Of a stretch of 64,000 nucleotides of DNA, positions 1 through 64,000 are shown one piece after another. The notes under the pieces are model-generated. The model made no database searches, had not been told where the DNA came from, and was given only the letters and a program-made list of their open reading frames with translations. Source of the stretch: a virus; IMG/VR virus record IMGVR_UViG_3300008459_000024, positions 1 to 64,000 of that record, one strand, 5' to 3'. Each line of letters starts with the position of its first letter. Positions within the stretch are counted from its first letter, which is position 1. The position numbers and the translations under genes were made by a program.

Positions 1-426
1 TCGGTCAGACTTTTCAATCTCAGGCGGAATATTGTGGTCCATAAGTGAATAAACACACCAATCAATGTTTTGGTCAGGATATACTCCTCTGTTCTTGTAA
101 TAAACAACCATTTCATTTTTTAATGAATCGACAACAGGTGTTAAAGCATCCAAACGTTCCATATTGTTTTCTAAGAAGTCGTGGTTACCAGGAATTAGGA
201 TTGTCTTTGCAATCTTGGAACACTCAGTTAATACCCAAGCAATGAACTCAACAAGTTCGGGTGTCATTTGGTTTTTAGAGTGAACTAAATCTCCAGTAAA
301 GACAATGCGGTCAAGAGCAATATTTCTCCACTGCTCGAAGGCATCTTGTAAAATTCTCTTATACAAGTCATGGTCTTTAAATAAACGAACGTGTAAATCA
401 CTGAAATGTACTATTTTTTTAATCAT
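1..426 (-). CDS. Mre11/SbcD (T4 gp47)-like metallophosphoesterase nuclease, N-terminal part (runs off left edge; not in ORF track)
   Basis: Manual translation from ATG at 426: MIKKIVHFSDLH...IVFTGDLVH...LIPGNHD. These are calcineurin-like phosphoesterase motifs DxH, GD, GNHD. ATGA overlap with the upstream ORF. Confidence 0.85.
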   Translation of the reverse strand, partial: MIKKIVHFSDLHVRLFKDHDLYKRILQDAFEQWRNIALDRIVFTGDLVHSKNQMTPELVEFIAWVLTECSKIAKTILIPGNHDFLENNMERLDALTPVVDSLKNEMVVYYKNRGVYPDQNIDWCVYSLMDHNIPPEIEKSDR

Positions 427-656
427 AATTCTAATTTAGGTGAGTCAACATGAAATGGGTTCAACTCATCGTTAATATGTCCGCACTTAATACATGCGTA
501 CGTTGGGAATGGGACAATGGTGTCGTCCTCAGAACCTGTTAAAAGTTTTGGTACTTTTTTCAAGTATGTAACTTCTTTGAATTGGTCAAACTCACATTTT
601 TCGCATTTGACAAAATCCATCTCTCTGAGATTAATTCTTGGTTTTTGTAGTTCCAT
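423..656 (-). CDS. Small zinc-ribbon protein
   Basis: CxxC (CEKC) ... CxxC (CIKC). Start reassigned to ATG at 656 (MELQKPRI) because the upstream region holds a separate small gene. Confidence 0.7.
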   Translation of the reverse strand: MELQKPRINLREMDFVKCEKCEFDQFKEVTYLKKVPKLLTGSEDDTIVPFPTYACIKCGHINDELNPFHVDSPKLEL

Positions 657-657
657 T

Positions 658-765
658 TTATTTTTCAATTTTTTGAATGTTATCGTAAGCAGCACATTTT
701 GGGTGTTTTGAAACACAAGATGTCATAAGTGCGATAGACATCAATAGAATTACTACTTTTTTCAT
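658..765 (-). CDS. 35-aa predicted lipoprotein (not in ORF track)
   Basis: MKKVVILLMSIALMTSC-VSKHPKCAAYDNIQKIEK: basic N-terminus, hydrophobic core, lipobox-like LMTSC. Fills the gap between its neighbours almost exactly. Confidence 0.7.
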   Translation of the reverse strand: MKKVVILLMSIALMTSCVSKHPKCAAYDNIQKIEK

Positions 766-769
766 ATTA

Positions 770-988
770 TTAGTCATTAATATACATTATTGTTTGTGAA
801 ATTGGAACTCTAAGTACAGGAATTGTTGAATACCCTGACGGAGCGTCATTACTATCTTTTCTTTTCATTACTTCATAGTATCCGTCTCTTACTTGTACGG
901 TTGGGATGTTTTCGTAAGTTTCTTTGTCAAAATTGTCAAAATCGACTACTACTTTTTTTTCTGTTGTGTAAAATGTTAGTTTAATCAT
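770..988 (-). CDS. Hypothetical protein (72 aa)
   Basis: ORF in operon, directly downstream of a near-consensus promoter. Confidence 0.7.
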   Translation of the reverse strand: MIKLTFYTTEKKVVVDFDNFDKETYENIPTVQVRDGYYEVMKRKDSNDAPSGYSTIPVLRVPISQTIMYIND

Positions 989-995
989 AATTTAA

Positions 996-1024
996 AATAT
1001 ATTACTTTTTTAGTTGATTGTCAA
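996..1024 (-). promoter_or_regulatory. Early/middle promoter TTGACA-N17-TATATT
   Basis: Minus strand ttgaca atcaactaaaaaagtaa tatatt, ending 7 nt before ATG 988. Confidence 0.7.
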
Positions 1025-1875
1025 TTTAAATAATCCTTCATATCCATATTAAGAACCGTATCAATTACATCTTGTGGTACTCGATATTCTTCAAATTCTG
1101 AATCTTCACGCAATAATACAACAATACATCCATATAACCTAATGTTTTCATATTTTGTCCCTTCAAGCATCTTGAGTAATAACTTACCATAAAGTGGTAA
1201 CTGAACATAATAGTGTCCTAATGCGGTGTTAGGATATTTCTGAAATGGAGCAAACATTTGTTTTGTAAAGTTATTAGCAACAAAGTTCTTTGGTTTATTA
1301 GTCTTATAATCAGTAATTAAAAGTCCAAACTCGTTCCCTTTTTTATTTATTACTAACCATACCTTATCGGGTTGCCCGGTATAACCTAATTGGTTTGAAC
1401 CTAATACTATCTCAGTATCCAAAAGTACAACATCTCGACTCTCCATTAATTTTAAAAATTTTTTACCAGCATTAACCATACTATCACCTTTTAATATTTG
1501 GGTAAAGTCGCAGTTAAATTCCGGTTTTCTTACCACTTTATCAATTTTGAAAACCTTATGAGACTCCTGTTCTAAAATATAGTGAACTCGACTACCCATG
1601 TTTGTTGAGTAGTCTCCTGCCGCAGCCCATTCTTCAATCAATTGTTGTTTAACAACAGGGTCACCTTTCGATTTCTTTTCTGCCGCCTCATCTGTTGGGA
1701 ACTCGGGATAAAACTTCTTTAATACCTTTGATACTGACGGCCAGTTACTGTGTAGAGTACCATCATTATCCATCATAGTGTATTTATGAGATTCCTCCTC
1801 AAATGTTAATTCTAACTCTTTTTGTTTTTGGGAGATTATTTCTAATATCTCCTCTCTAATTTTATATAAATCCAT
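1021..1875 (-). CDS. PD-(D/E)XK family exonuclease
   Basis: Motifs GSRVH, TE, GQPD, ITDYKT, HYYVQLPLY. Confidence 0.8.
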   Translation of the reverse strand: MDLYKIREEILEIISQKQKELELTFEEESHKYTMMDNDGTLHSNWPSVSKVLKKFYPEFPTDEAAEKKSKGDPVVKQQLIEEWAAAGDYSTNMGSRVHYILEQESHKVFKIDKVVRKPEFNCDFTQILKGDSMVNAGKKFLKLMESRDVVLLDTEIVLGSNQLGYTGQPDKVWLVINKKGNEFGLLITDYKTNKPKNFVANNFTKQMFAPFQKYPNTALGHYYVQLPLYGKLLLKMLEGTKYENIRLYGCIVVLLREDSEFEEYRVPQDVIDTVLNMDMKDYLN

Positions 1876-1880
1876 TTTTC

Positions 1881-2777
1881 TTAATAAGTCATTTTATAAA
1901 AATAATCATCGATGTTACCCCTTAACTCGGCAACATCTGAATCTTTTGGTAGTTTTAAAATTTTAACCTTACCTCTTAAACTACCACCATTAAGAGTATT
2001 ATATAGTTTTTTAGCGTTATTCCAAGCATCCTCATCCAAACAAATAATCACATCACTTTGAGCTTTATTGTAAATTGCGTCAAACAATAAATCATGTAAT
2101 ACCTTACCTAAAAGGATTACCGGGTTTGGTGTGAAGAATCCATCAAAGACACCTTCACATATGTAAATTGGTTTTGTCCAATCAATTAATTTCTCATTGA
2201 AGATAATTGTTTCTTTTGGGAACTCGGGATTCTTGTATTTGTTCTTTGTTTTGAACCAAGCCCTTGATACAAAATAGTTTAATTCACCATCCATACCATA
2301 AGATGGAACAATTACTCTACCCATGTAATCCCCCTCACTAGCAAATCCAATATTATATTTTTCAATCATTTGGTCCGTAATACCTCGTGACTTTATATAT
2401 TTTAACGCCTCTTTGTGTGGGATATGTAATGGATTTATATCTTTAAAAGATGTAAATTCTTTTGGTAGATGTAGTTTTGGTCTATCTTTTTCCCTTGTCT
2501 TATATTCTTCAGGTTTGAATACATCGTATATTTTTCTCTGTCTTTTGGTACCAAAGGTGTCAATTAACTTACCTAATACACCATGAGTTCCGTTTGACTC
2601 TGCACAACTCCAACATTTGTACACATGCTCATTGATATTAACCTCAAGGTTTCCCTTATTTTTCCCATCATCACAATATGGACAATTAAACGATATTTGA
2701 CCCTTTGAGGAGTAGTAATGTTTCTCCTTCCCAAAAAGGTCTCTCATCATATCAACCAAAACTTCGTTTTCTTCCAT
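1881..2777 (-). CDS. dnaG: DNA primase (Zn finger + TOPRIM)
   Basis: CPYC...CWSC zinc-binding domain, YIKSRGI, KYKNP, ICEGVFD, LDEDA, PKDSD. Confidence 0.85.
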   Translation of the reverse strand: MEENEVLVDMMRDLFGKEKHYYSSKGQISFNCPYCDDGKNKGNLEVNINEHVYKCWSCAESNGTHGVLGKLIDTFGTKRQRKIYDVFKPEEYKTREKDRPKLHLPKEFTSFKDINPLHIPHKEALKYIKSRGITDQMIEKYNIGFASEGDYMGRVIVPSYGMDGELNYFVSRAWFKTKNKYKNPEFPKETIIFNEKLIDWTKPIYICEGVFDGFFTPNPVILLGKVLHDLLFDAIYNKAQSDVIICLDEDAWNNAKKLYNTLNGGSLRGKVKILKLPKDSDVAELRGNIDDYFYKMTY

Positions 2778-2785
2778 AACATTAA

Positions 2786-2814
2786 AATATAATAATAAAA
2801 ACTTATTAAATCAA
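2786..2814 (-). promoter_or_regulatory. Early/middle promoter TTGATT-N17-TATATT for primase operon
   Basis: Exact 17-nt spacer, 8 nt upstream of ATG 2777. Confidence 0.55.
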
Positions 2815-2840
2815 ACTTCACAAACTTTTCTTACCTTTTA

Positions 2841-2847
2841 TATTTAT
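2841..2847 (+). promoter_or_regulatory. Late-gene motif TATTTAT
   Basis: 6 nt before ATG 2854; the same motif precedes 15 genes in the window. Confidence 0.65.
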
Positions 2848-2853
2848 ATTCAT

Positions 2854-3075
2854 ATGCCAACATTAGTCACAGTTTCAAGTATAACAGGAGCATCACCATA
2901 TGAAGTATATCTTTGCACATCGGGCGGTACTTCTTGTTATTACATTGACCAAATCACTTCAGGTGATTTGCCGTACACTTTTACACCTCCTGTTCCATTA
3001 CAAGATATGGTTCACTATTGTGTGAAGGCAGTTGATAATGTTGGATGTATAATAACACTTTGTAAAGACGTTTAA
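2854..3075 (+). CDS. Small Cys-containing Ig/SprB-like virion module protein
   Basis: [12 protein letters not shown]...C...VKAVDNVGC; paralogous to 11033..11275 and to the N-terminus of 12103..13101. Confidence 0.65.
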
Positions 3076-3077
3076 TT

Positions 3078-5573
3078 TTGGCTAGTTTACTTTGGATACA
3101 GGTATCGGGTTGTTGTGATAATAATTTATTTCAATTTCAGTATTTATCACCCACTTATGCCTTTTCCGCAAACACATCTTATTATGTTATAACTGACCAA
3201 TACACAGGTTGTACATATACCGTTGGTTCAGGTTTTAATACAGGTTATACTGTACATAACTTAGTTAGTGCAAGTACTTTAACATTTACTTCATGTACTG
3301 AATGTGAAACAACATTCCCATGTGCTCCAGTTCCAACAAGAACCCCAACACCAACTCCAAGACCGTCTACGACACCTACAAGAACTCCAACACCAACTCC
3401 AACCATCACATTAACACCAACTCATACTCCAACTCAAACAGTTACCCAAACTCCAACTAACACCCCAACCGTAACTCAAACCCCAACAAATACCGCAACG
3501 GTGACTCCAACAAGGACCGTCACACCAACTGTAACACCTACGGTAACTAACACACCTACTAATACAATTACTCCAAGTATTACACCAACTAATACTCCAA
3601 CAAGGACAGTTACACCAACAAACACATTAACCGCAACGCCAACACCAACTCCAAGTTTAACCCCAACAAATACCCCTACCCCAAGTATTACACCAACTAT
3701 TACTCCAACTCCAACTATTACAAAAACTCCGTTACCTACTTTTGCGGTAACACCAACAACAACTCCAAGTATTAGTGCGACTCAAACACCGACTCCATCT
3801 GCAACTTCACCTTATCAATGTGAACAGAGTAGTTTTTGTGTATTTGCAAATTTAACATCTTACGAACAATATAATGGAACTTACTACAATTATGGTGAAT
3901 TTAATGGTAAAGCTATATTTTACGCACCTGATTCAGTAACTCCGTCTTACATATATTATAACTCATCTGAAACAAGATGGTGTTTATCAGAAACAAGTGG
4001 TGGAACTTGTGTATTATTTGGTCCAACAGGAAGTTCAAGTTTATGTCCTGATTTGGATTCAGTATTATTTAACACAATATGTCCAAGTCCAACACCAACG
4101 GCATCAGATTGTTATGGTTTTGATTTCACAGCATCTTTTGATTGTTCAGTAACTTCAGGGTCAACACCGACTCCTACTCCAACACCAACGTTAACACCTA
4201 CTCCAACAAATACACCAACACCGACTGTTCCATGTACAGGTAAAGCATTGTCATTCTCAGCAATTAATTTTAACTATCCTGGTGTGACAAGAACTCCAAC
4301 ACCAACTCCATCCAACTTACCTAAAACTGTTTCAGTTACAGGTACGTCAACATTCACCTCATTTAGTTCAACATTCACAAGTTCACTGTCTAAACTATTA
4401 ACAGATTGTAATAATCCATTATCATATATCGTATCAGACCCTGTACCATTTAATACAGGTGCAACGTTTAGTGCAATTATTGATGGTAATCCTGTTTGTG
4501 TTACTTATAGTGCGGATACATTCTCACCTCCAACATCTAAATTGGATTCAATCGAGAGTGGTAATTTATTCAACTGTACTTGGTGTACTCCAGCGTATTC
4601 ACCAACACCTACACCTACAATGACCGTTACACCAACTCCAACTATTCCATGCCCTCATGTTATTGACACTGTAAGTATTGGTATTTATAACGAACCCCAG
4701 CAAATTGCAATTTTTGATTACTATGACGGAACAATTGATTCGTTAATGGTTGGGTACCATGGTCTTGGTTCCCCGGCAACCGCAAGACTTAACTTATCAA
4801 CATTATCCGTACAATCCGCCGCCAACGTATCAGGGGGTACTAACATATTTGGTTTAGTCTCAGATAACCAAAGAGGTTACGCATACTTCAGTATGTCTGC
4901 GACTGTTGAGGTGTATTCAATAACTGGAGCATCAACAACATTTGTATCGTCAATACCTGTCGCCGGGTCTCCAAATAGATTAACCTTAGATAGTACAAAT
5001 AATCGATTATTCGTTGGTAACCAGTTGTCAGACCCAATGACGGTAATTAATACTTCGACTTTAATGACCGCTTCCACAATAACAATACCATATAGCTATA
5101 GTTCTAAATTAGTATCATCTTCAGGTAAATTATTTGCAACTCAGAATTTAGGAAATATACTTAATGTTATTGATACAACAACAACCGCATACACCATTAC
5201 AAACACAATACAATTGGAGAACGCTGCCGGAGCAAGATTAGTAGAATACGCAGATGTTAATGACACACTATACATTACCGATTATAACTTTAATAAGATT
5301 TATACAGTAAACCAAAGTACAGAACTTACAGGTACGACAATATCATTGTCAGGTAGACCGTCAGCAATTGTTTATAATACAATTGATGAGAAACTATATG
5401 TAACTCTTAATAATATAAATCAATTAGTCGTAATTAACCCATTAACTAATACAATTACTAAAGTAATGTCAGTGGGAACTAAAGCCGATTCAATAGCATT
5501 TGACTATATCAATAATAAGATATTAGTGGCAAACTACACTGATAATACAATAACAAGAATCTGTGGAGGTTAA
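3078..5573 (+). CDS. Virion surface/fibre protein: Cys-rich modules, Thr-Pro linkers, C-terminal YVTN/YncE-like beta-propeller
   Basis: TTG start; long (TP)n tracts; C-terminal repeats such as [47 protein letters not shown]. Confidence 0.7.
3330..3810 (+). repeat. Degenerate Thr-Pro (mucin-like) coding repeat
   Basis: About 160 codons of ACN-CCN repeats (TPTPTPT/TVTPTNT); shorter tracts near 4165-4230, 4285-4315 and 4600-4650. Confidence 0.9.
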
Positions 5574-5587
5574 AAAAATAATATAAT

Positions 5588-8167
5588 ATGGCATTTGGAT
5601 TTCAAAATTGTTGTGACACGGAAGAATACTTTTATTTAAATGGTATTCCTGCAACCGTATCAGAAAACGAAGTATATCAAATCTCAACCTTGGAGGGTGT
5701 AGATTTTTGTGCAACTTACACTGAGTTACCTGAACTTTTCTATCAACCATTAACGTACACTTTAGATGTAATGGTTGAACAGACTTCATGTACAACATGT
5801 TTGGAGTCATTGCCATGTCCTGAAACAATCGAAGTCCCATTAGATAATAATGTAACAATTTCTAATTATAACGAATGTTCAGTTTTAACTGAGCTTCCGC
5901 TGGTGGTTGAGTGTCAGACAATTCAACCTGTTGCGGGCGCCGATTTTGGTCGGGTTATTTTATCAATAAGTGGTGGACAACCTCCATATTCGGTTTTTTC
6001 CGCCAATACAACAATTCAAGTATTTGGAGCATCTCAAGAGGGTCCATTAACAATATTGTCTCAAGCGTCTCCAGGTGATTATTGTTATGATGTTATTGAT
6101 TCATACAACGCAGTTATATCATTATGTTGTACAGTAAATTACTCACCCGAACCATTAGTTGTAAGTTGTTTGTCAACATCATCAAGTGTTTGGGAAGATA
6201 CGGGTTCAGTTAACTTAAATATAAATGGCGAATCACCGTTTAAAGTATATTATCAAGGAGATGAAATCACACTACCTCTAACTCAATTATCTGCAGGAAC
6301 TTATGATTTTACAGTTGGAGACTCAATTGGTCAAATAGATACAATATCGTGTACTGTTGGTCAAACTATACCAAACTACACTTACCCTCAATACCTATGT
6401 ATGACTTTTCAGTTTTGTCAAGCATCATTCTATTTAACATTTGTAAGTGCGGGTACCTCTAATTATTTACCTTATTATACTTTACAAAATCCTGATGAGA
6501 TTGGTGTAACTTCAATGACATTATCCGCCGATACATCATTTAATTGGTTTACTTCAACAGCATATTCAAATACAAGTTTACTAAACGTTCCTCCAACATG
6601 TTCATTAAGTCCATCGTCAAGTGGTAATGTTCAATTTACTAAAAACACAACAGGTACGTCACCATTAGGTACTTGGACAAGTAGTGGAATATTTAATACT
6701 CAAACAACTGTCTCTGGAAATCAATGTGTTGAGGTTTCTCCATCATTTGTTGCAACTCCAGGTCCTCCGGTTTGTACTTTAGACGAATCTACAAGTAACG
6801 TAACTATAACGCCTCAAGGTGGTTCTGGACCTCCATACACATATTACGTAGATGGGGGTATTTACACATCTCCAATTATTGGTAATCTTTCAACAGGTCT
6901 TCATACCGTTCAAATATCTGACTCAAATTTTAATTTAAGTACAGTTGGTTCGGTTACAATTGGAACTACAAATCCTCAGAATTTATCCTTTAATGCCTGC
7001 GGCTCATTAATTTCATCATTAAACTCAGTTGCCGATTATTTAAATGCCGACTTTACCGCAACGTCAACACCTGTAACATGGCCATCATCAGTATCAGTAA
7101 CGGGTAACTTACAACTCACAGTAACATACAACTTAATAACACCTGATTTTGACCCTAATAGTCAGCAACAAATGTCAAATATACTTGAAGTGCCAGGTAA
7201 AGGTGCGATAGTCGGGTCTCCATTCATACCTTCAACATCAACATATGTTTCAAATGGAGGTACTAATACCACAATACCCTTTAATTCAATACCTTTTGAT
7301 ACCGGATGGTTAACCGGCCCAGCGTATCCAACAGCGTCAGACTTTGTTAATAGAGCAACATTTCAAAGAACTCAAGTGTGGGCATCAACAAACCAAGTGA
7401 CAATAACCAACACTTCGCAACTTGTTGCTAACATTAACACTTTAATTGATTTTGACTTAGGTAATGACATATTTTTTGTACAATATACAAGTCAAGATTT
7501 AACTGTTAATTTTAAATTATCACTAATTAATTTGGACGTAAGTCAAGGTGGTTGTTATCAAGTTGATGCAAATCCCACCATTTTTGAATATCAAGCAACT
7601 AGAACAATAACTTCAGGATATGATGCACCATTTACTGGTCAATTCTTAAATGGTACAGGATGTCCAAATCCACTTAATTGTAATCAATTGTTCCAATTTA
7701 CCACCGGTAGGGGTGGTGCTTCTGTCTTAACTAGTGACAGTACCCCATTCTATAATCAATTTGATACTGTAACTAAACAAATATTATATGCTACATATCC
7801 AAAGGCTAATGTAAGAGGTGGAGGAGGTAATAATAACCCTAATATATTTGTTAGATTACTTGGTGGAGCATGTTTAACACCAGGTCAAACATATTACTTG
7901 AAATTTAATTTTACGTCAAAGGGAAATAGTCCTATTTACGTATCTTTTGAGGGTACTCAGCCGCCTCAAACAGGTATATACACTACTAATGACTTTATAC
8001 TACCTGCAAACATAGAAATAAATACAGACTATTATGTTAGCGTAACTTATAATGGTACATGTAGTTCAGTTGCTCCAATTAAAAAGATGTGGTTCTTTAG
8101 AAATGCCGCATCAACAACAAATGATGATATATTCTATATGGACATATCAACATGTAGTTTCGTCTAA
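5588..8167 (+). CDS. Cys-rich virion surface protein with SprB-like Ig repeats
   Basis: ISGGQPPYSV, LSAGTYDFTVGDS, GGSGPPYTYY...LSTGLHTVQISDSN; N-terminal CC...CxxC module. Confidence 0.65.
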   Translation: MAFGFQNCCDTEEYFYLNGIPATVSENEVYQISTLEGVDFCATYTELPELFYQPLTYTLDVMVEQTSCTTCLESLPCPETIEVPLDNNVTISNYNECSVLTELPLVVECQTIQPVAGADFGRVILSISGGQPPYSVFSANTTIQVFGASQEGPLTILSQASPGDYCYDVIDSYNAVISLCCTVNYSPEPLVVSCLSTSSSVWEDTGSVNLNINGESPFKVYYQGDEITLPLTQLSAGTYDFTVGDSIGQIDTISCTVGQTIPNYTYPQYLCMTFQFCQASFYLTFVSAGTSNYLPYYTLQNPDEIGVTSMTLSADTSFNWFTSTAYSNTSLLNVPPTCSLSPSSSGNVQFTKNTTGTSPLGTWTSSGIFNTQTTVSGNQCVEVSPSFVATPGPPVCTLDESTSNVTITPQGGSGPPYTYYVDGGIYTSPIIGNLSTGLHTVQISDSNFNLSTVGSVTIGTTNPQNLSFNACGSLISSLNSVADYLNADFTATSTPVTWPSSVSVTGNLQLTVTYNLITPDFDPNSQQQMSNILEVPGKGAIVGSPFIPSTSTYVSNGGTNTTIPFNSIPFDTGWLTGPAYPTASDFVNRATFQRTQVWASTNQVTITNTSQLVANINTLIDFDLGNDIFFVQYTSQDLTVNFKLSLINLDVSQGGCYQVDANPTIFEYQATRTITSGYDAPFTGQFLNGTGCPNPLNCNQLFQFTTGRGGASVLTSDSTPFYNQFDTVTKQILYATYPKANVRGGGGNNNPNIFVRLLGGACLTPGQTYYLKFNFTSKGNSPIYVSFEGTQPPQTGIYTTNDFILPANIEINTDYYVSVTYNGTCSSVAPIKKMWFFRNAASTTNDDIFYMDISTCSFV

Positions 8168-8182
8168 AAAATAACAAATAAC

Positions 8183-8189
8183 TATTTAT
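8183..8189 (+). promoter_or_regulatory. Late-gene motif TATTTAT
   Basis: 5 nt before ATG 8195. Confidence 0.65.
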
Positions 8190-8194
8190 AAAAT

Positions 8195-10399
8195 ATGTCA
8201 TATATACTTAAAGATACACAAGGATTATTAGTAACGAGATTGACTGACGTTGGTCGAAGAAAAATTGCAGAAGGTAACTTCAACATTTCTTATTTCCAAG
8301 TTGGTGATAGTGAAGTTGACTATTCCAAACTAGCAGATTACGGTTATAATAATTCTTCGTTTAATATTTTAGAACCCCCATTTAACGCTCACAACAACGT
8401 AGGAATTCCTCAATCAACAAAAAACAATATTAAATATCCTCTTTATTTAGACAGTACTTCAGGTATAACTTATGGTATACCTTTTATGGCCTCTTCAGAT
8501 GAATCAGTATTTAATACCGCAACAGAATTAGGATTTTTCTCAGCATGTACGACTAATTTTAAACCATACACATCAAGTGCATGGACTTATAATTCACAAT
8601 ATACTTTTAAAGCAGGTGAATTACAAGGTAATACAACACAGTTAATCTTATATACAGGAGCATCTTGCGCAGATTCCGCAACCGGAACAGTTTCAGCTGG
8701 AACATATGTTACATTATATACTCAAACAGGATGTACTTGCTCATATGAGACTTGTCATCCAATATTAACATTTAAAGTAATGTCAATAACCCCTGAAGGA
8801 TGTGGTGGTGACTTATGTATTGTTTTAGATAGGACACCACCTAATTTAGACGTATTAGGTTATACAGGTTATGGTAGAGCATTTTTTCACCCATCAGGAA
8901 TGACGGGTTATGACGTTTCAACCCCGTTAAATTATTGGAGTGAGAGTGTGATTAATTACGAATCTATTTGTACTCCTGATGATGGTTATGTTAAAATATG
9001 GAATATGAATATTCCTTGGACTGAGAATCCTGCAGGTTTAAATCCAACTGTAAGTGTTGGTTATGGTAAATTTGCGTCTCGTGATTACATTGGTACAAAA
9101 GAGTATTTAGGTTACACAAATTCAGGAGGTCAGTATTTTTATAACTCATTCTCGTCAACAACTGCTCAAACCGACACATATTACTACAACTCATTCCAAG
9201 AAAGAATTGACGTATTACCTGAGGACCAAAAAGCAATCGCAATTGTTCACTATACTAATAACAGTATAATTAATTTTTATGGTGAAAAATTTGCAACTGA
9301 AGTATATACTGACGGTAGTACCCCAGGCGAGGCAAGAAACTTCTCAATTAAGTTACCTTGGTTGATGTGGCATAAGAATAACTTCTGTTGTAGTGGTGTG
9401 ACGTTTTACATTGACCCAGCAGGTTATAGTAATTTAGATTTATTGACTCCGTTCTATATGAAGTCGTCCAAGAATTCTGATATGAATTCTCCAGGTATGA
9501 GATACTATCACTTATATGATACAAACACTCAAAGTAACGGATATCCAAATAGAGTTGGTAAAGTTTTTCCTGATAACCAAATGATTATATTTGACGATGA
9601 TGAGATTGTAGCAGTACTTAACTCAGTATCAAACAGGAACTTCACATTACCAGCACCAAAGGTAGGTTTAATAAGTCCAGGTTCATGTAATGATGACTCG
9701 ACTGACGGGGTGTTAGACAATGATTCACAATGTATGTGGGTCACTTATGGTTTTGAAAGTGATAACTGGCAAGGAATGCATTGTAATTATTATCAAAAAA
9801 TTATTGGTCCTTCAAGTGGTTGTGGAATAAATGAACAGAATGTAACAGTTAGTTTTGGTAATGAATTTAAATGTATGAACTCAGGGACAACCTCAGGGTT
9901 TTCTGCTGACGCATTTTTCATACTCGCCCAAACAGGTACAACATCTCAAACAAGACCATCAAGTACATCATGGAAAAAAATTGACTATACCTCTCAGGTT
10001 GGTGGTAGTTCAGTCGTTGTAAGTGCATTAACATCCACAACTTTTGTCATCTCAGTTTCATCCTATAATGGTGGTACTACATATGATTTAAGTTCACAAA
10101 TATTAATACCATCACCAAATGACCCAACACCAGGTATGAATTTCGGAGATGATTATTTCTTTTACGGAAACATTACAACAGATATTCAAGCAACAATATA
10201 TGAAATGAGATATTTGGTTAATTTACCAAATAACCAATTTGTAAAGTCTTCAAATCCAACATGGAGAAATAGTGTATCACCATATATGTCAGAGATAGGT
10301 TTATTTGATAGTAATAAAAACTTATTAGCACTTGCAAAATTCCAATCTCCACAAATAAGACAGGGAGTTCAACAAGTAGTTATTAAACTTGATTTCTAA
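8195..10399 (+). CDS. Tail/baseplate structural protein with tail-collar-fibre (DUF3751-like) ends
   Basis: N-terminal LTDVGRRKIAEG..ISYFQVGD and C-terminal SEIGLFDSNKNLLALAK resemble the two halves of the tail-fibre attachment domain. Confidence 0.6.
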   Translation: MSYILKDTQGLLVTRLTDVGRRKIAEGNFNISYFQVGDSEVDYSKLADYGYNNSSFNILEPPFNAHNNVGIPQSTKNNIKYPLYLDSTSGITYGIPFMASSDESVFNTATELGFFSACTTNFKPYTSSAWTYNSQYTFKAGELQGNTTQLILYTGASCADSATGTVSAGTYVTLYTQTGCTCSYETCHPILTFKVMSITPEGCGGDLCIVLDRTPPNLDVLGYTGYGRAFFHPSGMTGYDVSTPLNYWSESVINYESICTPDDGYVKIWNMNIPWTENPAGLNPTVSVGYGKFASRDYIGTKEYLGYTNSGGQYFYNSFSSTTAQTDTYYYNSFQERIDVLPEDQKAIAIVHYTNNSIINFYGEKFATEVYTDGSTPGEARNFSIKLPWLMWHKNNFCCSGVTFYIDPAGYSNLDLLTPFYMKSSKNSDMNSPGMRYYHLYDTNTQSNGYPNRVGKVFPDNQMIIFDDDEIVAVLNSVSNRNFTLPAPKVGLISPGSCNDDSTDGVLDNDSQCMWVTYGFESDNWQGMHCNYYQKIIGPSSGCGINEQNVTVSFGNEFKCMNSGTTSGFSADAFFILAQTGTTSQTRPSSTSWKKIDYTSQVGGSSVVVSALTSTTFVISVSSYNGGTTYDLSSQILIPSPNDPTPGMNFGDDYFFYGNITTDIQATIYEMRYLVNLPNNQFVKSSNPTWRNSVSPYMSEIGLFDSNKNLLALAKFQSPQIRQGVQQVVIKLDF

Positions 10400-10442
10400 T
10401 TTCATTTACAAATTATTTAAATATATTAATTTGTTTTAATAT

Positions 10443-11036
10443 ATGGCAAAAAGTATTAAGAATTCACCTAAAATTTTAGGGTTAGACGTTTCAACAAAAA
10501 CAATTGGCGTTGCGTTATTTGATTTATCTTCAAGAGATTTATTAGAATTAACTCATATTTCACCAAGACCAAAACCTACATCTGAGAATAAAATGGAAGA
10601 ATTAATTAATAAATCTACTTTATTCCGCAAAAAATTAGAAGAATACAAAGGTGTAGGAGTTATTCGAGTAGTTATCGAGGAACCTCTTTTAAATAGTAAC
10701 AACGTATACACTATTGCAACTTTATTAAGATACAATACTTTAATATCTAAAGAAGTTTATGATGTATTAGGTGTAGTTCCCGAATACATCTCAACTTACA
10801 ACTCAAGAAAAATTGCGTTCCCTGAATTAGTTCAAAAAAATGAAAAGGGTAAGTACGTACTATTTGGTAATTATCCAAAAGACTGCGATAAAAAAATGAT
10901 TATATGGGAATTAGTCTCTAAACGAGAACCTCAAATTCAATGGTTATATACGAGAAACAATACGTTGAAAAAAGAGAACTTTGATATGACTGATGCATAT
11001 ACCGTTGTACTATCCTATCTTAATTCTAAAAATTAA
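10443..11036 (+). CDS. ruvC: RuvC-like Holliday junction resolvase
   Basis: ILGLDVSTKTIG, VVIEE, DMTDA catalytic acidic residues. Confidence 0.75.
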   Translation: MAKSIKNSPKILGLDVSTKTIGVALFDLSSRDLLELTHISPRPKPTSENKMEELINKSTLFRKKLEEYKGVGVIRVVIEEPLLNSNNVYTIATLLRYNTLISKEVYDVLGVVPEYISTYNSRKIAFPELVQKNEKGKYVLFGNYPKDCDKKMIIWELVSKREPQIQWLYTRNNTLKKENFDMTDAYTVVLSYLNSKN

Positions 11037-11275
11037 TTACACGTTATTACTTTAAACGTCTCGCAGTTTTGTGAGTCAACTATCTTTATAACTAAGGTCC
11101 CTGCTCCGTTAAATGTTTCAGGAATTGTTATTTGTACGGGCCAATATACTGGGTCAGTAATTGTATATAATAATTCACAGTTATTAAAAAACTCATCACA
11201 CACATATACACTAAATGGTAGAGTTCCATTAGCATTCTCAATGTCGATAGCATCAATTATATAATTTGTACCCAT
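11033..11275 (-). CDS. Small Cys-containing Ig/SprB-like virion module protein (paralog of 2854..3075)
   Basis: GTLPFSVYVCD...C...VIKIVDSQNC. Confidence 0.65.
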   Translation of the reverse strand: MGTNYIIDAIDIENANGTLPFSVYVCDEFFNNCELLYTITDPVYWPVQITIPETFNGAGTLVIKIVDSQNCETFKVITCN

Positions 11276-12099
11276 CCTGTTACTTTATAAATATATAACC
11301 CGTCAGGACTATCTGTTTGGTAAACGATTAATCCTGACGTTGGTGATGATATTGCAAGTCTCTCAGACTGCGTCATTCTTGGAAATAACACCCCTTGTGA
11401 TGTTGACGCAATCTCCAATATTGCAGATGCACTTGACGGAGCTCCTATTGAAACTGTGGTTCCGTTATCTCTAACTAAACTATTACCTAATCCTGTTGAG
11501 CTTGTCCACTTAGGAATGTAATTAACTGTCCCACTACCACTAACTCCAGTGCCACCACTAGACCCAGTATTAAACTTTCTCCAAGTCGCATTACTACTCG
11601 TGTACCCAGACACATCCTCAATCGTACTTGCAGTCCAAGCATTAATAAAATTCTGACCAGCAACTGTATTATTTTTTACTGTTGTACCAAAATCAGAGAA
11701 TACAACACAATCAGTACTCGCCGTTGCTGCGGTAAATAATGAAGTATAACCACTTATATGAAACTGATAAACTTGGTCTTCTTCATATACATAAACCAAC
11801 ATACCAAGTCTTCGTCTACCTGAAGAAATATTATCTGAACCAAGTGTTAATACATTAGGTGACCAAGCATCTCCCGTTCCTTTTATAAAATCAATTGGTA
11901 TTGTATTTCCTGAATATTCAATACTACCAGTGGTACCTGTAGGAATGGTGTAGATTAAATCACTTAATGAATATACTTCCATATATCCTCCAGTGTTATT
12001 AACACTATATGACGTACCAAAAGTAGCAGTTCTAGGTACCGTAGTAACACCTACGGTCTGAACTGAACTTAATGGATTTTTATAAGGAAAACTACTCAT
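11257..12099 (-). CDS. Virion fibre-type protein with Bacteroidota-style C-terminal domain
   Basis: RRRLGMLVYV motif, GSGTVNYIPKWT..LGNS repeat, SAILEIASTSQGVLFPRMT...SPTSGLIVYQTD. Confidence 0.65.
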   Translation of the reverse strand: MSSFPYKNPLSSVQTVGVTTVPRTATFGTSYSVNNTGGYMEVYSLSDLIYTIPTGTTGSIEYSGNTIPIDFIKGTGDAWSPNVLTLGSDNISSGRRRLGMLVYVYEEDQVYQFHISGYTSLFTAATASTDCVVFSDFGTTVKNNTVAGQNFINAWTASTIEDVSGYTSSNATWRKFNTGSSGGTGVSGSGTVNYIPKWTSSTGLGNSLVRDNGTTVSIGAPSSASAILEIASTSQGVLFPRMTQSERLAISSPTSGLIVYQTDSPDGLYIYKVTGWVQII

Positions 12100-12102
12100 A
12101 TA

Positions 12103-13101
12103 TTATGGCTCTAATAAACTACCTCTGAAATATAAATTATCATTATTATCTAATTCGAATGTTTTTGATGGATACGAAGTATACACTCTATAAGTTTGGT
12201 GACTAATTGTCGGTCCACTATATGAGAATGTATTATCATAAATTGTTGGTTCCATATTAACACTTGTAAATACGTTTGGATTAACAACACCTAAATCAAT
12301 CTTAATCTGTTTTTCACTATTAGTCATTGTTGTTGGTATAATCCATGTATACCACCCTTTTGATAATACCGTATCTTCAGGAACTCTGACCGTTTGGAAG
12401 TTGTAAGCAATGATAGGATTCCCATAACTATCAAATCCTCCATCTGTGGTTCTAATAAATCCTTTAATTAATCTCGGGAATTGTCCATTTGTCCATCCTG
12501 AATAATTAACATAACTTACCATATCAGTTTGGAATGTTGACGCAGAAGTACTTGGTCTTGTTCCATTGGTGAAACCATAAAACGTAGAACCTTGACTATA
12601 CATATAACTACCAATGGACGAAGACCCACTATATGGTTCAATAAACAGATACGCTGCAGGTCCTTCAGATGTTACAGTCGGTGTTGGTGTTACAGTGTGT
12701 GTAGGGGTTACAGTCTGAGTAGGAGTAATAGAAGGTGTTATAGTCGGTGTTGGTGTGAGTGTAGGTGTTTGTGAAATGGTAGGAGTAATTGATGGCGTAA
12801 TTGAAGGTGTGGGAGTAAAAGATGGTGTTGGTGTTGGAGTTGCGGGTGTTGGAGTAACTGTTGGTGTTGGAGTTGCCGTTACACACATATGTTGTTCACT
12901 ATAGATACATCCTGTTCTATCAATAACTTTAACTAAAATTATAGGTGCGGTATCAAATAGTGGTGGAGCATAAAATGTAGTTGCCGGTGGAATATAGTTT
13001 TCGTAGGTTGTTACAAGAACACATTGATATTGATTAATATCACAAACATATATTTGATATGGTGGGTCACCACCTAATGTCGTTATAGTAAAAGCTCCCA
13101 T
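12103..13101 (-). CDS. Virion surface protein: small Cys/Ig module + Thr-Pro linker + C-terminal domain
   Basis: [12 protein letters not shown]...VKVIDRTGC, then about 70 aa of TP repeats. Confidence 0.65.
12670..12880 (-). repeat. Thr-Pro coding repeat
   Basis: [27 protein letters not shown]... Confidence 0.9.
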
Positions 13102-13106
13102 TACTG

Positions 13107-13113
13107 ATAAATA
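13107..13113 (-). promoter_or_regulatory. Late-gene motif TATTTAT
   Basis: 5 nt before ATG 13101. Confidence 0.65.
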
Positions 13114-13128
13114 GTTTTGGAACTATTT

Positions 13129-15267
13129 TTAAGTCAAACAAGATACATTATATGTTATTTGTGTCGAAACAGTGACGGTCTCGTCCTTATAATATTCAAC
13201 ACCTCCAACAACCGCAGATTCAATTGTAACTTGATTGGTTACTGGGTCAACATATACAGTATCTAAGTAAGGTATGGTTGATAACACATAATTTAATGCC
13301 GTTGAAAACCCACTAACATTTGGGTAATCAGTTAATGATGTTGTAGTATAAAACGGATTAGAGTAGGTTACCCCATCCAATTCAACTACACATCTGAATG
13401 TTGCACTATTTAATTTACAATAATCATGTCCGTTAGTTAAGTCGTAGAATCCTTGAACTAATATTTTGTCATACGTTAAAAAACTTGTTCTTAATGCAGA
13501 TACCGTATTTCCAGTAATTTCTCCAGATATAGTAGTCGATACACTTGGGGTACACTCAATCGTAGTTTGTATTGTTGTTTGACAGTTATTCTCACCACTC
13601 AATGTTAATGTGTAAGTACCCGCAGTTAGTCCTGAAATGTATACACCTGTTTGACCATTAACGTTATCACTCCATGTAAAATCAAAAGGACCCTCATCAA
13701 ATATAATTGCGGAAACAGTACCACCACTACCATTTAAACATCCTGTACTATATAGTGAATAATTAATTGGGGTTAACCCATCAACCAATACGTTTGATAC
13801 TTGGTTACACAAATTTTGATTGGAAACAGTAACCGTATACGCCCCTGATGATAATGCCGAGAATGTATATGTTTGAGCCGTTGTCGGATATGAAGACAAT
13901 CCATTAGATAGATAATAAGTGTAGAAGTTAGTGGTTGCCGTAGATGGATTTGTCTCAGTTACCGTAACATCAATTAACCCTTTATTTCTATAACAGTATG
14001 TACTTGTTGGAGTTGTTATTATTGTAAATGGATTCTCATCAATAATAACAATTGAACTTGTGTATGAACATGTCCCCAAACTATCGGTAATATTCAAACT
14101 ATAAGTGTTTGCCGATAACGAATTAAATGTTGTAGAATTTAATGTTGTTGTTTGTGTCTCACTATAACCTGAAGGATTAGTTAATGTGTAAGTATACGGA
14201 GTCGCTCCCCCAATAACATTTACACTTATAAATCCAGTATTAAATCCGCAGTTAGCATTACCTTTGTTTACACCAATTACTGAAAAAGAATTAGGGGTTA
14301 ATAAATTAACCGATAATGATTTTTGACAAAGAGCAACATCAGTCACAGTTAGGGTATAACTACCTGAAGATAGATTATTAAAAGTTACAACAGTGTCATA
14401 ACTAACTTGAGAATCACCATTACTTAAAAGATAATAGTAAGGACCTGTGCCACCTGTGATACTATACGTTAAAGAACCTGTAGCTCCCGAACATGATGGT
14501 GGAGTCTGATTTGTATTAATTATTGATATAGGCAATGCATCTACAATAGTTGCACTTTTTGTTACGGAACACCCATACGAATCTGTGACAGTACAAGAAT
14601 AATTGTTAGAGGTTAAACCTGTAATAAAATTATTTGTAGTATCACCTGTTATGAATCCTGACCACTGATATGTAAATGGAGACGAACCAGTTAAACCTGT
14701 GATATAAATTTTACCATTCGTTAAAGAACATGACGGGTTATTAATGACATAAAATCCGTAGTCTAATGTTGGCGAATCGTAAATTATTGTGTTTTCAGAA
14801 GTTCCAATACATCCTCCGTAATTATTGCAAACAGCATAATAAACCCCCTCACCTAAATTACTAAAGGTATATGAGTCACCAACTGTTGTGACTGCAGAGA
14901 TTTGTAAACCATCCTTATATAAAGTTAACGTATTTGTACCGTAGTTTGTTGGTGTTGTCGCAACTAATGAACCATTTGAATTGCCACATGTGGTATTGAA
15001 AACACTACCAAGACTTACAGTTGATGAAGATGTTATGTAAAAATTTATTAACTGATTAACGTTATTGGTATCAGTAACAAAAAATGAATAACTTCCTGCG
15101 GACAATGATGTAATTGAGTAGTTGTTACTTGTAGATGCTGACGCATAAGATGACGGTACTGACCAAGTAATGTAAAATGGAGACGCTCCTGATAATGCAA
15201 TTGACATTGCACCCGAATTTGTACTCTGACAATCTCCTGTTAATGATATGTTATATTCTAAAGGCAT
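13129..15267 (-). CDS. SprB-repeat protein (tandem Ig-like adhesin repeats)
   Basis: About 7 repeats of C...G.I.V...GG..PY.Y...L.SG.Y.(L/V)TVTD...C. Confidence 0.8.
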   Translation of the reverse strand: MPLEYNISLTGDCQSTNSGAMSIALSGASPFYITWSVPSSYASASTSNNYSITSLSAGSYSFFVTDTNNVNQLINFYITSSSTVSLGSVFNTTCGNSNGSLVATTPTNYGTNTLTLYKDGLQISAVTTVGDSYTFSNLGEGVYYAVCNNYGGCIGTSENTIIYDSPTLDYGFYVINNPSCSLTNGKIYITGLTGSSPFTYQWSGFITGDTTNNFITGLTSNNYSCTVTDSYGCSVTKSATIVDALPISIINTNQTPPSCSGATGSLTYSITGGTGPYYYLLSNGDSQVSYDTVVTFNNLSSGSYTLTVTDVALCQKSLSVNLLTPNSFSVIGVNKGNANCGFNTGFISVNVIGGATPYTYTLTNPSGYSETQTTTLNSTTFNSLSANTYSLNITDSLGTCSYTSSIVIIDENPFTIITTPTSTYCYRNKGLIDVTVTETNPSTATTNFYTYYLSNGLSSYPTTAQTYTFSALSSGAYTVTVSNQNLCNQVSNVLVDGLTPINYSLYSTGCLNGSGGTVSAIIFDEGPFDFTWSDNVNGQTGVYISGLTAGTYTLTLSGENNCQTTIQTTIECTPSVSTTISGEITGNTVSALRTSFLTYDKILVQGFYDLTNGHDYCKLNSATFRCVVELDGVTYSNPFYTTTSLTDYPNVSGFSTALNYVLSTIPYLDTVYVDPVTNQVTIESAVVGGVEYYKDETVTVSTQITYNVSCLT

Positions 15268-15269
15268 AA

Positions 15270-18239
15270 TTATGATAAGATGGCGGCAAATGAATATGTT
15301 AATGCGAAGTTACTATAAGGTAAAGTTCCAGGTATAGGTTCGAATTCCGGGTTAATCACAGTTGTAACAATATTACCATTAGAGTCTAAATTAAATTCAA
15401 ATCCAGTTTCAGTTATAGATTGCGGATATGTAATTGCGTTAGTCTCTTCATTAGTAACAACTATTTGGCTCACATTACCTTGGATTATGAAATTATTCAC
15501 AAAGTTCTCCCACTCTGTCTGAGTAAACTGTTCACCACAATTGTATGTTTCACTATTATTTGACGAAATCTGTATTCTATGTATTTGTCCATTATACAAA
15601 TATTTAGTCTTATAATTAATCGCATATACCCAACTTGTTTGTGTTCCCGTACAATTAACAATTGGAACACTTGGGTAAGTAATTGCGGAAGTAAACTCAG
15701 GTGCCGGAGGTTCAATTGGTCCTGTTACCACTGAAGAAGGAGTACTAATAGTTGAAACTTGACATCCTCTTTGTCTTCGGTAAACAAACTTTTGTCTATG
15801 AAATACAGAATTCTCAAACTTAGTACCCGTATTCCATATAGTTGTCGCAGGTACAAATTGTTCAACAAGTCTAATCCAAAAATCACCAATACCATTAATA
15901 TAACTAATCATATTTTGGTAATTAAAGTTATTATTAGTTAAACCTGTATCTTGATTCATTGTTAAATACTTGAAAAATATTGACTGTAAAGTTGGGTATC
16001 CACTTGTTTTACCGTCAGATGAATATTGTCTATTTCTAACATTAATCATCTCACTCCAAAATGTATTATAGAATTTAAAGAAACTCTCATTCTGAGGTTT
16101 AGGATTAATGAATGTAGAGTCCACCCCACCTACTTGCGGGTAAGGACTTGATAATCCAGTAATTGGAATTGGATAGTTTTTTGTTCGTGAAACATACCAA
16201 ACATCATAAGCCAAAGCTTGAGCCGGATTTAAAAATAAATCAACATTTTTTACATTTATAGTTAACCTATCATCACTTTGGTAATAAACCGCATCAAAGA
16301 TATTATCTGTTCCGATTCGATTACCTGTCTCACTATCCGTCCAACTCTTTTTATTGTCAACTTGTTTTTTAATTGAGAACCCTAAATCCATATATGGGAA
16401 TTCTCTAAATCTATCTAAATATTTTTGTCCATAAGTGAATCCTTCTAAAGTAGTTTGAACCGAAGTATTTGGACCTGTAAATGTACTATTGTTAACATCA
16501 ATTACCTGAGGACTTCTATGACTTGGTGTTGATTCAAACCATCCTTCCCCTTTTTGGAAAAAGAAATTGTCATTAAAATTAGGATTGGTCGGGTATCCAT
16601 TTGTGTCGATTGGATAGTCTCCGGCAGTTGTATCAACACTAATTACTTGTGTTGACGATGTGTAAGCCGTGTATTGTATACCTCTAATTAAAAATAAATT
16701 ATTAGGGTCAGATACTGGTGTTGTGGGAATATATGTCCCACCTTCAATCTGTGTAAAGTTTTGATTGAATTGTTCAACATCAATTTTACCGTCAACAAGG
16801 TAAACATTCTCATTAAATTCTAATAATGCGTCAGGTACACCTATGTTTTCCATTAAAAACTCAATGCTCTTTCTCGTACCTTTTGATTTAAAAAGGTATG
16901 CCGAGTTTAATATTAAGTTTCTATAATACTGGTTATTTAAATCGGTAATTGTTTGTGGTGTCGAGTACGCAGGAAATGCGTTTTCAGTCGTACCATAAAC
17001 AGAGTTTAAAAATCCAACATTCGTAATAGGAGATATATTGGTTCCCCACCCTAAGGTCTGAGCTAAATTAACTACCAAATTCGAAGGAATGTCGTTACCA
17101 ATATTATAATTTACTGAATTAGCGTATTGGATAGCGTCAATATACTTTTTATTCTCATCAAAACTTCTACCATAAATTTTGAGAACTTTATCAACTTTAA
17201 GGTCAGGAGTATCGAATTCTTGGAAGGAATCTGTAACATAGAATCTTGAAACCAAGTTTGTTTTAAACACATCAAAATTACTACCAATCTCATTTAAATT
17301 ATTTAAATAGAATGTAAATGAGGATGTACGAATATCTATATTCCATTGACCATCCATCGGCCAAGTTAAATTTTGAAAACTAATAAATTGTGTTCCATCG
17401 TCACCTTCAGTCGGTACTTGGAATTTTGCGGTATACTTTGGGTATGAATATCTATTTAATAGAATCTCTTCAACTTCGTCAAGTTCAAGATTAAACACCT
17501 CATTAACAACAGTATCATTAAGTCTGATAACATAATCATCACTACTTGTAGATGCCCCCGAAAAAGGGTTCCCAATTACTGATATAGTTAATGTTCCTGC
17601 ACTAACTGAAGACGAAGGGGTTAATAAACTAAGTTCATATTTATTATTATTAATATCAAGTATGTAACTTCTAAATGTCTTTTTTAAATTACGGTATTTT
17701 GAAACTGAATAATCTAAACTACCTAAGTTAATGTCCGCATTTTGTGAGAAATCAATTCCAAATGGATTTCTAATAATCTCAATCGGAACCGTAAAACTTG
17801 TAATATTCTCGTTCTGAGTATAAGTAATCCCCGTTGCCGTTGACCCGCTTGTAAAGTTTTGACGATACTTGGAAATCTCTAGCCCAGCAGGAAAAAAGTT
17901 AATTATATTTGTAACCGCAGCTTCAAATCTCTTAACCAATGAACCATAATTAACAAAGTTTAAAACATTTGTTTGGTCAAAGTTTGGATAAATTCTGAAG
18001 TTTTTATCAAAGATATTTTGAGATTGAGCCTCTGAGGTAACTGATAACGAACTTAACGTAATCGGTTCTGAGAATACACCCGTATCAAAATCTCTGTTTG
18101 ACTTTTGAACAACCGATGTGGTAAATGCGAAGTTACCTTGCGTAAGTCCTCCACCATCGGTAATCTGTAAACCGACTAAATTGTCAGAGAATGTACCTGA
18201 ACCTGAATCTGTTTGTGGTGGACATGTGTACTTCGCCAT
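15270..18239 (-). CDS. Baseplate wedge protein (P2 gpI / T4 gp7-like region)
   Basis: IPSNLVVNLAQTLGW and LFKSKGTRKSIEFLM; lies in the baseplate cluster. Confidence 0.6.
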   Translation of the reverse strand: MAKYTCPPQTDSGSGTFSDNLVGLQITDGGGLTQGNFAFTTSVVQKSNRDFDTGVFSEPITLSSLSVTSEAQSQNIFDKNFRIYPNFDQTNVLNFVNYGSLVKRFEAAVTNIINFFPAGLEISKYRQNFTSGSTATGITYTQNENITSFTVPIEIIRNPFGIDFSQNADINLGSLDYSVSKYRNLKKTFRSYILDINNNKYELSLLTPSSSVSAGTLTISVIGNPFSGASTSSDDYVIRLNDTVVNEVFNLELDEVEEILLNRYSYPKYTAKFQVPTEGDDGTQFISFQNLTWPMDGQWNIDIRTSSFTFYLNNLNEIGSNFDVFKTNLVSRFYVTDSFQEFDTPDLKVDKVLKIYGRSFDENKKYIDAIQYANSVNYNIGNDIPSNLVVNLAQTLGWGTNISPITNVGFLNSVYGTTENAFPAYSTPQTITDLNNQYYRNLILNSAYLFKSKGTRKSIEFLMENIGVPDALLEFNENVYLVDGKIDVEQFNQNFTQIEGGTYIPTTPVSDPNNLFLIRGIQYTAYTSSTQVISVDTTAGDYPIDTNGYPTNPNFNDNFFFQKGEGWFESTPSHRSPQVIDVNNSTFTGPNTSVQTTLEGFTYGQKYLDRFREFPYMDLGFSIKKQVDNKKSWTDSETGNRIGTDNIFDAVYYQSDDRLTINVKNVDLFLNPAQALAYDVWYVSRTKNYPIPITGLSSPYPQVGGVDSTFINPKPQNESFFKFYNTFWSEMINVRNRQYSSDGKTSGYPTLQSIFFKYLTMNQDTGLTNNNFNYQNMISYINGIGDFWIRLVEQFVPATTIWNTGTKFENSVFHRQKFVYRRQRGCQVSTISTPSSVVTGPIEPPAPEFTSAITYPSVPIVNCTGTQTSWVYAINYKTKYLYNGQIHRIQISSNNSETYNCGEQFTQTEWENFVNNFIIQGNVSQIVVTNEETNAITYPQSITETGFEFNLDSNGNIVTTVINPEFEPIPGTLPYSNFALTYSFAAILS

Positions 18240-19141
18240 TACGCAATTATGTTGTCAAAATTTTTACTAAAATCAATGTTATTACCTCTATCCTGTCTAA
18301 CCTCATATAACAACTCGTTAAATTGGTCACGGATTTCATACAAGTTGTACTGTTTGTAAATGTTATTACTTGAGTCATAAATTGTATAAACACCATCCTC
18401 AATCGATTTAGTTTGATTACCATAAAGAGCAATTGCCAATGTTGAGATGTCTTGGTCAACGACCTCAACTTCAACGACTGTCGGATTAAAGAATGTATTT
18501 GTAATCACAATGTCTTGTCCTGCAACTCCGATATTTGGTGTTGCGTTAGGTCTATTAGTAGGTGATGATGATGGTGATAAAGTACAAAACATTAAGTTAG
18601 TTACTGTATCCGTGTAAATGTATCTTGTTGATTTTAAAATAGTATTTGTAACGTTTTGAGTTACCGGTTCACAAAAAAAGTTTGATGTTATAATTCTAAA
18701 GAAGTTTGGTATTTTAGACCCGTCAGGATTTAAATACTCAACTCTAAATCCTACTAATCTTTGACTAACAAACTTGTTTCTAAACTCAGTAGGTACGTTA
18801 TTCAAATCAATAATAATGCCCTTCACATTTGGTAATGAACTTAATACACCACAATCGGTAATTGATGTTCTAATCTGTGCGGGTCGAATCATTAATGTGT
18901 AGATACCTAAAGCATTAAATTCTTCTGAAGGTAAATTCAAATTATATAACCCACCTAAAATCTCATTAGCATTACCACCAGTTGACCCATTGTTAAAGTA
19001 TGGTGTGATGTTTGAACTGTCTAATTTTTTTAACACGAAATTACTAGTTACATCCCTTGATGGGGTGTAGTTCATTATAATCTCAATATCATCAGGACTA
19101 ACATCTGATGGTCTTATCGTTCCAAAATTACCCGTTGCCAT
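18239..19141 (-). CDS. Hypothetical structural (baseplate-region) protein
   Basis: 300-aa ORF with late motif at 19158-19164; stop/start overlap with the next gene. Confidence 0.55.
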   Translation of the reverse strand: MATGNFGTIRPSDVSPDDIEIIMNYTPSRDVTSNFVLKKLDSSNITPYFNNGSTGGNANEILGGLYNLNLPSEEFNALGIYTLMIRPAQIRTSITDCGVLSSLPNVKGIIIDLNNVPTEFRNKFVSQRLVGFRVEYLNPDGSKIPNFFRIITSNFFCEPVTQNVTNTILKSTRYIYTDTVTNLMFCTLSPSSSPTNRPNATPNIGVAGQDIVITNTFFNPTVVEVEVVDQDISTLAIALYGNQTKSIEDGVYTIYDSSNNIYKQYNLYEIRDQFNELLYEVRQDRGNNIDFSKNFDNIIA

Positions 19142-19178
19142 TTTTTTCTATTATTTAATAAATAGTTTATCCTCAATT

Positions 19179-20249
19179 TTAAAACTGAGTTTTAATCACA
19201 TTAAAGAATTTATATCCATATTCTTCAAGTGAACTAAGAGTCCTAACTTCCCCTATCCGTCTAAAGTTTTCCAAAGCACTATTCTTACCCCTTTCAACAA
19301 AAACATTAGATAACAATTGAGCTTGGTCTATAATATTTAAGTAAACCTCATTCTTCACTATCGGTTCGTGTTCAACAAAAGTTTCAGTCAAACCAGATGA
19401 ATAATATCTAAATATAGATGTACCGTTACTATAGTCTACATATTCCAAATCATTTATTGTGTATGCAGTATATGTGGTAGTGTTTTCAGTCATAACACCC
19501 GTTCCTCCCCCATCAATAGGAACTGAAGTCCCTAACGGAGGAAACCCTCCATAAGTTTTAATATCCCCTATTTTTGATTTAGTATATCCAGTTATAAGAT
19601 ATGGTAATGCAACCACCTGAACCTCAGAATCTGTTGTTGTATCTGCTGACGTATAAAAATTCATCTCAGTCGGTATTGTTGACCAAGAATTCTCAAAATT
19701 CTGAAACGTAACTGTCCCGTATGGATTATCTACCGAAGTAACTCCGTATGGTACCGTTATGTCTTTAGTCACAATGATTTGCCCAAAGGATGTTATATGA
19801 ATCAATTTGATTTCATAAGTTCCATTATCAGAATATGTGTGGTCGAAATAAGGGTTAACACTATCAATAAATTCAATCGCCGAACCATCACCCCAAGATA
19901 TTTGAAAAAGTGATGTTGACAAATAATTAACGTTGGAATTCTTGGACGTATTATAAACTATAATAGAATTTAAGTCGGAGTCGTAAGGGTTTTTAATAAA
20001 AATAAAGTTTTCAGACACGTTAATCTGAGCAATGTTTCCATCAAAAACAGAATAATATCCAACGTCTTGATATTCTTGTTTTAATAAAACAGGAATTGTT
20101 AAATTCGTCAATAAAGATGAGCCGTTTGTTCCTCCCGATAATATATACGTCAACCCCGAATAAACTCCAAAAGTATTACTATTATATGTCTCTTGTATTA
20201 TATCCGAATTTAAAAAACCCGGCGATATTTGTATTTTAAAAGTTTCCAT
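19179..20249 (-). CDS. Structural protein with PKD-like domain
   Basis: ISWGDGS...FDHTYSDNGTYEIKL PKD signature. Confidence 0.6.
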   Translation of the reverse strand: METFKIQISPGFLNSDIIQETYNSNTFGVYSGLTYILSGGTNGSSLLTNLTIPVLLKQEYQDVGYYSVFDGNIAQINVSENFIFIKNPYDSDLNSIIVYNTSKNSNVNYLSTSLFQISWGDGSAIEFIDSVNPYFDHTYSDNGTYEIKLIHITSFGQIIVTKDITVPYGVTSVDNPYGTVTFQNFENSWSTIPTEMNFYTSADTTTDSEVQVVALPYLITGYTKSKIGDIKTYGGFPPLGTSVPIDGGGTGVMTENTTTYTAYTINDLEYVDYSNGTSIFRYYSSGLTETFVEHEPIVKNEVYLNIIDQAQLLSNVFVERGKNSALENFRRIGEVRTLSSLEEYGYKFFNVIKTQF

Positions 20250-21028
20250 TATTGAGTTGGTGGGTTAACATATTCATACCATTTAATATGGTTATAATCC
20301 TTGGGTCCATTAGCCGGGAAATTGTATTCGTAAGTATTAAAATCAAAAATAACCTTTTGATAAAATGAATCGTTACTTACAGAATATGGGTTACCCGCAT
20401 TAAAATTTTGAGGAACACCTTTAATAAATGTAGTGAACTGACCTGTCTTACCATTAAAGAATTTAGCTGTCATATACATCGCACTTAAAGACAAAATATT
20501 GTAATCTTTAAACCAGTGTATAAAATATCCCTCACTACTTTTATTATAATCCAAATTAAAATATGGTTTATAAGTATCAAAGTCAGAACCATTACTTACT
20601 AAAACCTCAGTAGTATTAGGATTAGATAATATTAATGTAAAATAACTTTTATTCTTTTTCCTATCGGTTGTGTCGTAAAAGTCTAACTTGAAAAACGACT
20701 TGTCAAAACTTTTTGAGTTGTAGTAAACTTCGTCAAAAGTAAACAATCCAGAATTAACATAACTATTATAAAACGACAAATCACTACCATTATAAAAATT
20801 AAACTCATGTATTACTGATGTATTAATTTGTTGATTTAAAGTGATAGGTTTTTTAGTAAATCTTGCAAGTTCATAATCGACAGGTATACCTAATACTTGC
20901 TTAATCACATCATCCTGAAATGCGTCAATAGTATCCCCTCTATCTGAAAAATCCCAGTTAATTGATAGTGGTACAACAACTTGTCGGTCACTAACTTTTC
21001 TTAATATTTTAATTTTATTCGCAATCAT
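20249..21028 (-). CDS. Hypothetical structural protein
   Basis: ORF overlapping both neighbours in the baseplate operon. Confidence 0.55.
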   Translation of the reverse strand: MIANKIKILRKVSDRQVVVPLSINWDFSDRGDTIDAFQDDVIKQVLGIPVDYELARFTKKPITLNQQINTSVIHEFNFYNGSDLSFYNSYVNSGLFTFDEVYYNSKSFDKSFFKLDFYDTTDRKKNKSYFTLILSNPNTTEVLVSNGSDFDTYKPYFNLDYNKSSEGYFIHWFKDYNILSLSAMYMTAKFFNGKTGQFTTFIKGVPQNFNAGNPYSVSNDSFYQKVIFDFNTYEYNFPANGPKDYNHIKWYEYVNPPTQ

Positions 21029-22778
21029 CAATTAATGGGTCAGGTATGCTTGGAGCTGATATAATATTTGTACCTTCAGGTATAATTCTAAAAATAAAAT
21101 TATTATACGGATAATGTTTATTGTTCATAAATGGATAATCCACACCATTTCCGTTTTCGTCTATGAATCCAAACGGATAAATGTCCCTCCAAATAAACTC
21201 TTGAGTCGCGTTTTTATAGTACGCATAATTAGGTAAATTAGCAATAACCGCACCGTCACTCTCCTCAATGTATGGTGAATACACTTTAATCTGAAACTTA
21301 TAATGAGGCTTATAGTAGTACCCTAATGGATTATTAACTGGTCCTCCGATTGAGAAGTTATCGGAATTAAAACTGAATTTATGATAGTATTCAGAAACAA
21401 CTCTTTCCTCTTGGGTGAAATCATTAAACTCACAAAAATCTCCGTGAATTATATCATCAAGATTATACTCATTATTATAATAGAATGTTCTCCCTTGATA
21501 AGAGTTTGTAAAAGGCGTTGTTGTAACATTTGTTAAATTAGTAGGATTGATATTCTCCCACCAAATACTGTTTTGAGTTTCAACATTAAAAGACCACCCA
21601 TGTTTTAGTCCAACATTTAAAGGTCCTCCAGTAGGTTTATTAAACCAACCAAATCGTCCTCGATTAACTACTGTAAAATATAATTCAGTTACAGGTCGGT
21701 TTAAATTATCATACAAACCATTGATATCAACGTTGTTTGTAAATGATAAATTATATGAGTCACTTCCCTCTTTAACCGCAACTCTTGAAACAAAATTTGG
21801 AGATAACTGTGGAGAAATGAATTTTTTAACCGTCCTAAACGCATTATTCTCAAATCCAGAATAGGTTAAAATAGCATTAGATGGGGTATCAATTATTTTA
21901 TGTAATCTAACATAATACCTTGAAGTTGACTCATTCGCAAAATCTCGATTGGTCACTCTTTTAATTAACCCCACCAACCCATCACCAAAATCAGTAAATC
22001 CGATGTCGTAAACATTAAACACATACTTTTCAGAATCTTGTGTTCCGTCACCAAAACTATACACATCAAAAAGGTCGATAGAGTTTGATGTAACTGAAGT
22101 CCTAACACTTTCACCAGGTTTCAATCCGTGAGGCACAGGACATCTAAATTGCCAAACATTTTTACCTCTATAATTAGCCCTTACCATAGTGAATGGTATT
22201 CCATCACCTGATAAAAAATAAAAGGAACTACCAAGACTCGATTCATATAACATACCTTGACTTGTAGAACTACTAAAAGCATAAGATGTATAAAAAGACC
22301 AATTGAGTTTAGCAGCGTCTTTTGCTAATGGGACATAGTGTGGAGGGTACTGAGTACTATTTAAAGTATATCCTGTAACATCGTAGTCAGTACGAATAAA
22401 ATCAAACTCGTTATATTGAGGTAACCCTCCCCACGCAATTTCAGTACCATTAGATTGTATCTGTAGTTGTTTATAATAATTCTCATTAATATAATACAGA
22501 TTATTATTAAATGGTTGGTATGGAGATGCATTAGTCGGAGTTGTCCCTGAATAAGCATTCTCAAAGATGATACTAAACTTAGCCGTCGGATATATATACG
22601 TAGACCTTTGTCTTTCAGCATCATATAAATCAGCCAAATCAACATTAATATTCCTATCAAACTCTTCAAGTTCTTTAACCGTATTGTTTAACGGTATCTG
22701 AAGTCCAATGTTTTGTTCAGGAGACCCTTTGTATCTTTCCGAACCTTTTAAAAACGATATTTTACCTAAATCACTCAA
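21015..22778 (-). CDS. Hypothetical structural protein
   Basis: 587-aa ORF in the baseplate operon. Confidence 0.55.
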   Translation of the reverse strand: MSDLGKISFLKGSERYKGSPEQNIGLQIPLNNTVKELEEFDRNINVDLADLYDAERQRSTYIYPTAKFSIIFENAYSGTTPTNASPYQPFNNNLYYINENYYKQLQIQSNGTEIAWGGLPQYNEFDFIRTDYDVTGYTLNSTQYPPHYVPLAKDAAKLNWSFYTSYAFSSSTSQGMLYESSLGSSFYFLSGDGIPFTMVRANYRGKNVWQFRCPVPHGLKPGESVRTSVTSNSIDLFDVYSFGDGTQDSEKYVFNVYDIGFTDFGDGLVGLIKRVTNRDFANESTSRYYVRLHKIIDTPSNAILTYSGFENNAFRTVKKFISPQLSPNFVSRVAVKEGSDSYNLSFTNNVDINGLYDNLNRPVTELYFTVVNRGRFGWFNKPTGGPLNVGLKHGWSFNVETQNSIWWENINPTNLTNVTTTPFTNSYQGRTFYYNNEYNLDDIIHGDFCEFNDFTQEERVVSEYYHKFSFNSDNFSIGGPVNNPLGYYYKPHYKFQIKVYSPYIEESDGAVIANLPNYAYYKNATQEFIWRDIYPFGFIDENGNGVDYPFMNNKHYPYNNFIFRIIPEGTNIISAPSIPDPLIDDCE

Positions 22779-25700
22779 TTGTTATATTTGTATCAACGTA
22801 TTTTATGAAAAACTTATCTAACGCACTTGCACCTTTCTTTAATCCAAAATAGAAATGATATGGCGAATTTGATAACACTGTTTGACTATAATTATTTGCC
22901 GGCTTAACTTCAGTTGGGTTACCTGCAGAATCATAGTTAATTATGTACCCTTTGTAATAGAAACTATTGTTTCCATCAACTTGAACATATCTTGACGATG
23001 GGTTTATTCTGTCCAATTCTTGGTATTTAAAACTAAAAAATCTACTTGAAAAATCTCCACTACTGTCAGGATATGTGGTCGCATAATTGTTAGATTGTGT
23101 ACCAAAAATTGTGTCAGGGTCGGTGCCATTTAATCCTGTGAAATGCCACAAATAATAAGGAACTTCCTGACTTTTTACCGGAATATTTGTGAAATCATAC
23201 TGTGATGGTGGTATTGGAGTGTTTTCGTTCCATATTGTTCGTCTTGGTGTGATGTAATCTCTATCCTGATTATTACCCTTCATAAATAATCCAAAATAAG
23301 GAAACTCGTTAGCATTTGAGAAATACAATGATGATGCGTTATATGATTCAGGTGAGAACTCTTGTATACCAAATTCAGAATTGATAGCTATCATCTGAGA
23401 ATAATCTCCATCAACAAACCCAGGAATCAATGTCACACCATCTTCTCTCCATCTCGTATTTGAGAATAACGCTTTAATGGTCGGGTCCGACTGCCCCTCG
23501 TTAGGGTCATCAGATATTGGTATTAATTGTTGCAAGAATGATGTATTAATTAAACGACTCAATATAAAGATGTTTAATATGTCATTTATTTCTTGGTATG
23601 AAGTCGCCTTTAATTTTGCAACAATATAACCATCGTAATCGTCGGAATACACCAATTCTTGTAGGAACGAGTCTCTTGGGCCTAAATCTAAGATTGTAGT
23701 TGGAGCACCTAAATATTTTTTATTACCAACACCATCTTCACCAAAAGAATTGGTTTTACCAATAAAGTACCCATCATTAATATTAGTCAATGACGTTGTT
23801 GAGAATGGACTACTTCTATAGTAAAAGTTGTTAGATGGATGTAAAATAACTAAGTCTTTACAGTATAAACTATAAGGTTCATTATTCGAATCAAAAACTC
23901 TAACATTTCTAAATGGATAAGTATATAATGTACCATTCACATATTGATTATTAAATGTGTGGGAAATGATTTCAAAACAAGCTGCCAAATTCATCTTTAA
24001 TCTAGTAATCCATTCAACAACTGATTTAATATCTTTAGGTATTGTCTTAAATGGTTTTGAAACGAGATTATAACATCCATTACCCTTTAAGAAATATTTT
24101 TCTTTACCTGAAGGGTCCATTAATTGGTCACAATTAGGTTTGATAATTGGTTGCCCGTCAGCATCTACATCATAACACTCAAGTGGAACTGCCTTAGAAC
24201 AATCACTTAATGATTCAATAACAGGATTACTACCAAAGAAATATTGAGTGGATTCGTTATTGGTTGTCGGAGTATTTGTTACATTAATTAACGCTTGTTG
24301 TGCTCCCGCATCTGATATTTTGAATATTGCAAATGTACTGTTTTGATGGAGGAAGTAATAATTTTTACCTTCATTACTCTGAACATTGGTTGATGTTGGT
24401 AGTCGGTCTGACCTGAATACTTGTCTTTGTGACGTTAATTGCCATGGGTCAAACGTAAAAGTTGGTGACCCAATTCTTTTAAGGTACGATGTAGAAATAT
24501 AAGCAGGTGAACCGTATTTACCATTTTCATATGGAGTATCTCGGTTATAGAAATCATGTGCTCCGTCTTCATCCCCACCATTCATTAATCTCATAGACAT
24601 TATCGATGCTCCCGCAACATTCTCACCACCATAATATCCTGTAATATTTCTACCACCATTATCAGGACATGTGTTAGGATACATGTTATAAAAACATTTA
24701 GCACCTATCGCATCCCCACAATTTAAAGCGTGATATCCACTAGGATAATAGGGTAATGCAAAATATCGAGTGAATGCATTCACATAATTATTCAATGGGT
24801 TGGTGATTGAATTACTACAAATATCACTACTATCAATATATAATTCACCAGCAATTGTCTGAGTATATACATTTGAGGTTCCTCCATCATCGAAAACAGT
24901 ATTAGTACCGGGCAAATATGTCACATTAATCCCACCATCATCAATGTCAGAATAATAAGCCGGAAGTAAGGTTTCCCCGTCATTATCAAATTGATTATAA
25001 TTAAAACTATAACTTTGGAAAAACACATTTTTATCTAAAACGTTTGTATTAGTATTAACCAAGTGCGATGCGGGTCTCATAGAGTCATTAGTGGACTGTA
25101 TAGGTATATTCATTTTAAAATTACCACTGACAACATAATTAGAATTCCACTGATAATCATCAACACCAAATATTCTACTTAAATCTATTTGCTGAGGTAT
25201 TCTTGGGGAATTTGGGTCAACTCCTCTCATTAGAATAACAATACCATAATCGTCATAATTTTTGATTGCACTACCCTCAATATTATTCTCATCAAATAGA
25301 GGACTTTCTCCGGCGTATTTAACCGCACTTCCCTGGTACCCATACCAACAAGAGTAACATGGATACTCACTTTCACCTAAATCAAGTCTGTAATATCTCA
25401 GGTTTCTATATCCGATATCAATACCATTTAGTCTTTGTAAGTATCTAACACCATATGAGAACTCATTCGCATCTGCAGGTGCAATAGATGCAAAGTCACC
25501 AATTGTCATACCTGTAATTACTTGGAAATACTCTACGTCAGCAGGAAATGGATTATCCACATTTGTAGTATTACCACTAGTATATTCAATAGGTATCGTA
25601 TAGGTAGTTGATAGTGTGGTCGCGCCAAAGTCGTCAGGATTTGAGTAGTTGACAGTTATTTGAGATGGTGTGGTTATGTCACCAGTTTTAACACCAAAAT

Positions 25701-28350
25701 TAATGTCTCCAGATTGAGCCGAGTCTTGGAATGATAAAATCTGACCTGAAGGTAAAGAGCTAACTTTGTTTTTATCCAACACTAAAATCATAACACTATC
25801 TTTATGATTTTTAACATCTGGATTATTTGTATTAGGCAACCAGTTAACCCTAATTTGATTATATCCTTTTATATTTCCATCTCCAAAATTTGGTACGTTA
25901 TTATAATATTTTGACTTGGTGTTAAATAAATTATATAACTCAGCCGGAGGTAAGTTTAATGTGAAAAAATATCCGTTATTTGGTGCGGGACTCCATGGGA
26001 AACGTTTTAACGTTGCTTCCGCACCTTGTCCTGTTGATGAATATCCCGCCCATATTTGTCCAACATTAATTAATTCATCTCCAGTAAATCCATTATACGG
26101 ATTAGGACTTGTTACATCTATCAATATTGAGGTTTGTACGTCGTATACAGGAGCAGCAATTGACTCCGCTAAACCGTCTAATCCTGATAAATCAACACTT
26201 TGTGGGTCATCTTCAGTTTGGTCAATACCACCATATTCAGCCTGACAATTACATCGTTCACACCCATCATCAGTATATAACACTAAAGGTAATCCAATAT
26301 TAAGTAGTTTCTTTGACGCTTCTTTAATTCTGTCAGCATATACTAAAATTAATATAGCAAAAGCGGTAATTATTACACCTTTAGCAATTAACGTAATTGA
26401 CAATGCCACTTGAGGAACTGGAGACGCTAGAGCTGCACCCGCATCAATGTAAAATGACGCCGCCAGTCCTCCCAGATAAATGGAAAACGCAATAATAAAA
26501 GGATAAAAAATATTTGTTAATAAAAATGCCAATACGTGTAATATTAACATTACAGGTATAGTTAAAAACTTAAAGAAATCTAAGAAAAATGATATTATCA
26601 CAAATAAAACATCCACTCGATAAATTGCGTCGTTAGTTGGGAATGTGTTATAAGTCCCCTCACAATTAGAATCGGTAATCTTTTTAATGATTAATGTATT
26701 TCCAGCAAACCTGTTTGATTGGTACCTGTCAATTAATTGTGAGACAGTATATACTTTATTATATACCATTTCATAGAACGTATCCACACAATTAATAGCT
26801 TCGGTAGGATTTGCGTATTCATTCCAATCTAAACTGAATGCGTATGATGATTGTAATAAAAATAAATCAATCGGAACGTTATCAAAATCTATAGTATACG
26901 GATTATTTAAATCTTCAACATCAAATGTAAAAATATAAGTTCCTTCAGTTCTTAATGTTGTACCATTTAACTGAACACCATTAGGGTCGGTAATAACTAA
27001 ATTTTTTATGTTTTCAATGAATGAAAGTCTATATACAGTTTCGGATGGTAAATCAACATACACCGTTTGAGATAATACTCCTCCCTGTGGGTTTGAGGAT
27101 ATTGTTACCGTACTAACATTTGATTCTGAGTCAATCGGGTCCGTATCAGGTCCACTCCACCCTCTTTCTTTAATGTTTGGTAATAAGAAATAAGCCCTTT
27201 TAACTTCTTCAGATAACTGAGGTGATTGTAACCATTTAATTTTGAATCTATATTTACCTTTTGTTGGTACCCCTAAATCAGGATTATTACTAACTCTTTG
27301 TTGTCCATATTCATCAGTATAAACATAGTTTAAGTTCATAGGGACTTCTAATACCCATGTACCATCTATGTCTATTACCTTACCGTCATTATCTAATCTA
27401 TGTTCCTCTAATATTGGTCTACCATTGTCATCTGAGAATATTGTCTGTCGAATAGCAACAATTTGTCCAGGACCTGTGGTCATATCACATAACTGTCCCG
27501 CCTTTGATTTAACTTTACATTTTGAGCCTGAAAAAGAACTACCTATTTTTTTCTTATCATCAATAGAGATAAGTGACCCCATGAATATTGCGGTTGGTTG
27601 TAACTTAATATTTGCTATTGTCGATAAATCATAATCCGTTCTTGTAATAGAGTAATTACAAACTTCAGGTTCACCATAAAATGGTTCCACTTGTATTGTT
27701 TTGGTAACAGTTATGATTTGAGGTAATTCAGAGTAATTCTCAGAGAATTTGAATTTAGTCCCGTCCACTTGGTCTTCGGTAGCCAATCCCAATCTAATTA
27801 AATCTTGTGGAGTTAAAGAGAATTGTCCAATATCTGACAAATCAATCTGCATAAACAAATCATGTTGTCCCACAGGAACTCCAAAAATCATAAAGTCACC
27901 AGCGTCATTTGTCTTTACAGTATACTTGTAATATTTGTCATAAACTTCGACAACTGATTTGTCAATTAAAGCATCACTTCTTTCAGGAAAAGTTCCGACA
28001 GGTACGTGTGCCGAGTGAGATTGTGTATATGGTAATAAATTATACTTATAACCATCTTCGTTCACTGTAGTAAAATCTTTATAAGGATATAATACAGATA
28101 TGATTGAATTTGTTTCGTCTTGTTGTTCTAATGGTATAAAAATAGATATTCTAGCGTTTGGTAATCCAAACCCATTATTAACATAAACTCTACCGCAAAC
28201 AACGCCAAACGGAGCACAAGTACGTAAGTATTCTTGTTCAGGATTAATTGACATCGACAGGATTTCAAGTGAATCAAAATTTTGTTCTAATTTTACTTGT
28301 AATACCTTGTCTGTACCTAAATCTGACTTTATTCTAAATGAATTTGGCAT
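22771..28350 (-). CDS. Large tail/baseplate-associated protein with carboxypeptidase-regulatory-like N-domain and internal hydrophobic helices
   Basis: GRVYVNNGFGLPNARISI...KTNDAGDFMIFGVPVG; about 90-aa hydrophobic block; late motif at 28362-28368. Confidence 0.6.
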   Translation of the reverse strand: MPNSFRIKSDLGTDKVLQVKLEQNFDSLEILSMSINPEQEYLRTCAPFGVVCGRVYVNNGFGLPNARISIFIPLEQQDETNSIISVLYPYKDFTTVNEDGYKYNLLPYTQSHSAHVPVGTFPERSDALIDKSVVEVYDKYYKYTVKTNDAGDFMIFGVPVGQHDLFMQIDLSDIGQFSLTPQDLIRLGLATEDQVDGTKFKFSENYSELPQIITVTKTIQVEPFYGEPEVCNYSITRTDYDLSTIANIKLQPTAIFMGSLISIDDKKKIGSSFSGSKCKVKSKAGQLCDMTTGPGQIVAIRQTIFSDDNGRPILEEHRLDNDGKVIDIDGTWVLEVPMNLNYVYTDEYGQQRVSNNPDLGVPTKGKYRFKIKWLQSPQLSEEVKRAYFLLPNIKERGWSGPDTDPIDSESNVSTVTISSNPQGGVLSQTVYVDLPSETVYRLSFIENIKNLVITDPNGVQLNGTTLRTEGTYIFTFDVEDLNNPYTIDFDNVPIDLFLLQSSYAFSLDWNEYANPTEAINCVDTFYEMVYNKVYTVSQLIDRYQSNRFAGNTLIIKKITDSNCEGTYNTFPTNDAIYRVDVLFVIISFFLDFFKFLTIPVMLILHVLAFLLTNIFYPFIIAFSIYLGGLAASFYIDAGAALASPVPQVALSITLIAKGVIITAFAILILVYADRIKEASKKLLNIGLPLVLYTDDGCERCNCQAEYGGIDQTEDDPQSVDLSGLDGLAESIAAPVYDVQTSILIDVTSPNPYNGFTGDELINVGQIWAGYSSTGQGAEATLKRFPWSPAPNNGYFFTLNLPPAELYNLFNTKSKYYNNVPNFGDGNIKGYNQIRVNWLPNTNNPDVKNHKDSVMILVLDKNKVSSLPSGQILSFQDSAQSGDINFGVKTGDITTPSQITVNYSNPDDFGATTLSTTYTIPIEYTSGNTTNVDNPFPADVEYFQVITGMTIGDFASIAPADANEFSYGVRYLQRLNGIDIGYRNLRYYRLDLGESEYPCYSCWYGYQGSAVKYAGESPLFDENNIEGSAIKNYDDYGIVILMRGVDPNSPRIPQQIDLSRIFGVDDYQWNSNYVVSGNFKMNIPIQSTNDSMRPASHLVNTNTNVLDKNVFFQSYSFNYNQFDNDGETLLPAYYSDIDDGGINVTYLPGTNTVFDDGGTSNVYTQTIAGELYIDSSDICSNSITNPLNNYVNAFTRYFALPYYPSGYHALNCGDAIGAKCFYNMYPNTCPDNGGRNITGYYGGENVAGASIMSMRLMNGGDEDGAHDFYNRDTPYENGKYGSPAYISTSYLKRIGSPTFTFDPWQLTSQRQVFRSDRLPTSTNVQSNEGKNYYFLHQNSTFAIFKISDAGAQQALINVTNTPTTNNESTQYFFGSNPVIESLSDCSKAVPLECYDVDADGQPIIKPNCDQLMDPSGKEKYFLKGNGCYNLVSKPFKTIPKDIKSVVEWITRLKMNLAACFEIISHTFNNQYVNGTLYTYPFRNVRVFDSNNEPYSLYCKDLVILHPSNNFYYRSSPFSTTSLTNINDGYFIGKTNSFGEDGVGNKKYLGAPTTILDLGPRDSFLQELVYSDDYDGYIVAKLKATSYQEINDILNIFILSRLINTSFLQQLIPISDDPNEGQSDPTIKALFSNTRWREDGVTLIPGFVDGDYSQMIAINSEFGIQEFSPESYNASSLYFSNANEFPYFGLFMKGNNQDRDYITPRRTIWNENTPIPPSQYDFTNIPVKSQEVPYYLWHFTGLNGTDPDTIFGTQSNNYATTYPDSSGDFSSRFFSFKYQELDRINPSSRYVQVDGNNSFYYKGYIINYDSAGNPTEVKPANNYSQTVLSNSPYHFYFGLKKGASALDKFFIKYVDTNITIE

Positions 28351-28400
28351 TCTCTTTTTTGATAAATAGTTTAGACACTAATTTCAAAAAATAAATAATC

Positions 28401-30236
28401 TTAACTGAAATTGGTTGTAGACAAATTCTTAACTCTAATTTGAATATCCGTATTTGGATACCTAACTTGATAAATTTGATTAGGTTCCGCAAAAAGAGTA
28501 TCGTCAATTAATTGAATCTCTTTTGTTGACTCTGAAGAATATCGTTGGGACGTTTGAGCTGAAGAATATAACCCCCCTACTTTATTATAAACTTTCAAGT
28601 CAGATATTGTAATCACCCCATTCTCTTGTTGTATAATTCTTCTTATCTCAGAAATGAAAACATTACCCCCCATATTTTGATTCGCAGGACTCATGTAATT
28701 AGAAATTAAATTAACAACATTTGTTATAACTGTACCCTGATTTTGAGTTGCGTCAAGTACTAAAGATATATCAAATGACACATCAATAACGTTTGCGGAA
28801 CTAATAAAAATATAATCATTCATCATTCTATAATTTGACAAATAATTAGATAAATTAGTTTTTAAGGTATTTGAAACCACGCTAGTTAATTTACCATTAA
28901 CGTCGTAAGATAATAAATTAATTTTAATTTTATTATCCTCTTCAGTTATTGCAACTTTAGCAGGTGCTCCAAATTGTGAAGGCATTTTTCTAATTAATGT
29001 TTCGTAGTCATTAATCGTAACCGCTCTGTTTTGAGCCGAAAAGTTAAATGAAACTAAATTTCTAACTTCCTCAATTGAAGGAACACTCGCACCTCCAATC
29101 GCAGCGGTCACGTTATTACAAGTTAACGAATTAATTACTTGTTGCCTAACATTTGCAGAACTACCATTCACCGCAAAACTTACAGTTCCGACTTGGTTGA
29201 TGACATTGACCCCAACATTAGTTCCTAACCCCCCACCAATTCTATACTGAATAAATAACGTACTATTAGGTTTTAATACTGAACCTAAACTATAATTGTT
29301 TTGGTATTTAGATAAATCTAATGGTGTTCCATTTGCAGCAAATTCTCTTAATAATTCATCTGTAGACGTATTACCTCCACCAAAAGTAACCTTCATAAAT
29401 CCTTGTGGTGTAAACTCGGTAATAAAACGACTACTTGTTTGAACATATTTCCCAACTTTAATTCCAGGAGTATCACTTGGTTTTGTAGGGTCCTCAATAA
29501 AAATTCTATCTTGAGCCAAAGCTTCAACTTCATACCATCTGTTAGCCGAACCTAAAAACTCTTGTACCGATGGAACATTAGTATACGTTGTACCATCTTT
29601 TAATAAAACACTTGTAACTCCTAAAACATTTTTTTCAGGTAAGAATAATTCTAAAAATGGTCTTGAGTCAGCTTGATTAATTACCTTTTTAAATACTTTT
29701 GTAATACCATTAACAACAGGCTCACGTTTAACAATTGTATAATTAACCAACTGATTATTTACAAAATTTGGTATAACTTTTCTATTCGGATAACCCTCGT
29801 TGTTGAATCTTGAAGTGAAGTCAATGTCATACAATGTTTCAAATACCTGTCCAGCACCGATTACCTGACTACCTCTTCTTAATATACCACAATAAGTTAA
29901 GTCTTCTTTATCCCCAAAGGCAGGTACTGTAATTGAAAAATCAACAAGAGCAACTGACGGTCTTTGACCCGGAATCTTTAGTCCATATGTTCGAGCAATA
30001 TTATAGATTGATGACCTTTGTTGGGCATATTGTAATACAGTTTCTTGTAAACTTCTGTCAATGTGATAATGAAGGTTGTCCGTAACCGCTGCGTTTAAAT
30101 CTAAAAACACCGAGAATACCGAAGCGTCATTAACGTTCTGTATTAAATCAGGATAATAAGTTCTTACAAAATTTATAAGTTCTTGTCTTATTGACTGAAA
30201 GTCTCTTGTGGTATATGAAATTTGTTTATTAGCCAT
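28401..30236 (-). CDS. Baseplate wedge subunit (T4 gp6 / baseplate J-like)
   Basis: RDFQSIRQELINF, AQQRSSIYNIARTYG, YRIGGG...N.G, AQNRAVTINDY. Confidence 0.85.
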   Translation of the reverse strand: MANKQISYTTRDFQSIRQELINFVRTYYPDLIQNVNDASVFSVFLDLNAAVTDNLHYHIDRSLQETVLQYAQQRSSIYNIARTYGLKIPGQRPSVALVDFSITVPAFGDKEDLTYCGILRRGSQVIGAGQVFETLYDIDFTSRFNNEGYPNRKVIPNFVNNQLVNYTIVKREPVVNGITKVFKKVINQADSRPFLELFLPEKNVLGVTSVLLKDGTTYTNVPSVQEFLGSANRWYEVEALAQDRIFIEDPTKPSDTPGIKVGKYVQTSSRFITEFTPQGFMKVTFGGGNTSTDELLREFAANGTPLDLSKYQNNYSLGSVLKPNSTLFIQYRIGGGLGTNVGVNVINQVGTVSFAVNGSSANVRQQVINSLTCNNVTAAIGGASVPSIEEVRNLVSFNFSAQNRAVTINDYETLIRKMPSQFGAPAKVAITEEDNKIKINLLSYDVNGKLTSVVSNTLKTNLSNYLSNYRMMNDYIFISSANVIDVSFDISLVLDATQNQGTVITNVVNLISNYMSPANQNMGGNVFISEIRRIIQQENGVITISDLKVYNKVGGLYSSAQTSQRYSSESTKEIQLIDDTLFAEPNQIYQVRYPNTDIQIRVKNLSTTNFS

Positions 30237-30237
30237 C

Positions 30238-30696
30238 TTATATATTAATTATTACAAAATCTTTTGAGTTAAAGACATCTGAGGTTATTGAGTAATCTAT
30301 CCTAACTTTAGCGGTATATTCTCTTGTTGCCATCCCTGGTAAATCGTAAGTATTGTTTTCAACATTACCATTAGTTGTAACATCAGTCCCTTCTTCAGTT
30401 GCAATGGCAGTAACACTTATTGATGTAACTAACAGATTTGGAATATACTTTTCAACAGAATCTTTAATCTCTAATTCAATATCATTAAATGTTGGTCCAT
30501 CCAATGGTTCAAAAATATACTCATATAAACGAGTTCCAAAATCAGGTAAAAAATATCTTGAACCTTTTCTAGTTAAAAGTAAGTGTATCAAACTACTCCT
30601 AATTTCTTCATTAGTGTAATCTGACAAGTCAAGGTACTTACCATCAAAAGAATCTCTAAAAGGGAAATTTATACCGTATGTAACTCCGTTAGCCAT
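30238..30696 (-). CDS. Baseplate wedge/sheath initiator (T4 gp25-like)
   Basis: IRSSLIHLLLTRKGSRYFLPDFGTRLYEYIFEP; start set at ATG 30696, 5 nt after the late motif at 30702-30708. Confidence 0.88.
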   Translation of the reverse strand: MANGVTYGINFPFRDSFDGKYLDLSDYTNEEIRSSLIHLLLTRKGSRYFLPDFGTRLYEYIFEPLDGPTFNDIELEIKDSVEKYIPNLLVTSISVTAIATEEGTDVTTNGNVENNTYDLPGMATREYTAKVRIDYSITSDVFNSKDFVIINI

Positions 30697-30740
30697 ATGA
30701 TATAAATATAATGTCACATTTTTTTCAGTAAATCACTTAT

Positions 30741-30770
30741 AAAATAAAAAATCCCGACGAATCGGGATTT
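30741..30770 (-). terminator. Intrinsic terminator after nrdA
   Basis: Minus strand aaatcccga-TTCG-tcgggattt followed by a T-tract. Confidence 0.8.
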
Positions 30771-30774
30771 AAAT

Positions 30775-33207
30775 TTAAGATGAACATCCAAAACAATCAA
30801 AATCACTATTCTCAGGTTTTGGAGGTAAATTCATATAACTGTAATCTACCTTTGGCGGTTCAGGTGTTGGTTTTGGCTGGTTGATTTTTGAAACGTCGAC
30901 AGCCAAATGTTTTGCACCAGTTGAAATCGCCTTTGTTCTAACGTAGTAACAAAGTGTTTTCAATCCTTTTTCCCATCCATAGAAGTGAGAAGATGAAATC
31001 TTTGACAATGTTGGGTTACCCATATAAATGTTCATTGATTGTGATTGGTCAATGAATGGTGCTCTATCCGCAGCCATTTCAATCAACGATTTCTGAGAAA
31101 TTTCCCAAATTGTTTTATACTTCTGAATCAAATGTTCAGTTCTTTTAACTTTTGAGTTGTATTTTTTATCCTCTTGGTCCAAGTAATTATTAAAATTAAC
31201 ATTCTGAATTGACCCTTCGTTCATAATAATTTCATTCTTTAAATCTTCTGACCAAATTCCAATTTTTTCAAAATCGTTAATCAAGTATTTGTTAACAATC
31301 ATAATTTCACCACCAACAACACGACGGTTAAAAATTGCTGAATGAGCAGGTTCTGTCATTTCATATGAACCTGTAATCTTAGCAGAAGATGCCACAGGCA
31401 TTTGAGCCGCGAATAAAGAATTACAAACACCATATTTTTCAACATTTTGTTTTAGAATACCCCAAGGCCATCTTCCTGATAACTCATCTTCCTTTAATCC
31501 CCACATATCAAATTGGAAATTACCTTGTGACATAGGAGAACCTTCAAAGTGTGAGTAAGGTTTGTATTTACCGTCCATACACAATCTATTACTTTCAGTA
31601 ATTGCCGCGAAATAGATTGTTTCAAAAATTTCTTTATTCAACTTACGAGCGTCATCTGATGTAAAGATATAGTCCATTAAATAGAATACATCCGCAAGTC
31701 CTTGTGTACCGATTGCAATTGCTCTTTGAGCCAATCCACCAATTCTACCCTTTTCAGTTGAGTAGTTGTTAATATCAATAACTTTGTTCAACGCTCTTAC
31801 CACCTTACGAGTTTCTTCGTATAAAAGTTTGTGGTCAAATTCACCATCCTTAACAAAGTTTTTCAATACCATAGATGATAAGGTGCAAATTGCTGTAGTA
31901 TCTTCATCGGTATATTGATAAATCTCATTACAAAGATTTGATTGTTTAATTACCCCAATGTTTTGGTGATTAGTTTTCTTATTAGCATTGTCTTTAGAAC
32001 ATAGGTATGGAACTCCTGTTTCAATTTGGGATTCAATGATTTTATTCCAAATGTCCTGAGCTTTAACTTTTTTACCGATTCCTAATTCAACCGCCTTGTT
32101 ATAGTTTGACTCATATTCATCACCATAACATTCTTGTAATGCCTTAATCCCTGACTTCTTAATGTCATTAGGACAGAACAAATACCAATCGTCATTGTTC
32201 TTAACCGCTCTCATAAAATTATCAGGAATCCAAAGTGCGGTAAACAAATCTCTTGCCCTTAATTCTTCAGCACCTGTATTCTTTTTAATCTCCAATAAAT
32301 CGAAGATATCTTTGTGCCAAGGTTCCAAGTAAATCGCCGCAGAACCAGGTCTTCTTCCTTGTTGGTTAAAGAAACGAAGTGACTCATTAACAATCTTTAG
32401 ATATTTCAATAATCCACCGGCATATCCGCCTGATGAATTAATACGACTTTCTTTACTACGAATATTTGACATACAAAGTCCAATACCTGCAGCGTCAGAT
32501 GAATAGGTTGAGATATCTCTCATTGTATCCAAAAGACCTTCACGTGAATCCTCATCATTGTATTTTAACACACAAGATGCAAGTTGTGGAGTCTTTGTCC
32601 CAGCATTAATCATGATTGGAGTCGCAGGAGATATAAGTTGCGATGATAAAGACTTATAGTATTCCACAGCCTCCTCAAATGATTTTGTCACCCACAAAGC
32701 CACACGCATATACATGTGTTGTGGTCTTTCAATTACTTTACCTGTTGGTTCTTTTAAAAGATACATCTCTTGTAATGACCTCCAAGCAAAATAGTCAAAA
32801 TTATAATCATTATCGTGATTAATAACTGCGTCGATATTACTTGGTCCGTATTCTTCAATTGTTTCCATTAACTTATCGTTAATGACACCATCAACATGTA
32901 ATGTGTGCATTACATTAGAAAAACTTTCATCAGTTTCTTTGTGATAAGATGAAATAGCAACTGACGACGCCAAACGGGAATAGTCATGGTGACTACCTGT
33001 AAACGCCGCAGCTATTTCATAAATTAGCTTATCTAATTCTTTGGTTGTGATAATACCCTCAGTCGGAACTGAGGTTATTACCTTGATGAATATTTCGTCA
33101 GAATTAACATTCAAACCTTTTGAGGCTCTTTTAATTCTGTTATAAATTTTTTGTGGGTTAAACGACGCATCGTCTCCACTACGTTTTTTAATTCTAAGTG
33201 ACATCAT
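30775..33207 (-). CDS. nrdA: Class Ia ribonucleotide reductase alpha subunit with ATP cone
   Basis: ATP cone (IKKRSG...), SPATP, QLASC, QGRRPGSAAIYLEPWH, SNLCNEI, C-terminal CFGCSS. Confidence 0.97.
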   Translation of the reverse strand: MMSLRIKKRSGDDASFNPQKIYNRIKRASKGLNVNSDEIFIKVITSVPTEGIITTKELDKLIYEIAAAFTGSHHDYSRLASSVAISSYHKETDESFSNVMHTLHVDGVINDKLMETIEEYGPSNIDAVINHDNDYNFDYFAWRSLQEMYLLKEPTGKVIERPQHMYMRVALWVTKSFEEAVEYYKSLSSQLISPATPIMINAGTKTPQLASCVLKYNDEDSREGLLDTMRDISTYSSDAAGIGLCMSNIRSKESRINSSGGYAGGLLKYLKIVNESLRFFNQQGRRPGSAAIYLEPWHKDIFDLLEIKKNTGAEELRARDLFTALWIPDNFMRAVKNNDDWYLFCPNDIKKSGIKALQECYGDEYESNYNKAVELGIGKKVKAQDIWNKIIESQIETGVPYLCSKDNANKKTNHQNIGVIKQSNLCNEIYQYTDEDTTAICTLSSMVLKNFVKDGEFDHKLLYEETRKVVRALNKVIDINNYSTEKGRIGGLAQRAIAIGTQGLADVFYLMDYIFTSDDARKLNKEIFETIYFAAITESNRLCMDGKYKPYSHFEGSPMSQGNFQFDMWGLKEDELSGRWPWGILKQNVEKYGVCNSLFAAQMPVASSAKITGSYEMTEPAHSAIFNRRVVGGEIMIVNKYLINDFEKIGIWSEDLKNEIIMNEGSIQNVNFNNYLDQEDKKYNSKVKRTEHLIQKYKTIWEISQKSLIEMAADRAPFIDQSQSMNIYMGNPTLSKISSSHFYGWEKGLKTLCYYVRTKAISTGAKHLAVDVSKINQPKPTPEPPKVDYSYMNLPPKPENSDFDCFGCSS

Positions 33208-33215
33208 AGTTTATA

Positions 33216-33244
33216 AAGATAGTAAATTAAAAGTCATCAGTAAA
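33216..33244 (-). promoter_or_regulatory. Early/middle promoter TTTACT-N17-TATCTT for nrdA
   Basis: Exact 17-nt spacer; overlaps the 3' end of nrdB; 8 nt before ATG. Confidence 0.45.
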
Positions 33245-34177
33245 TGAGAGGGACTCATTTAATTTTGCTTTTTGATATTCAACTGTTCTTGACTCAAAGA
33301 AATTACCTTTTGTTTCAACGGCAATTTGTTCCATAAATTTGAATGGTTGTTCTACATTAAATTGTTTCTTACATCCCAATTTAACAAGTAACCCATCAAC
33401 CACAAACTCCAAGTATTGTTTCATCAAATTTTGGTTCATACCAATAAGTGAAACAGGTAATGATTCAGTAATAAATTCTTTTTCTATCTCAAGTGCCGAT
33501 AAAAGAATCTCTTTAATTCTTTTTTCACTCGGTTTGTTCTCAACGTGATTATTCAATAAATGAATTGCAAAGTCACAATGTAAGTTTTCATCTTTAAAAA
33601 TCAAAGAATTTGCATTACATAATCCTTGCATAATTCCACGAGATTTCAACCAAAAGATTGAACAAAATGAACCTGAGAAGAAGATACCTTCAACCGCGGC
33701 AAATGCCACAAGTCTCTCTTGGAAGGATGCGTTTTCAATCCAATCCAAAGCCCATTTAGCCTTCTTTTGAACCGCAGGTAAGTTATCCAATGCCGTAAAA
33801 CATTTGTTCTTTTCTTCTTCGTTTGAGATGTAGGTATCAATCAATAATGAGTACATTAGTGAGTGAATGTTTTCCATCGCAAGTTGCATTCCGTAGAAAA
33901 ACTTAGCTTCAGGGTATTGTACTTCTCTGTAGAAGTTTTCTGCCAAATTCTCGTTTACAATACCATCAGATGCCGCAAAAAATGACAATACATTTTTAAC
34001 AAAATACTGCTCATTTTCTGAAAGATTTTCCCAATCTCTAATATCACCACTTAAATCAACTTCTTCTGCGGTCCAAAATGCCGCTTGGTGCATTTTGTAA
34101 TATTCCCATATATCATTGTATTGAATGGGGAAAATCACAAATCTGTTCGGATTCATTTCTAAAATTTTTTCTTTCAT
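33227..34177 (-). CDS. nrdB: Class Ia ribonucleotide reductase beta subunit
   Basis: [44 protein letters not shown]. Confidence 0.97.
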
Positions 34178-34190
34178 TTTTTTTATTTTT

Positions 34191-34919
34191 TTAATTATTC
34201 ACATACTCCCAAAAAAAACCACCACACGAATTTCTAACTCCTTTACAAACTGAAACAATATTACCTTTATTTTTAATATTATTTTTTTTAGAAGCAATTT
34301 CTAACGATGGATATATTTCTAAAACTTTTTTTGTTTTTAAACATATTTTTTTTACTTTTCTAACATTTTTTGCAGGTTTCCCTTTTAAGTAACTATTCTG
34401 ACTAAGTTTTAATTTATGTTCTTTTGTTAATTTTTTCCCAATCAAAGAATTACTTATATTTTTTTTAGTTTGTTGAGTTCTTTTTTTCCCCTTACCGGAT
34501 TTTCCAATTTTTTCTTTATGTTCGTCAGACAATTTTTTACCTTTCCAATAATTATGTTTCCCTTTATTACTTTTTGATATTTTTTTTTTAGTCTCCTCAC
34601 TCGGAACATAATTAAGATTTGACTCACCTCCATCGGTTAAATTAAGCAATTGATTATTTTTTTTATAATTTTTTATCCAATAAATTTCTTTTTCAACCCA
34701 TTCATTATCATTTGTTTCTTCAATTACTCTTATTCCAGGGATTTTATTTTCTTTTAACATTTTTATTATCCACAAATATAGAGGTCTTTTGACATTTTTT
34801 TTACTTAAATAAATGTGTTGTCGTAACCTTTCATTTATACTTTTTTTTGTTTTTCCAACATACCTTATTATATCAGGTTTGTCTGGATGAAAAATTCCAT
34901 AAATCACAATTGTTTCCAT
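34191..34919 (-). mobile_element. Free-standing GIY-YIG homing endonuclease gene with NUMOD3 repeats and NUMOD1/IENR1-like end
   Basis: VIYGI...RYVGKT, RLRQH, E.YWI, LLNLTDGG; repeats SEETKKKIS, LSDEHKEKI, LTKEHKLKLS; YPSL..AS...CKG...GGFFWEY; much more A-rich than flanks. Confidence 0.85.
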
Positions 34920-34970
34920 ATTAATAAATATCTGAATATTTTTAATATGACTAATTTATTTAAGTTTTCT

Positions 34971-36341
34971 TTATACCTGTTGTTGTTTTCGTTTCTCCAT
35001 AATTTCTTTAATCCTATTTCGATTTCTTTCTTCTTTTTGTTCTTCAAGACCTAAGAATGTTGTAGTACTTTCAGTATCAATATCTAACATTTCGTTATTG
35101 AATTTACAATTCTCAAATACTACCCCGTCTTTACCAATACGTGATTTTGTAATAGCAATTGTTGCCAAATTTAATTCTTTTTGTTGTAAGGATTTAGCAA
35201 CGGTAATAATAACGTGACCTACTTGAGCTTTCTTAATTGAACCTCCCATTTGGTCTGTCGTTACAACATCTGAAGATATTGAACTTCTATTACCTTGTGT
35301 TGCCGTCCATCCAACAATATTTAATTCATGACACATTGCCTCAAATGCTCTCATTACCGAACCCTCACTTTTCCACTCATCTTCCAAAGCCTTTTCAGGT
35401 GTTACACAATCAATATAATCCAAAATAATCATATCAATATGTGTCCCATCGGCAATCATCTTACGAATTTGATTCTTAATCTGACTCATAGTGAATGTAT
35501 CAGACTGAAGTTTTTTAAGGATTAATTTGTTTGACATCTTTTCCTCAATCTCAGCAACTTTCTTAAACACCTCTTCCCTATGAGCACTAAGGTCATCGGG
35601 AGCAATCCCTGTCCAACAAGTAAAATGTTTCCTTTGGATAATCTTTGGGTTGTCCTCAAAAAATACCTGTAAAACATTAAATCCTAGATTGAACGCATTG
35701 TTTGCAATCTTCGTAGTAAGAGTTGATTTACCAACACCAGTGGGAGCTAATATAACACCAATTTCACCTTTAGCCAAACCACCTTTTAACAAATTGTCAA
35801 TACCAGGTATTCCCATAGGAATTGGGTGTCTATAATCATCCGCTAATACATCTTCTAAGTTCTCAAATACATCACCAGTTCCTCTATCAACATTACCGAC
35901 TTGTAACGCTTCTCGAACCATTTCTTCTAATGTGTCATAGTTCTCAAATTCTCCGTGGTCGATAATCTTTTTCGCCTTCTCCATTACCTTCTGTAACTCT
36001 TGTTGTTTACAGAACTTTAAAGCCTTCTCCTGAACAAACTGAGTACCACTCTCATCAATATTTTTAATATCGGAAATAGTGTCAAGAGTTATCTTTAACA
36101 ATAACTCTTGAGCAATTTCACTTTTAGCAACTTGATTAAGGGTATCAAAACTTGGAGAATGTTCGAACTTTTGATAGTATTCCTTAACCATTTGCACGAT
36201 TAACTTAAAATACTTGTTTTCAAAATAGTTTGGTTCTAATACTTCAATAATGGAATGGGCGAAATCCTTATCAACAATCAATTGATTCAATAATTGTAAC
36301 TGAAATGTTTGTCCTAAGTATTCAAAATTTTTGTCCGCCAT
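34971..36341 (-). CDS. dnaB: Replicative DnaB-like helicase (T4 gp41-like)
   Basis: GGLAKGEIGVILAPTGVGKST, ILDYID, WTATQGNR, KSRIG. Confidence 0.92.
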   Translation of the reverse strand: MADKNFEYLGQTFQLQLLNQLIVDKDFAHSIIEVLEPNYFENKYFKLIVQMVKEYYQKFEHSPSFDTLNQVAKSEIAQELLLKITLDTISDIKNIDESGTQFVQEKALKFCKQQELQKVMEKAKKIIDHGEFENYDTLEEMVREALQVGNVDRGTGDVFENLEDVLADDYRHPIPMGIPGIDNLLKGGLAKGEIGVILAPTGVGKSTLTTKIANNAFNLGFNVLQVFFEDNPKIIQRKHFTCWTGIAPDDLSAHREEVFKKVAEIEEKMSNKLILKKLQSDTFTMSQIKNQIRKMIADGTHIDMIILDYIDCVTPEKALEDEWKSEGSVMRAFEAMCHELNIVGWTATQGNRSSISSDVVTTDQMGGSIKKAQVGHVIITVAKSLQQKELNLATIAITKSRIGKDGVVFENCKFNNEMLDIDTESTTTFLGLEEQKEERNRNRIKEIMEKRKQQQV

Positions 36342-36365
36342 ATATCCTTTTTTTATTAAATATCA

Positions 36366-36818
36366 TTAAACCAAGTAGTAACCCATGTAGAATTGTGTTA
36401 ATTTTTTTGACGACAATACCTCAGTCAATGAGAATAAAATATTCTTCAAATAAGGTCTAACATCAACCGTGTATCTAACTTTTGGTGGGTATAATTTAGC
36501 GTCAAAGGTATAGTGACACAATAAATGTTCTCCGTTTCTAACGTAGATATTAAACGTCTCAGGACCATCAGTAAATGATGTATTTAGAATCTCGGGGTCC
36601 TCAGTAATCTGATACTGATTATCCAACATATAACCCAATGTCTTCATTTTAAAATCACGTTTTAAATCTTCGACAAATCCACCCATAATCTCGTTCATTT
36701 CAACCGAGCGATGAGCTTTTGGGTTATACCCTTTCACGTTAAAAAATCTCTGAACAATAAAATTGTTGTTCACTGTCATTAGAAACTCTAGTTTCGTAAT
36801 GTCTTGCTGTTCTCTCAT
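36366..36818 (-). CDS. Hypothetical protein in replication operon
   Basis: 150-aa ORF between the exonuclease and helicase genes. Confidence 0.6.
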   Translation of the reverse strand: MREQQDITKLEFLMTVNNNFIVQRFFNVKGYNPKAHRSVEMNEIMGGFVEDLKRDFKMKTLGYMLDNQYQITEDPEILNTSFTDGPETFNIYVRNGEHLLCHYTFDAKLYPPKVRYTVDVRPYLKNILFSLTEVLSSKKLTQFYMGYYLV

Positions 36819-36830
36819 AATTTTTGATTT

Positions 36831-37826
36831 TTACTTTTTGTTTTTTTCTTTTCTGGTTAACTTCATAAATGGTTTTAAAAAATATGTCCATGAGTCGTCA
36901 CCCTTAGGGAGATACTTGAATAATCCGTCCTCAACCATATAACGGATAATATTCTTGTAACTTCTTCCTTCAGTTTCTAATGTTTCATTGACAATTTGGG
37001 AAATTTCTTCTTTGTCCTCGTCTTTGAGGAGTGGGTTTGATAAATCAACGATTTGCTCATTTACTTCAAAAAATTCGTTTTCAAATATACCTGACTTTGT
37101 TTTTCCTGTTAGAAGATTTTTTAAAGTTTGATTATCTTTATTCTCCTTTAATAAATCTTCAGCTCTTATTAAAATATCGGAATAACTAACCTCTTTTTCA
37201 AGTATCTCAGGAAAAAATTTCACTAATGTTTTTTCTCCAAGCAAATAGATACCCTCTATATTATCAGATTTATCACCTGTTAATATTTTTAAAGTTTTCA
37301 CATTATAGTGAGGGTATTCAAAGTCGTCAAATTTAATCTTATCTCCGTGTTTAAACGTAGCTTTAAGTGAAGGTGAGTATACTGACACCTTTTCGGAAAT
37401 TAATTGGGTTAAATCCCTGTCTGATGAAAAAATTAATTTTTGTTCATTCTCAGATATGTGACAATAGTGAGCAATTAAATCGTCAGCTTCTCTGCCGGCA
37501 ATTTCAAGTTGTCTAATGTATACTTCTTCGAGATATTGTTTAATCCTATTTTTCTGTTTTAGATAAGACATAAAAATAGGTTCTTCCATAGTTAATCTAC
37601 GGTTCTGTTTGTATTTGGGGTAAAGAACTCCACGAATACTCGTAGAGTCCTCTCCATCCCAAAGTACCACCACTTTATCAAAGTTTTGTTCTTCAATAAA
37701 CTTTCTTAATGTGTTGATGAAGTGATAAATTGCCCCAATATGTTCCCCATTGTGGAAGTAATCCTTCACACCATGAAACCCAATCTTCATCAAATTATTC
37801 CCATCAACAAGGAGCGTTTTTTTCAC
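36831..37826 (-). CDS. 5'-3' exonuclease / T4 RNase H-like flap nuclease
   Basis: LLVDGNNL, WDG, YKQNR, EADDLIA, SSDRDLTQL, LTGDKSDNIEG. Confidence 0.92.
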   Translation of the reverse strand: MKKTLLVDGNNLMKIGFHGVKDYFHNGEHIGAIYHFINTLRKFIEEQNFDKVVVLWDGEDSTSIRGVLYPKYKQNRRLTMEEPIFMSYLKQKNRIKQYLEEVYIRQLEIAGREADDLIAHYCHISENEQKLIFSSDRDLTQLISEKVSVYSPSLKATFKHGDKIKFDDFEYPHYNVKTLKILTGDKSDNIEGIYLLGEKTLVKFFPEILEKEVSYSDILIRAEDLLKENKDNQTLKNLLTGKTKSGIFENEFFEVNEQIVDLSNPLLKDEDKEEISQIVNETLETEGRSYKNIIRYMVEDGLFKYLPKGDDSWTYFLKPFMKLTRKEKNKK

Positions 37827-37835
37827 AAAAAAATA

Positions 37836-38834
37836 TTAAAATGATTCGTTTTCGTTTTCAAAAGTTTCTTCAGTTTCATCAAGAGTGATTTCTCCTGTAC
37901 CTGAAAGAATTGCGTTCCAATATTGAGAATACTCCTTTTTATATTTTTCAAGAGCATCTTTATCATCAACAATATATCCTTGAGGTGTTGCAATAATCTT
38001 ACCATCTTTATATCCCAAACCATTAATGTGATTTTTTAATACTGAGATTTTAGTTCTAATAGCATAAGATACCGTTCTACCATTTTTAGTTGCCGTAATA
38101 TGGTTAATACCTGCATTTTTCTGATTACCAAACAAGAATACAAGTGCCGATGCTAACCACATCGCCTCTCCACCTTTCGCTTTAATTGTTGGTTGCCCAA
38201 ATGGATTATCTGGTAATTCAACCCAAGGTTGATTAACAACAACCATTGTGTTTGTGTATGGATAATCTTCTTTACGAGACTTAGTGATACGAGCTTGGAT
38301 ACCCATACCGATTTTATCCGCCAATACTGATGCGTTATGTTGCTTTCCACCCTTACCATCAAAAGTCATTTTACAAGGGATTGACCCAACTGAATCCCAA
38401 AGGAAACAAAGTGAATAAGGAATATTACCTTTTTCTTGTTCATCTAATAATTCATTGATGTAATCGGTAACTTGCTCAATGTAGTCAAAATTATCATTAA
38501 AAATAAATTGACCGTCCCATTCTCCGTCAACCATTTTAGCTTCAAGTCCTAACTCCACGGCGTGGTCCCACGACCACTTTTTTTCGCTAATAATGAAAAC
38601 GGGTAAATGCCCCTTCTTCTGAGCCGAAACAGCAGCTTTAACAAGAGCTGTGGTTTTTGAAGAGTTCGAATGACCGAGGAACATATTGATGTTACCCAAA
38701 GCAGGACCAGGTAGACCACAAGCACTATGAAAAGCTTCGTCGACTTCATAGAACTCCGTATCTTTGTATTTAGTTTTTGTAGAATACTTGTTTTTGATTG
38801 CATCTAATGAGAATTCTTTTTTCTTTATCGCCAT
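37836..38834 (-). CDS. recA: RecA/UvsX-like recombinase
   Basis: P-loop GHSNSSKTT, WDSVGS, VVNQ, KGG.A, KNH. Confidence 0.85.
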   Translation of the reverse strand: MAIKKKEFSLDAIKNKYSTKTKYKDTEFYEVDEAFHSACGLPGPALGNINMFLGHSNSSKTTALVKAAVSAQKKGHLPVFIISEKKWSWDHAVELGLEAKMVDGEWDGQFIFNDNFDYIEQVTDYINELLDEQEKGNIPYSLCFLWDSVGSIPCKMTFDGKGGKQHNASVLADKIGMGIQARITKSRKEDYPYTNTMVVVNQPWVELPDNPFGQPTIKAKGGEAMWLASALVFLFGNQKNAGINHITATKNGRTVSYAIRTKISVLKNHINGLGYKDGKIIATPQGYIVDDKDALEKYKKEYSQYWNAILSGTGEITLDETEETFENENESF

Positions 38835-38870
38835 AAATGTCTATGCGTTTTAATTGTTAGTATAAAAATG

Positions 38871-38908
38871 AAAAAGGATGGACACTTTGTCTATGCTAGT
38901 GTCCATCC
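38871..38908 (-). terminator. Intrinsic terminator after ssb
   Basis: 11-bp stem ggatggacact/agtgtccatcc, 11-nt loop, T5 tract on the minus strand. Confidence 0.75.
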
Positions 38909-38915
38909 GTATAAA

Positions 38916-39761
38916 TTAGAATGGTAAATCACCATCAGGTTCGTCACCAGCTTGTGGGTCAACAATTGACATGTTTCCACCACCAACACTCATTTCAGAA
39001 GCCTCGTCACCGTAGACATACTTACCTAATTCAGATGACCATCTTGGTGTTTCTCCACGAGCGATTGCTTCCAAATACTCAACAGGTTTTTTAGAGTAAA
39101 CATCTGCCCAAGTAAGTGGGTCTTCAATCCATGATTTAGCAGTCTCAGCATCTGCATGAACAGGAGATGGGTCATCGTGCATCACAGTCTGAATAACTGT
39201 GTAGGTAGCACCTTTTGGAGTTTTTGCCTTAGTCAACTCGATGATTAAGTCACGACCATTAGTAGGGTCAGTAATATCTCCTTTAGCTTTCCAAATTGGG
39301 ATGATTTTGTCCAAGATACCCTCGTTCTTGTAATTGTGTTTGAATCTCCAAAACTTAACACCGTCCGCCTCATTGTCTCGGTCAATAACCTTAACGATAT
39401 AGAATTTACGAGGTTTATAAGATTTTGCAAGTTCCTTATCGGACTCTTTACCTGTTGACATAAGTTCATCATGAATTTCTGTCAAAGGAGAACGTTCATT
39501 GTCGTTTTTACCTGGGTCATAGATTTTATTCCATTTACCTTCAACTTGAACCTCGTGGTACCATACTTCTTTAAAAGGAGATGAACCATCAGGTGTTGGC
39601 AAAATACGAAGACGTTTTTGTCCCGAGTTCTCATTCTGCGTCAAGATAGCCGCAAAATATTTTTTCATTCTGTCTTCTTGAGACATTTTGTTCGCAGAGC
39701 TTCCTCCGCTTTTCGCTTTTTCATACTGAGCGAGTACAGCATCTAGTGAATTTGTCGCCAT
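38916..39761 (-). CDS. ssb: Single-stranded DNA-binding protein (T4 gp32-like)
   Basis: LRILP, VWYH, VKVIDRDNE..GVKFWRF, DITDPTNGRDL; acidic tail ending DGDLPF; next to recA. Confidence 0.8.
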   Translation of the reverse strand: MATNSLDAVLAQYEKAKSGGSSANKMSQEDRMKKYFAAILTQNENSGQKRLRILPTPDGSSPFKEVWYHEVQVEGKWNKIYDPGKNDNERSPLTEIHDELMSTGKESDKELAKSYKPRKFYIVKVIDRDNEADGVKFWRFKHNYKNEGILDKIIPIWKAKGDITDPTNGRDLIIELTKAKTPKGATYTVIQTVMHDDPSPVHADAETAKSWIEDPLTWADVYSKKPVEYLEAIARGETPRWSSELGKYVYGDEASEMSVGGGNMSIVDPQAGDEPDGDLPF

Positions 39762-39790
39762 GATATATATAAATTAATAGTTAATAAACA

Positions 39791-39819
39791 AGTATAAGTG
39801 TGTCAGCCGTAATAGTCAA
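39791..39819 (-). promoter_or_regulatory. Early/middle promoter TTGACT-N17-TATACT for ssb-recA operon
   Basis: Near-consensus boxes with an exact 17-nt spacer. Confidence 0.75.
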
Positions 39820-39828
39820 ATATTTTGA

Positions 39829-40494
39829 TTAAGACTTAACTGGTTGGTATTCTCCAGGTTCAGAATAATCATTGAATGTTCCTTTGATTTCATTGGGTGA
39901 GAAGTCTTGAATCTCGTCTGTAGTTAAAACATACTCATTTTTACCCGACTTTTTCATATCTTCTTCCTTATCTTCAAAAAAATCACTTAATTTTTGGTTG
40001 TATGGTCCCGAATCCAAACTTCTCAATTCCAACTTTTCTTCAGGAGTTTTTTCTCTATATTTCTCAATTTTCGCTTCAATGTCGTTTAACTTTTGTACAA
40101 GTCCGTCCATTTCAGATAATTTACTTTCCAAGTTTGAAATTTGAGTAAATAAATTATTAAAATATTCCTCTTGTTTAGTTTCAACATTTTTTTGAGAATT
40201 TACCAAATCAGTTATATCTAATTCCTCAGTTGACTCTTCTTCTGAACCGATTTTTTCAACTTCAGGGTCATTTGCAACATCTATTGGTTGTGGTTCAGTT
40301 GTTTCAGGTGCCGGTGGAGGTGTTGTACCAGCATCGGGAGCCGGTGCCGTTGCGTCAGTTGCAGGTTCTTCAACAGGAGGTAAATCGGTAGGTAATGCTT
40401 CTTGCTCTGTGATATAATTATTAATTTTATTATACCTTGTCAATTCCTCAAGAATCGCATTTGATATTTCTGATTTGTTTTTCATATTATCCAT
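39829..40494 (-). CDS. Acidic coiled-coil protein, possible prohead core/scaffold-like
   Basis: ILEE..ITEQ N-terminus, Pro/Ala/Glu-rich linker, heptad coiled coil. Confidence 0.5.
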   Translation of the reverse strand: MDNMKNKSEISNAILEELTRYNKINNYITEQEALPTDLPPVEEPATDATAPAPDAGTTPPPAPETTEPQPIDVANDPEVEKIGSEEESTEELDITDLVNSQKNVETKQEEYFNNLFTQISNLESKLSEMDGLVQKLNDIEAKIEKYREKTPEEKLELRSLDSGPYNQKLSDFFEDKEEDMKKSGKNEYVLTTDEIQDFSPNEIKGTFNDYSEPGEYQPVKS

Positions 40495-40711
40495 TTAATA
40501 ACTGTTTTATACCAGTTGTAGTTTCTACTTTTATTTTTTTGTTTGTATACATAGTGTTGTCAACTCTTTCAATTAAACCATCCTTCATTCTGATAGTGTA
40601 ACAGTCACCAGTATCTAAATCACACACTTCTTTAAACCCATTACCTTTGTCGGTCTCAGTGATTCTTGTATTTCTTCCAAGATATCTATCAAGTATTTCT
40701 TTTGTGCTCAT
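40487..40711 (-). CDS. Small hypothetical late protein
   Basis: 74 aa, EVCDLDTGDC; late motif at 40725-40731. Confidence 0.6.
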   Translation of the reverse strand: MSTKEILDRYLGRNTRITETDKGNGFKEVCDLDTGDCYTIRMKDGLIERVDNTMYTNKKIKVETTTGIKQLLNG

Positions 40712-40754
40712 ATTATTTTTATATATAAATATGTAGTTTATTTCATTTTTTCAA

Positions 40755-43700
40755 TTATATACCGTTAGCGCTAGCCAAATTAAAATAAGTTTTCACGTTA
40801 GTTTCTAATTGTGTAACACTATCCGGATTATTTGTTTTGTAAGTATCGTAATAATTTGTAGTTGTTCCCGTATCATTAATCAATTGTTTAACAAACTGTG
40901 TCGCAAATTCATTAATATCTGTAAAATTAGTTACTGAATTAAGATATACCGGAACAAACTTACTATTAATAAAAGTCAAAGATTTTTCAGGTGTTTCAAA
41001 AACCGCATATGTATTAGTACTACCATTCTCATCATCCAAACAAATAAACTCCTCATTAAAGAATGATGATAAAGTTCCACCCCATATTCCCCCATCAAGT
41101 CTTGCTAATATTAAATTGTTATTCCAAGTTTTTATTTTAGTAGAAGCCGCATCATAACTAAACGATAATATAAGAGTTAGTAAAATTTTTCTTGAGTTTA
41201 CATCAGTTGTTAATCCATTAATCTTACTAACAATATCCGAAATAGTGAAATTAGTTTCAACTGGATTTGTAGATGCGTAAGTACTGTAGGGTTGAGCAGG
41301 TTCACAAATTTGTGAGGATGCGGGTTTTCTTTTTTGAATTAATGACTTAGTTGTATTCGTTTGTTGTTGGTTAATATTAGTGGTAGTATTTGTCGCAGTT
41401 GCGGCTCTAGAAACTTTATTAGAATAATTATTTCTAGCGTCAGTTATTAACTGTCGTTTAAGTGACATTAATATTGGATTGACATACGGTAATGTTGTTA
41501 CTTTTTGTCTTTGTCCCGTGAAATCGGTACTGAACTCACCAGGCGCAATTGTGTGAACAACTTCTGTAATATAATAAGAACCAGCAAACATAGGAACATT
41601 TCGTAACACAAAATAGTTTGTTGGTTGAATCATCATATTACCTAGACACCGTATTCTCGCCTTGTATTGTCGAGTTTTAAATACATTATATAAACTAACA
41701 GACTGTGTGTTTGTTCTCGACCCTGACTGACTTGTTGCCAATCTAAAATTAGCATCCAAAGATTCACTTGTTGCCTCCCCATTATCTTGTGATACATTAA
41801 TTGACGTAAAAACATTTTGATTTTGTAATCCAAAGTCAACCGCAAATCCAACAGTCTTATTAGATAACGCCCAATCAGTTTTACCAAATTGATTCTCAAT
41901 TATAGGATTTGCGCTAGTTTTTGATAAATCAAAACTATCCGAATTATACCCATTATTAATATTTTTATTATTCAATTGTTCGGAAGGCTTTTGTTGGTAA
42001 ACACAAACCATTTTTGGTTTGGTTTCTTGGAAATCGACATTATCAAATACCCCAAATAATTTATCGGCAAACAACTCTTCAGGGTCCTCATTATTTTGAT
42101 TATCCCCCTGCGGAGTTATTGAGTTATAATAATTAATATAGATAGGGTTATAAGAAATAATAAAACCATTCTCTCTAATTATATTCTCAATAATTTCGTA
42201 AGTTTGAGTTTTTTGACTTGAGTTTTTTAAAGTTTTAGTAAGTTCTGTCACATTAACAATTATTTGGTCGGATATGTTTCTATTGGCTCTATCCAACAAC
42301 AACACGTCTTCCAATAATGTTTGTGAACTATAGTTATTTCCCGCAACCCATTTATCATTTAAAGATTTAAATAAATCATAAAGTTCAACTTTAGTTAAAT
42401 AAGATTTTAATGGAGAATCACTTAAATCGTTCTCAGTTTTAACTGTTTGTGGTAATTTACCAGTTAATGTTTGGAATGTCTGAGTGAATAAGTTATTTTG
42501 GAAATCCTCAATATCCGCAAAATAACTATCTAATAAAGTAACAAAAGAATCTTTAGTTAATGTTGGGTCAAGTAATTTTTGACTCGCAAATACTTTAATT
42601 AGTGAGGAATAATATTCGATATTATTAATTGTAAATCCGATATTCATCACAGGGAAAAAGTCAGTAATATATGACCCAGTATCTGAGTACACTAATTCAT
42701 TTATCGTTGAGAACCCTACATGTGTTTTAAGTGTTTTCCACTCTTCAGGGTAGTTCGCTAACGATACTGATAATGTGATTGTATTTGCCGTAGTAGGTAC
42801 TGCGTTTGGCGTTCCACTATTGTAATCCACCTCAACTTGTGAGTAATTTAATGGATTAGAAGATAAAGAACTAAATGATTGAGGGTTAAAATTATTAGGA
42901 TTACCCTTAACCATGATAAAGTTTTCTGAAAGCAATCCTGCCATAGTTGACACAAAATTATTTATTTGGTCGTTCTGAATTTTGATAACTACATCATCAT
43001 CATTATTACCAAGTACTTTGTAGTCGTATTGGAATAAATCAATCATGTTTTGGTGTAAGGTAAAATTGTTTGTAACCTCGAATCTTGTCTTAGAGTAATT
43101 TAAAAATTCCTGTTCAATAATATCAAGTTCATCTTTTTGGAAAACTGAGAATAATTCTTCAATTTTTGAATACGTTGAGTCACTTACCAAATCAAAAGAT
43201 GACTGTAAAGTTGAGTTAGTATTAATTACTTTGAAGTACTCGTCGGGGGCGGGTAATGATATAGTTGAAGTGTTAAAATATCCATAGTTTGGTGCCCCCC
43301 ATAACAATCTCGCTGAACCGTTATACATAGAAGAATTACCCATTATAGGATTAACTAAACCTGTCACTGAAAAACATTCTTTTTCTGTCTGATTCACAGT
43401 TCCTCCAAACGAAGGTACCGTAACATATTTATTAGTTGCAATGTTTTTAATTAATATACTCCAGGCATTTAGGAATAACGATGATGTTGCTGTGTAATTA
43501 ACTCTATTAATTTTAGAAGAATTAGGTAACAATATTATAATTTCACCACTTTGTATTCTATTATTAATAGCGTCCTGTATTGTTTGTACGGTAAGACCCG
43601 CATCTGATGGGTTATATATATTAACACCATTTACCAAATAAAAGAAATCATTAATTAATTTTGGATAAAATCCAATATTCACATAATCAATATCACCAAC

Positions 43701-46700
43701 ATCCGAACCTATTGTGGATTCTAACTTTATATTAACCGTATTTGAATTATATAAAATATTATACTGTGTTCCGTATAAACCATTTATTGGGTCGTATGCG
43801 TTTAATTTATCAAAATCAGTTAAAGAATTACTTAAAATGTCAGTTCCAGTTTCAATATACTTCTTATATCTATACCACACACTTCCAAGTTTCGCAACCC
43901 ATAATTTTGGAACGGAATGAACCCCTCCAAACTTTTTAATAGTTGCCGCAATATAATCTAAATCATTACCAATGGATTCGTTAGAACTTTTATATTTTTC
44001 TTTTAACGTAGCCAAAGGCAAACTATTCAAAAAGAAGTAAGAACTTGTAACAAATGGATTCTCAGTTGTTTGTCTAACACTTTCAATATCCTGTATTAAT
44101 GCATTAATAAAATAAGGGGTGTTTAATATGGAGGTTGTTTGAGTATCACTCAATAAACTTGTATTTGTAGAATACAATAAATTACCCTCAGTGAAAACTT
44201 GAGTATCTGTTCTATCAATATAAAAACTATTAATATTAACAGGGATAACAATAGTGTTTGTTAATACTTCGAAATTTGTATATGGTCTATTAAAGTTGTT
44301 ATCACCTGTCTTACCTGTAGTTTTTGGAGTTGTATAATTCGCAAACTTCTTAATGTTTGAGTTATAAATTAACGAATCTGAAGTTTTGTTAAAACTAACA
44401 AATTCGAATCCATCCACACTTGATGCTAAATTATTTTGGTTCCATGTATTAGAAATAAATGGATAAGTGTCGGTGAAATAAACAGGGTTTGTAGCACTTT
44501 GCCCTAAATATGATTCAATCACCCCTTCACTTTCTAAAGTAACTTTAACTTCAGGTAAGTCAGTATCTAAAATCTTAAAGTTATTATCAATTTCACTTTT
44601 TAAATATTCAGTATTAAGAATACCATTTTGAAGTTTAATCCATTTATCAGTAGTCCCATTTAAAGTAATGCTCTTCAAATAGTTTTTAAATTCTATTGGA
44701 CTAAATTTGAAGTTTTTTAATAATTCAACTAAATCATAACTCTGTTTAGATATCCCATTTACAATATTCTCAGATTCCGCATCGGGTAAATATTTTAATA
44801 TCACATCTGATATTAATCGAGTAAAACCTTGGTACTGAGAAATTGTAAGTATACGTTCATAAATCTCAAAAAGGAAATTGACAGTTTCTAAGTTAGAGTA
44901 AGGATTATTCGTTGACGGTGTGTCAAATCCCGATATTATATTTCTATTTACTGCGGTTAAATTTATGGTTTGATTATTCGCAGGGGGGTCTAAATCTCTT
45001 TTCAAGTATCCTTTAACAAATTCTTCAACAAATTCAACTTCAGGCCAAATAGTAAAATCATTAGCCCTTGTAACTGAAATATAATCAGAATCACCAGGAT
45101 ACGCATTCTCATAAACAGTATTATTGTTAACCTTTTTTTCTACAACAAACTGAGGCCAAGGATAAACTGGTGAATCCGGCAAATTTTCAATTATGTCAGA
45201 TAATTCAGGACTACCACCTGACGAGACGGCATTTCTTCTAAAAGTACTATCTCGGTTATCAAAAGCTTTGGTGTGTACGTCATCTAAAAGTAATAAAAAA
45301 GCCTCGGCTGAAGCTAAAATGACAGCAATTACATTTTTAACAGTAGGTTTAAATCCAAGTCCACTACTTGATTCTAAAATTCTATCTAATTCTTCAGATA
45401 AGTTGTTTTCAATTTCGTTTTCACTAGCCTTTAAATCTTGTCTAATTTTTTCACTTAAATTTGCATAATACCCATCCCCATCAAGTCGATAAAATGGTGA
45501 AACCTCAACATCCAATAAGCTATTAGCATTTGCAAATATTAACTCTAACTCAGTCCCAAATAAATCAATTTGTTCCTGAGTCGGAGGGGTCCCATTTCTT
45601 TTAGTTAATGTTTTTAAAATATCAACTTGTGAGATACTTAAAGTCGGCATTATTAAAGACGATAATGTTATAGGAACTTTAATCTCTTTACTTCCTCCCT
45701 CACCAAAAGTTGGATTGTTGTTCAAAATTTGATTATTTCTACTAATAGTTTCCTCAAGAACACTTAACGCCGTTACAGAATTTGTTAATTGTTCGGGTTT
45801 AAATGTATAAATTTCATAATCCACATCATTCTCAGTAATTATGAATGGATTTTTAAGGTCCATATATGTTGAGAACCAAGAATTACTTTTAGTGAATATT
45901 TCTCCGTTATAGTTTATTATTGAACTTCTATAATTCTCAAAGTCTGTAAATGAATTAAATGATAATTTACCATATTCTCCCAAAGTAATATTAACAAAAT
46001 TATCAAGTTTATTTATTAATTGGGGAACCGTAAGTTCGGGAAAACTTTCAGGAATCAATCCCTTTTTTTTGTAATTAGAATAAACTAATTTAATTTTTTC
46101 ATATCCCCTGTATGTGGTTATTTCAGATACAGACTTATTGTTACCTCCTATTTGAGTAGTTTGGTCAACTTGTTGGTTATTAGAGAACTTTTTAGTGTAC
46201 ATTTGAGGAACCGCAAATAAATCCGCATATTGCACATCTTTTAAAACACTAAACTGTTCAGTTCTAAATGTTAATTCTATTTCAAAATTACCAGAATTAG
46301 CATTCATCGAGGTGTAAAAATTGTTTAAGTATAATCGAGTTTTTGTCGCTTTACCATAATATCCTTTAAGTGTTAAATAAAAAACAGGCCATGGATAATT
46401 AAAAAATACAGAATACGCCGAGTCGTCCCCACCTTCAAAAAGTGACCTACCTCTGATATCCTCTAATGTTACTTGTACTTCAGGTACGAAACTTAATCCA
46501 ACATTAAACACGATTCTTGTAATACCAAGTAATTCTTTATTTATCGTATTCTGATTTGGTATACCTTCTTGTAGGTCGGTCCAATTTGTTGTTAATTCTT
46601 GGTTTCCATTTGGATTAAGGAAGTTGACCGTACCAGCAGCGACTTGGATTAATTGCCCTGAATTACCTTCGGTTCCTCTTACAAGCCTACTTCTAGGAAC

Positions 46701-46850
46701 TAAGTCACATTCTAAATTAACATACATTACCAAGTCTTCTTGGTTAATTGTTCTTGGTTCGGGTAAATTTTGGTCATTATAAACCCTATTAGGGTCTACA
46801 ACAAATATATTATCAAAATTACTCTCTACATATATGTTTTTACTTGCCAT
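40755..46850 (-). CDS. Very large baseplate hub-like protein (about 2030 aa)
   Basis: Follows the gp53-like gene; VTLEDIRGRSLFE, FYLTLKGYYGK, CLGNMMIQP...FAGSYYITEVVHTI.PG.F.T.F.G.R (hub/gpD-like C-terminal motif). Start likely ATG 46850. Confidence 0.6.
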   Translation of the reverse strand: MASKNIYVESNFDNIFVVDPNRVYNDQNLPEPRTINQEDLVMYVNLECDLVPRSRLVRGTEGNSGQLIQVAAGTVNFLNPNGNQELTTNWTDLQEGIPNQNTINKELLGITRIVFNVGLSFVPEVQVTLEDIRGRSLFEGGDDSAYSVFFNYPWPVFYLTLKGYYGKATKTRLYLNNFYTSMNANSGNFEIELTFRTEQFSVLKDVQYADLFAVPQMYTKKFSNNQQVDQTTQIGGNNKSVSEITTYRGYEKIKLVYSNYKKKGLIPESFPELTVPQLINKLDNFVNITLGEYGKLSFNSFTDFENYRSSIINYNGEIFTKSNSWFSTYMDLKNPFIITENDVDYEIYTFKPEQLTNSVTALSVLEETISRNNQILNNNPTFGEGGSKEIKVPITLSSLIMPTLSISQVDILKTLTKRNGTPPTQEQIDLFGTELELIFANANSLLDVEVSPFYRLDGDGYYANLSEKIRQDLKASENEIENNLSEELDRILESSSGLGFKPTVKNVIAVILASAEAFLLLLDDVHTKAFDNRDSTFRRNAVSSGGSPELSDIIENLPDSPVYPWPQFVVEKKVNNNTVYENAYPGDSDYISVTRANDFTIWPEVEFVEEFVKGYLKRDLDPPANNQTINLTAVNRNIISGFDTPSTNNPYSNLETVNFLFEIYERILTISQYQGFTRLISDVILKYLPDAESENIVNGISKQSYDLVELLKNFKFSPIEFKNYLKSITLNGTTDKWIKLQNGILNTEYLKSEIDNNFKILDTDLPEVKVTLESEGVIESYLGQSATNPVYFTDTYPFISNTWNQNNLASSVDGFEFVSFNKTSDSLIYNSNIKKFANYTTPKTTGKTGDNNFNRPYTNFEVLTNTIVIPVNINSFYIDRTDTQVFTEGNLLYSTNTSLLSDTQTTSILNTPYFINALIQDIESVRQTTENPFVTSSYFFLNSLPLATLKEKYKSSNESIGNDLDYIAATIKKFGGVHSVPKLWVAKLGSVWYRYKKYIETGTDILSNSLTDFDKLNAYDPINGLYGTQYNILYNSNTVNIKLESTIGSDVGDIDYVNIGFYPKLINDFFYLVNGVNIYNPSDAGLTVQTIQDAINNRIQSGEIIILLPNSSKINRVNYTATSSLFLNAWSILIKNIATNKYVTVPSFGGTVNQTEKECFSVTGLVNPIMGNSSMYNGSARLLWGAPNYGYFNTSTISLPAPDEYFKVINTNSTLQSSFDLVSDSTYSKIEELFSVFQKDELDIIEQEFLNYSKTRFEVTNNFTLHQNMIDLFQYDYKVLGNNDDDVVIKIQNDQINNFVSTMAGLLSENFIMVKGNPNNFNPQSFSSLSSNPLNYSQVEVDYNSGTPNAVPTTANTITLSVSLANYPEEWKTLKTHVGFSTINELVYSDTGSYITDFFPVMNIGFTINNIEYYSSLIKVFASQKLLDPTLTKDSFVTLLDSYFADIEDFQNNLFTQTFQTLTGKLPQTVKTENDLSDSPLKSYLTKVELYDLFKSLNDKWVAGNNYSSQTLLEDVLLLDRANRNISDQIIVNVTELTKTLKNSSQKTQTYEIIENIIRENGFIISYNPIYINYYNSITPQGDNQNNEDPEELFADKLFGVFDNVDFQETKPKMVCVYQQKPSEQLNNKNINNGYNSDSFDLSKTSANPIIENQFGKTDWALSNKTVGFAVDFGLQNQNVFTSINVSQDNGEATSESLDANFRLATSQSGSRTNTQSVSLYNVFKTRQYKARIRCLGNMMIQPTNYFVLRNVPMFAGSYYITEVVHTIAPGEFSTDFTGQRQKVTTLPYVNPILMSLKRQLITDARNNYSNKVSRAATATNTTTNINQQQTNTTKSLIQKRKPASSQICEPAQPYSTYASTNPVETNFTISDIVSKINGLTTDVNSRKILLTLILSFSYDAASTKIKTWNNNLILARLDGGIWGGTLSSFFNEEFICLDDENGSTNTYAVFETPEKSLTFINSKFVPVYLNSVTNFTDINEFATQFVKQLINDTGTTTNYYDTYKTNNPDSVTQLETNVKTYFNLASANGI

Positions 46851-47163
46851 AATAATAAAAATATTGGTCAATTGCCGACTTATAATCTAACAAAGACGGT
46901 GTTAAAGGAAACGGTATAGTCAATATGGTATTATCAGTAATGTTTAATTCAGAACCTCCTTGTATCCCATTTGCTTGTAATATTAACCATCCAAAAAAAG
47001 GAGTTCCGTAATATAGTTGGGATATCTTATCTAATCTTGATGTGTTGATTTTATATACGTGAGTTTTGTCTGTAGATTTTGAAGGTAACTTAACATACGG
47101 TACCACAGTTTGCATACCATTAGAAACTAAGTTTTGATATCGATTATAATATAAATCAGCCAT
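46840..47163 (-). CDS. LysM-like baseplate wedge protein (T4 gp53-like)
   Basis: RLDKISQLYYGTPFFGWLILQAN...LTIP. Confidence 0.8.
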   Translation of the reverse strand: MADLYYNRYQNLVSNGMQTVVPYVKLPSKSTDKTHVYKINTSRLDKISQLYYGTPFFGWLILQANGIQGGSELNITDNTILTIPFPLTPSLLDYKSAIDQYFYYYGK

Positions 47164-50100
47164 TATTCAAATATTTTTTTACCATTATATGTTGATAGGT
47201 CACTATTCTCATTAACTGTTTGGTAGATAGATTTAATCTGAGTACCTTGTGTTTCCGTGGCACCTGATGTATTAAATGTAAACAATCTTTCTTTATTTGA
47301 TATAGTAATTCCATTAACTTGCGGGTTATAATCTTTATACGTTTGGTAATCAGTTCCTTCAATAAATGTATTGAATTGAGTTAACCATAAGTTATATTCC
47401 TCATCAAAAATGGTTGCCAAGTTTTCACAAATATTGTCAACTAATCCAACAGTTGTCCCTGAAGAACTTGAACTTAAATTCTCAGTTAATTTACTCTTAA
47501 AGTTATTTCTTAAATCAATATCTAAAAATACTTTAGATAATAGTGTAAATGTTCGGTTATTATACTCGTCGGATAACCCACCGCTTATTGGTGTGAATAA
47601 TGTACTATTCTCAAGTCCATCAACAATAATGTTATTACTTCCAAGTAACGTATAATAATTTTGGAAATTTGTCGCAATTTCTGTATAGTCAGTAGTTAGC
47701 TCAACATCTGAAGATGAAATACCTGATATAATGTAAACTTTAGGTTGACCGTTTGTTAATATTTTACCATCAGTTAAATTAGATATTAAATCTAACTTTC
47801 TAAACACTTGATATGATTCCGCTTGTAAATCTGAAACAGACTGAATTGTTGTAAATATTGAACTAATTTCACTTGAGTAATAATCATTAATAAAATTAGT
47901 ATAGTTATTTTTAACAACATTTACATCTGAATTAGTAACGTATGGGTCAGAATCCAATGAACTAATTATAGTATCATTCTCCGAATCAATATCACTAATA
48001 ATTTGGTCTTTTAAAGCTAGTAATCTTTGTTCAACATTTTTAGGTTTACCTAAAATTTTAACTTCATTAGTTGATGGATTTTTCAAATTATCAAAATATC
48101 CTGTAGAGTAATTTCTTTCAGTAATAATTTGTTTCCAAATACCATAATTGTATTCTTCAATAATTGTCTTATACGTATTTGTAATATTCGTGAAATAACT
48201 TTTTGCCGACTCAACTGCTGTACCAAAGAATTGTGTATATTGGATATCTCCTGTCTGAGTTGCCCCACTAGGTACATTAAGTGTTATTGTTCCAATAGTC
48301 GTTCCTCCATCATTTTGTAAAATATTGTTCACATCATTTAATCCTGCCAAAGGTTCTTGGTTAACAATTGCATTTAAAAATGCAGAATCTAATACGGTTG
48401 TATCTTCAGTAACATCCGCCCTATCATCATACATTTCAGTGTTAGCATAATAATTAAACGACAAAGCATTTTGTAATTTTGCTACAGGTTCTTTTAACCC
48501 GTGACCACCTATCATATCAAAAGACATCGTAACTGAAGCAATCATCGGTTGGATTCCAATCCCTTCGGGATTTAAATCTAATAAATCCTCATCGTAATCA
48601 AACTTGATAGAATTAGGAACGATTTTAGTATTAAAAAAATCACCAATTCTCAAAATTAAAATTGGTGGTCTACCAAAATTAGTATTGAACGAATCAGATG
48701 TAATTAATTTACCTGTATCCGTTTTTGTAGGTATTGTATTTCCAGGTCTTGTACATTGATTCAAAAAAACCAATCTTGAGTTCAATCCTTCAGGAGTAAT
48801 TGAGTGGAATGCCGGATGGAAATATTTAATCTTCGTTTTAATTGAGTCGTAAACAAAAGGTGATTGAGCGTTTAACATCTCAAAATAATCAGATTCCTTT
48901 AATAATCCCCTCAATACTTTTTTAGTTATGTTTTGACTAATATTAGTTTCGTTAATTGTTTGTTTTGGTTTATTACCAATTAACGTTTGTTGATTTGGAT
49001 TAGACTGATTAGTTTGATTGTCCCCCTGTACCGAATTATCAGGAGGAAATGGTGTAATAATAATATTTTTAAACCTAAGAGCTCTACATGCCATTGCCGT
49101 AGGGGAATACACATCTTGTAAACCTCCGAGTGTTTGGTTACAATTAATTGCATCAAAATTACCACCTTTAATTTCAGCATTAGAACTTAACTCAGGTTCT
49201 GAAACAATGATTAATTCCTTATCTCCATATTTTTCCAAGGTACCACCTTCAATAACTCGACTATATATCCAAGTTTTAACACTTTCCAATTCACTATTAA
49301 CAAAATTTTGTGAGCCAGCATCTGAAGTACCAATCTTTTTAGTTCCGTATAAAATAACTTTAACCTGACCTTTTTTACTTGTAAGGATTGATGAGATTTC
49401 ATCAATTATAGTATCAACTTGTGAATTGTTTGTTTCAATAACTGTATTAAAAAATGTTTCACATTGTCCTGATAAATCACCACTTTGTTGTAAAAATACA
49501 GGTAAATTATTTACATATTCGTCATACGCATTCCCATAACCACCACCACCAATTGTATCATTAAAATAAAACCCATAATTCTCATACTCGGAATTGAATG
49601 TTTGTTCAGGATTTTGAACAGGACTATCATTATTACTATTAATAGCTTGCCCGACTAACTGTAATTGTTCATTTGTCGAGTTGGGGTTCTGTAGCACTTC
49701 TTGGTATGCCTCTTGTAATGTCTTTAAATCTAATGTATTAAATCTTCTTGCAAGTTCATAAATATCATATTTTTTAAGCCCCGCAAAAAATGAATCAACA
49801 ACTTCATTTACAGTTTGTGAGTTTTCATTTTGCAACGCTTTGTTAACAATTAAATTTAACACTGAAGGATGGTCAACCACAATTTTAAAACTTAGGTTAC
49901 CACTTCTCTTAGTATTTTTGTATGTATAAATTGGTTCGGGTCTACCTAAAAATTCATTATCAGTAAAACTAGGTGTCGAATCATCGTCAAAACTTAATTC
50001 ATATGGTGGAAACCACATAACTCTACCTCCATTTGGTCCCTTTTCACATTCAGGTAATTCATTATATTCAGCACTTCCCTTCCAAGCTAAATTCTCAATT

Positions 50101-51794
50101 GAGAACATATACTTTTTAACACTAGCATTTGGTGATTGTGGATTTAAAATATTTGTAGAACCTTTTTTATTTACAGGGGCAATGTTTAAGTTATAAGTAG
50201 AATCTAATACCGAATACGAGAATCTTCTAATATTACCATTAGTTTCATTACCACTTGTATTTGCAATTGTTGATTGGAGATTAGAATACGTAAAATATGG
50301 AGTATCTTTTGTGAAAACTCTTCCGTACTCTTGACCTACTTCCTTACCATTTTTATTAACAAATCTTCTTACTTTTGAACCTTTAGTTATTTCTTTATAT
50401 CCATCAAAAAACACTTTAGATACTTGGTTAATTGCGTTACCTACGTGACTTAGTCTATCTCCACCTTTTTTAGGTGTTGAATCAATAATTCTTTGAGTCT
50501 CGTCTAAAATTGAACCGGGTTTAAACTCATAGTTACTTGATAAAACTTGTTCGTAAAATGGAGATATTTGGTTAAAAGTATCACTCTGTCCAAAAGATTC
50601 TCCCCCTTGTCCTATTTTTTTACCAGCATCCGCATTTGTATCAGTACTACCCCAAACAAATCCCCCGTCAAAACTTGGTCTCTCCGTGTAAGATTTACCG
50701 GCCAAACCAAACTGATAGTTATTATCACCTTCATAAAGTTTACCAGCTCTGTCAGGACCATAAACAATGGTACCTGTAACATTACCATAAGCATCTGTCG
50801 GAACTTGGTCAGGTGGAGAATTAATTTCTTGTAACTCAGCCTGTTCAGAACCAATATAATAATTCGTTAAACTTTCACCCTTATTGAATAAATTGGCAAC
50901 CGCCTGTATTCCTTGTATTTGACTTACATATGGAGGTTTAAATCTATTGTATCCTATGTTATTAAACATAGCACTTCTCTGTCCACTTCCTGTATTTTGT
51001 AAGAACTTCTCAGAAGGATTTACTAAATTCTTTAATTTATTAAAAAATTTACCCGTAAGTTTACCGACAGTAGTATTAGCGAGTAACTGACCCGCTTTAG
51101 TTTTTTGTCTCTCAGGTTGTGTAAAATATTCACCCTCAATTGGAGAAACAGGGAAATAGGTTCCCGTTAGTCTTTCCAACCAAAAAACACTCATGTCAAT
51201 CGCACCATCAGGTACTGTAATTGTATAATCTTGATAAACTAATGGTTGTTGTCCTGATACTAATAAAGACGCACTGAATGGGTCCTCAAAGGCTTGGAAG
51301 TTAACTCGTCCCACCGTATATCTTTCAACCTGAACCGCGATTCTTTCTTCAAAAAGTCCTCTTAACTGAGCGGCCGCCAATTGTTGTAAGTAGGAATCCT
51401 GACTAATAACCGGATTACTATTTAGAATATCCACAGGACTATAATTTGAAATAACAAACTGAGGATATTCTGAAGATTGTCTTAGAGCATTTGCAGTTCT
51501 TAAATCAAGAGAAACAGGTGTAGGTCTTATTGGGTATCCGACAATAGTACCTGCATCGATATAATCATTAGTATGATATCTATTTGGAATAGTCGATGAC
51601 TTAGCCTCAGTTTCAACTTCAGTACTTATATCATCTAAATCAATCGGAACTTGTACTCCCTGTACTACCTCATAGTTTTGAGGGTCCACAGACGAAGTAA
51701 ATGAACCCTCAATATTGTAAGGTTTTAGATTAAATTTAATTAATCTTTTTCTAAACTCCTCTGAACCATTAAATGAAAGTATATTCTCAGACAT
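47163..51794 (-). CDS. Large baseplate/tail-tube initiator-like protein
   Basis: WFPPYEL.F.D...FLGRPEPIYTYKNTKRSGNLSF; FGRPPILILRIGDFFNTKIV; lies between the tape measure and gp53-like genes; late motif at 51809-51815. Confidence 0.6.
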   Translation of the reverse strand: MSENILSFNGSEEFRKRLIKFNLKPYNIEGSFTSSVDPQNYEVVQGVQVPIDLDDISTEVETEAKSSTIPNRYHTNDYIDAGTIVGYPIRPTPVSLDLRTANALRQSSEYPQFVISNYSPVDILNSNPVISQDSYLQQLAAAQLRGLFEERIAVQVERYTVGRVNFQAFEDPFSASLLVSGQQPLVYQDYTITVPDGAIDMSVFWLERLTGTYFPVSPIEGEYFTQPERQKTKAGQLLANTTVGKLTGKFFNKLKNLVNPSEKFLQNTGSGQRSAMFNNIGYNRFKPPYVSQIQGIQAVANLFNKGESLTNYYIGSEQAELQEINSPPDQVPTDAYGNVTGTIVYGPDRAGKLYEGDNNYQFGLAGKSYTERPSFDGGFVWGSTDTNADAGKKIGQGGESFGQSDTFNQISPFYEQVLSSNYEFKPGSILDETQRIIDSTPKKGGDRLSHVGNAINQVSKVFFDGYKEITKGSKVRRFVNKNGKEVGQEYGRVFTKDTPYFTYSNLQSTIANTSGNETNGNIRRFSYSVLDSTYNLNIAPVNKKGSTNILNPQSPNASVKKYMFSIENLAWKGSAEYNELPECEKGPNGGRVMWFPPYELSFDDDSTPSFTDNEFLGRPEPIYTYKNTKRSGNLSFKIVVDHPSVLNLIVNKALQNENSQTVNEVVDSFFAGLKKYDIYELARRFNTLDLKTLQEAYQEVLQNPNSTNEQLQLVGQAINSNNDSPVQNPEQTFNSEYENYGFYFNDTIGGGGYGNAYDEYVNNLPVFLQQSGDLSGQCETFFNTVIETNNSQVDTIIDEISSILTSKKGQVKVILYGTKKIGTSDAGSQNFVNSELESVKTWIYSRVIEGGTLEKYGDKELIIVSEPELSSNAEIKGGNFDAINCNQTLGGLQDVYSPTAMACRALRFKNIIITPFPPDNSVQGDNQTNQSNPNQQTLIGNKPKQTINETNISQNITKKVLRGLLKESDYFEMLNAQSPFVYDSIKTKIKYFHPAFHSITPEGLNSRLVFLNQCTRPGNTIPTKTDTGKLITSDSFNTNFGRPPILILRIGDFFNTKIVPNSIKFDYDEDLLDLNPEGIGIQPMIASVTMSFDMIGGHGLKEPVAKLQNALSFNYYANTEMYDDRADVTEDTTVLDSAFLNAIVNQEPLAGLNDVNNILQNDGGTTIGTITLNVPSGATQTGDIQYTQFFGTAVESAKSYFTNITNTYKTIIEEYNYGIWKQIITERNYSTGYFDNLKNPSTNEVKILGKPKNVEQRLLALKDQIISDIDSENDTIISSLDSDPYVTNSDVNVVKNNYTNFINDYYSSEISSIFTTIQSVSDLQAESYQVFRKLDLISNLTDGKILTNGQPKVYIISGISSSDVELTTDYTEIATNFQNYYTLLGSNNIIVDGLENSTLFTPISGGLSDEYNNRTFTLLSKVFLDIDLRNNFKSKLTENLSSSSSGTTVGLVDNICENLATIFDEEYNLWLTQFNTFIEGTDYQTYKDYNPQVNGITISNKERLFTFNTSGATETQGTQIKSIYQTVNENSDLSTYNGKKIFE

Positions 51795-51835
51795 CAAACA
51801 TTTTTATTATAAATAGAATCTAAAATGTTTTTTAA

Positions 51836-53722
51836 TTATGCAGTTCGTGTCTCAGACGCCTTTTCAATCGCGAGTGATAATTTCTGTGCGTTTCCCGGTT
51901 TAGTTAACGCCGCCGCCATATCATCAACTTGTTTTTGGGTAAAGGTTCCGTCAGTCTTAAATATTAACTCCACTTTTCCGTTAACGTTTGTGTTATTTGT
52001 ATTTTGAGATGCTGGTTCAGTTGTAATTCCAGGAATATTTATTTCAGGTAATGATAATTGTGGGATTAAACTAGTTTCACCACCAAGGTTTAAACTTTTA
52101 GTAAAATTTTCCAAAGCGGCTTTAGCTGCATCTATTTGAGTTTGGAATCCTGAAAAATCAACACCAGTAAATCCTTGTAAACTTGTTGTTAGATTAGATA
52201 AAGCTCCTGTTAAGGCCCCTAATCCAGCAGAACCGGCAAACGACGCCAACGAAGTTGTTGCCTCCTTTAATTGTCCAAGAGCACCACTTATGTCAGCACT
52301 AGCTAAACTAGTAACAACACCTTGTAAATTATTATTGAATCCTGTTAAAAAAGTTTTAAAATCAGCATTACTCAAACTAAAATTATCAACGAACGCCTTT
52401 GAAGTTGATTGGTAAACAGTTAATGCCGATTTTAATATGTCCACCCCACCAAATTCAGCAAGGGCAAGACCAATAGCATTTTTATTTGCCATCTCAGTTT
52501 CTTTCTGTTGAGCCTCAATAGATTTTGTACTTTTATACCCCCCTTTAACGAATTCATCCGCACTTTGATTAATTTGATTGCTGGCCGTAATATACTCTTC
52601 TAATTCTATTTTTTGTCTATCGGTTAATTTATCCAACTCTTTTGTTATAGTTTCACCATCAGATGTTGTAAATGTAACTTGATACGAAAGTCCACCTTCT
52701 TTATTAGGTAATAACTCCATCATACCTTCTAACTGCTGTAATTGACTTTGACTATAATCAAGATTTAATTCACTAAGTTGTTTAGTTCTTGACTGCATTT
52801 TAAGTAACTCACCTCCAGAACGTACTAAGTCTTGGTATGCAATTCCTGTCTGTTTTGATATCGCCTGTAAATCGTCAACAGAACTTGCAGGTACCTTAAA
52901 TTGTTGTGTTTCCTCATCAAACTCTAAGAATGTTGACGCCATGTCGGCAATTGCGGTTTGTAAATCATCAACCCTATTACGAGCAATATCTTGTAATGCA
53001 AAAGCATCTGTTAACTCAGCATTAACCACTCCCATTCTTTGGAAAAATGCCGCAGTTTCTAATGCCTTTTCAGGTGAGAATAAATCAGTTGCAAGACTAA
53101 AGGTTTCACTCATATCCAATTTCAACCTTCTCGATTGGATAGACATTTTGGTTAATCCTTCAATTCCATTATTAAATCCAAATTCATTTAATTTTGATAA
53201 ATTAGGAATAACATCGTCAGCAACTTGCGATAACGGTACTGAAAAATTCATAGCCTGTACCGCCATTACTTTGGTGTACTCACTAACGGAAGATATTTCT
53301 TTACCGATAGATGCAAAATTAGATATTAATTCTTTAGATGATACCCCAAGAACTTTAGAGTTTGCCAACAAATCAACCATTGATTTTTGTGAAATCACGG
53401 TTCGTCTACCAAACTCATCCATGTACTCTGACATATACTGAGTCGCCAAAGTAACTCCGTTGGCACCTTCTCCCATCACATTTAATTCCGTTGCCGCTTG
53501 TGCCAAATACCCTTGTAATGATTCGGCAAATTTATCAGAAGCACCGAGGGTTCTTTGGAAGTCTTTGGCGAAACTTTCAATCTGTGCGGCAGGGGTCAGT
53601 ATGTTCTTAATTTCAGAACCTGCATCTAAAAATGGCTGAGTAACATTCGCCATTTTTCCAACAGTCCCAATATCGAATGAAGACGCACTACCCGAATTAT
53701 CACCTGGTTTGAGTTGTAACAT
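51836..53722 (-). CDS. Tape measure protein
   Basis: Ala/Gln/Leu-rich helical 628-aa protein directly after the tube and chaperone genes; late motif at 53728-53734. Confidence 0.65.
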   Translation of the reverse strand: MLQLKPGDNSGSASSFDIGTVGKMANVTQPFLDAGSEIKNILTPAAQIESFAKDFQRTLGASDKFAESLQGYLAQAATELNVMGEGANGVTLATQYMSEYMDEFGRRTVISQKSMVDLLANSKVLGVSSKELISNFASIGKEISSVSEYTKVMAVQAMNFSVPLSQVADDVIPNLSKLNEFGFNNGIEGLTKMSIQSRRLKLDMSETFSLATDLFSPEKALETAAFFQRMGVVNAELTDAFALQDIARNRVDDLQTAIADMASTFLEFDEETQQFKVPASSVDDLQAISKQTGIAYQDLVRSGGELLKMQSRTKQLSELNLDYSQSQLQQLEGMMELLPNKEGGLSYQVTFTTSDGETITKELDKLTDRQKIELEEYITASNQINQSADEFVKGGYKSTKSIEAQQKETEMANKNAIGLALAEFGGVDILKSALTVYQSTSKAFVDNFSLSNADFKTFLTGFNNNLQGVVTSLASADISGALGQLKEATTSLASFAGSAGLGALTGALSNLTTSLQGFTGVDFSGFQTQIDAAKAALENFTKSLNLGGETSLIPQLSLPEINIPGITTEPASQNTNNTNVNGKVELIFKTDGTFTQKQVDDMAAALTKPGNAQKLSLAIEKASETRTA

Positions 53723-53742
53723 TACTTATAAATAATGCGTTT

Positions 53743-53895
53743 TTAGTTTTCCGTCGCAGAACCAATTAGTCTATTGACAAGATAATTTCTCATATAGATA
53801 GGCATTAACATAAAATCAGAATAAGATGTGTGTAGTCTTGAACCTAATATCATATATTGGTCCAATAAATTACTTAAATAATCAGAAGAAAGGAC
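53743..53895 (-). CDS. +1-frame extension of tail assembly chaperone (candidate frameshift product; not in ORF track)
   Basis: 50 open codons VLSSDYLSNLLDQYMILGSRLHTSYSDFMLMPIYMRNYLVNRLIGSATEN*, filling the gap to the tape measure gene's late motif. Confidence 0.65.
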   Translation of the reverse strand, partial: VLSSDYLSNLLDQYMILGSRLHTSYSDFMLMPIYMRNYLVNRLIGSATEN

Positions 53896-54631
53896 GAAAA
53901 AACTCCGCCCCAAAGGATATTCTTGCCAATACCTTTTTTCCTGACGGGGCTAAAACTTCTCTGTTTAAATCTAATTTAGGTTCATTCTCCATTATGAAGT
54001 TTGAAATAAACTTAGAATCCATGATTGGCATTTTACTTACAAAATCTTGAATGTCAGATATTTCTTTTGACCCGTCAATCTCAACAATTTGTTTTAATAA
54101 TTTATTAGTGACTGTAGGAGCGTATGATGAACCAACATAACCCTTACCATATTTGTTTAGTTCGTTTAACTCACCAAATGTCAATACTTTTAATTTAACA
54201 GACTTACCTGATTTTGGTAACACGACATTAAATAATCCGTTACTATCAGGTTCAACTGAAGGTTTTCTAAACTCAATTTCATCCAAACTAATTTCTCTTT
54301 GGAATTGTTTTCCCGTTTCAGGGTCAATTAATGTAAACTTATATTCACTACCAAATGATGTATTTCTTAGAAAAACTAAAATCGCCTCAATATCACCCTC
54401 CAACATATCTTCAGGTCTTAAATCGGGTTCATACATTTTTCCCCTAACTAAATTAATAATTAATTGTTGTCCGTCCATATTAGCCGCAGATGCCAACATG
54501 TTTTCGTCAACCGCAGTTAAGTAACCAACTTTAACACTTTTTTTATTAGTTTTGTAAAATTTACCTTCGCTAGGTAATTTTACAATATCATGAGGTAAGT
54601 TTAAATGTTCTTGAGCAATTTTGTTGTCCAT
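53882..54631 (-). CDS. Tail assembly chaperone / T4 gp26-like hub assembly protein
   Basis: VKLPSEGKFY..VKVGYLTAVDE, LLEGD-like MLEGDIEAILVFLR; lies between tube and tape measure genes; ends GAEFFRPFF. Confidence 0.75.
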   Translation of the reverse strand: MDNKIAQEHLNLPHDIVKLPSEGKFYKTNKKSVKVGYLTAVDENMLASAANMDGQQLIINLVRGKMYEPDLRPEDMLEGDIEAILVFLRNTSFGSEYKFTLIDPETGKQFQREISLDEIEFRKPSVEPDSNGLFNVVLPKSGKSVKLKVLTFGELNELNKYGKGYVGSSYAPTVTNKLLKQIVEIDGSKEISDIQDFVSKMPIMDSKFISNFIMENEPKLDLNREVLAPSGKKVLARISFGAEFFRPFF

Positions 54632-54647
54632 AAATGTTTTTTATTTA

Positions 54648-54676
54648 AAAATATCTTTACATACCACTTTTGTAAA
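54648..54676 (-). promoter_or_regulatory. Promoter-like TTTACA-N17-TATTTT upstream of chaperone gene
   Basis: Same geometry as the four replication-gene promoters; directly downstream of the tube-gene terminator. Confidence 0.45.
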
Positions 54677-54677
54677 C

Positions 54678-54702
54678 AAAAAAAGTCCCATTTAGGGACT
54701 TT
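54678..54702 (-). terminator. Intrinsic terminator after tail tube gene
   Basis: aaagtccc-N5-gggacttt hairpin plus T-tract on the minus strand. Confidence 0.75.
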
Positions 54703-54725
54703 AATTTTGAATATTTGTAAGTTTT

Positions 54726-55211
54726 TTAGTATACTAAGACACAATAGTCAGGTCTAAGAGTTGCTTTGATGTCGGCTAATTTATCATCATCATAAGATAA
54801 TGAACCAAAATCAACGTTAGTTAAGAATGTACCAATTAATAACCATTTTTCGATTACAACACCGGTTGGGTCTAACATGTCCAATTCAAGGTCTCTCTTG
54901 TATCCTGCGGCATATCCCATACGTCCTGTTACAGACTCAGCATGTAAACGAACCCATTCCATCAAGGCTTGAGCTGCTGAAGGTCCAATCGGGTCTCTAA
55001 ACGTAACGTCTATGGATTCCCAGTTATATCTTCCAGCTACGTATCTTGACGTATTTAAAAATGGAATTTCAGTTTCAGCAATTTTAATGTTTGGTCTAGA
55101 AGTTGATTCAACAAACCATTCATTAATACCTAAGTTATCAAACTTTAAAATGAACCTGTTTTTTCTTTTTGGCTCATACGGTATCGGCATTTTCATTAGT
55201 AAATCAGCCAT
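54726..55211 (-). CDS. Tail tube protein (T4 gp19-like)
   Basis: YEPKRKNRF, SRP, YVAGRYNW, DPIGPSAAQALMEW, GYKRD, LDPTGVVIEKW. Confidence 0.88.
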   Translation of the reverse strand: MADLLMKMPIPYEPKRKNRFILKFDNLGINEWFVESTSRPNIKIAETEIPFLNTSRYVAGRYNWESIDVTFRDPIGPSAAQALMEWVRLHAESVTGRMGYAAGYKRDLELDMLDPTGVVIEKWLLIGTFLTNVDFGSLSYDDDKLADIKATLRPDYCVLVY

Positions 55212-55319
55212 ATTTTTTTTCTTTAGTTTCTTTTATTTTTTATATAAATAGTGGTGTTATTTTTTTTTTCTATTTACTTTGGTTTTTTTTATTGGAAATT
55301 TGCAATAAGACCAGTTTAA

Positions 55320-56135
55320 TTAATAATCTTTCTTAACTCCTCCATGTGTTGAAATTGTTTTAATTATATTGTCTGGGTCTTTTTCTAATTCTTTCTTAAC
55401 TTTTTCTAAATTTCTTAAATCATCATCTGAGAATCCTATTTGTGGTATAAATCGGTTAGATATGTCGTTCTTGAACATACCTGGTTTTTGTAAGGTCTTG
55501 GAAATATATTTAACATAATTTTGGAACTCCCTAAGAGCGTTAACTTTACCTACTTCGGGATTCTGTGCTGAACCTTCACCAAATGTTACAGGATAATACT
55601 TATTCATGTCCATGTAAGCATCAATCAATTCATCATTTGACATATCTTCTTCACCTGCAATATCTCTAAACTTCCTTAAATTTTTCACCAACTCTTTCTT
55701 AGAAATTCCTTTAAAGTTGGTTTCAATCATGTTTTCAATTGCTCGTCTAATAACCAATGGAGAATGTCCTCGAGCAGTTACTATAGAGAAGATTGAACCC
55801 CCATTAATCGCTTCAACAAAGTCATCCCATGCAGGACCTGGTTTTGCCAACATTGAATCAACTATAAACCTCTTATCCCCCTTGGTTGAGAAGTTTCTAA
55901 ATGGGTCTTCAGCAAATCCAACAATTGTTTTACCTTTATATTCAAAAGGTTCTTTACCGACATGAATTCTATGTTCGGCAAAATCTTCGGTACCCATAGG
56001 AACTTCATTACCGTTATCATCTTTTAATATGATTTGTGTTGGCATGTACATAATATTATCGTCCCAATCAAATGCATAATACTTTAACTCAGGTGTAATC
56101 TCTTCTTTAAAATTCTCAACAAGATAAACTTTCAT
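55320..56135 (-). CDS. HAD-superfamily phosphatase-like protein
   Basis: Motif I FDWDDNI, motif II IVTARG, Lys (VGK), motif IV GFSDDD; late motif at 56141-56147. Confidence 0.65.
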   Translation of the reverse strand: MKVYLVENFKEEITPELKYYAFDWDDNIMYMPTQIILKDDNGNEVPMGTEDFAEHRIHVGKEPFEYKGKTIVGFAEDPFRNFSTKGDKRFIVDSMLAKPGPAWDDFVEAINGGSIFSIVTARGHSPLVIRRAIENMIETNFKGISKKELVKNLRKFRDIAGEEDMSNDELIDAYMDMNKYYPVTFGEGSAQNPEVGKVNALREFQNYVKYISKTLQKPGMFKNDISNRFIPQIGFSDDDLRNLEKVKKELEKDPDNIIKTISTHGGVKKDY

Positions 56136-56157
56136 ATTACATAAATATCTGTTAAAT

Positions 56158-56187
56158 AAAAAACCCCCACTTTTGGTGAGGGTTTTT
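56158..56187 (-). terminator. Intrinsic terminator after tail sheath gene
   Basis: aaaaaccc(c)cac-N5-gtg(a)gggttttt hairpin with T-tract. Confidence 0.7.
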
Positions 56188-56205
56188 AAGATTATTAATT
56201 TTTAA

Positions 56206-59200
56206 TTAAATGTTTTCAAAAGACGCTCCTGTTGGAGTGATTAAGAACTCAATGTCGATGAATTCTAACGCTTTAGTTGGTTTGATGTAAATCTTACCTA
56301 CTAATTGGTTTCTATCCAAATCCTCAGGTGTGTTAGAAACAGTTACTCTAAAGTCATATAAACCTCTATCTCTACGAATAGCATCTAAGATTGGGTTAAC
56401 TGAATCTAAGAATTGTTGTCTAACGATATTATCGTTTTGTTCAAACAATAATCTTACCGCCACCGCTGAAATCAACTTACGAGCTTGTAACAACAAACGT
56501 CTTACGTTGATTCTATCAAGAGCTGATTCCGCAACTTGTAAAGTTTTGTTACCCCAAATTACAGTTCCAACGTCGTTAAATGTTGCAATTGGGTTAATTC
56601 TACCTTTATACAACGTATCTCTATCTTCTTGAGTTAATCTTCTTCTCGCTCTGATTGCGTTTACAACACCTCTTGTGTAACCTGCAGTTGCGAACCAAGG
56701 GAATGCGATGTTATCAGTTAACGCTAAGTTTCTTGTAACTTCAGCAGTTGCTGGAAGATAAATTTGTGTGTTATTAACCGTATCACGAGTCAATACCCAT
56801 GGATAGTAAGTTGCTGTGTAGTTTGAATCTATACCTGAAGTTTCCAACTCGTCAACAATTTCTTGTGGGTAAATTAAATTATCCATTGAAGTTGTCGGTT
56901 GTAATAAATCAAAGTCAGGTGATGTCATGATGTAGATAGAGTCAGCTCTATCGTTTTCTACCATGTCGATTGCCGACTCACAAAGGTTAGAGTTGTTAAC
57001 AAAGTCAACACCAGGTGTAACGAACACATTAATATTAGTTACCTCAGGATTATTGAACGATTGAATACCTAACAAGTATGCGTAATAGTCAGTATTTGCA
57101 TAATCTGTAGTATTATCTTCTACCGTAATTGGTTTGAATAATCCCCATCCTGTTGAGTCGGGGTAACGTGTACAACCTGCTAATTGACCAGCTTTGTAAC
57201 CACTTTGTCCTAAAACAAATGTATCACCATTAGTTCTATATTCTCTATAGATATCCCATCCGTCAAATCCGCCTTGTACTAAGAAAGTGAACTTTCTTGA
57301 GAATATTTTGTAATATGGATTATCAGAATTACTTGGGTCAGATTGGAATGATGCGTCACCAACCTGGAAGGCTGATTGTCCTGATGTTACATATGAGTTG
57401 GCAATTGTTACAACAGTTGCTCCACTATCCATGTGGAAACCTTTAGTTAACTTACTCCAATCACTGTATGAACCTTCAACACACCAACTTCCTGTATAGT
57501 TTTGTTTTCCTTTATACGCGAAGAAGTCAGGGTCAAATCCAATACTGTCAGAGATACCTAAGTAAGTTCTACGAATATTGTCACCAGGACTAATTACTGC
57601 ATCGTCTCCAGCAGTTGAACCGAATGGAGGGTTAAATATTTCTTCACCTGGGATATCGTAGTGAGTTTTATAGATTGGGAATGGAGAATCTTTACCTGAA
57701 TAAGTACGAGTAACGTATCCTTCAAAACCACAAGGTAATGAGTCAATTGGAGCGTCAGCATTTAATTCCAACATAATGAATTTAGAATTTACTGCGAACT
57801 CACCATCATTACTACCTACTTTTTTACCGACATAACTATTAAGACTTGGGTCCATAGTACAGTTAGTAAATTTCTCTAAAACAACAGGGTTGGCATCTGT
57901 ATCAAAGTAATCTCTTACGATTAAATCAAATGTTCCATTGTTGAATGACATGTTAGCCACAGATACTTTAACTTCGTAGTTTGCGCTATTACCATCAGAA
58001 ATTGTGTGAACTCTAAATAATTGATAAACTAAATTACCTCTTAATTCAGAAACAACCCATGGTGATTTTGGAGTTTGGTATCTCTCTAAGTAAAAACCTA
58101 TAGATGTAGTATTTTGGTTTCTTGCTTCAGGTAAGTAAGTTAATGACGTATTCAATCCTCTAATATACCCTTTATTATATCCGTAAGTTAACAAGTTTTG
58201 ATATCTTTCTTCAACAAACAAAGGAACTTCAGTTCTATCTTTTTCAAAGTTTTGTGTTCCGAATACCTTACTAATGTAATTTGTACTAGCCTGAGTAAAT
58301 GATGTTTCAAAACTAAATGTTTGACTATCAATATCAGTACCTGAAATTACAAAAGTTGCAAATGGATTTTGAGTAATTGCGGAATATGAACCTGAAGATA
58401 CTAAACTAGCGGTGTCACCGGTTAATTGATATTGGTCCCCAAGATTTGCACTACTGAATGTTGAAATACCTCTTGAACGTAATGTGGCGATTACTAATCC
58501 GTTATAATCTGTGTGTGCAGTAGCGGTGTAAGATAGAACTGAACCTTCGGTTGCTCCTGTGAAAGAACCGCCTCCTATTGATTGTAAATACTTAAATTCT
58601 AAATAGAATGAATATCCACTATAACCATCTCCTGAAGTAACATCAAAATTAGCATAATACCATGCATCATTTAATCTATCACAAAAATCTATTGTGTTTG
58701 CACTGATACTTGTTACCGAGTATTTGTTTGTTACTCCGGTAATTGTTGGTAAATTCCCTAATTGTGTATTACTTAAAGGTCCGTATACTAAAGATGTTGT
58801 TGCAGATAGTGAGTTAGTTAAAACCGCAGAAGTGATAAAAGAATTAATATCTGAACGATAAGATGATGTGGTACCATCAAATTTAGTATAAACTCTATCA
58901 AAATCTGAATATACTGTAGTTCCTGTAAAATCAACTGAGTCGGGTCCCGATGTTGAGTAGGTCACAGTTCCCGCGGTTGTCGCGGTGAAATATATGATAA
59001 CTCCCGGAATTACACTACTAACTGCCACAGTTTCACAGTTAACATTACCCACAGTACTAATTGACCAAGAAGGTCCCGCATCATAACCTGATAATCCAAG
59101 TACACGAGTTACGAAAAGTTGATTTGATTGTTGTAAATATGATTTTGCAATGTATGCGGCCTCATATTTAGGAATTTGTGTATTAACAAATTTTTCAGGA

Positions 59201-59388
59201 GTTGTTCCACCGAAATAAGTAGAAAACTCGTCATAGCTGGTAACAAAAATAGGTTCAAAGGCAGGACCTTTTAAAGTCTCACCAACAATACCTAAAGTTG
59301 TAACACCAACACTTTGAGAAACAAATGATAAGTCCCTTTCTGACGTGTAAACACCAGGAGAAACAAATATTTTACTGTTTGATGCCAT
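56206..59388 (-). CDS. Tail sheath protein (T4 gp18-like), enlarged
   Basis: SPGVYTSERDLS, GETLKGPAFEP, YYPW, PWFATAGYTRG, LYKGRINPI, WGNKTLQ, DRINVRRL, FEQND. Confidence 0.95.
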   Translation of the reverse strand: MASNSKIFVSPGVYTSERDLSFVSQSVGVTTLGIVGETLKGPAFEPIFVTSYDEFSTYFGGTTPEKFVNTQIPKYEAAYIAKSYLQQSNQLFVTRVLGLSGYDAGPSWSISTVGNVNCETVAVSSVIPGVIIYFTATTAGTVTYSTSGPDSVDFTGTTVYSDFDRVYTKFDGTTSSYRSDINSFITSAVLTNSLSATTSLVYGPLSNTQLGNLPTITGVTNKYSVTSISANTIDFCDRLNDAWYYANFDVTSGDGYSGYSFYLEFKYLQSIGGGSFTGATEGSVLSYTATAHTDYNGLVIATLRSRGISTFSSANLGDQYQLTGDTASLVSSGSYSAITQNPFATFVISGTDIDSQTFSFETSFTQASTNYISKVFGTQNFEKDRTEVPLFVEERYQNLLTYGYNKGYIRGLNTSLTYLPEARNQNTTSIGFYLERYQTPKSPWVVSELRGNLVYQLFRVHTISDGNSANYEVKVSVANMSFNNGTFDLIVRDYFDTDANPVVLEKFTNCTMDPSLNSYVGKKVGSNDGEFAVNSKFIMLELNADAPIDSLPCGFEGYVTRTYSGKDSPFPIYKTHYDIPGEEIFNPPFGSTAGDDAVISPGDNIRRTYLGISDSIGFDPDFFAYKGKQNYTGSWCVEGSYSDWSKLTKGFHMDSGATVVTIANSYVTSGQSAFQVGDASFQSDPSNSDNPYYKIFSRKFTFLVQGGFDGWDIYREYRTNGDTFVLGQSGYKAGQLAGCTRYPDSTGWGLFKPITVEDNTTDYANTDYYAYLLGIQSFNNPEVTNINVFVTPGVDFVNNSNLCESAIDMVENDRADSIYIMTSPDFDLLQPTTSMDNLIYPQEIVDELETSGIDSNYTATYYPWVLTRDTVNNTQIYLPATAEVTRNLALTDNIAFPWFATAGYTRGVVNAIRARRRLTQEDRDTLYKGRINPIATFNDVGTVIWGNKTLQVAESALDRINVRRLLLQARKLISAVAVRLLFEQNDNIVRQQFLDSVNPILDAIRRDRGLYDFRVTVSNTPEDLDRNQLVGKIYIKPTKALEFIDIEFLITPTGASFENI

Positions 59389-59487
59389 TTAATTTGTGTT
59401 TTTTTAAATTTATTTTATTGATAAATATTCTCCGATTTATGAAAAATTTATAAATTAAAAAACTATTTACTTTATAGGAAGAATAAA

Positions 59488-59505
59488 TTCTACCTTTTTT
59501 CTACC
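59488..59505 (+). promoter_or_regulatory. Tandem TTCTACC direct repeat (11-bp period), candidate operator
   Basis: TTCTACC at 59488-59494 and 59499-59505, abutting ATG 59506. Confidence 0.5.
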
Positions 59506-59655
59506 ATGAAAATTAAGAATCTAAAAATATCTGAAGACTCTCACAAACTACTTAAAAAGTATTGTAATAAAAAAGGATATAAAATTCACAAATTTATTGA
59601 AAAGTTAATCTACGATAACTGTGAGGAAATAAAAGATATATACGGAGAAGATTAG
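59506..59655 (+). CDS. 49-aa ribbon-helix-helix (CopG/Arc-like) DNA-binding protein (not in ORF track)
   Basis: MKIKNLKISEDSHKLLKKYCNKKGYKIHKFIEKLIYDNCEEIKDIYGED: alternating beta-strand, helix, G turn, helix. Confidence 0.7.
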   Translation: MKIKNLKISEDSHKLLKKYCNKKGYKIHKFIEKLIYDNCEEIKDIYGED

Positions 59656-60707
59656 AGAATTTTAGACTCTAATGATATTTGAGACACCTCTGAAGGATTA
59701 CTTTTTACAATATCAATTCTTAAAATATCGTTAGTATTCACTTGAACTTCTCCAGCGACCAATTGCGGAATATCATTACCATAGAATAAATCATTAATGT
59801 ATACTGAATAAGATGTAATATTATCAGCATTGACTAATTTTAAATTAGTGGTGTATGTGAATGTTTGACTATAACTTGTAACTCCAACAGGGTAACTAAA
59901 TTCAACATTAACAATATCTGAGTTCTTAGGGAACTTTTTAAGTTTTCTCCTTTTTGATGAAGTATTTGTTTCAAATATCTGAAGAGCTCTTGTTATTCCT
60001 GGCTTAACCTCAAACTCTTCTTCATCAATCAAAAATCCCATTAATGTAAATTCATAAGACTGCATATAATACTTTCTCTTTTCTAAATCTAAAACAGATT
60101 CATCTGAGATGTCTTCCATTTGTATCGGAATATAATGTCCTTTAATTTGAGTATATGCTTGTCGAGATGCGAACTTTTCAAGTATAATCTTATTAAACTT
60201 ATTAAGTTCTCTCATTCTATTACAAATGATTTTTACCGAATATTTTATATCAACAGGGACTGGCTGTGGTATGGTGTAAATGTCCACACCTTTTCTATCT
60301 CCATCCCATGTGGGTACCGCTGCGTAATAGTACTGTTTTCTATTGGGTATGTTATATCTAAGTGACGGAATTGTGCCAAACTTAACTTCAGGTGTTCTTA
60401 CCGTTGTGATAAATGGTACGGATACGTTTTTATCAATATTTCTAAAATCCCATGTTTGAGTAAACTGAGCCCAATTTTGAGTTGTAATTAATATGTCAAC
60501 AACAGGTACGGTCTTACCTTCGGAAGTTATCTTTAAATCGTTTTTAACAAAATCTAAAAACCCTCTATCCAAATCCTCATGTAATAATGATTTAGGTAAA
60601 TACGTATCGTGACGATTAATATCGTCAAGTAATTCCACACGTCTATCATATCCCGTTTTTTCAGGATAAAGGTTTAAAGTCTTTTTTATTTTTTTAGGTA
60701 ATGCCAT
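59652..60707 (-). CDS. Tail terminator / sheath stabiliser-like neck protein
   Basis: Lies between the neck and sheath genes; VPFITTVR, IPQPVPVDIKYSVKII, YEFTLMG. Confidence 0.6.
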   Translation of the reverse strand: MALPKKIKKTLNLYPEKTGYDRRVELLDDINRHDTYLPKSLLHEDLDRGFLDFVKNDLKITSEGKTVPVVDILITTQNWAQFTQTWDFRNIDKNVSVPFITTVRTPEVKFGTIPSLRYNIPNRKQYYYAAVPTWDGDRKGVDIYTIPQPVPVDIKYSVKIICNRMRELNKFNKIILEKFASRQAYTQIKGHYIPIQMEDISDESVLDLEKRKYYMQSYEFTLMGFLIDEEEFEVKPGITRALQIFETNTSSKRRKLKKFPKNSDIVNVEFSYPVGVTSYSQTFTYTTNLKLVNADNITSYSVYINDLFYGNDIPQLVAGEVQVNTNDILRIDIVKSNPSEVSQISLESKIL

Positions 60708-61222
60708 TATAATCCTCTAAATTCGTTTTCAGTCACAGGTGATGCAATAATTGTACGATAAAATGGTTTATATCCACCATAAGTGTGTTTATTATCCGAC
60801 ACAATCCTACCATCATTATTAACTGTATAATATCTAACTCTGTTTTCAGTTTCGTAATACCCTATGTAATCACCAAACTCAATTTCAATACCAAGTTCGT
60901 CTAAGTGAGATTGATATACAGATATTCTTGCATTACCCGGCTCCAATTGGTCAACCATACTTTTACCTAAATATTTGTTTTCAGGTGCAGATACCTGCAA
61001 GTAAGCTTTAAATTCAACAGGTGGTAAAAACTTAATACCATCCATTGTGGCTTCACCGTACACATCGTCAGTGTTAGTTTTCTTTTTGTCAACTTTATAC
61101 AAAACAAGTGTAAAATTCATATCTCCCTCTAACCATTCTCTCCCCATATTAATGTCTAAGGCGTAGTCCTCAGCCCCAAAAAATTTACTTAATCTTGTAA
61201 TTGGTACAACTCTATTTGACAT
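60707..61222 (-). CDS. Neck/head-closure protein (T4 gp14-like)
   Basis: LYKVD...DDVYGEA...F.PPVE...GDYI; start reassigned to ATG 61222, 4 nt after the late motif at 61227-61233. Confidence 0.65.
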   Translation of the reverse strand: MSNRVVPITRLSKFFGAEDYALDINMGREWLEGDMNFTLVLYKVDKKKTNTDDVYGEATMDGIKFLPPVEFKAYLQVSAPENKYLGKSMVDQLEPGNARISVYQSHLDELGIEIEFGDYIGYYETENRVRYYTVNNDGRIVSDNKHTYGGYKPFYRTIIASPVTENEFRGL

Positions 61223-61274
61223 ATTGATAAATATCTTATTTTTATTATTATTGTAATAATGTATTTTAACTAAC

Positions 61275-63035
61275 TTGGAAAACCAAAAACAACACATAAG
61301 TATTGAGCAAGAGGCCATAAAGGTTTTAGAGGAATATAATGGGTCAAACAACTATATCCTTAAAATAAAAAAACAGTGTGAGGTCAATAAAAAATATGTA
61401 CCCACACGAGCCCAATGTGACTATGTTTTATCCTTTAAGGATATTACACCTAAGGTTGCAAAAAAATGGGTAGACATAGACTCGTACTTTTCAAAAAAGT
61501 TAGTTGAGGATAATCCCTTTATTAAAGAACCCGATAAAATTTACATTGAAAAATTACTAGTCGAAAAGGATAAATCATACCACATATGGGGTAAGGTTTT
61601 TAGTGCAGAGACTATTCATGATTTTTGGGTTCCTAAAGCCGCGGTTATTAAAGAGTATAAGGAAAACGTTGTTGATGTTGATTATTCAAAGTATGAGAAT
61701 CGACCTCCTTTATCTCACCAAAAAGAGGCTATCGAAAAATTATTAAAAAATGATAAGTTTATTTTGGCAGATGATATGGGGCTTGGTAAGACAACATCAA
61801 CCGTAATTGCATCATTAGAAAGTGGTGCTAAAAAAGTATTAATTATTTGTCCAGCATCTTTAAAAATAAATTGGGAACGGGAAATTCGTAATTACACCGA
61901 AAAGAGTGTATATATCTGTGAAGGTAAAAAATTTGAAGATGCCGATTATATCATTGCAAATTACGACATTCTAAAAAACTTCCACGACCCAAAGGATAAA
62001 GACAACTCAATCATTTTAAAATCAAAATTTGATTTGGTTGTTATTGACGAAGCTCATTATGTTTCAAACGCTCAGGCTCAACGTACAAAAATCATAATGG
62101 ATTTAACCAAAAATATTAAAAAACTTTGGTTATTGACTGGTACTCCTATGACTTCTCGCCCAATGAATTATTACAATATTCTTAAATTAATCGATAGTCC
62201 TGTTAGTCAGAATTGGATGGCTTATGCAATTCGTTATTGTGGTGGATATCAATTTAGGGTTGGTAATAAAAAGGTGTGGAATGTTACAGGTGCGTCTAAT
62301 TTAGAGGAACTTCGAGACAGGACTTCTCGTCAAATATTAAGAAGACTAAAAACGGATGTTTTAGATTTACCCGAAAAAATTATGACCCCTGTTTATCTTA
62401 GATTAAAATCTCGACTATATGAAGGTTTAATGGGCGAGTACTACGATTGGTATAATAATCGTCAAGATGAATCAAAATCATTGTCAGTTCAATTTACAAA
62501 ACTAATGAAAGTTAGACAGGTTATTGCTGAGGAAAAAATTTCACATACTATCGAACTTGCTGAGAATATTATCGAGCAAGGTAAAAAGGTTATTATTTTT
62601 AGTAACTTTACGGAACCTTTAAAAAAGATACATGAACATTTTGGTAAGAAGTCAGTTTATTTAGATGGGTCAACCCCAAAACCGGCAAGACAAGAAGCTG
62701 TGGATAAGTTTCAGGAAAGTGATAAAGTACAAGTGTTTTGTGGTAATATAAAAGCAGCTGGTGTTGGTTTAACATTGACGGCTGCCGAGGCGGTAATCAT
62801 GAATGACTTATCATTTGTTCCGGCTGAACACAGCCAATCCGAAGATAGAGCCTATCGATATGGTCAAAAAAACTCAGTTTCAATCTACTATCCAATATTT
62901 GAGAACACGATTGAAGGTTTTATTTATGATATTTTAGATAGAAAAAAGAAGATTATCGGTACTGTGATGGGAGATATTCAAGAAACCGATGCAGATATCG
63001 TAGAACAAATCCTGAACGAAATCAACAATAAGTAA
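61275..63035 (+). CDS. SNF2-family (SMARCAL1/HARP-like) helicase/translocase
   Basis: LADDMGLGKT, ICPASLK.NW, DEAH, LTGTP, GVGLTLT, QSEDRAYRYGQ; TTG start. Confidence 0.9.
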   Translation: MENQKQHISIEQEAIKVLEEYNGSNNYILKIKKQCEVNKKYVPTRAQCDYVLSFKDITPKVAKKWVDIDSYFSKKLVEDNPFIKEPDKIYIEKLLVEKDKSYHIWGKVFSAETIHDFWVPKAAVIKEYKENVVDVDYSKYENRPPLSHQKEAIEKLLKNDKFILADDMGLGKTTSTVIASLESGAKKVLIICPASLKINWEREIRNYTEKSVYICEGKKFEDADYIIANYDILKNFHDPKDKDNSIILKSKFDLVVIDEAHYVSNAQAQRTKIIMDLTKNIKKLWLLTGTPMTSRPMNYYNILKLIDSPVSQNWMAYAIRYCGGYQFRVGNKKVWNVTGASNLEELRDRTSRQILRRLKTDVLDLPEKIMTPVYLRLKSRLYEGLMGEYYDWYNNRQDESKSLSVQFTKLMKVRQVIAEEKISHTIELAENIIEQGKKVIIFSNFTEPLKKIHEHFGKKSVYLDGSTPKPARQEAVDKFQESDKVQVFCGNIKAAGVGLTLTAAEAVIMNDLSFVPAEHSQSEDRAYRYGQKNSVSIYYPIFENTIEGFIYDILDRKKKIIGTVMGDIQETDADIVEQILNEINNK

Positions 63036-63036
63036 G

Positions 63037-63043
63037 TATTTAT
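63037..63043 (+). promoter_or_regulatory. Late-gene motif TATTTAT
   Basis: 5 nt before ATG 63049. Confidence 0.6.
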
Positions 63044-63048
63044 TATTG

Positions 63049-64000
63049 ATGAAATCGTTAAATTTATTATCTGAGTCTTTAATACAAAAAATAACAGGGG
63101 AAAAAAGTTTACCTGAAACCAAGTTTTTTATCAACGAGATGAAAACTATTGGTATTGAAAAATTACCTTATGGTTATGCATCATTAAGAAGATTTATTGA
63201 CCCTGAAACAATGAAGTTTCATTATCAGAAACACTACAAGGGTTATGTAAATAAATTAAACTCCGCATTACGAAAAAAAGATTATGGTGATGTTGAGTTA
63301 GAAAAAATTGTTAGACAAATATCAAAATATAATACAACTATAAGAAATAATGCAGGTGGTGCATTTAACCACGCATTATTTTGGAAGATGTTGTCACCCA
63401 CACCTCAGAAACCAAGTGGTGATGTTTTTAACAAAATAAAAAAGGATTTTGGGAGTTATAGAGAATTCAAAGAACGATTTGAATCGGTTGCTAAAAAAAG
63501 ATTCGGTTCAGGTTGGGTTTGGTTAGTTCTTAATAAGAATGGGAATTTAAAAGTTATGTCCACATCAAACCAAGACAACCCATTAATGAATATTTTTGAC
63601 AGAGGAGGATTTCCAATATTAGGTTTGGATTTATGGGAACATGCGTATTATTTAAAATATCAAAACAAACGAGACGAGTATATTAAAAACTTTTGGGACG
63701 CAATTAACTGGAAGTTCATCAATGAATTATATTTGTCAAAAACAAAAAAAGAAAAAACGATTAAAGAGTCTTACATGATTAATGAACAAAAAGAGTCGTA
63801 CAATCCTAAACGAGAAGAATCTCAAAACTATTCGTTCATATTAAGTAATAACAAACCTTTGTTATGGACATTTAGGAAATGTATCGATTCAATTCTCAAA
63901 GATGTATATGGTAAACAATATTATGAAAAAGGCGAATATGGTCCCGATGAAATGGCGGGAGTTTATGATATTAATGGGGAACAAGGACGTTCAGTTATTA
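63049..64000 (+). CDS. sodA: Fe/Mn superoxide dismutase (Mn-type signature) fused to N- and C-terminal extensions; runs off right edge (not in ORF track)
   Basis: LPYGY..L, TMKFHYQKHYKGY, NNAGGAFNHALFW, FGSGWVW, NQDNPLM, DLWEHAYY (all four metal ligands). The frame stays open for more than 80 codons after the SOD domain. Confidence 0.9.
   Translation, partial: MKSLNLLSESLIQKITGEKSLPETKFFINEMKTIGIEKLPYGYASLRRFIDPETMKFHYQKHYKGYVNKLNSALRKKDYGDVELEKIVRQISKYNTTIRNNAGGAFNHALFWKMLSPTPQKPSGDVFNKIKKDFGSYREFKERFESVAKKRFGSGWVWLVLNKNGNLKVMSTSNQDNPLMNIFDRGGFPILGLDLWEHAYYLKYQNKRDEYIKNFWDAINWKFINELYLSKTKKEKTIKESYMINEQKESYNPKREESQNYSFILSNNKPLLWTFRKCIDSILKDVYGKQYYEKGEYGPDEMAGVYDINGEQGRSVI

Follow-up and report, generated by a model that had tools for sequence, protein, structure and literature searches.

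Tail assembly chaperone pairs made by frameshifting are a hallmark of long-tailed phages. In lambda, gpG and gpGT reportedly arise from a conserved tail assembly chaperone frameshift, as described by Levin in 1993 and by Xu, Hendrix and Duda in 2004, and in phage Mu the chaperone gene carries a −2 shift. The T4 proteins gp26 and gp51 are said to have been identified as the tail assembly chaperones of T4-like phages by Vladimirov, Gautam and Davidson (Virology, 2022). T4 is a named exception to the G-T chaperone frameshift (PMC5009743). Its gp26 and gp51 are listed as hub assembly chaperones (PMC3004832), and, as the work of Vladimirov et al. 2022 is summarized in papers that cite it, T4-like phages have short and longer, fused chaperone genes that replace the frameshift (PMC10885494, PMC12846349). 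Recoding in the +1 direction has precedents in Escherichia coli prfB (CUU_UGA, with a Shine-Dalgarno stimulator), Listeria phage PSA cps/tsh (CCC_UGA), and Yersinia YopN-TyeA (UUU_Y), and UUU_Ynn is a +1-prone site in bacteria (PMC5009743). The chaperone of the haloarchaeal myovirus HSTV-2, for which a +1 shift is likely, would be a precedent in a chaperone gene (PMC5009743).

The locus described here lies on the minus strand of a window of 64,000 nucleotides. The source record, 78 kb long and with 33% G+C, is judged to be about 27% complete, so the uncultured virus is a jumbo phage. Near-identical DNA was found in lake and freshwater metagenomes from several studies, and a blastn search against phage genomes retrieved no close relative of the window. 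In minus-strand order, the region encodes a tail sheath protein (1060 aa, 56206..59388; phrog_23 with an E value of 4e-56, and Pfam PF04984 and PF17482 above the cut-offs), a 271-aa protein without an assigned role, a tail tube protein (161 aa, 54726..55211; phrog_4542, tail tube protein, E value of 1e-30), a 249-aa protein (53882..54631), an open reading frame (ORF) in the +1 frame (53743..53895), a 628-aa probable tape measure protein (51836..53722), and very large baseplate-region proteins. The 628-aa protein occupies the position of the tape measure protein in six cultured phages of the same gene order. It matches phrog_14 weakly (E value of 0.009) and gives no significant BLASTP match to the tape measure protein of Flavobacterium phage immuto, and its language-model features score 0.93 to the PF10145 and PF20155 clusters, which serves as a lead only. 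The 249-aa gene sits between the tail tube and probable tape measure genes, the place of pairs of the lambda G/GT type. A Shine-Dalgarno word is present upstream of only 3 of 37 genes, which is the background rate; initiation in this phage does not rely on Shine-Dalgarno sequences.

Profile matches assign the 249-aa protein to the T4 gp26 family. It matches PF12322 (T4_baseplate) with 44.8 bits against a cut-off of 24.5, with residues 21 to 230 aligned to profile positions 11 to 202 of 219, and it matches phrog_150 with an E value of 1.2e-16, ending at profile position 233. T4 gp51 spans positions 13 to 280 of the 282 positions of phrog_150, and its precomputed annotation consists of PF12322 and a C-terminal domain, PF28602. 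Structural matches in BFVD to gp26/gp51-like proteins, such as that of phage SP-15, go down to an E value of 5e-16. The AF2 model of the 249-aa body, folded as a chain separate from the extension, has a pLDDT of 90.5. Its best matches among solved structures, phage tail assembly chaperones, are weak and below the trust level of the tool (3fgx, Z score of 6.4; the HK97 chaperone 2ob9, Z score of 5.6; YqbN 3klu, Z score of 5.4), so that the likeness in fold to the HK97 chaperone is a weak one; 2ob9 ranks first in Foldseek with an E value of 0.58, and unrelated structure rows have Z scores of 3.3 or less. These three structures match two separate halves of the model, and the predicted body looks like two chaperone-like domains. 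The first-pass annotation had placed a tail assembly chaperone between the genes for tube and tape measure. The position holds, and the identity is corrected to that of a gp26-family protein (PF12322) with an extension related to the C terminus of gp51.

Like gp26 and gp51 of T4, the window protein belongs to PF12322/phrog_150, and the short and the long form of one chaperone that T4 possesses are predicted here as well. T4 gp51 is built of a gp26-like body followed by about 45 aa of C-terminal domain, and intermediates connect this domain to the +1 extension. In T4, however, the two forms come from two separate, divergently placed genes (26 and 51), whereas here a single gene, located between tube and tape measure, would supply both by candidate recoding. 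T4 gene 26 itself ends in KEFFELL followed by a stop, after which comes gene 25 and no +1 ORF.

The 249-aa ORF terminates with GAG TTT TTT CGT CCT TTC TTC TGA (53905 to 53882). Skipping the C at 53896 leads into a frame of 50 sense codons (53895 to 53746) that starts with VLSSDYL and is closed by TAA at 53745 to 53743. The short product has 249 aa, and the fused read-through product would have 295 aa, with a predicted junction of ...GAEFF-VLSSDYL and the junction peptide GAEFFVLSSDYL. The gene end, the 50-codon frame down to 53743, and the two product lengths had been given in the first-pass annotation and are exact on the minus strand. A −1 reading at the same site yields only seven codons before a TAA. 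The arrangement resembles that of lambda gpG and gpGT in having two overlapping ORFs immediately 5' of the tape measure gene, the second without a start of its own, a conserved slippery site close to the end of the first, and an expected fixed ratio of products. It differs in the direction and site of the shift, which in lambda is −1 on G_GGA_AAG and here would be +1 on UUU_C. The window gene has no detectable similarity in sequence to its lambda counterpart; the window body is about twice as long.

Three scans of IMG/VR retrieved 75 distinct close relatives with 50 to 88% protein identity, which are referred to here as the clade of the window, and 73 distinct distant ones; the count for the overlap of the two frames covers 140 distinct relatives. 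A +1 ORF of 40 to 88 codons passes the zero-frame stop in all relatives, close and distant, whereas the −1 frame closes within a few codons. The downstream ORF is thus always in the +1 frame, in the close clade as well as in the 73 distant relatives. An in-frame UUU_Y is found inside the overlap in 140 of 140 distinct relatives, a count that does not amount to 140 independent events since the relatives share ancestry.

The proposed shift site, UUU_UUU_CGU (53894..53902), is conserved at the codon level. TTT_CG is invariant at the junction: none of the 75 distinct close relatives departs from TTT as the second Phe codon, and the codon that follows is CGT, CGC, CGG, or CGA, never AGA or AGG. The full TTT TTT CGN is present in 74 of the 75, the exception being L045 with TTC TTT CGC. 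Among the Arg codons of the window, AGA makes up 67% and CGT 11%. TTT_CGN occurs in frame only once, at the shift site, among the 20033 codons of the window, and a C follows 37 of its 776 TTT codons. The C-terminal EFFRPFF is found in all 119 close protein clusters, and the last 11 codons of the close clade are almost invariant in nucleotides (TTT GGG GYN GAR TTT TTT CGN CCT TTC TTC stop). Alignment and codon table place this conserved block at 53878..53915, and contigs of diverged relatives from four public runs match the window only there. The invariance of CCT TTC TTC fits double coding, as these bases would serve both PFF-stop in the zero frame and LSS in the +1 frame.

Two of the relatives, L103 and L110, confine the position of the frame change. 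In both, Val is encoded by GTA, which puts a TAG into the +1 frame two codons 5' of TTT TTT, and the zero frame ends four codons past TTT TTT. With a +1 stop upstream and a zero-frame stop downstream, the frame has to change within AG TTT TTT CGN CCT TTC TTC T, and UUU_C is the sole plausible slip site within this stretch.

The extension could also be expressed as a separate small gene and never be fused, either from a start of its own (TTG at 53913, TTG at codon 11, or ATG at 53853) or by re-initiation after the TGA. Separate small ORFs are annotated at this place in cultured relatives (SP15_046, HSE3_gp075, immuto35A_232, and an overlapping CDS in Mel-JY01), and most close relatives have a +1-frame TTG six codons 5' of the site. 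This TTG (53913 in the window) is nevertheless gone in six relatives, which have TTC GGG, and in L103 and L110 an in-frame TAG comes after it, leaving the first internal start at codon 23 or 31, past the conserved N-terminal part. Internal start codons are scattered between codon 7 and codon 31, often past the conserved LSSxY..LLDEY segment. In Bacillus phage HSE3, too, the +1 frame is closed by a stop five codons 5' of the site and offers no start ahead of it. The second ORF is conserved from the shift site onward, 5' of every start codon. None of the sequence findings that the first-pass annotation named as refuting the shift (homologs without TTT_CG, a downstream ORF in variable frames, conservation only from an independent start) was seen in the close clade. 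Between the TTG and the site, the substitutions (GCG to GCT, GAG to GAA) keep the amino acid of the zero frame and replace the one that would be read in +1. A separate start would also leave without explanation a downstream codon that is CGN and never AGR and a shift codon that is always TTT, and in T4 gp51 the two parts work as one chain. Expression from a separate gene is therefore very unlikely, and a programmed +1 slip is the preferred reading.

The sequence TTT TTT admits two further routes into the same frame, a −2 ribosomal slip on U6, which would give ...EFFF-VLSS, and an RNA polymerase that drops one U. The run of six T is present in the window and in 74 of the 75 close relatives, so that a −2 slip would give the same frame in most members, and tRNA-Phe would re-pair perfectly on U6 after such a slip; a subfamily that ends in FFWP has as many as seven T (TTT TTT TGG). 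The T run is broken, and the +1 ORF nonetheless kept, in L045 (TTC TTT CGC) and in Bacillus phage HSE3 and Streptococcus phage GXN1 (TTC TTT CGT). On such a broken run a −2 slip would be mismatched and slippage of the polymerase unlikely. Moreover, the base after the T run is always C, though any Arg codon would serve, and this base matters for re-pairing from UUU to UUC and not for a −2 slip. Six T are short for efficient transcriptional slippage, and no indel in the run was seen among the contigs aligned to the window, where rare variants tend to be dropped. Both routes together are considered very unlikely in comparison with the +1 slip of a single tRNA.

The extension has the properties of a conserved protein domain. 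Among the relatives the extension itself has 48 to 62 codons and shows the motif LSSxY..LLDEY...SYSDF..MP.Y.R+YL, and the entropy at the three codon positions of the +1 frame is 0.98, 0.77, and 1.33, in the order third > first > second. Read in +1, the extension has a pairwise pN/pS of 0.46; the two alternative frames give 0.95 and 1.18. By these measures the extension evolves as protein in the +1 frame only, under purifying selection. Its AF2 model, folded as a chain of its own, consists of three helices with a pLDDT of 91. When the extension was modelled in complex with the tube protein, the score was 0.00; this prediction was run without controls and speaks neither for nor against binding.

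This pattern bears on whether the open +1 frame might be a functionless by-product, or the result of an assembly error that broke the frame of a single gene. From base composition, the chance of a 50-codon open frame in DNA of 33% G+C is estimated at roughly 2% per frame, which leaves some room for a frame that is open by accident; in the other genes of the window, with overlapping neighbor genes set aside, the +1 frame stays open past the stop for a median of 6 codons. The 50-codon frame is placed beyond chance by the fact that the same arrangement is kept in 140 of 140 distinct relatives. The architecture recurs in many independent metagenome assemblies among these 140 distinct sequences and additionally in six isolate genomes, an independent contig spans the site with identical sequence, and the purifying selection in the +1 frame is at odds with a by-product. 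Neither an accidental frame nor an assembly error is credible for this locus, and a translated extension is preferred.

The relationship of the extension to gp51 was found through intermediates. The window extension matches a profile of the extensions of the distant relatives with an E value of 1.1e-21, and this distant-extension profile in turn matches residues 212 to 249 of the 250 residues of T4 gp51 with an E value of 2.3e-4 and a probability of 44%. Extensions of relatives also match the C-terminal third of phrog_634 (positions 67 to 119 of 121) with E values of 1.2e-5, 4.7e-4, 2.2e-3, and 7.6e-3, and phrog_634 is the "baseplate hub assembly catalyst," the gp51 family. Direct comparison of the window extension with T4 gp51 by hhalign, using both gp51 alone and a gp51 alignment, was not significant (E value of 0.23); hhalign also missed the link between the two PF12322 bodies and is insensitive here. 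The extension thus appears to be homologous to the gp51 C terminus transitively, through its relatives. In Pfam, window-type extensions gave only a sub-threshold match to DUF6760, and 9 of 9 distant extensions scanned match DUF6760 below the cut-off, with a best E value of 2.4e-5, which is a lead only. A PDB sequence search and NCBIfam gave no match.

Taken with the conservation of the site, the data are best explained by one gene that very probably makes both a 249-aa short and a 295-aa long chaperone via a programmed +1 slip at UUU_UUU_CGU. Most ribosomes would stop at the TGA (53884 to 53882) and release the 249-aa protein. In a fraction of them, with peptidyl-tRNA-Phe on the second UUU (53899 to 53897) and CGU (53896 to 53894) in the A site, the tRNA-Phe would step one base forward and re-pair on UUC (53898 to 53896), which is the better fit to its GAA anticodon. 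Shifted ribosomes would then decode GUC CUU UCU and so on, adding the 50-residue three-helix domain to give 295 aa. The occurrence of the shift itself we infer from the comparison of relatives, and this evidence supports the central claim of the first-pass annotation, namely that the chaperone is extended when tRNA-Phe makes a programmed +1 slip, leaving UUU for UUC. The long form would be the counterpart of T4 gp51 and lambda gpGT, and the short form a gp26-family chaperone of tail assembly, that is, of the baseplate hub and tape measure. The two forms, present in a fixed ratio, would jointly assemble the complex of tape measure and hub on which the tube polymerizes. In sequence terms, the locus is a one-gene version of the 26/51 pair of T4, and it ties the T4 hub chaperones to the G/GT logic.

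A PA-X-type motif had been proposed for the shift site, with reference to the influenza PA-X and amalgavirus signal UCC_UUU_CGU. The core of this likeness stands, in that UUU is in the P site and CGU, an infrequent Arg codon, awaits decoding (TTT CGT, 53899 to 53894). The remainder of the motif does not. The E-site codon is UUU in the window (UUC in L045, HSE3, and GXN1) and not UCC, which in influenza adds to efficiency; the third base of CGN is free among the relatives of the window gene; the wider family has UGG, CUA, CAC, or CUU after the shift codon, its conserved core being UUU_Y; and the ribosome is bacterial. The link to PA-X is one of resemblance only, reflecting the general slipperiness of UUU_Y and not common descent.

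With the known bacterial +1 sites, the locus shares a single P-site tRNA that would slip forward beside a slowly decoded A-site codon. It differs from prfB and PSA in having no stop codon in the A site, and CGU is only moderately rare in the window (11% of Arg codons). Upstream of the site, 74 of 75 close relatives keep GGG as the codon for Gly, though GGG accounts for only 13% of Gly codons, and this codon yields GGGG 8 nt 5' of the shift codon, as opposed to the Shine-Dalgarno spacing of 3 nt in prfB. This GGGG, all bases of which are invariant, could make contact with the anti-Shine-Dalgarno sequence or be part of a small hairpin. Alignment and folding revealed no conserved downstream RNA structure or recognizable stimulator. 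RNA folding gave a small hairpin of invariant bases without covariation, with a z-score of −1.08 for the window fold, and a downstream RNA stimulator was rejected. A shift in the unusual +1 direction at a simple UUU_C, with no stop codon and no obvious stimulator, would be an uncluttered natural system in which to study how the P-site tRNA slips in bacteria, in hosts that probably do without Shine-Dalgarno initiation.

The principle of the G/GT chaperone frameshift is known, as is the role of gp26 and gp51 as T4 chaperones. The +1 direction at UUU_CGN in the gp26 family appears to be a new variant. A literature search, which did not extend to the text of Vladimirov et al. 2022, found no account of a +1 shift at UUU_CGN or UUU_Y in this family, or of its breadth.

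The arrangement is spread over distant phages. The order of sheath, tube, gp26-like protein, and tape measure, together with a +1 ORF and a UUU that has C or U after it, is present in six cultured phages, namely Bacillus phages SP-15 and HSE3, Listeria phage LIS04, Streptococcus phage GXN1, Flavobacterium phage immuto, and Microcystis phage Mel-JY01, and in one uncultured phage of 484 kb. Two of the cultured phages have the identical TTT CGT C. A frameshift is annotated in none of the six, and some list a small "hypothetical" ORF at this place, so that the long form has been overlooked by gene callers and curators alike. In the large FFWP subfamily, TTT TTT TGG CCT is invariant. The gp26 family comprises about 1500 clusters at 50% identity, most of which end two to five residues past a motif like FF[WRYF]P.

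It is conceivable, if somewhat less than an even bet, that a slip on UUU_Y is the standard route to the long chaperone in a very large, cross-phylum group of contractile-tailed phages that carry the gp26 family outside T4 proper. As part of this wider reading, the invariant GGGG would be a stimulator that binds the anti-Shine-Dalgarno sequence where Shine-Dalgarno sequences are otherwise ignored. Were the slip the standard route, it would rank with the programmed +1 frameshifts of widest distribution among bacterial viruses, with hosts that span Bacillota, Bacteroidota, and Cyanobacteria, and T4-type phages would no longer be the textbook exception to the chaperone frameshift. For annotation, a gp26-family gene before the tape measure gene, with a UUU_Y near its end and a +1 ORF containing MP..R, provides a rule that could correct many records. 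In the very distant Xanthomonas phage XacN1, a related extension lies in the −1 frame, behind GCT TTT TTT (U_UUU_UUU).

A +1 ORF follows a UUU_Y site, the conserved core of the proposed slip site, within the "baseplate hub" gene of all six cultured phages SP-15, HSE3, LIS04, GXN1, immuto, and Mel-JY01 (sequences L113, L114, L112, L025, L026, and L111, respectively). A frameshift annotation is absent from all six, and the small hypothetical ORFs SP15_046, HSE3_gp075, and immuto35A_232 are probably pieces of the long form, the predicted fused product of the chaperone and its +1 extension. Xanthomonas phage XacN1 (L029, accession AP018399, around positions 3780 to 4040) has a gp26-like gene with GCT TTT TTT ATT close to its end and a related extension in the −1 frame, which is annotated as an ORF of its own, the 60-amino-acid ORF316. 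Here the same chaperone pair probably exists in a −1 version.

The extensions of more distant relatives may be linked to a family already present in Pfam. All nine that were scanned match DUF6760 (PF20546) below the cut-off, with a best E value of 2.4e-5, and all nine match the same region of the profile (for example, positions 1943 to 2149 of L141 and 2282 to 2515 of L121, both relatives' sequences). DUF6760, a family of unknown function, may be a free-standing or mis-called form of the chaperone C-domain. The gp26 family is itself diverse, as seen in representatives P0129 to P0260: many members carry an additional N-terminal region of 100 to 250 residues ahead of the conserved body, for an overall length of 340 to 500 amino acids, and in one subgroup the terminal motif is F.F[LI]N rather than FFWP or FFRPFF.

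On the 5' side of the shift site, the minus strand of the window presents a GGGG run at positions 53909 to 53912. The Gly codon preceding the site is GGG in 74 of the 75 distinct close relatives, whereas GGG makes up only 13% of the Gly codons in the window. Coding does not account for this conservation, because the run lies outside the double-coded part, on its upstream side.

In four public runs, summed contig depth shows a 5- to 20-fold peak in the bin spanning window positions 53869 to 53909. Many diverged relatives are represented by contigs whose alignment to the window covers solely the 38-nucleotide shift cassette, showing that several related phages live together in the same lakes.

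A second overlap in the window, also on the minus strand, joins a 107-amino-acid ORF (46840 to 47163), weakly matching a baseplate wedge subunit, to the next ORF of 2,038 amino acids (40755 to 46871), which starts with TTG in the +1 frame relative to the first. The 32-nucleotide overlap is either an ordinary one or a further junction worth a look.

Upstream of the 37 long ORFs in the window, Shine-Dalgarno-like words occur at −20 to −4 in 3 cases, which equals the background rate of 10.5%, and the sequence is A/T rich, with a TATTTAT-like motif in many. These background-level words and A/T-rich upstream regions suggest a host, perhaps of the Bacteroidota, that starts translation without Shine-Dalgarno pairing.
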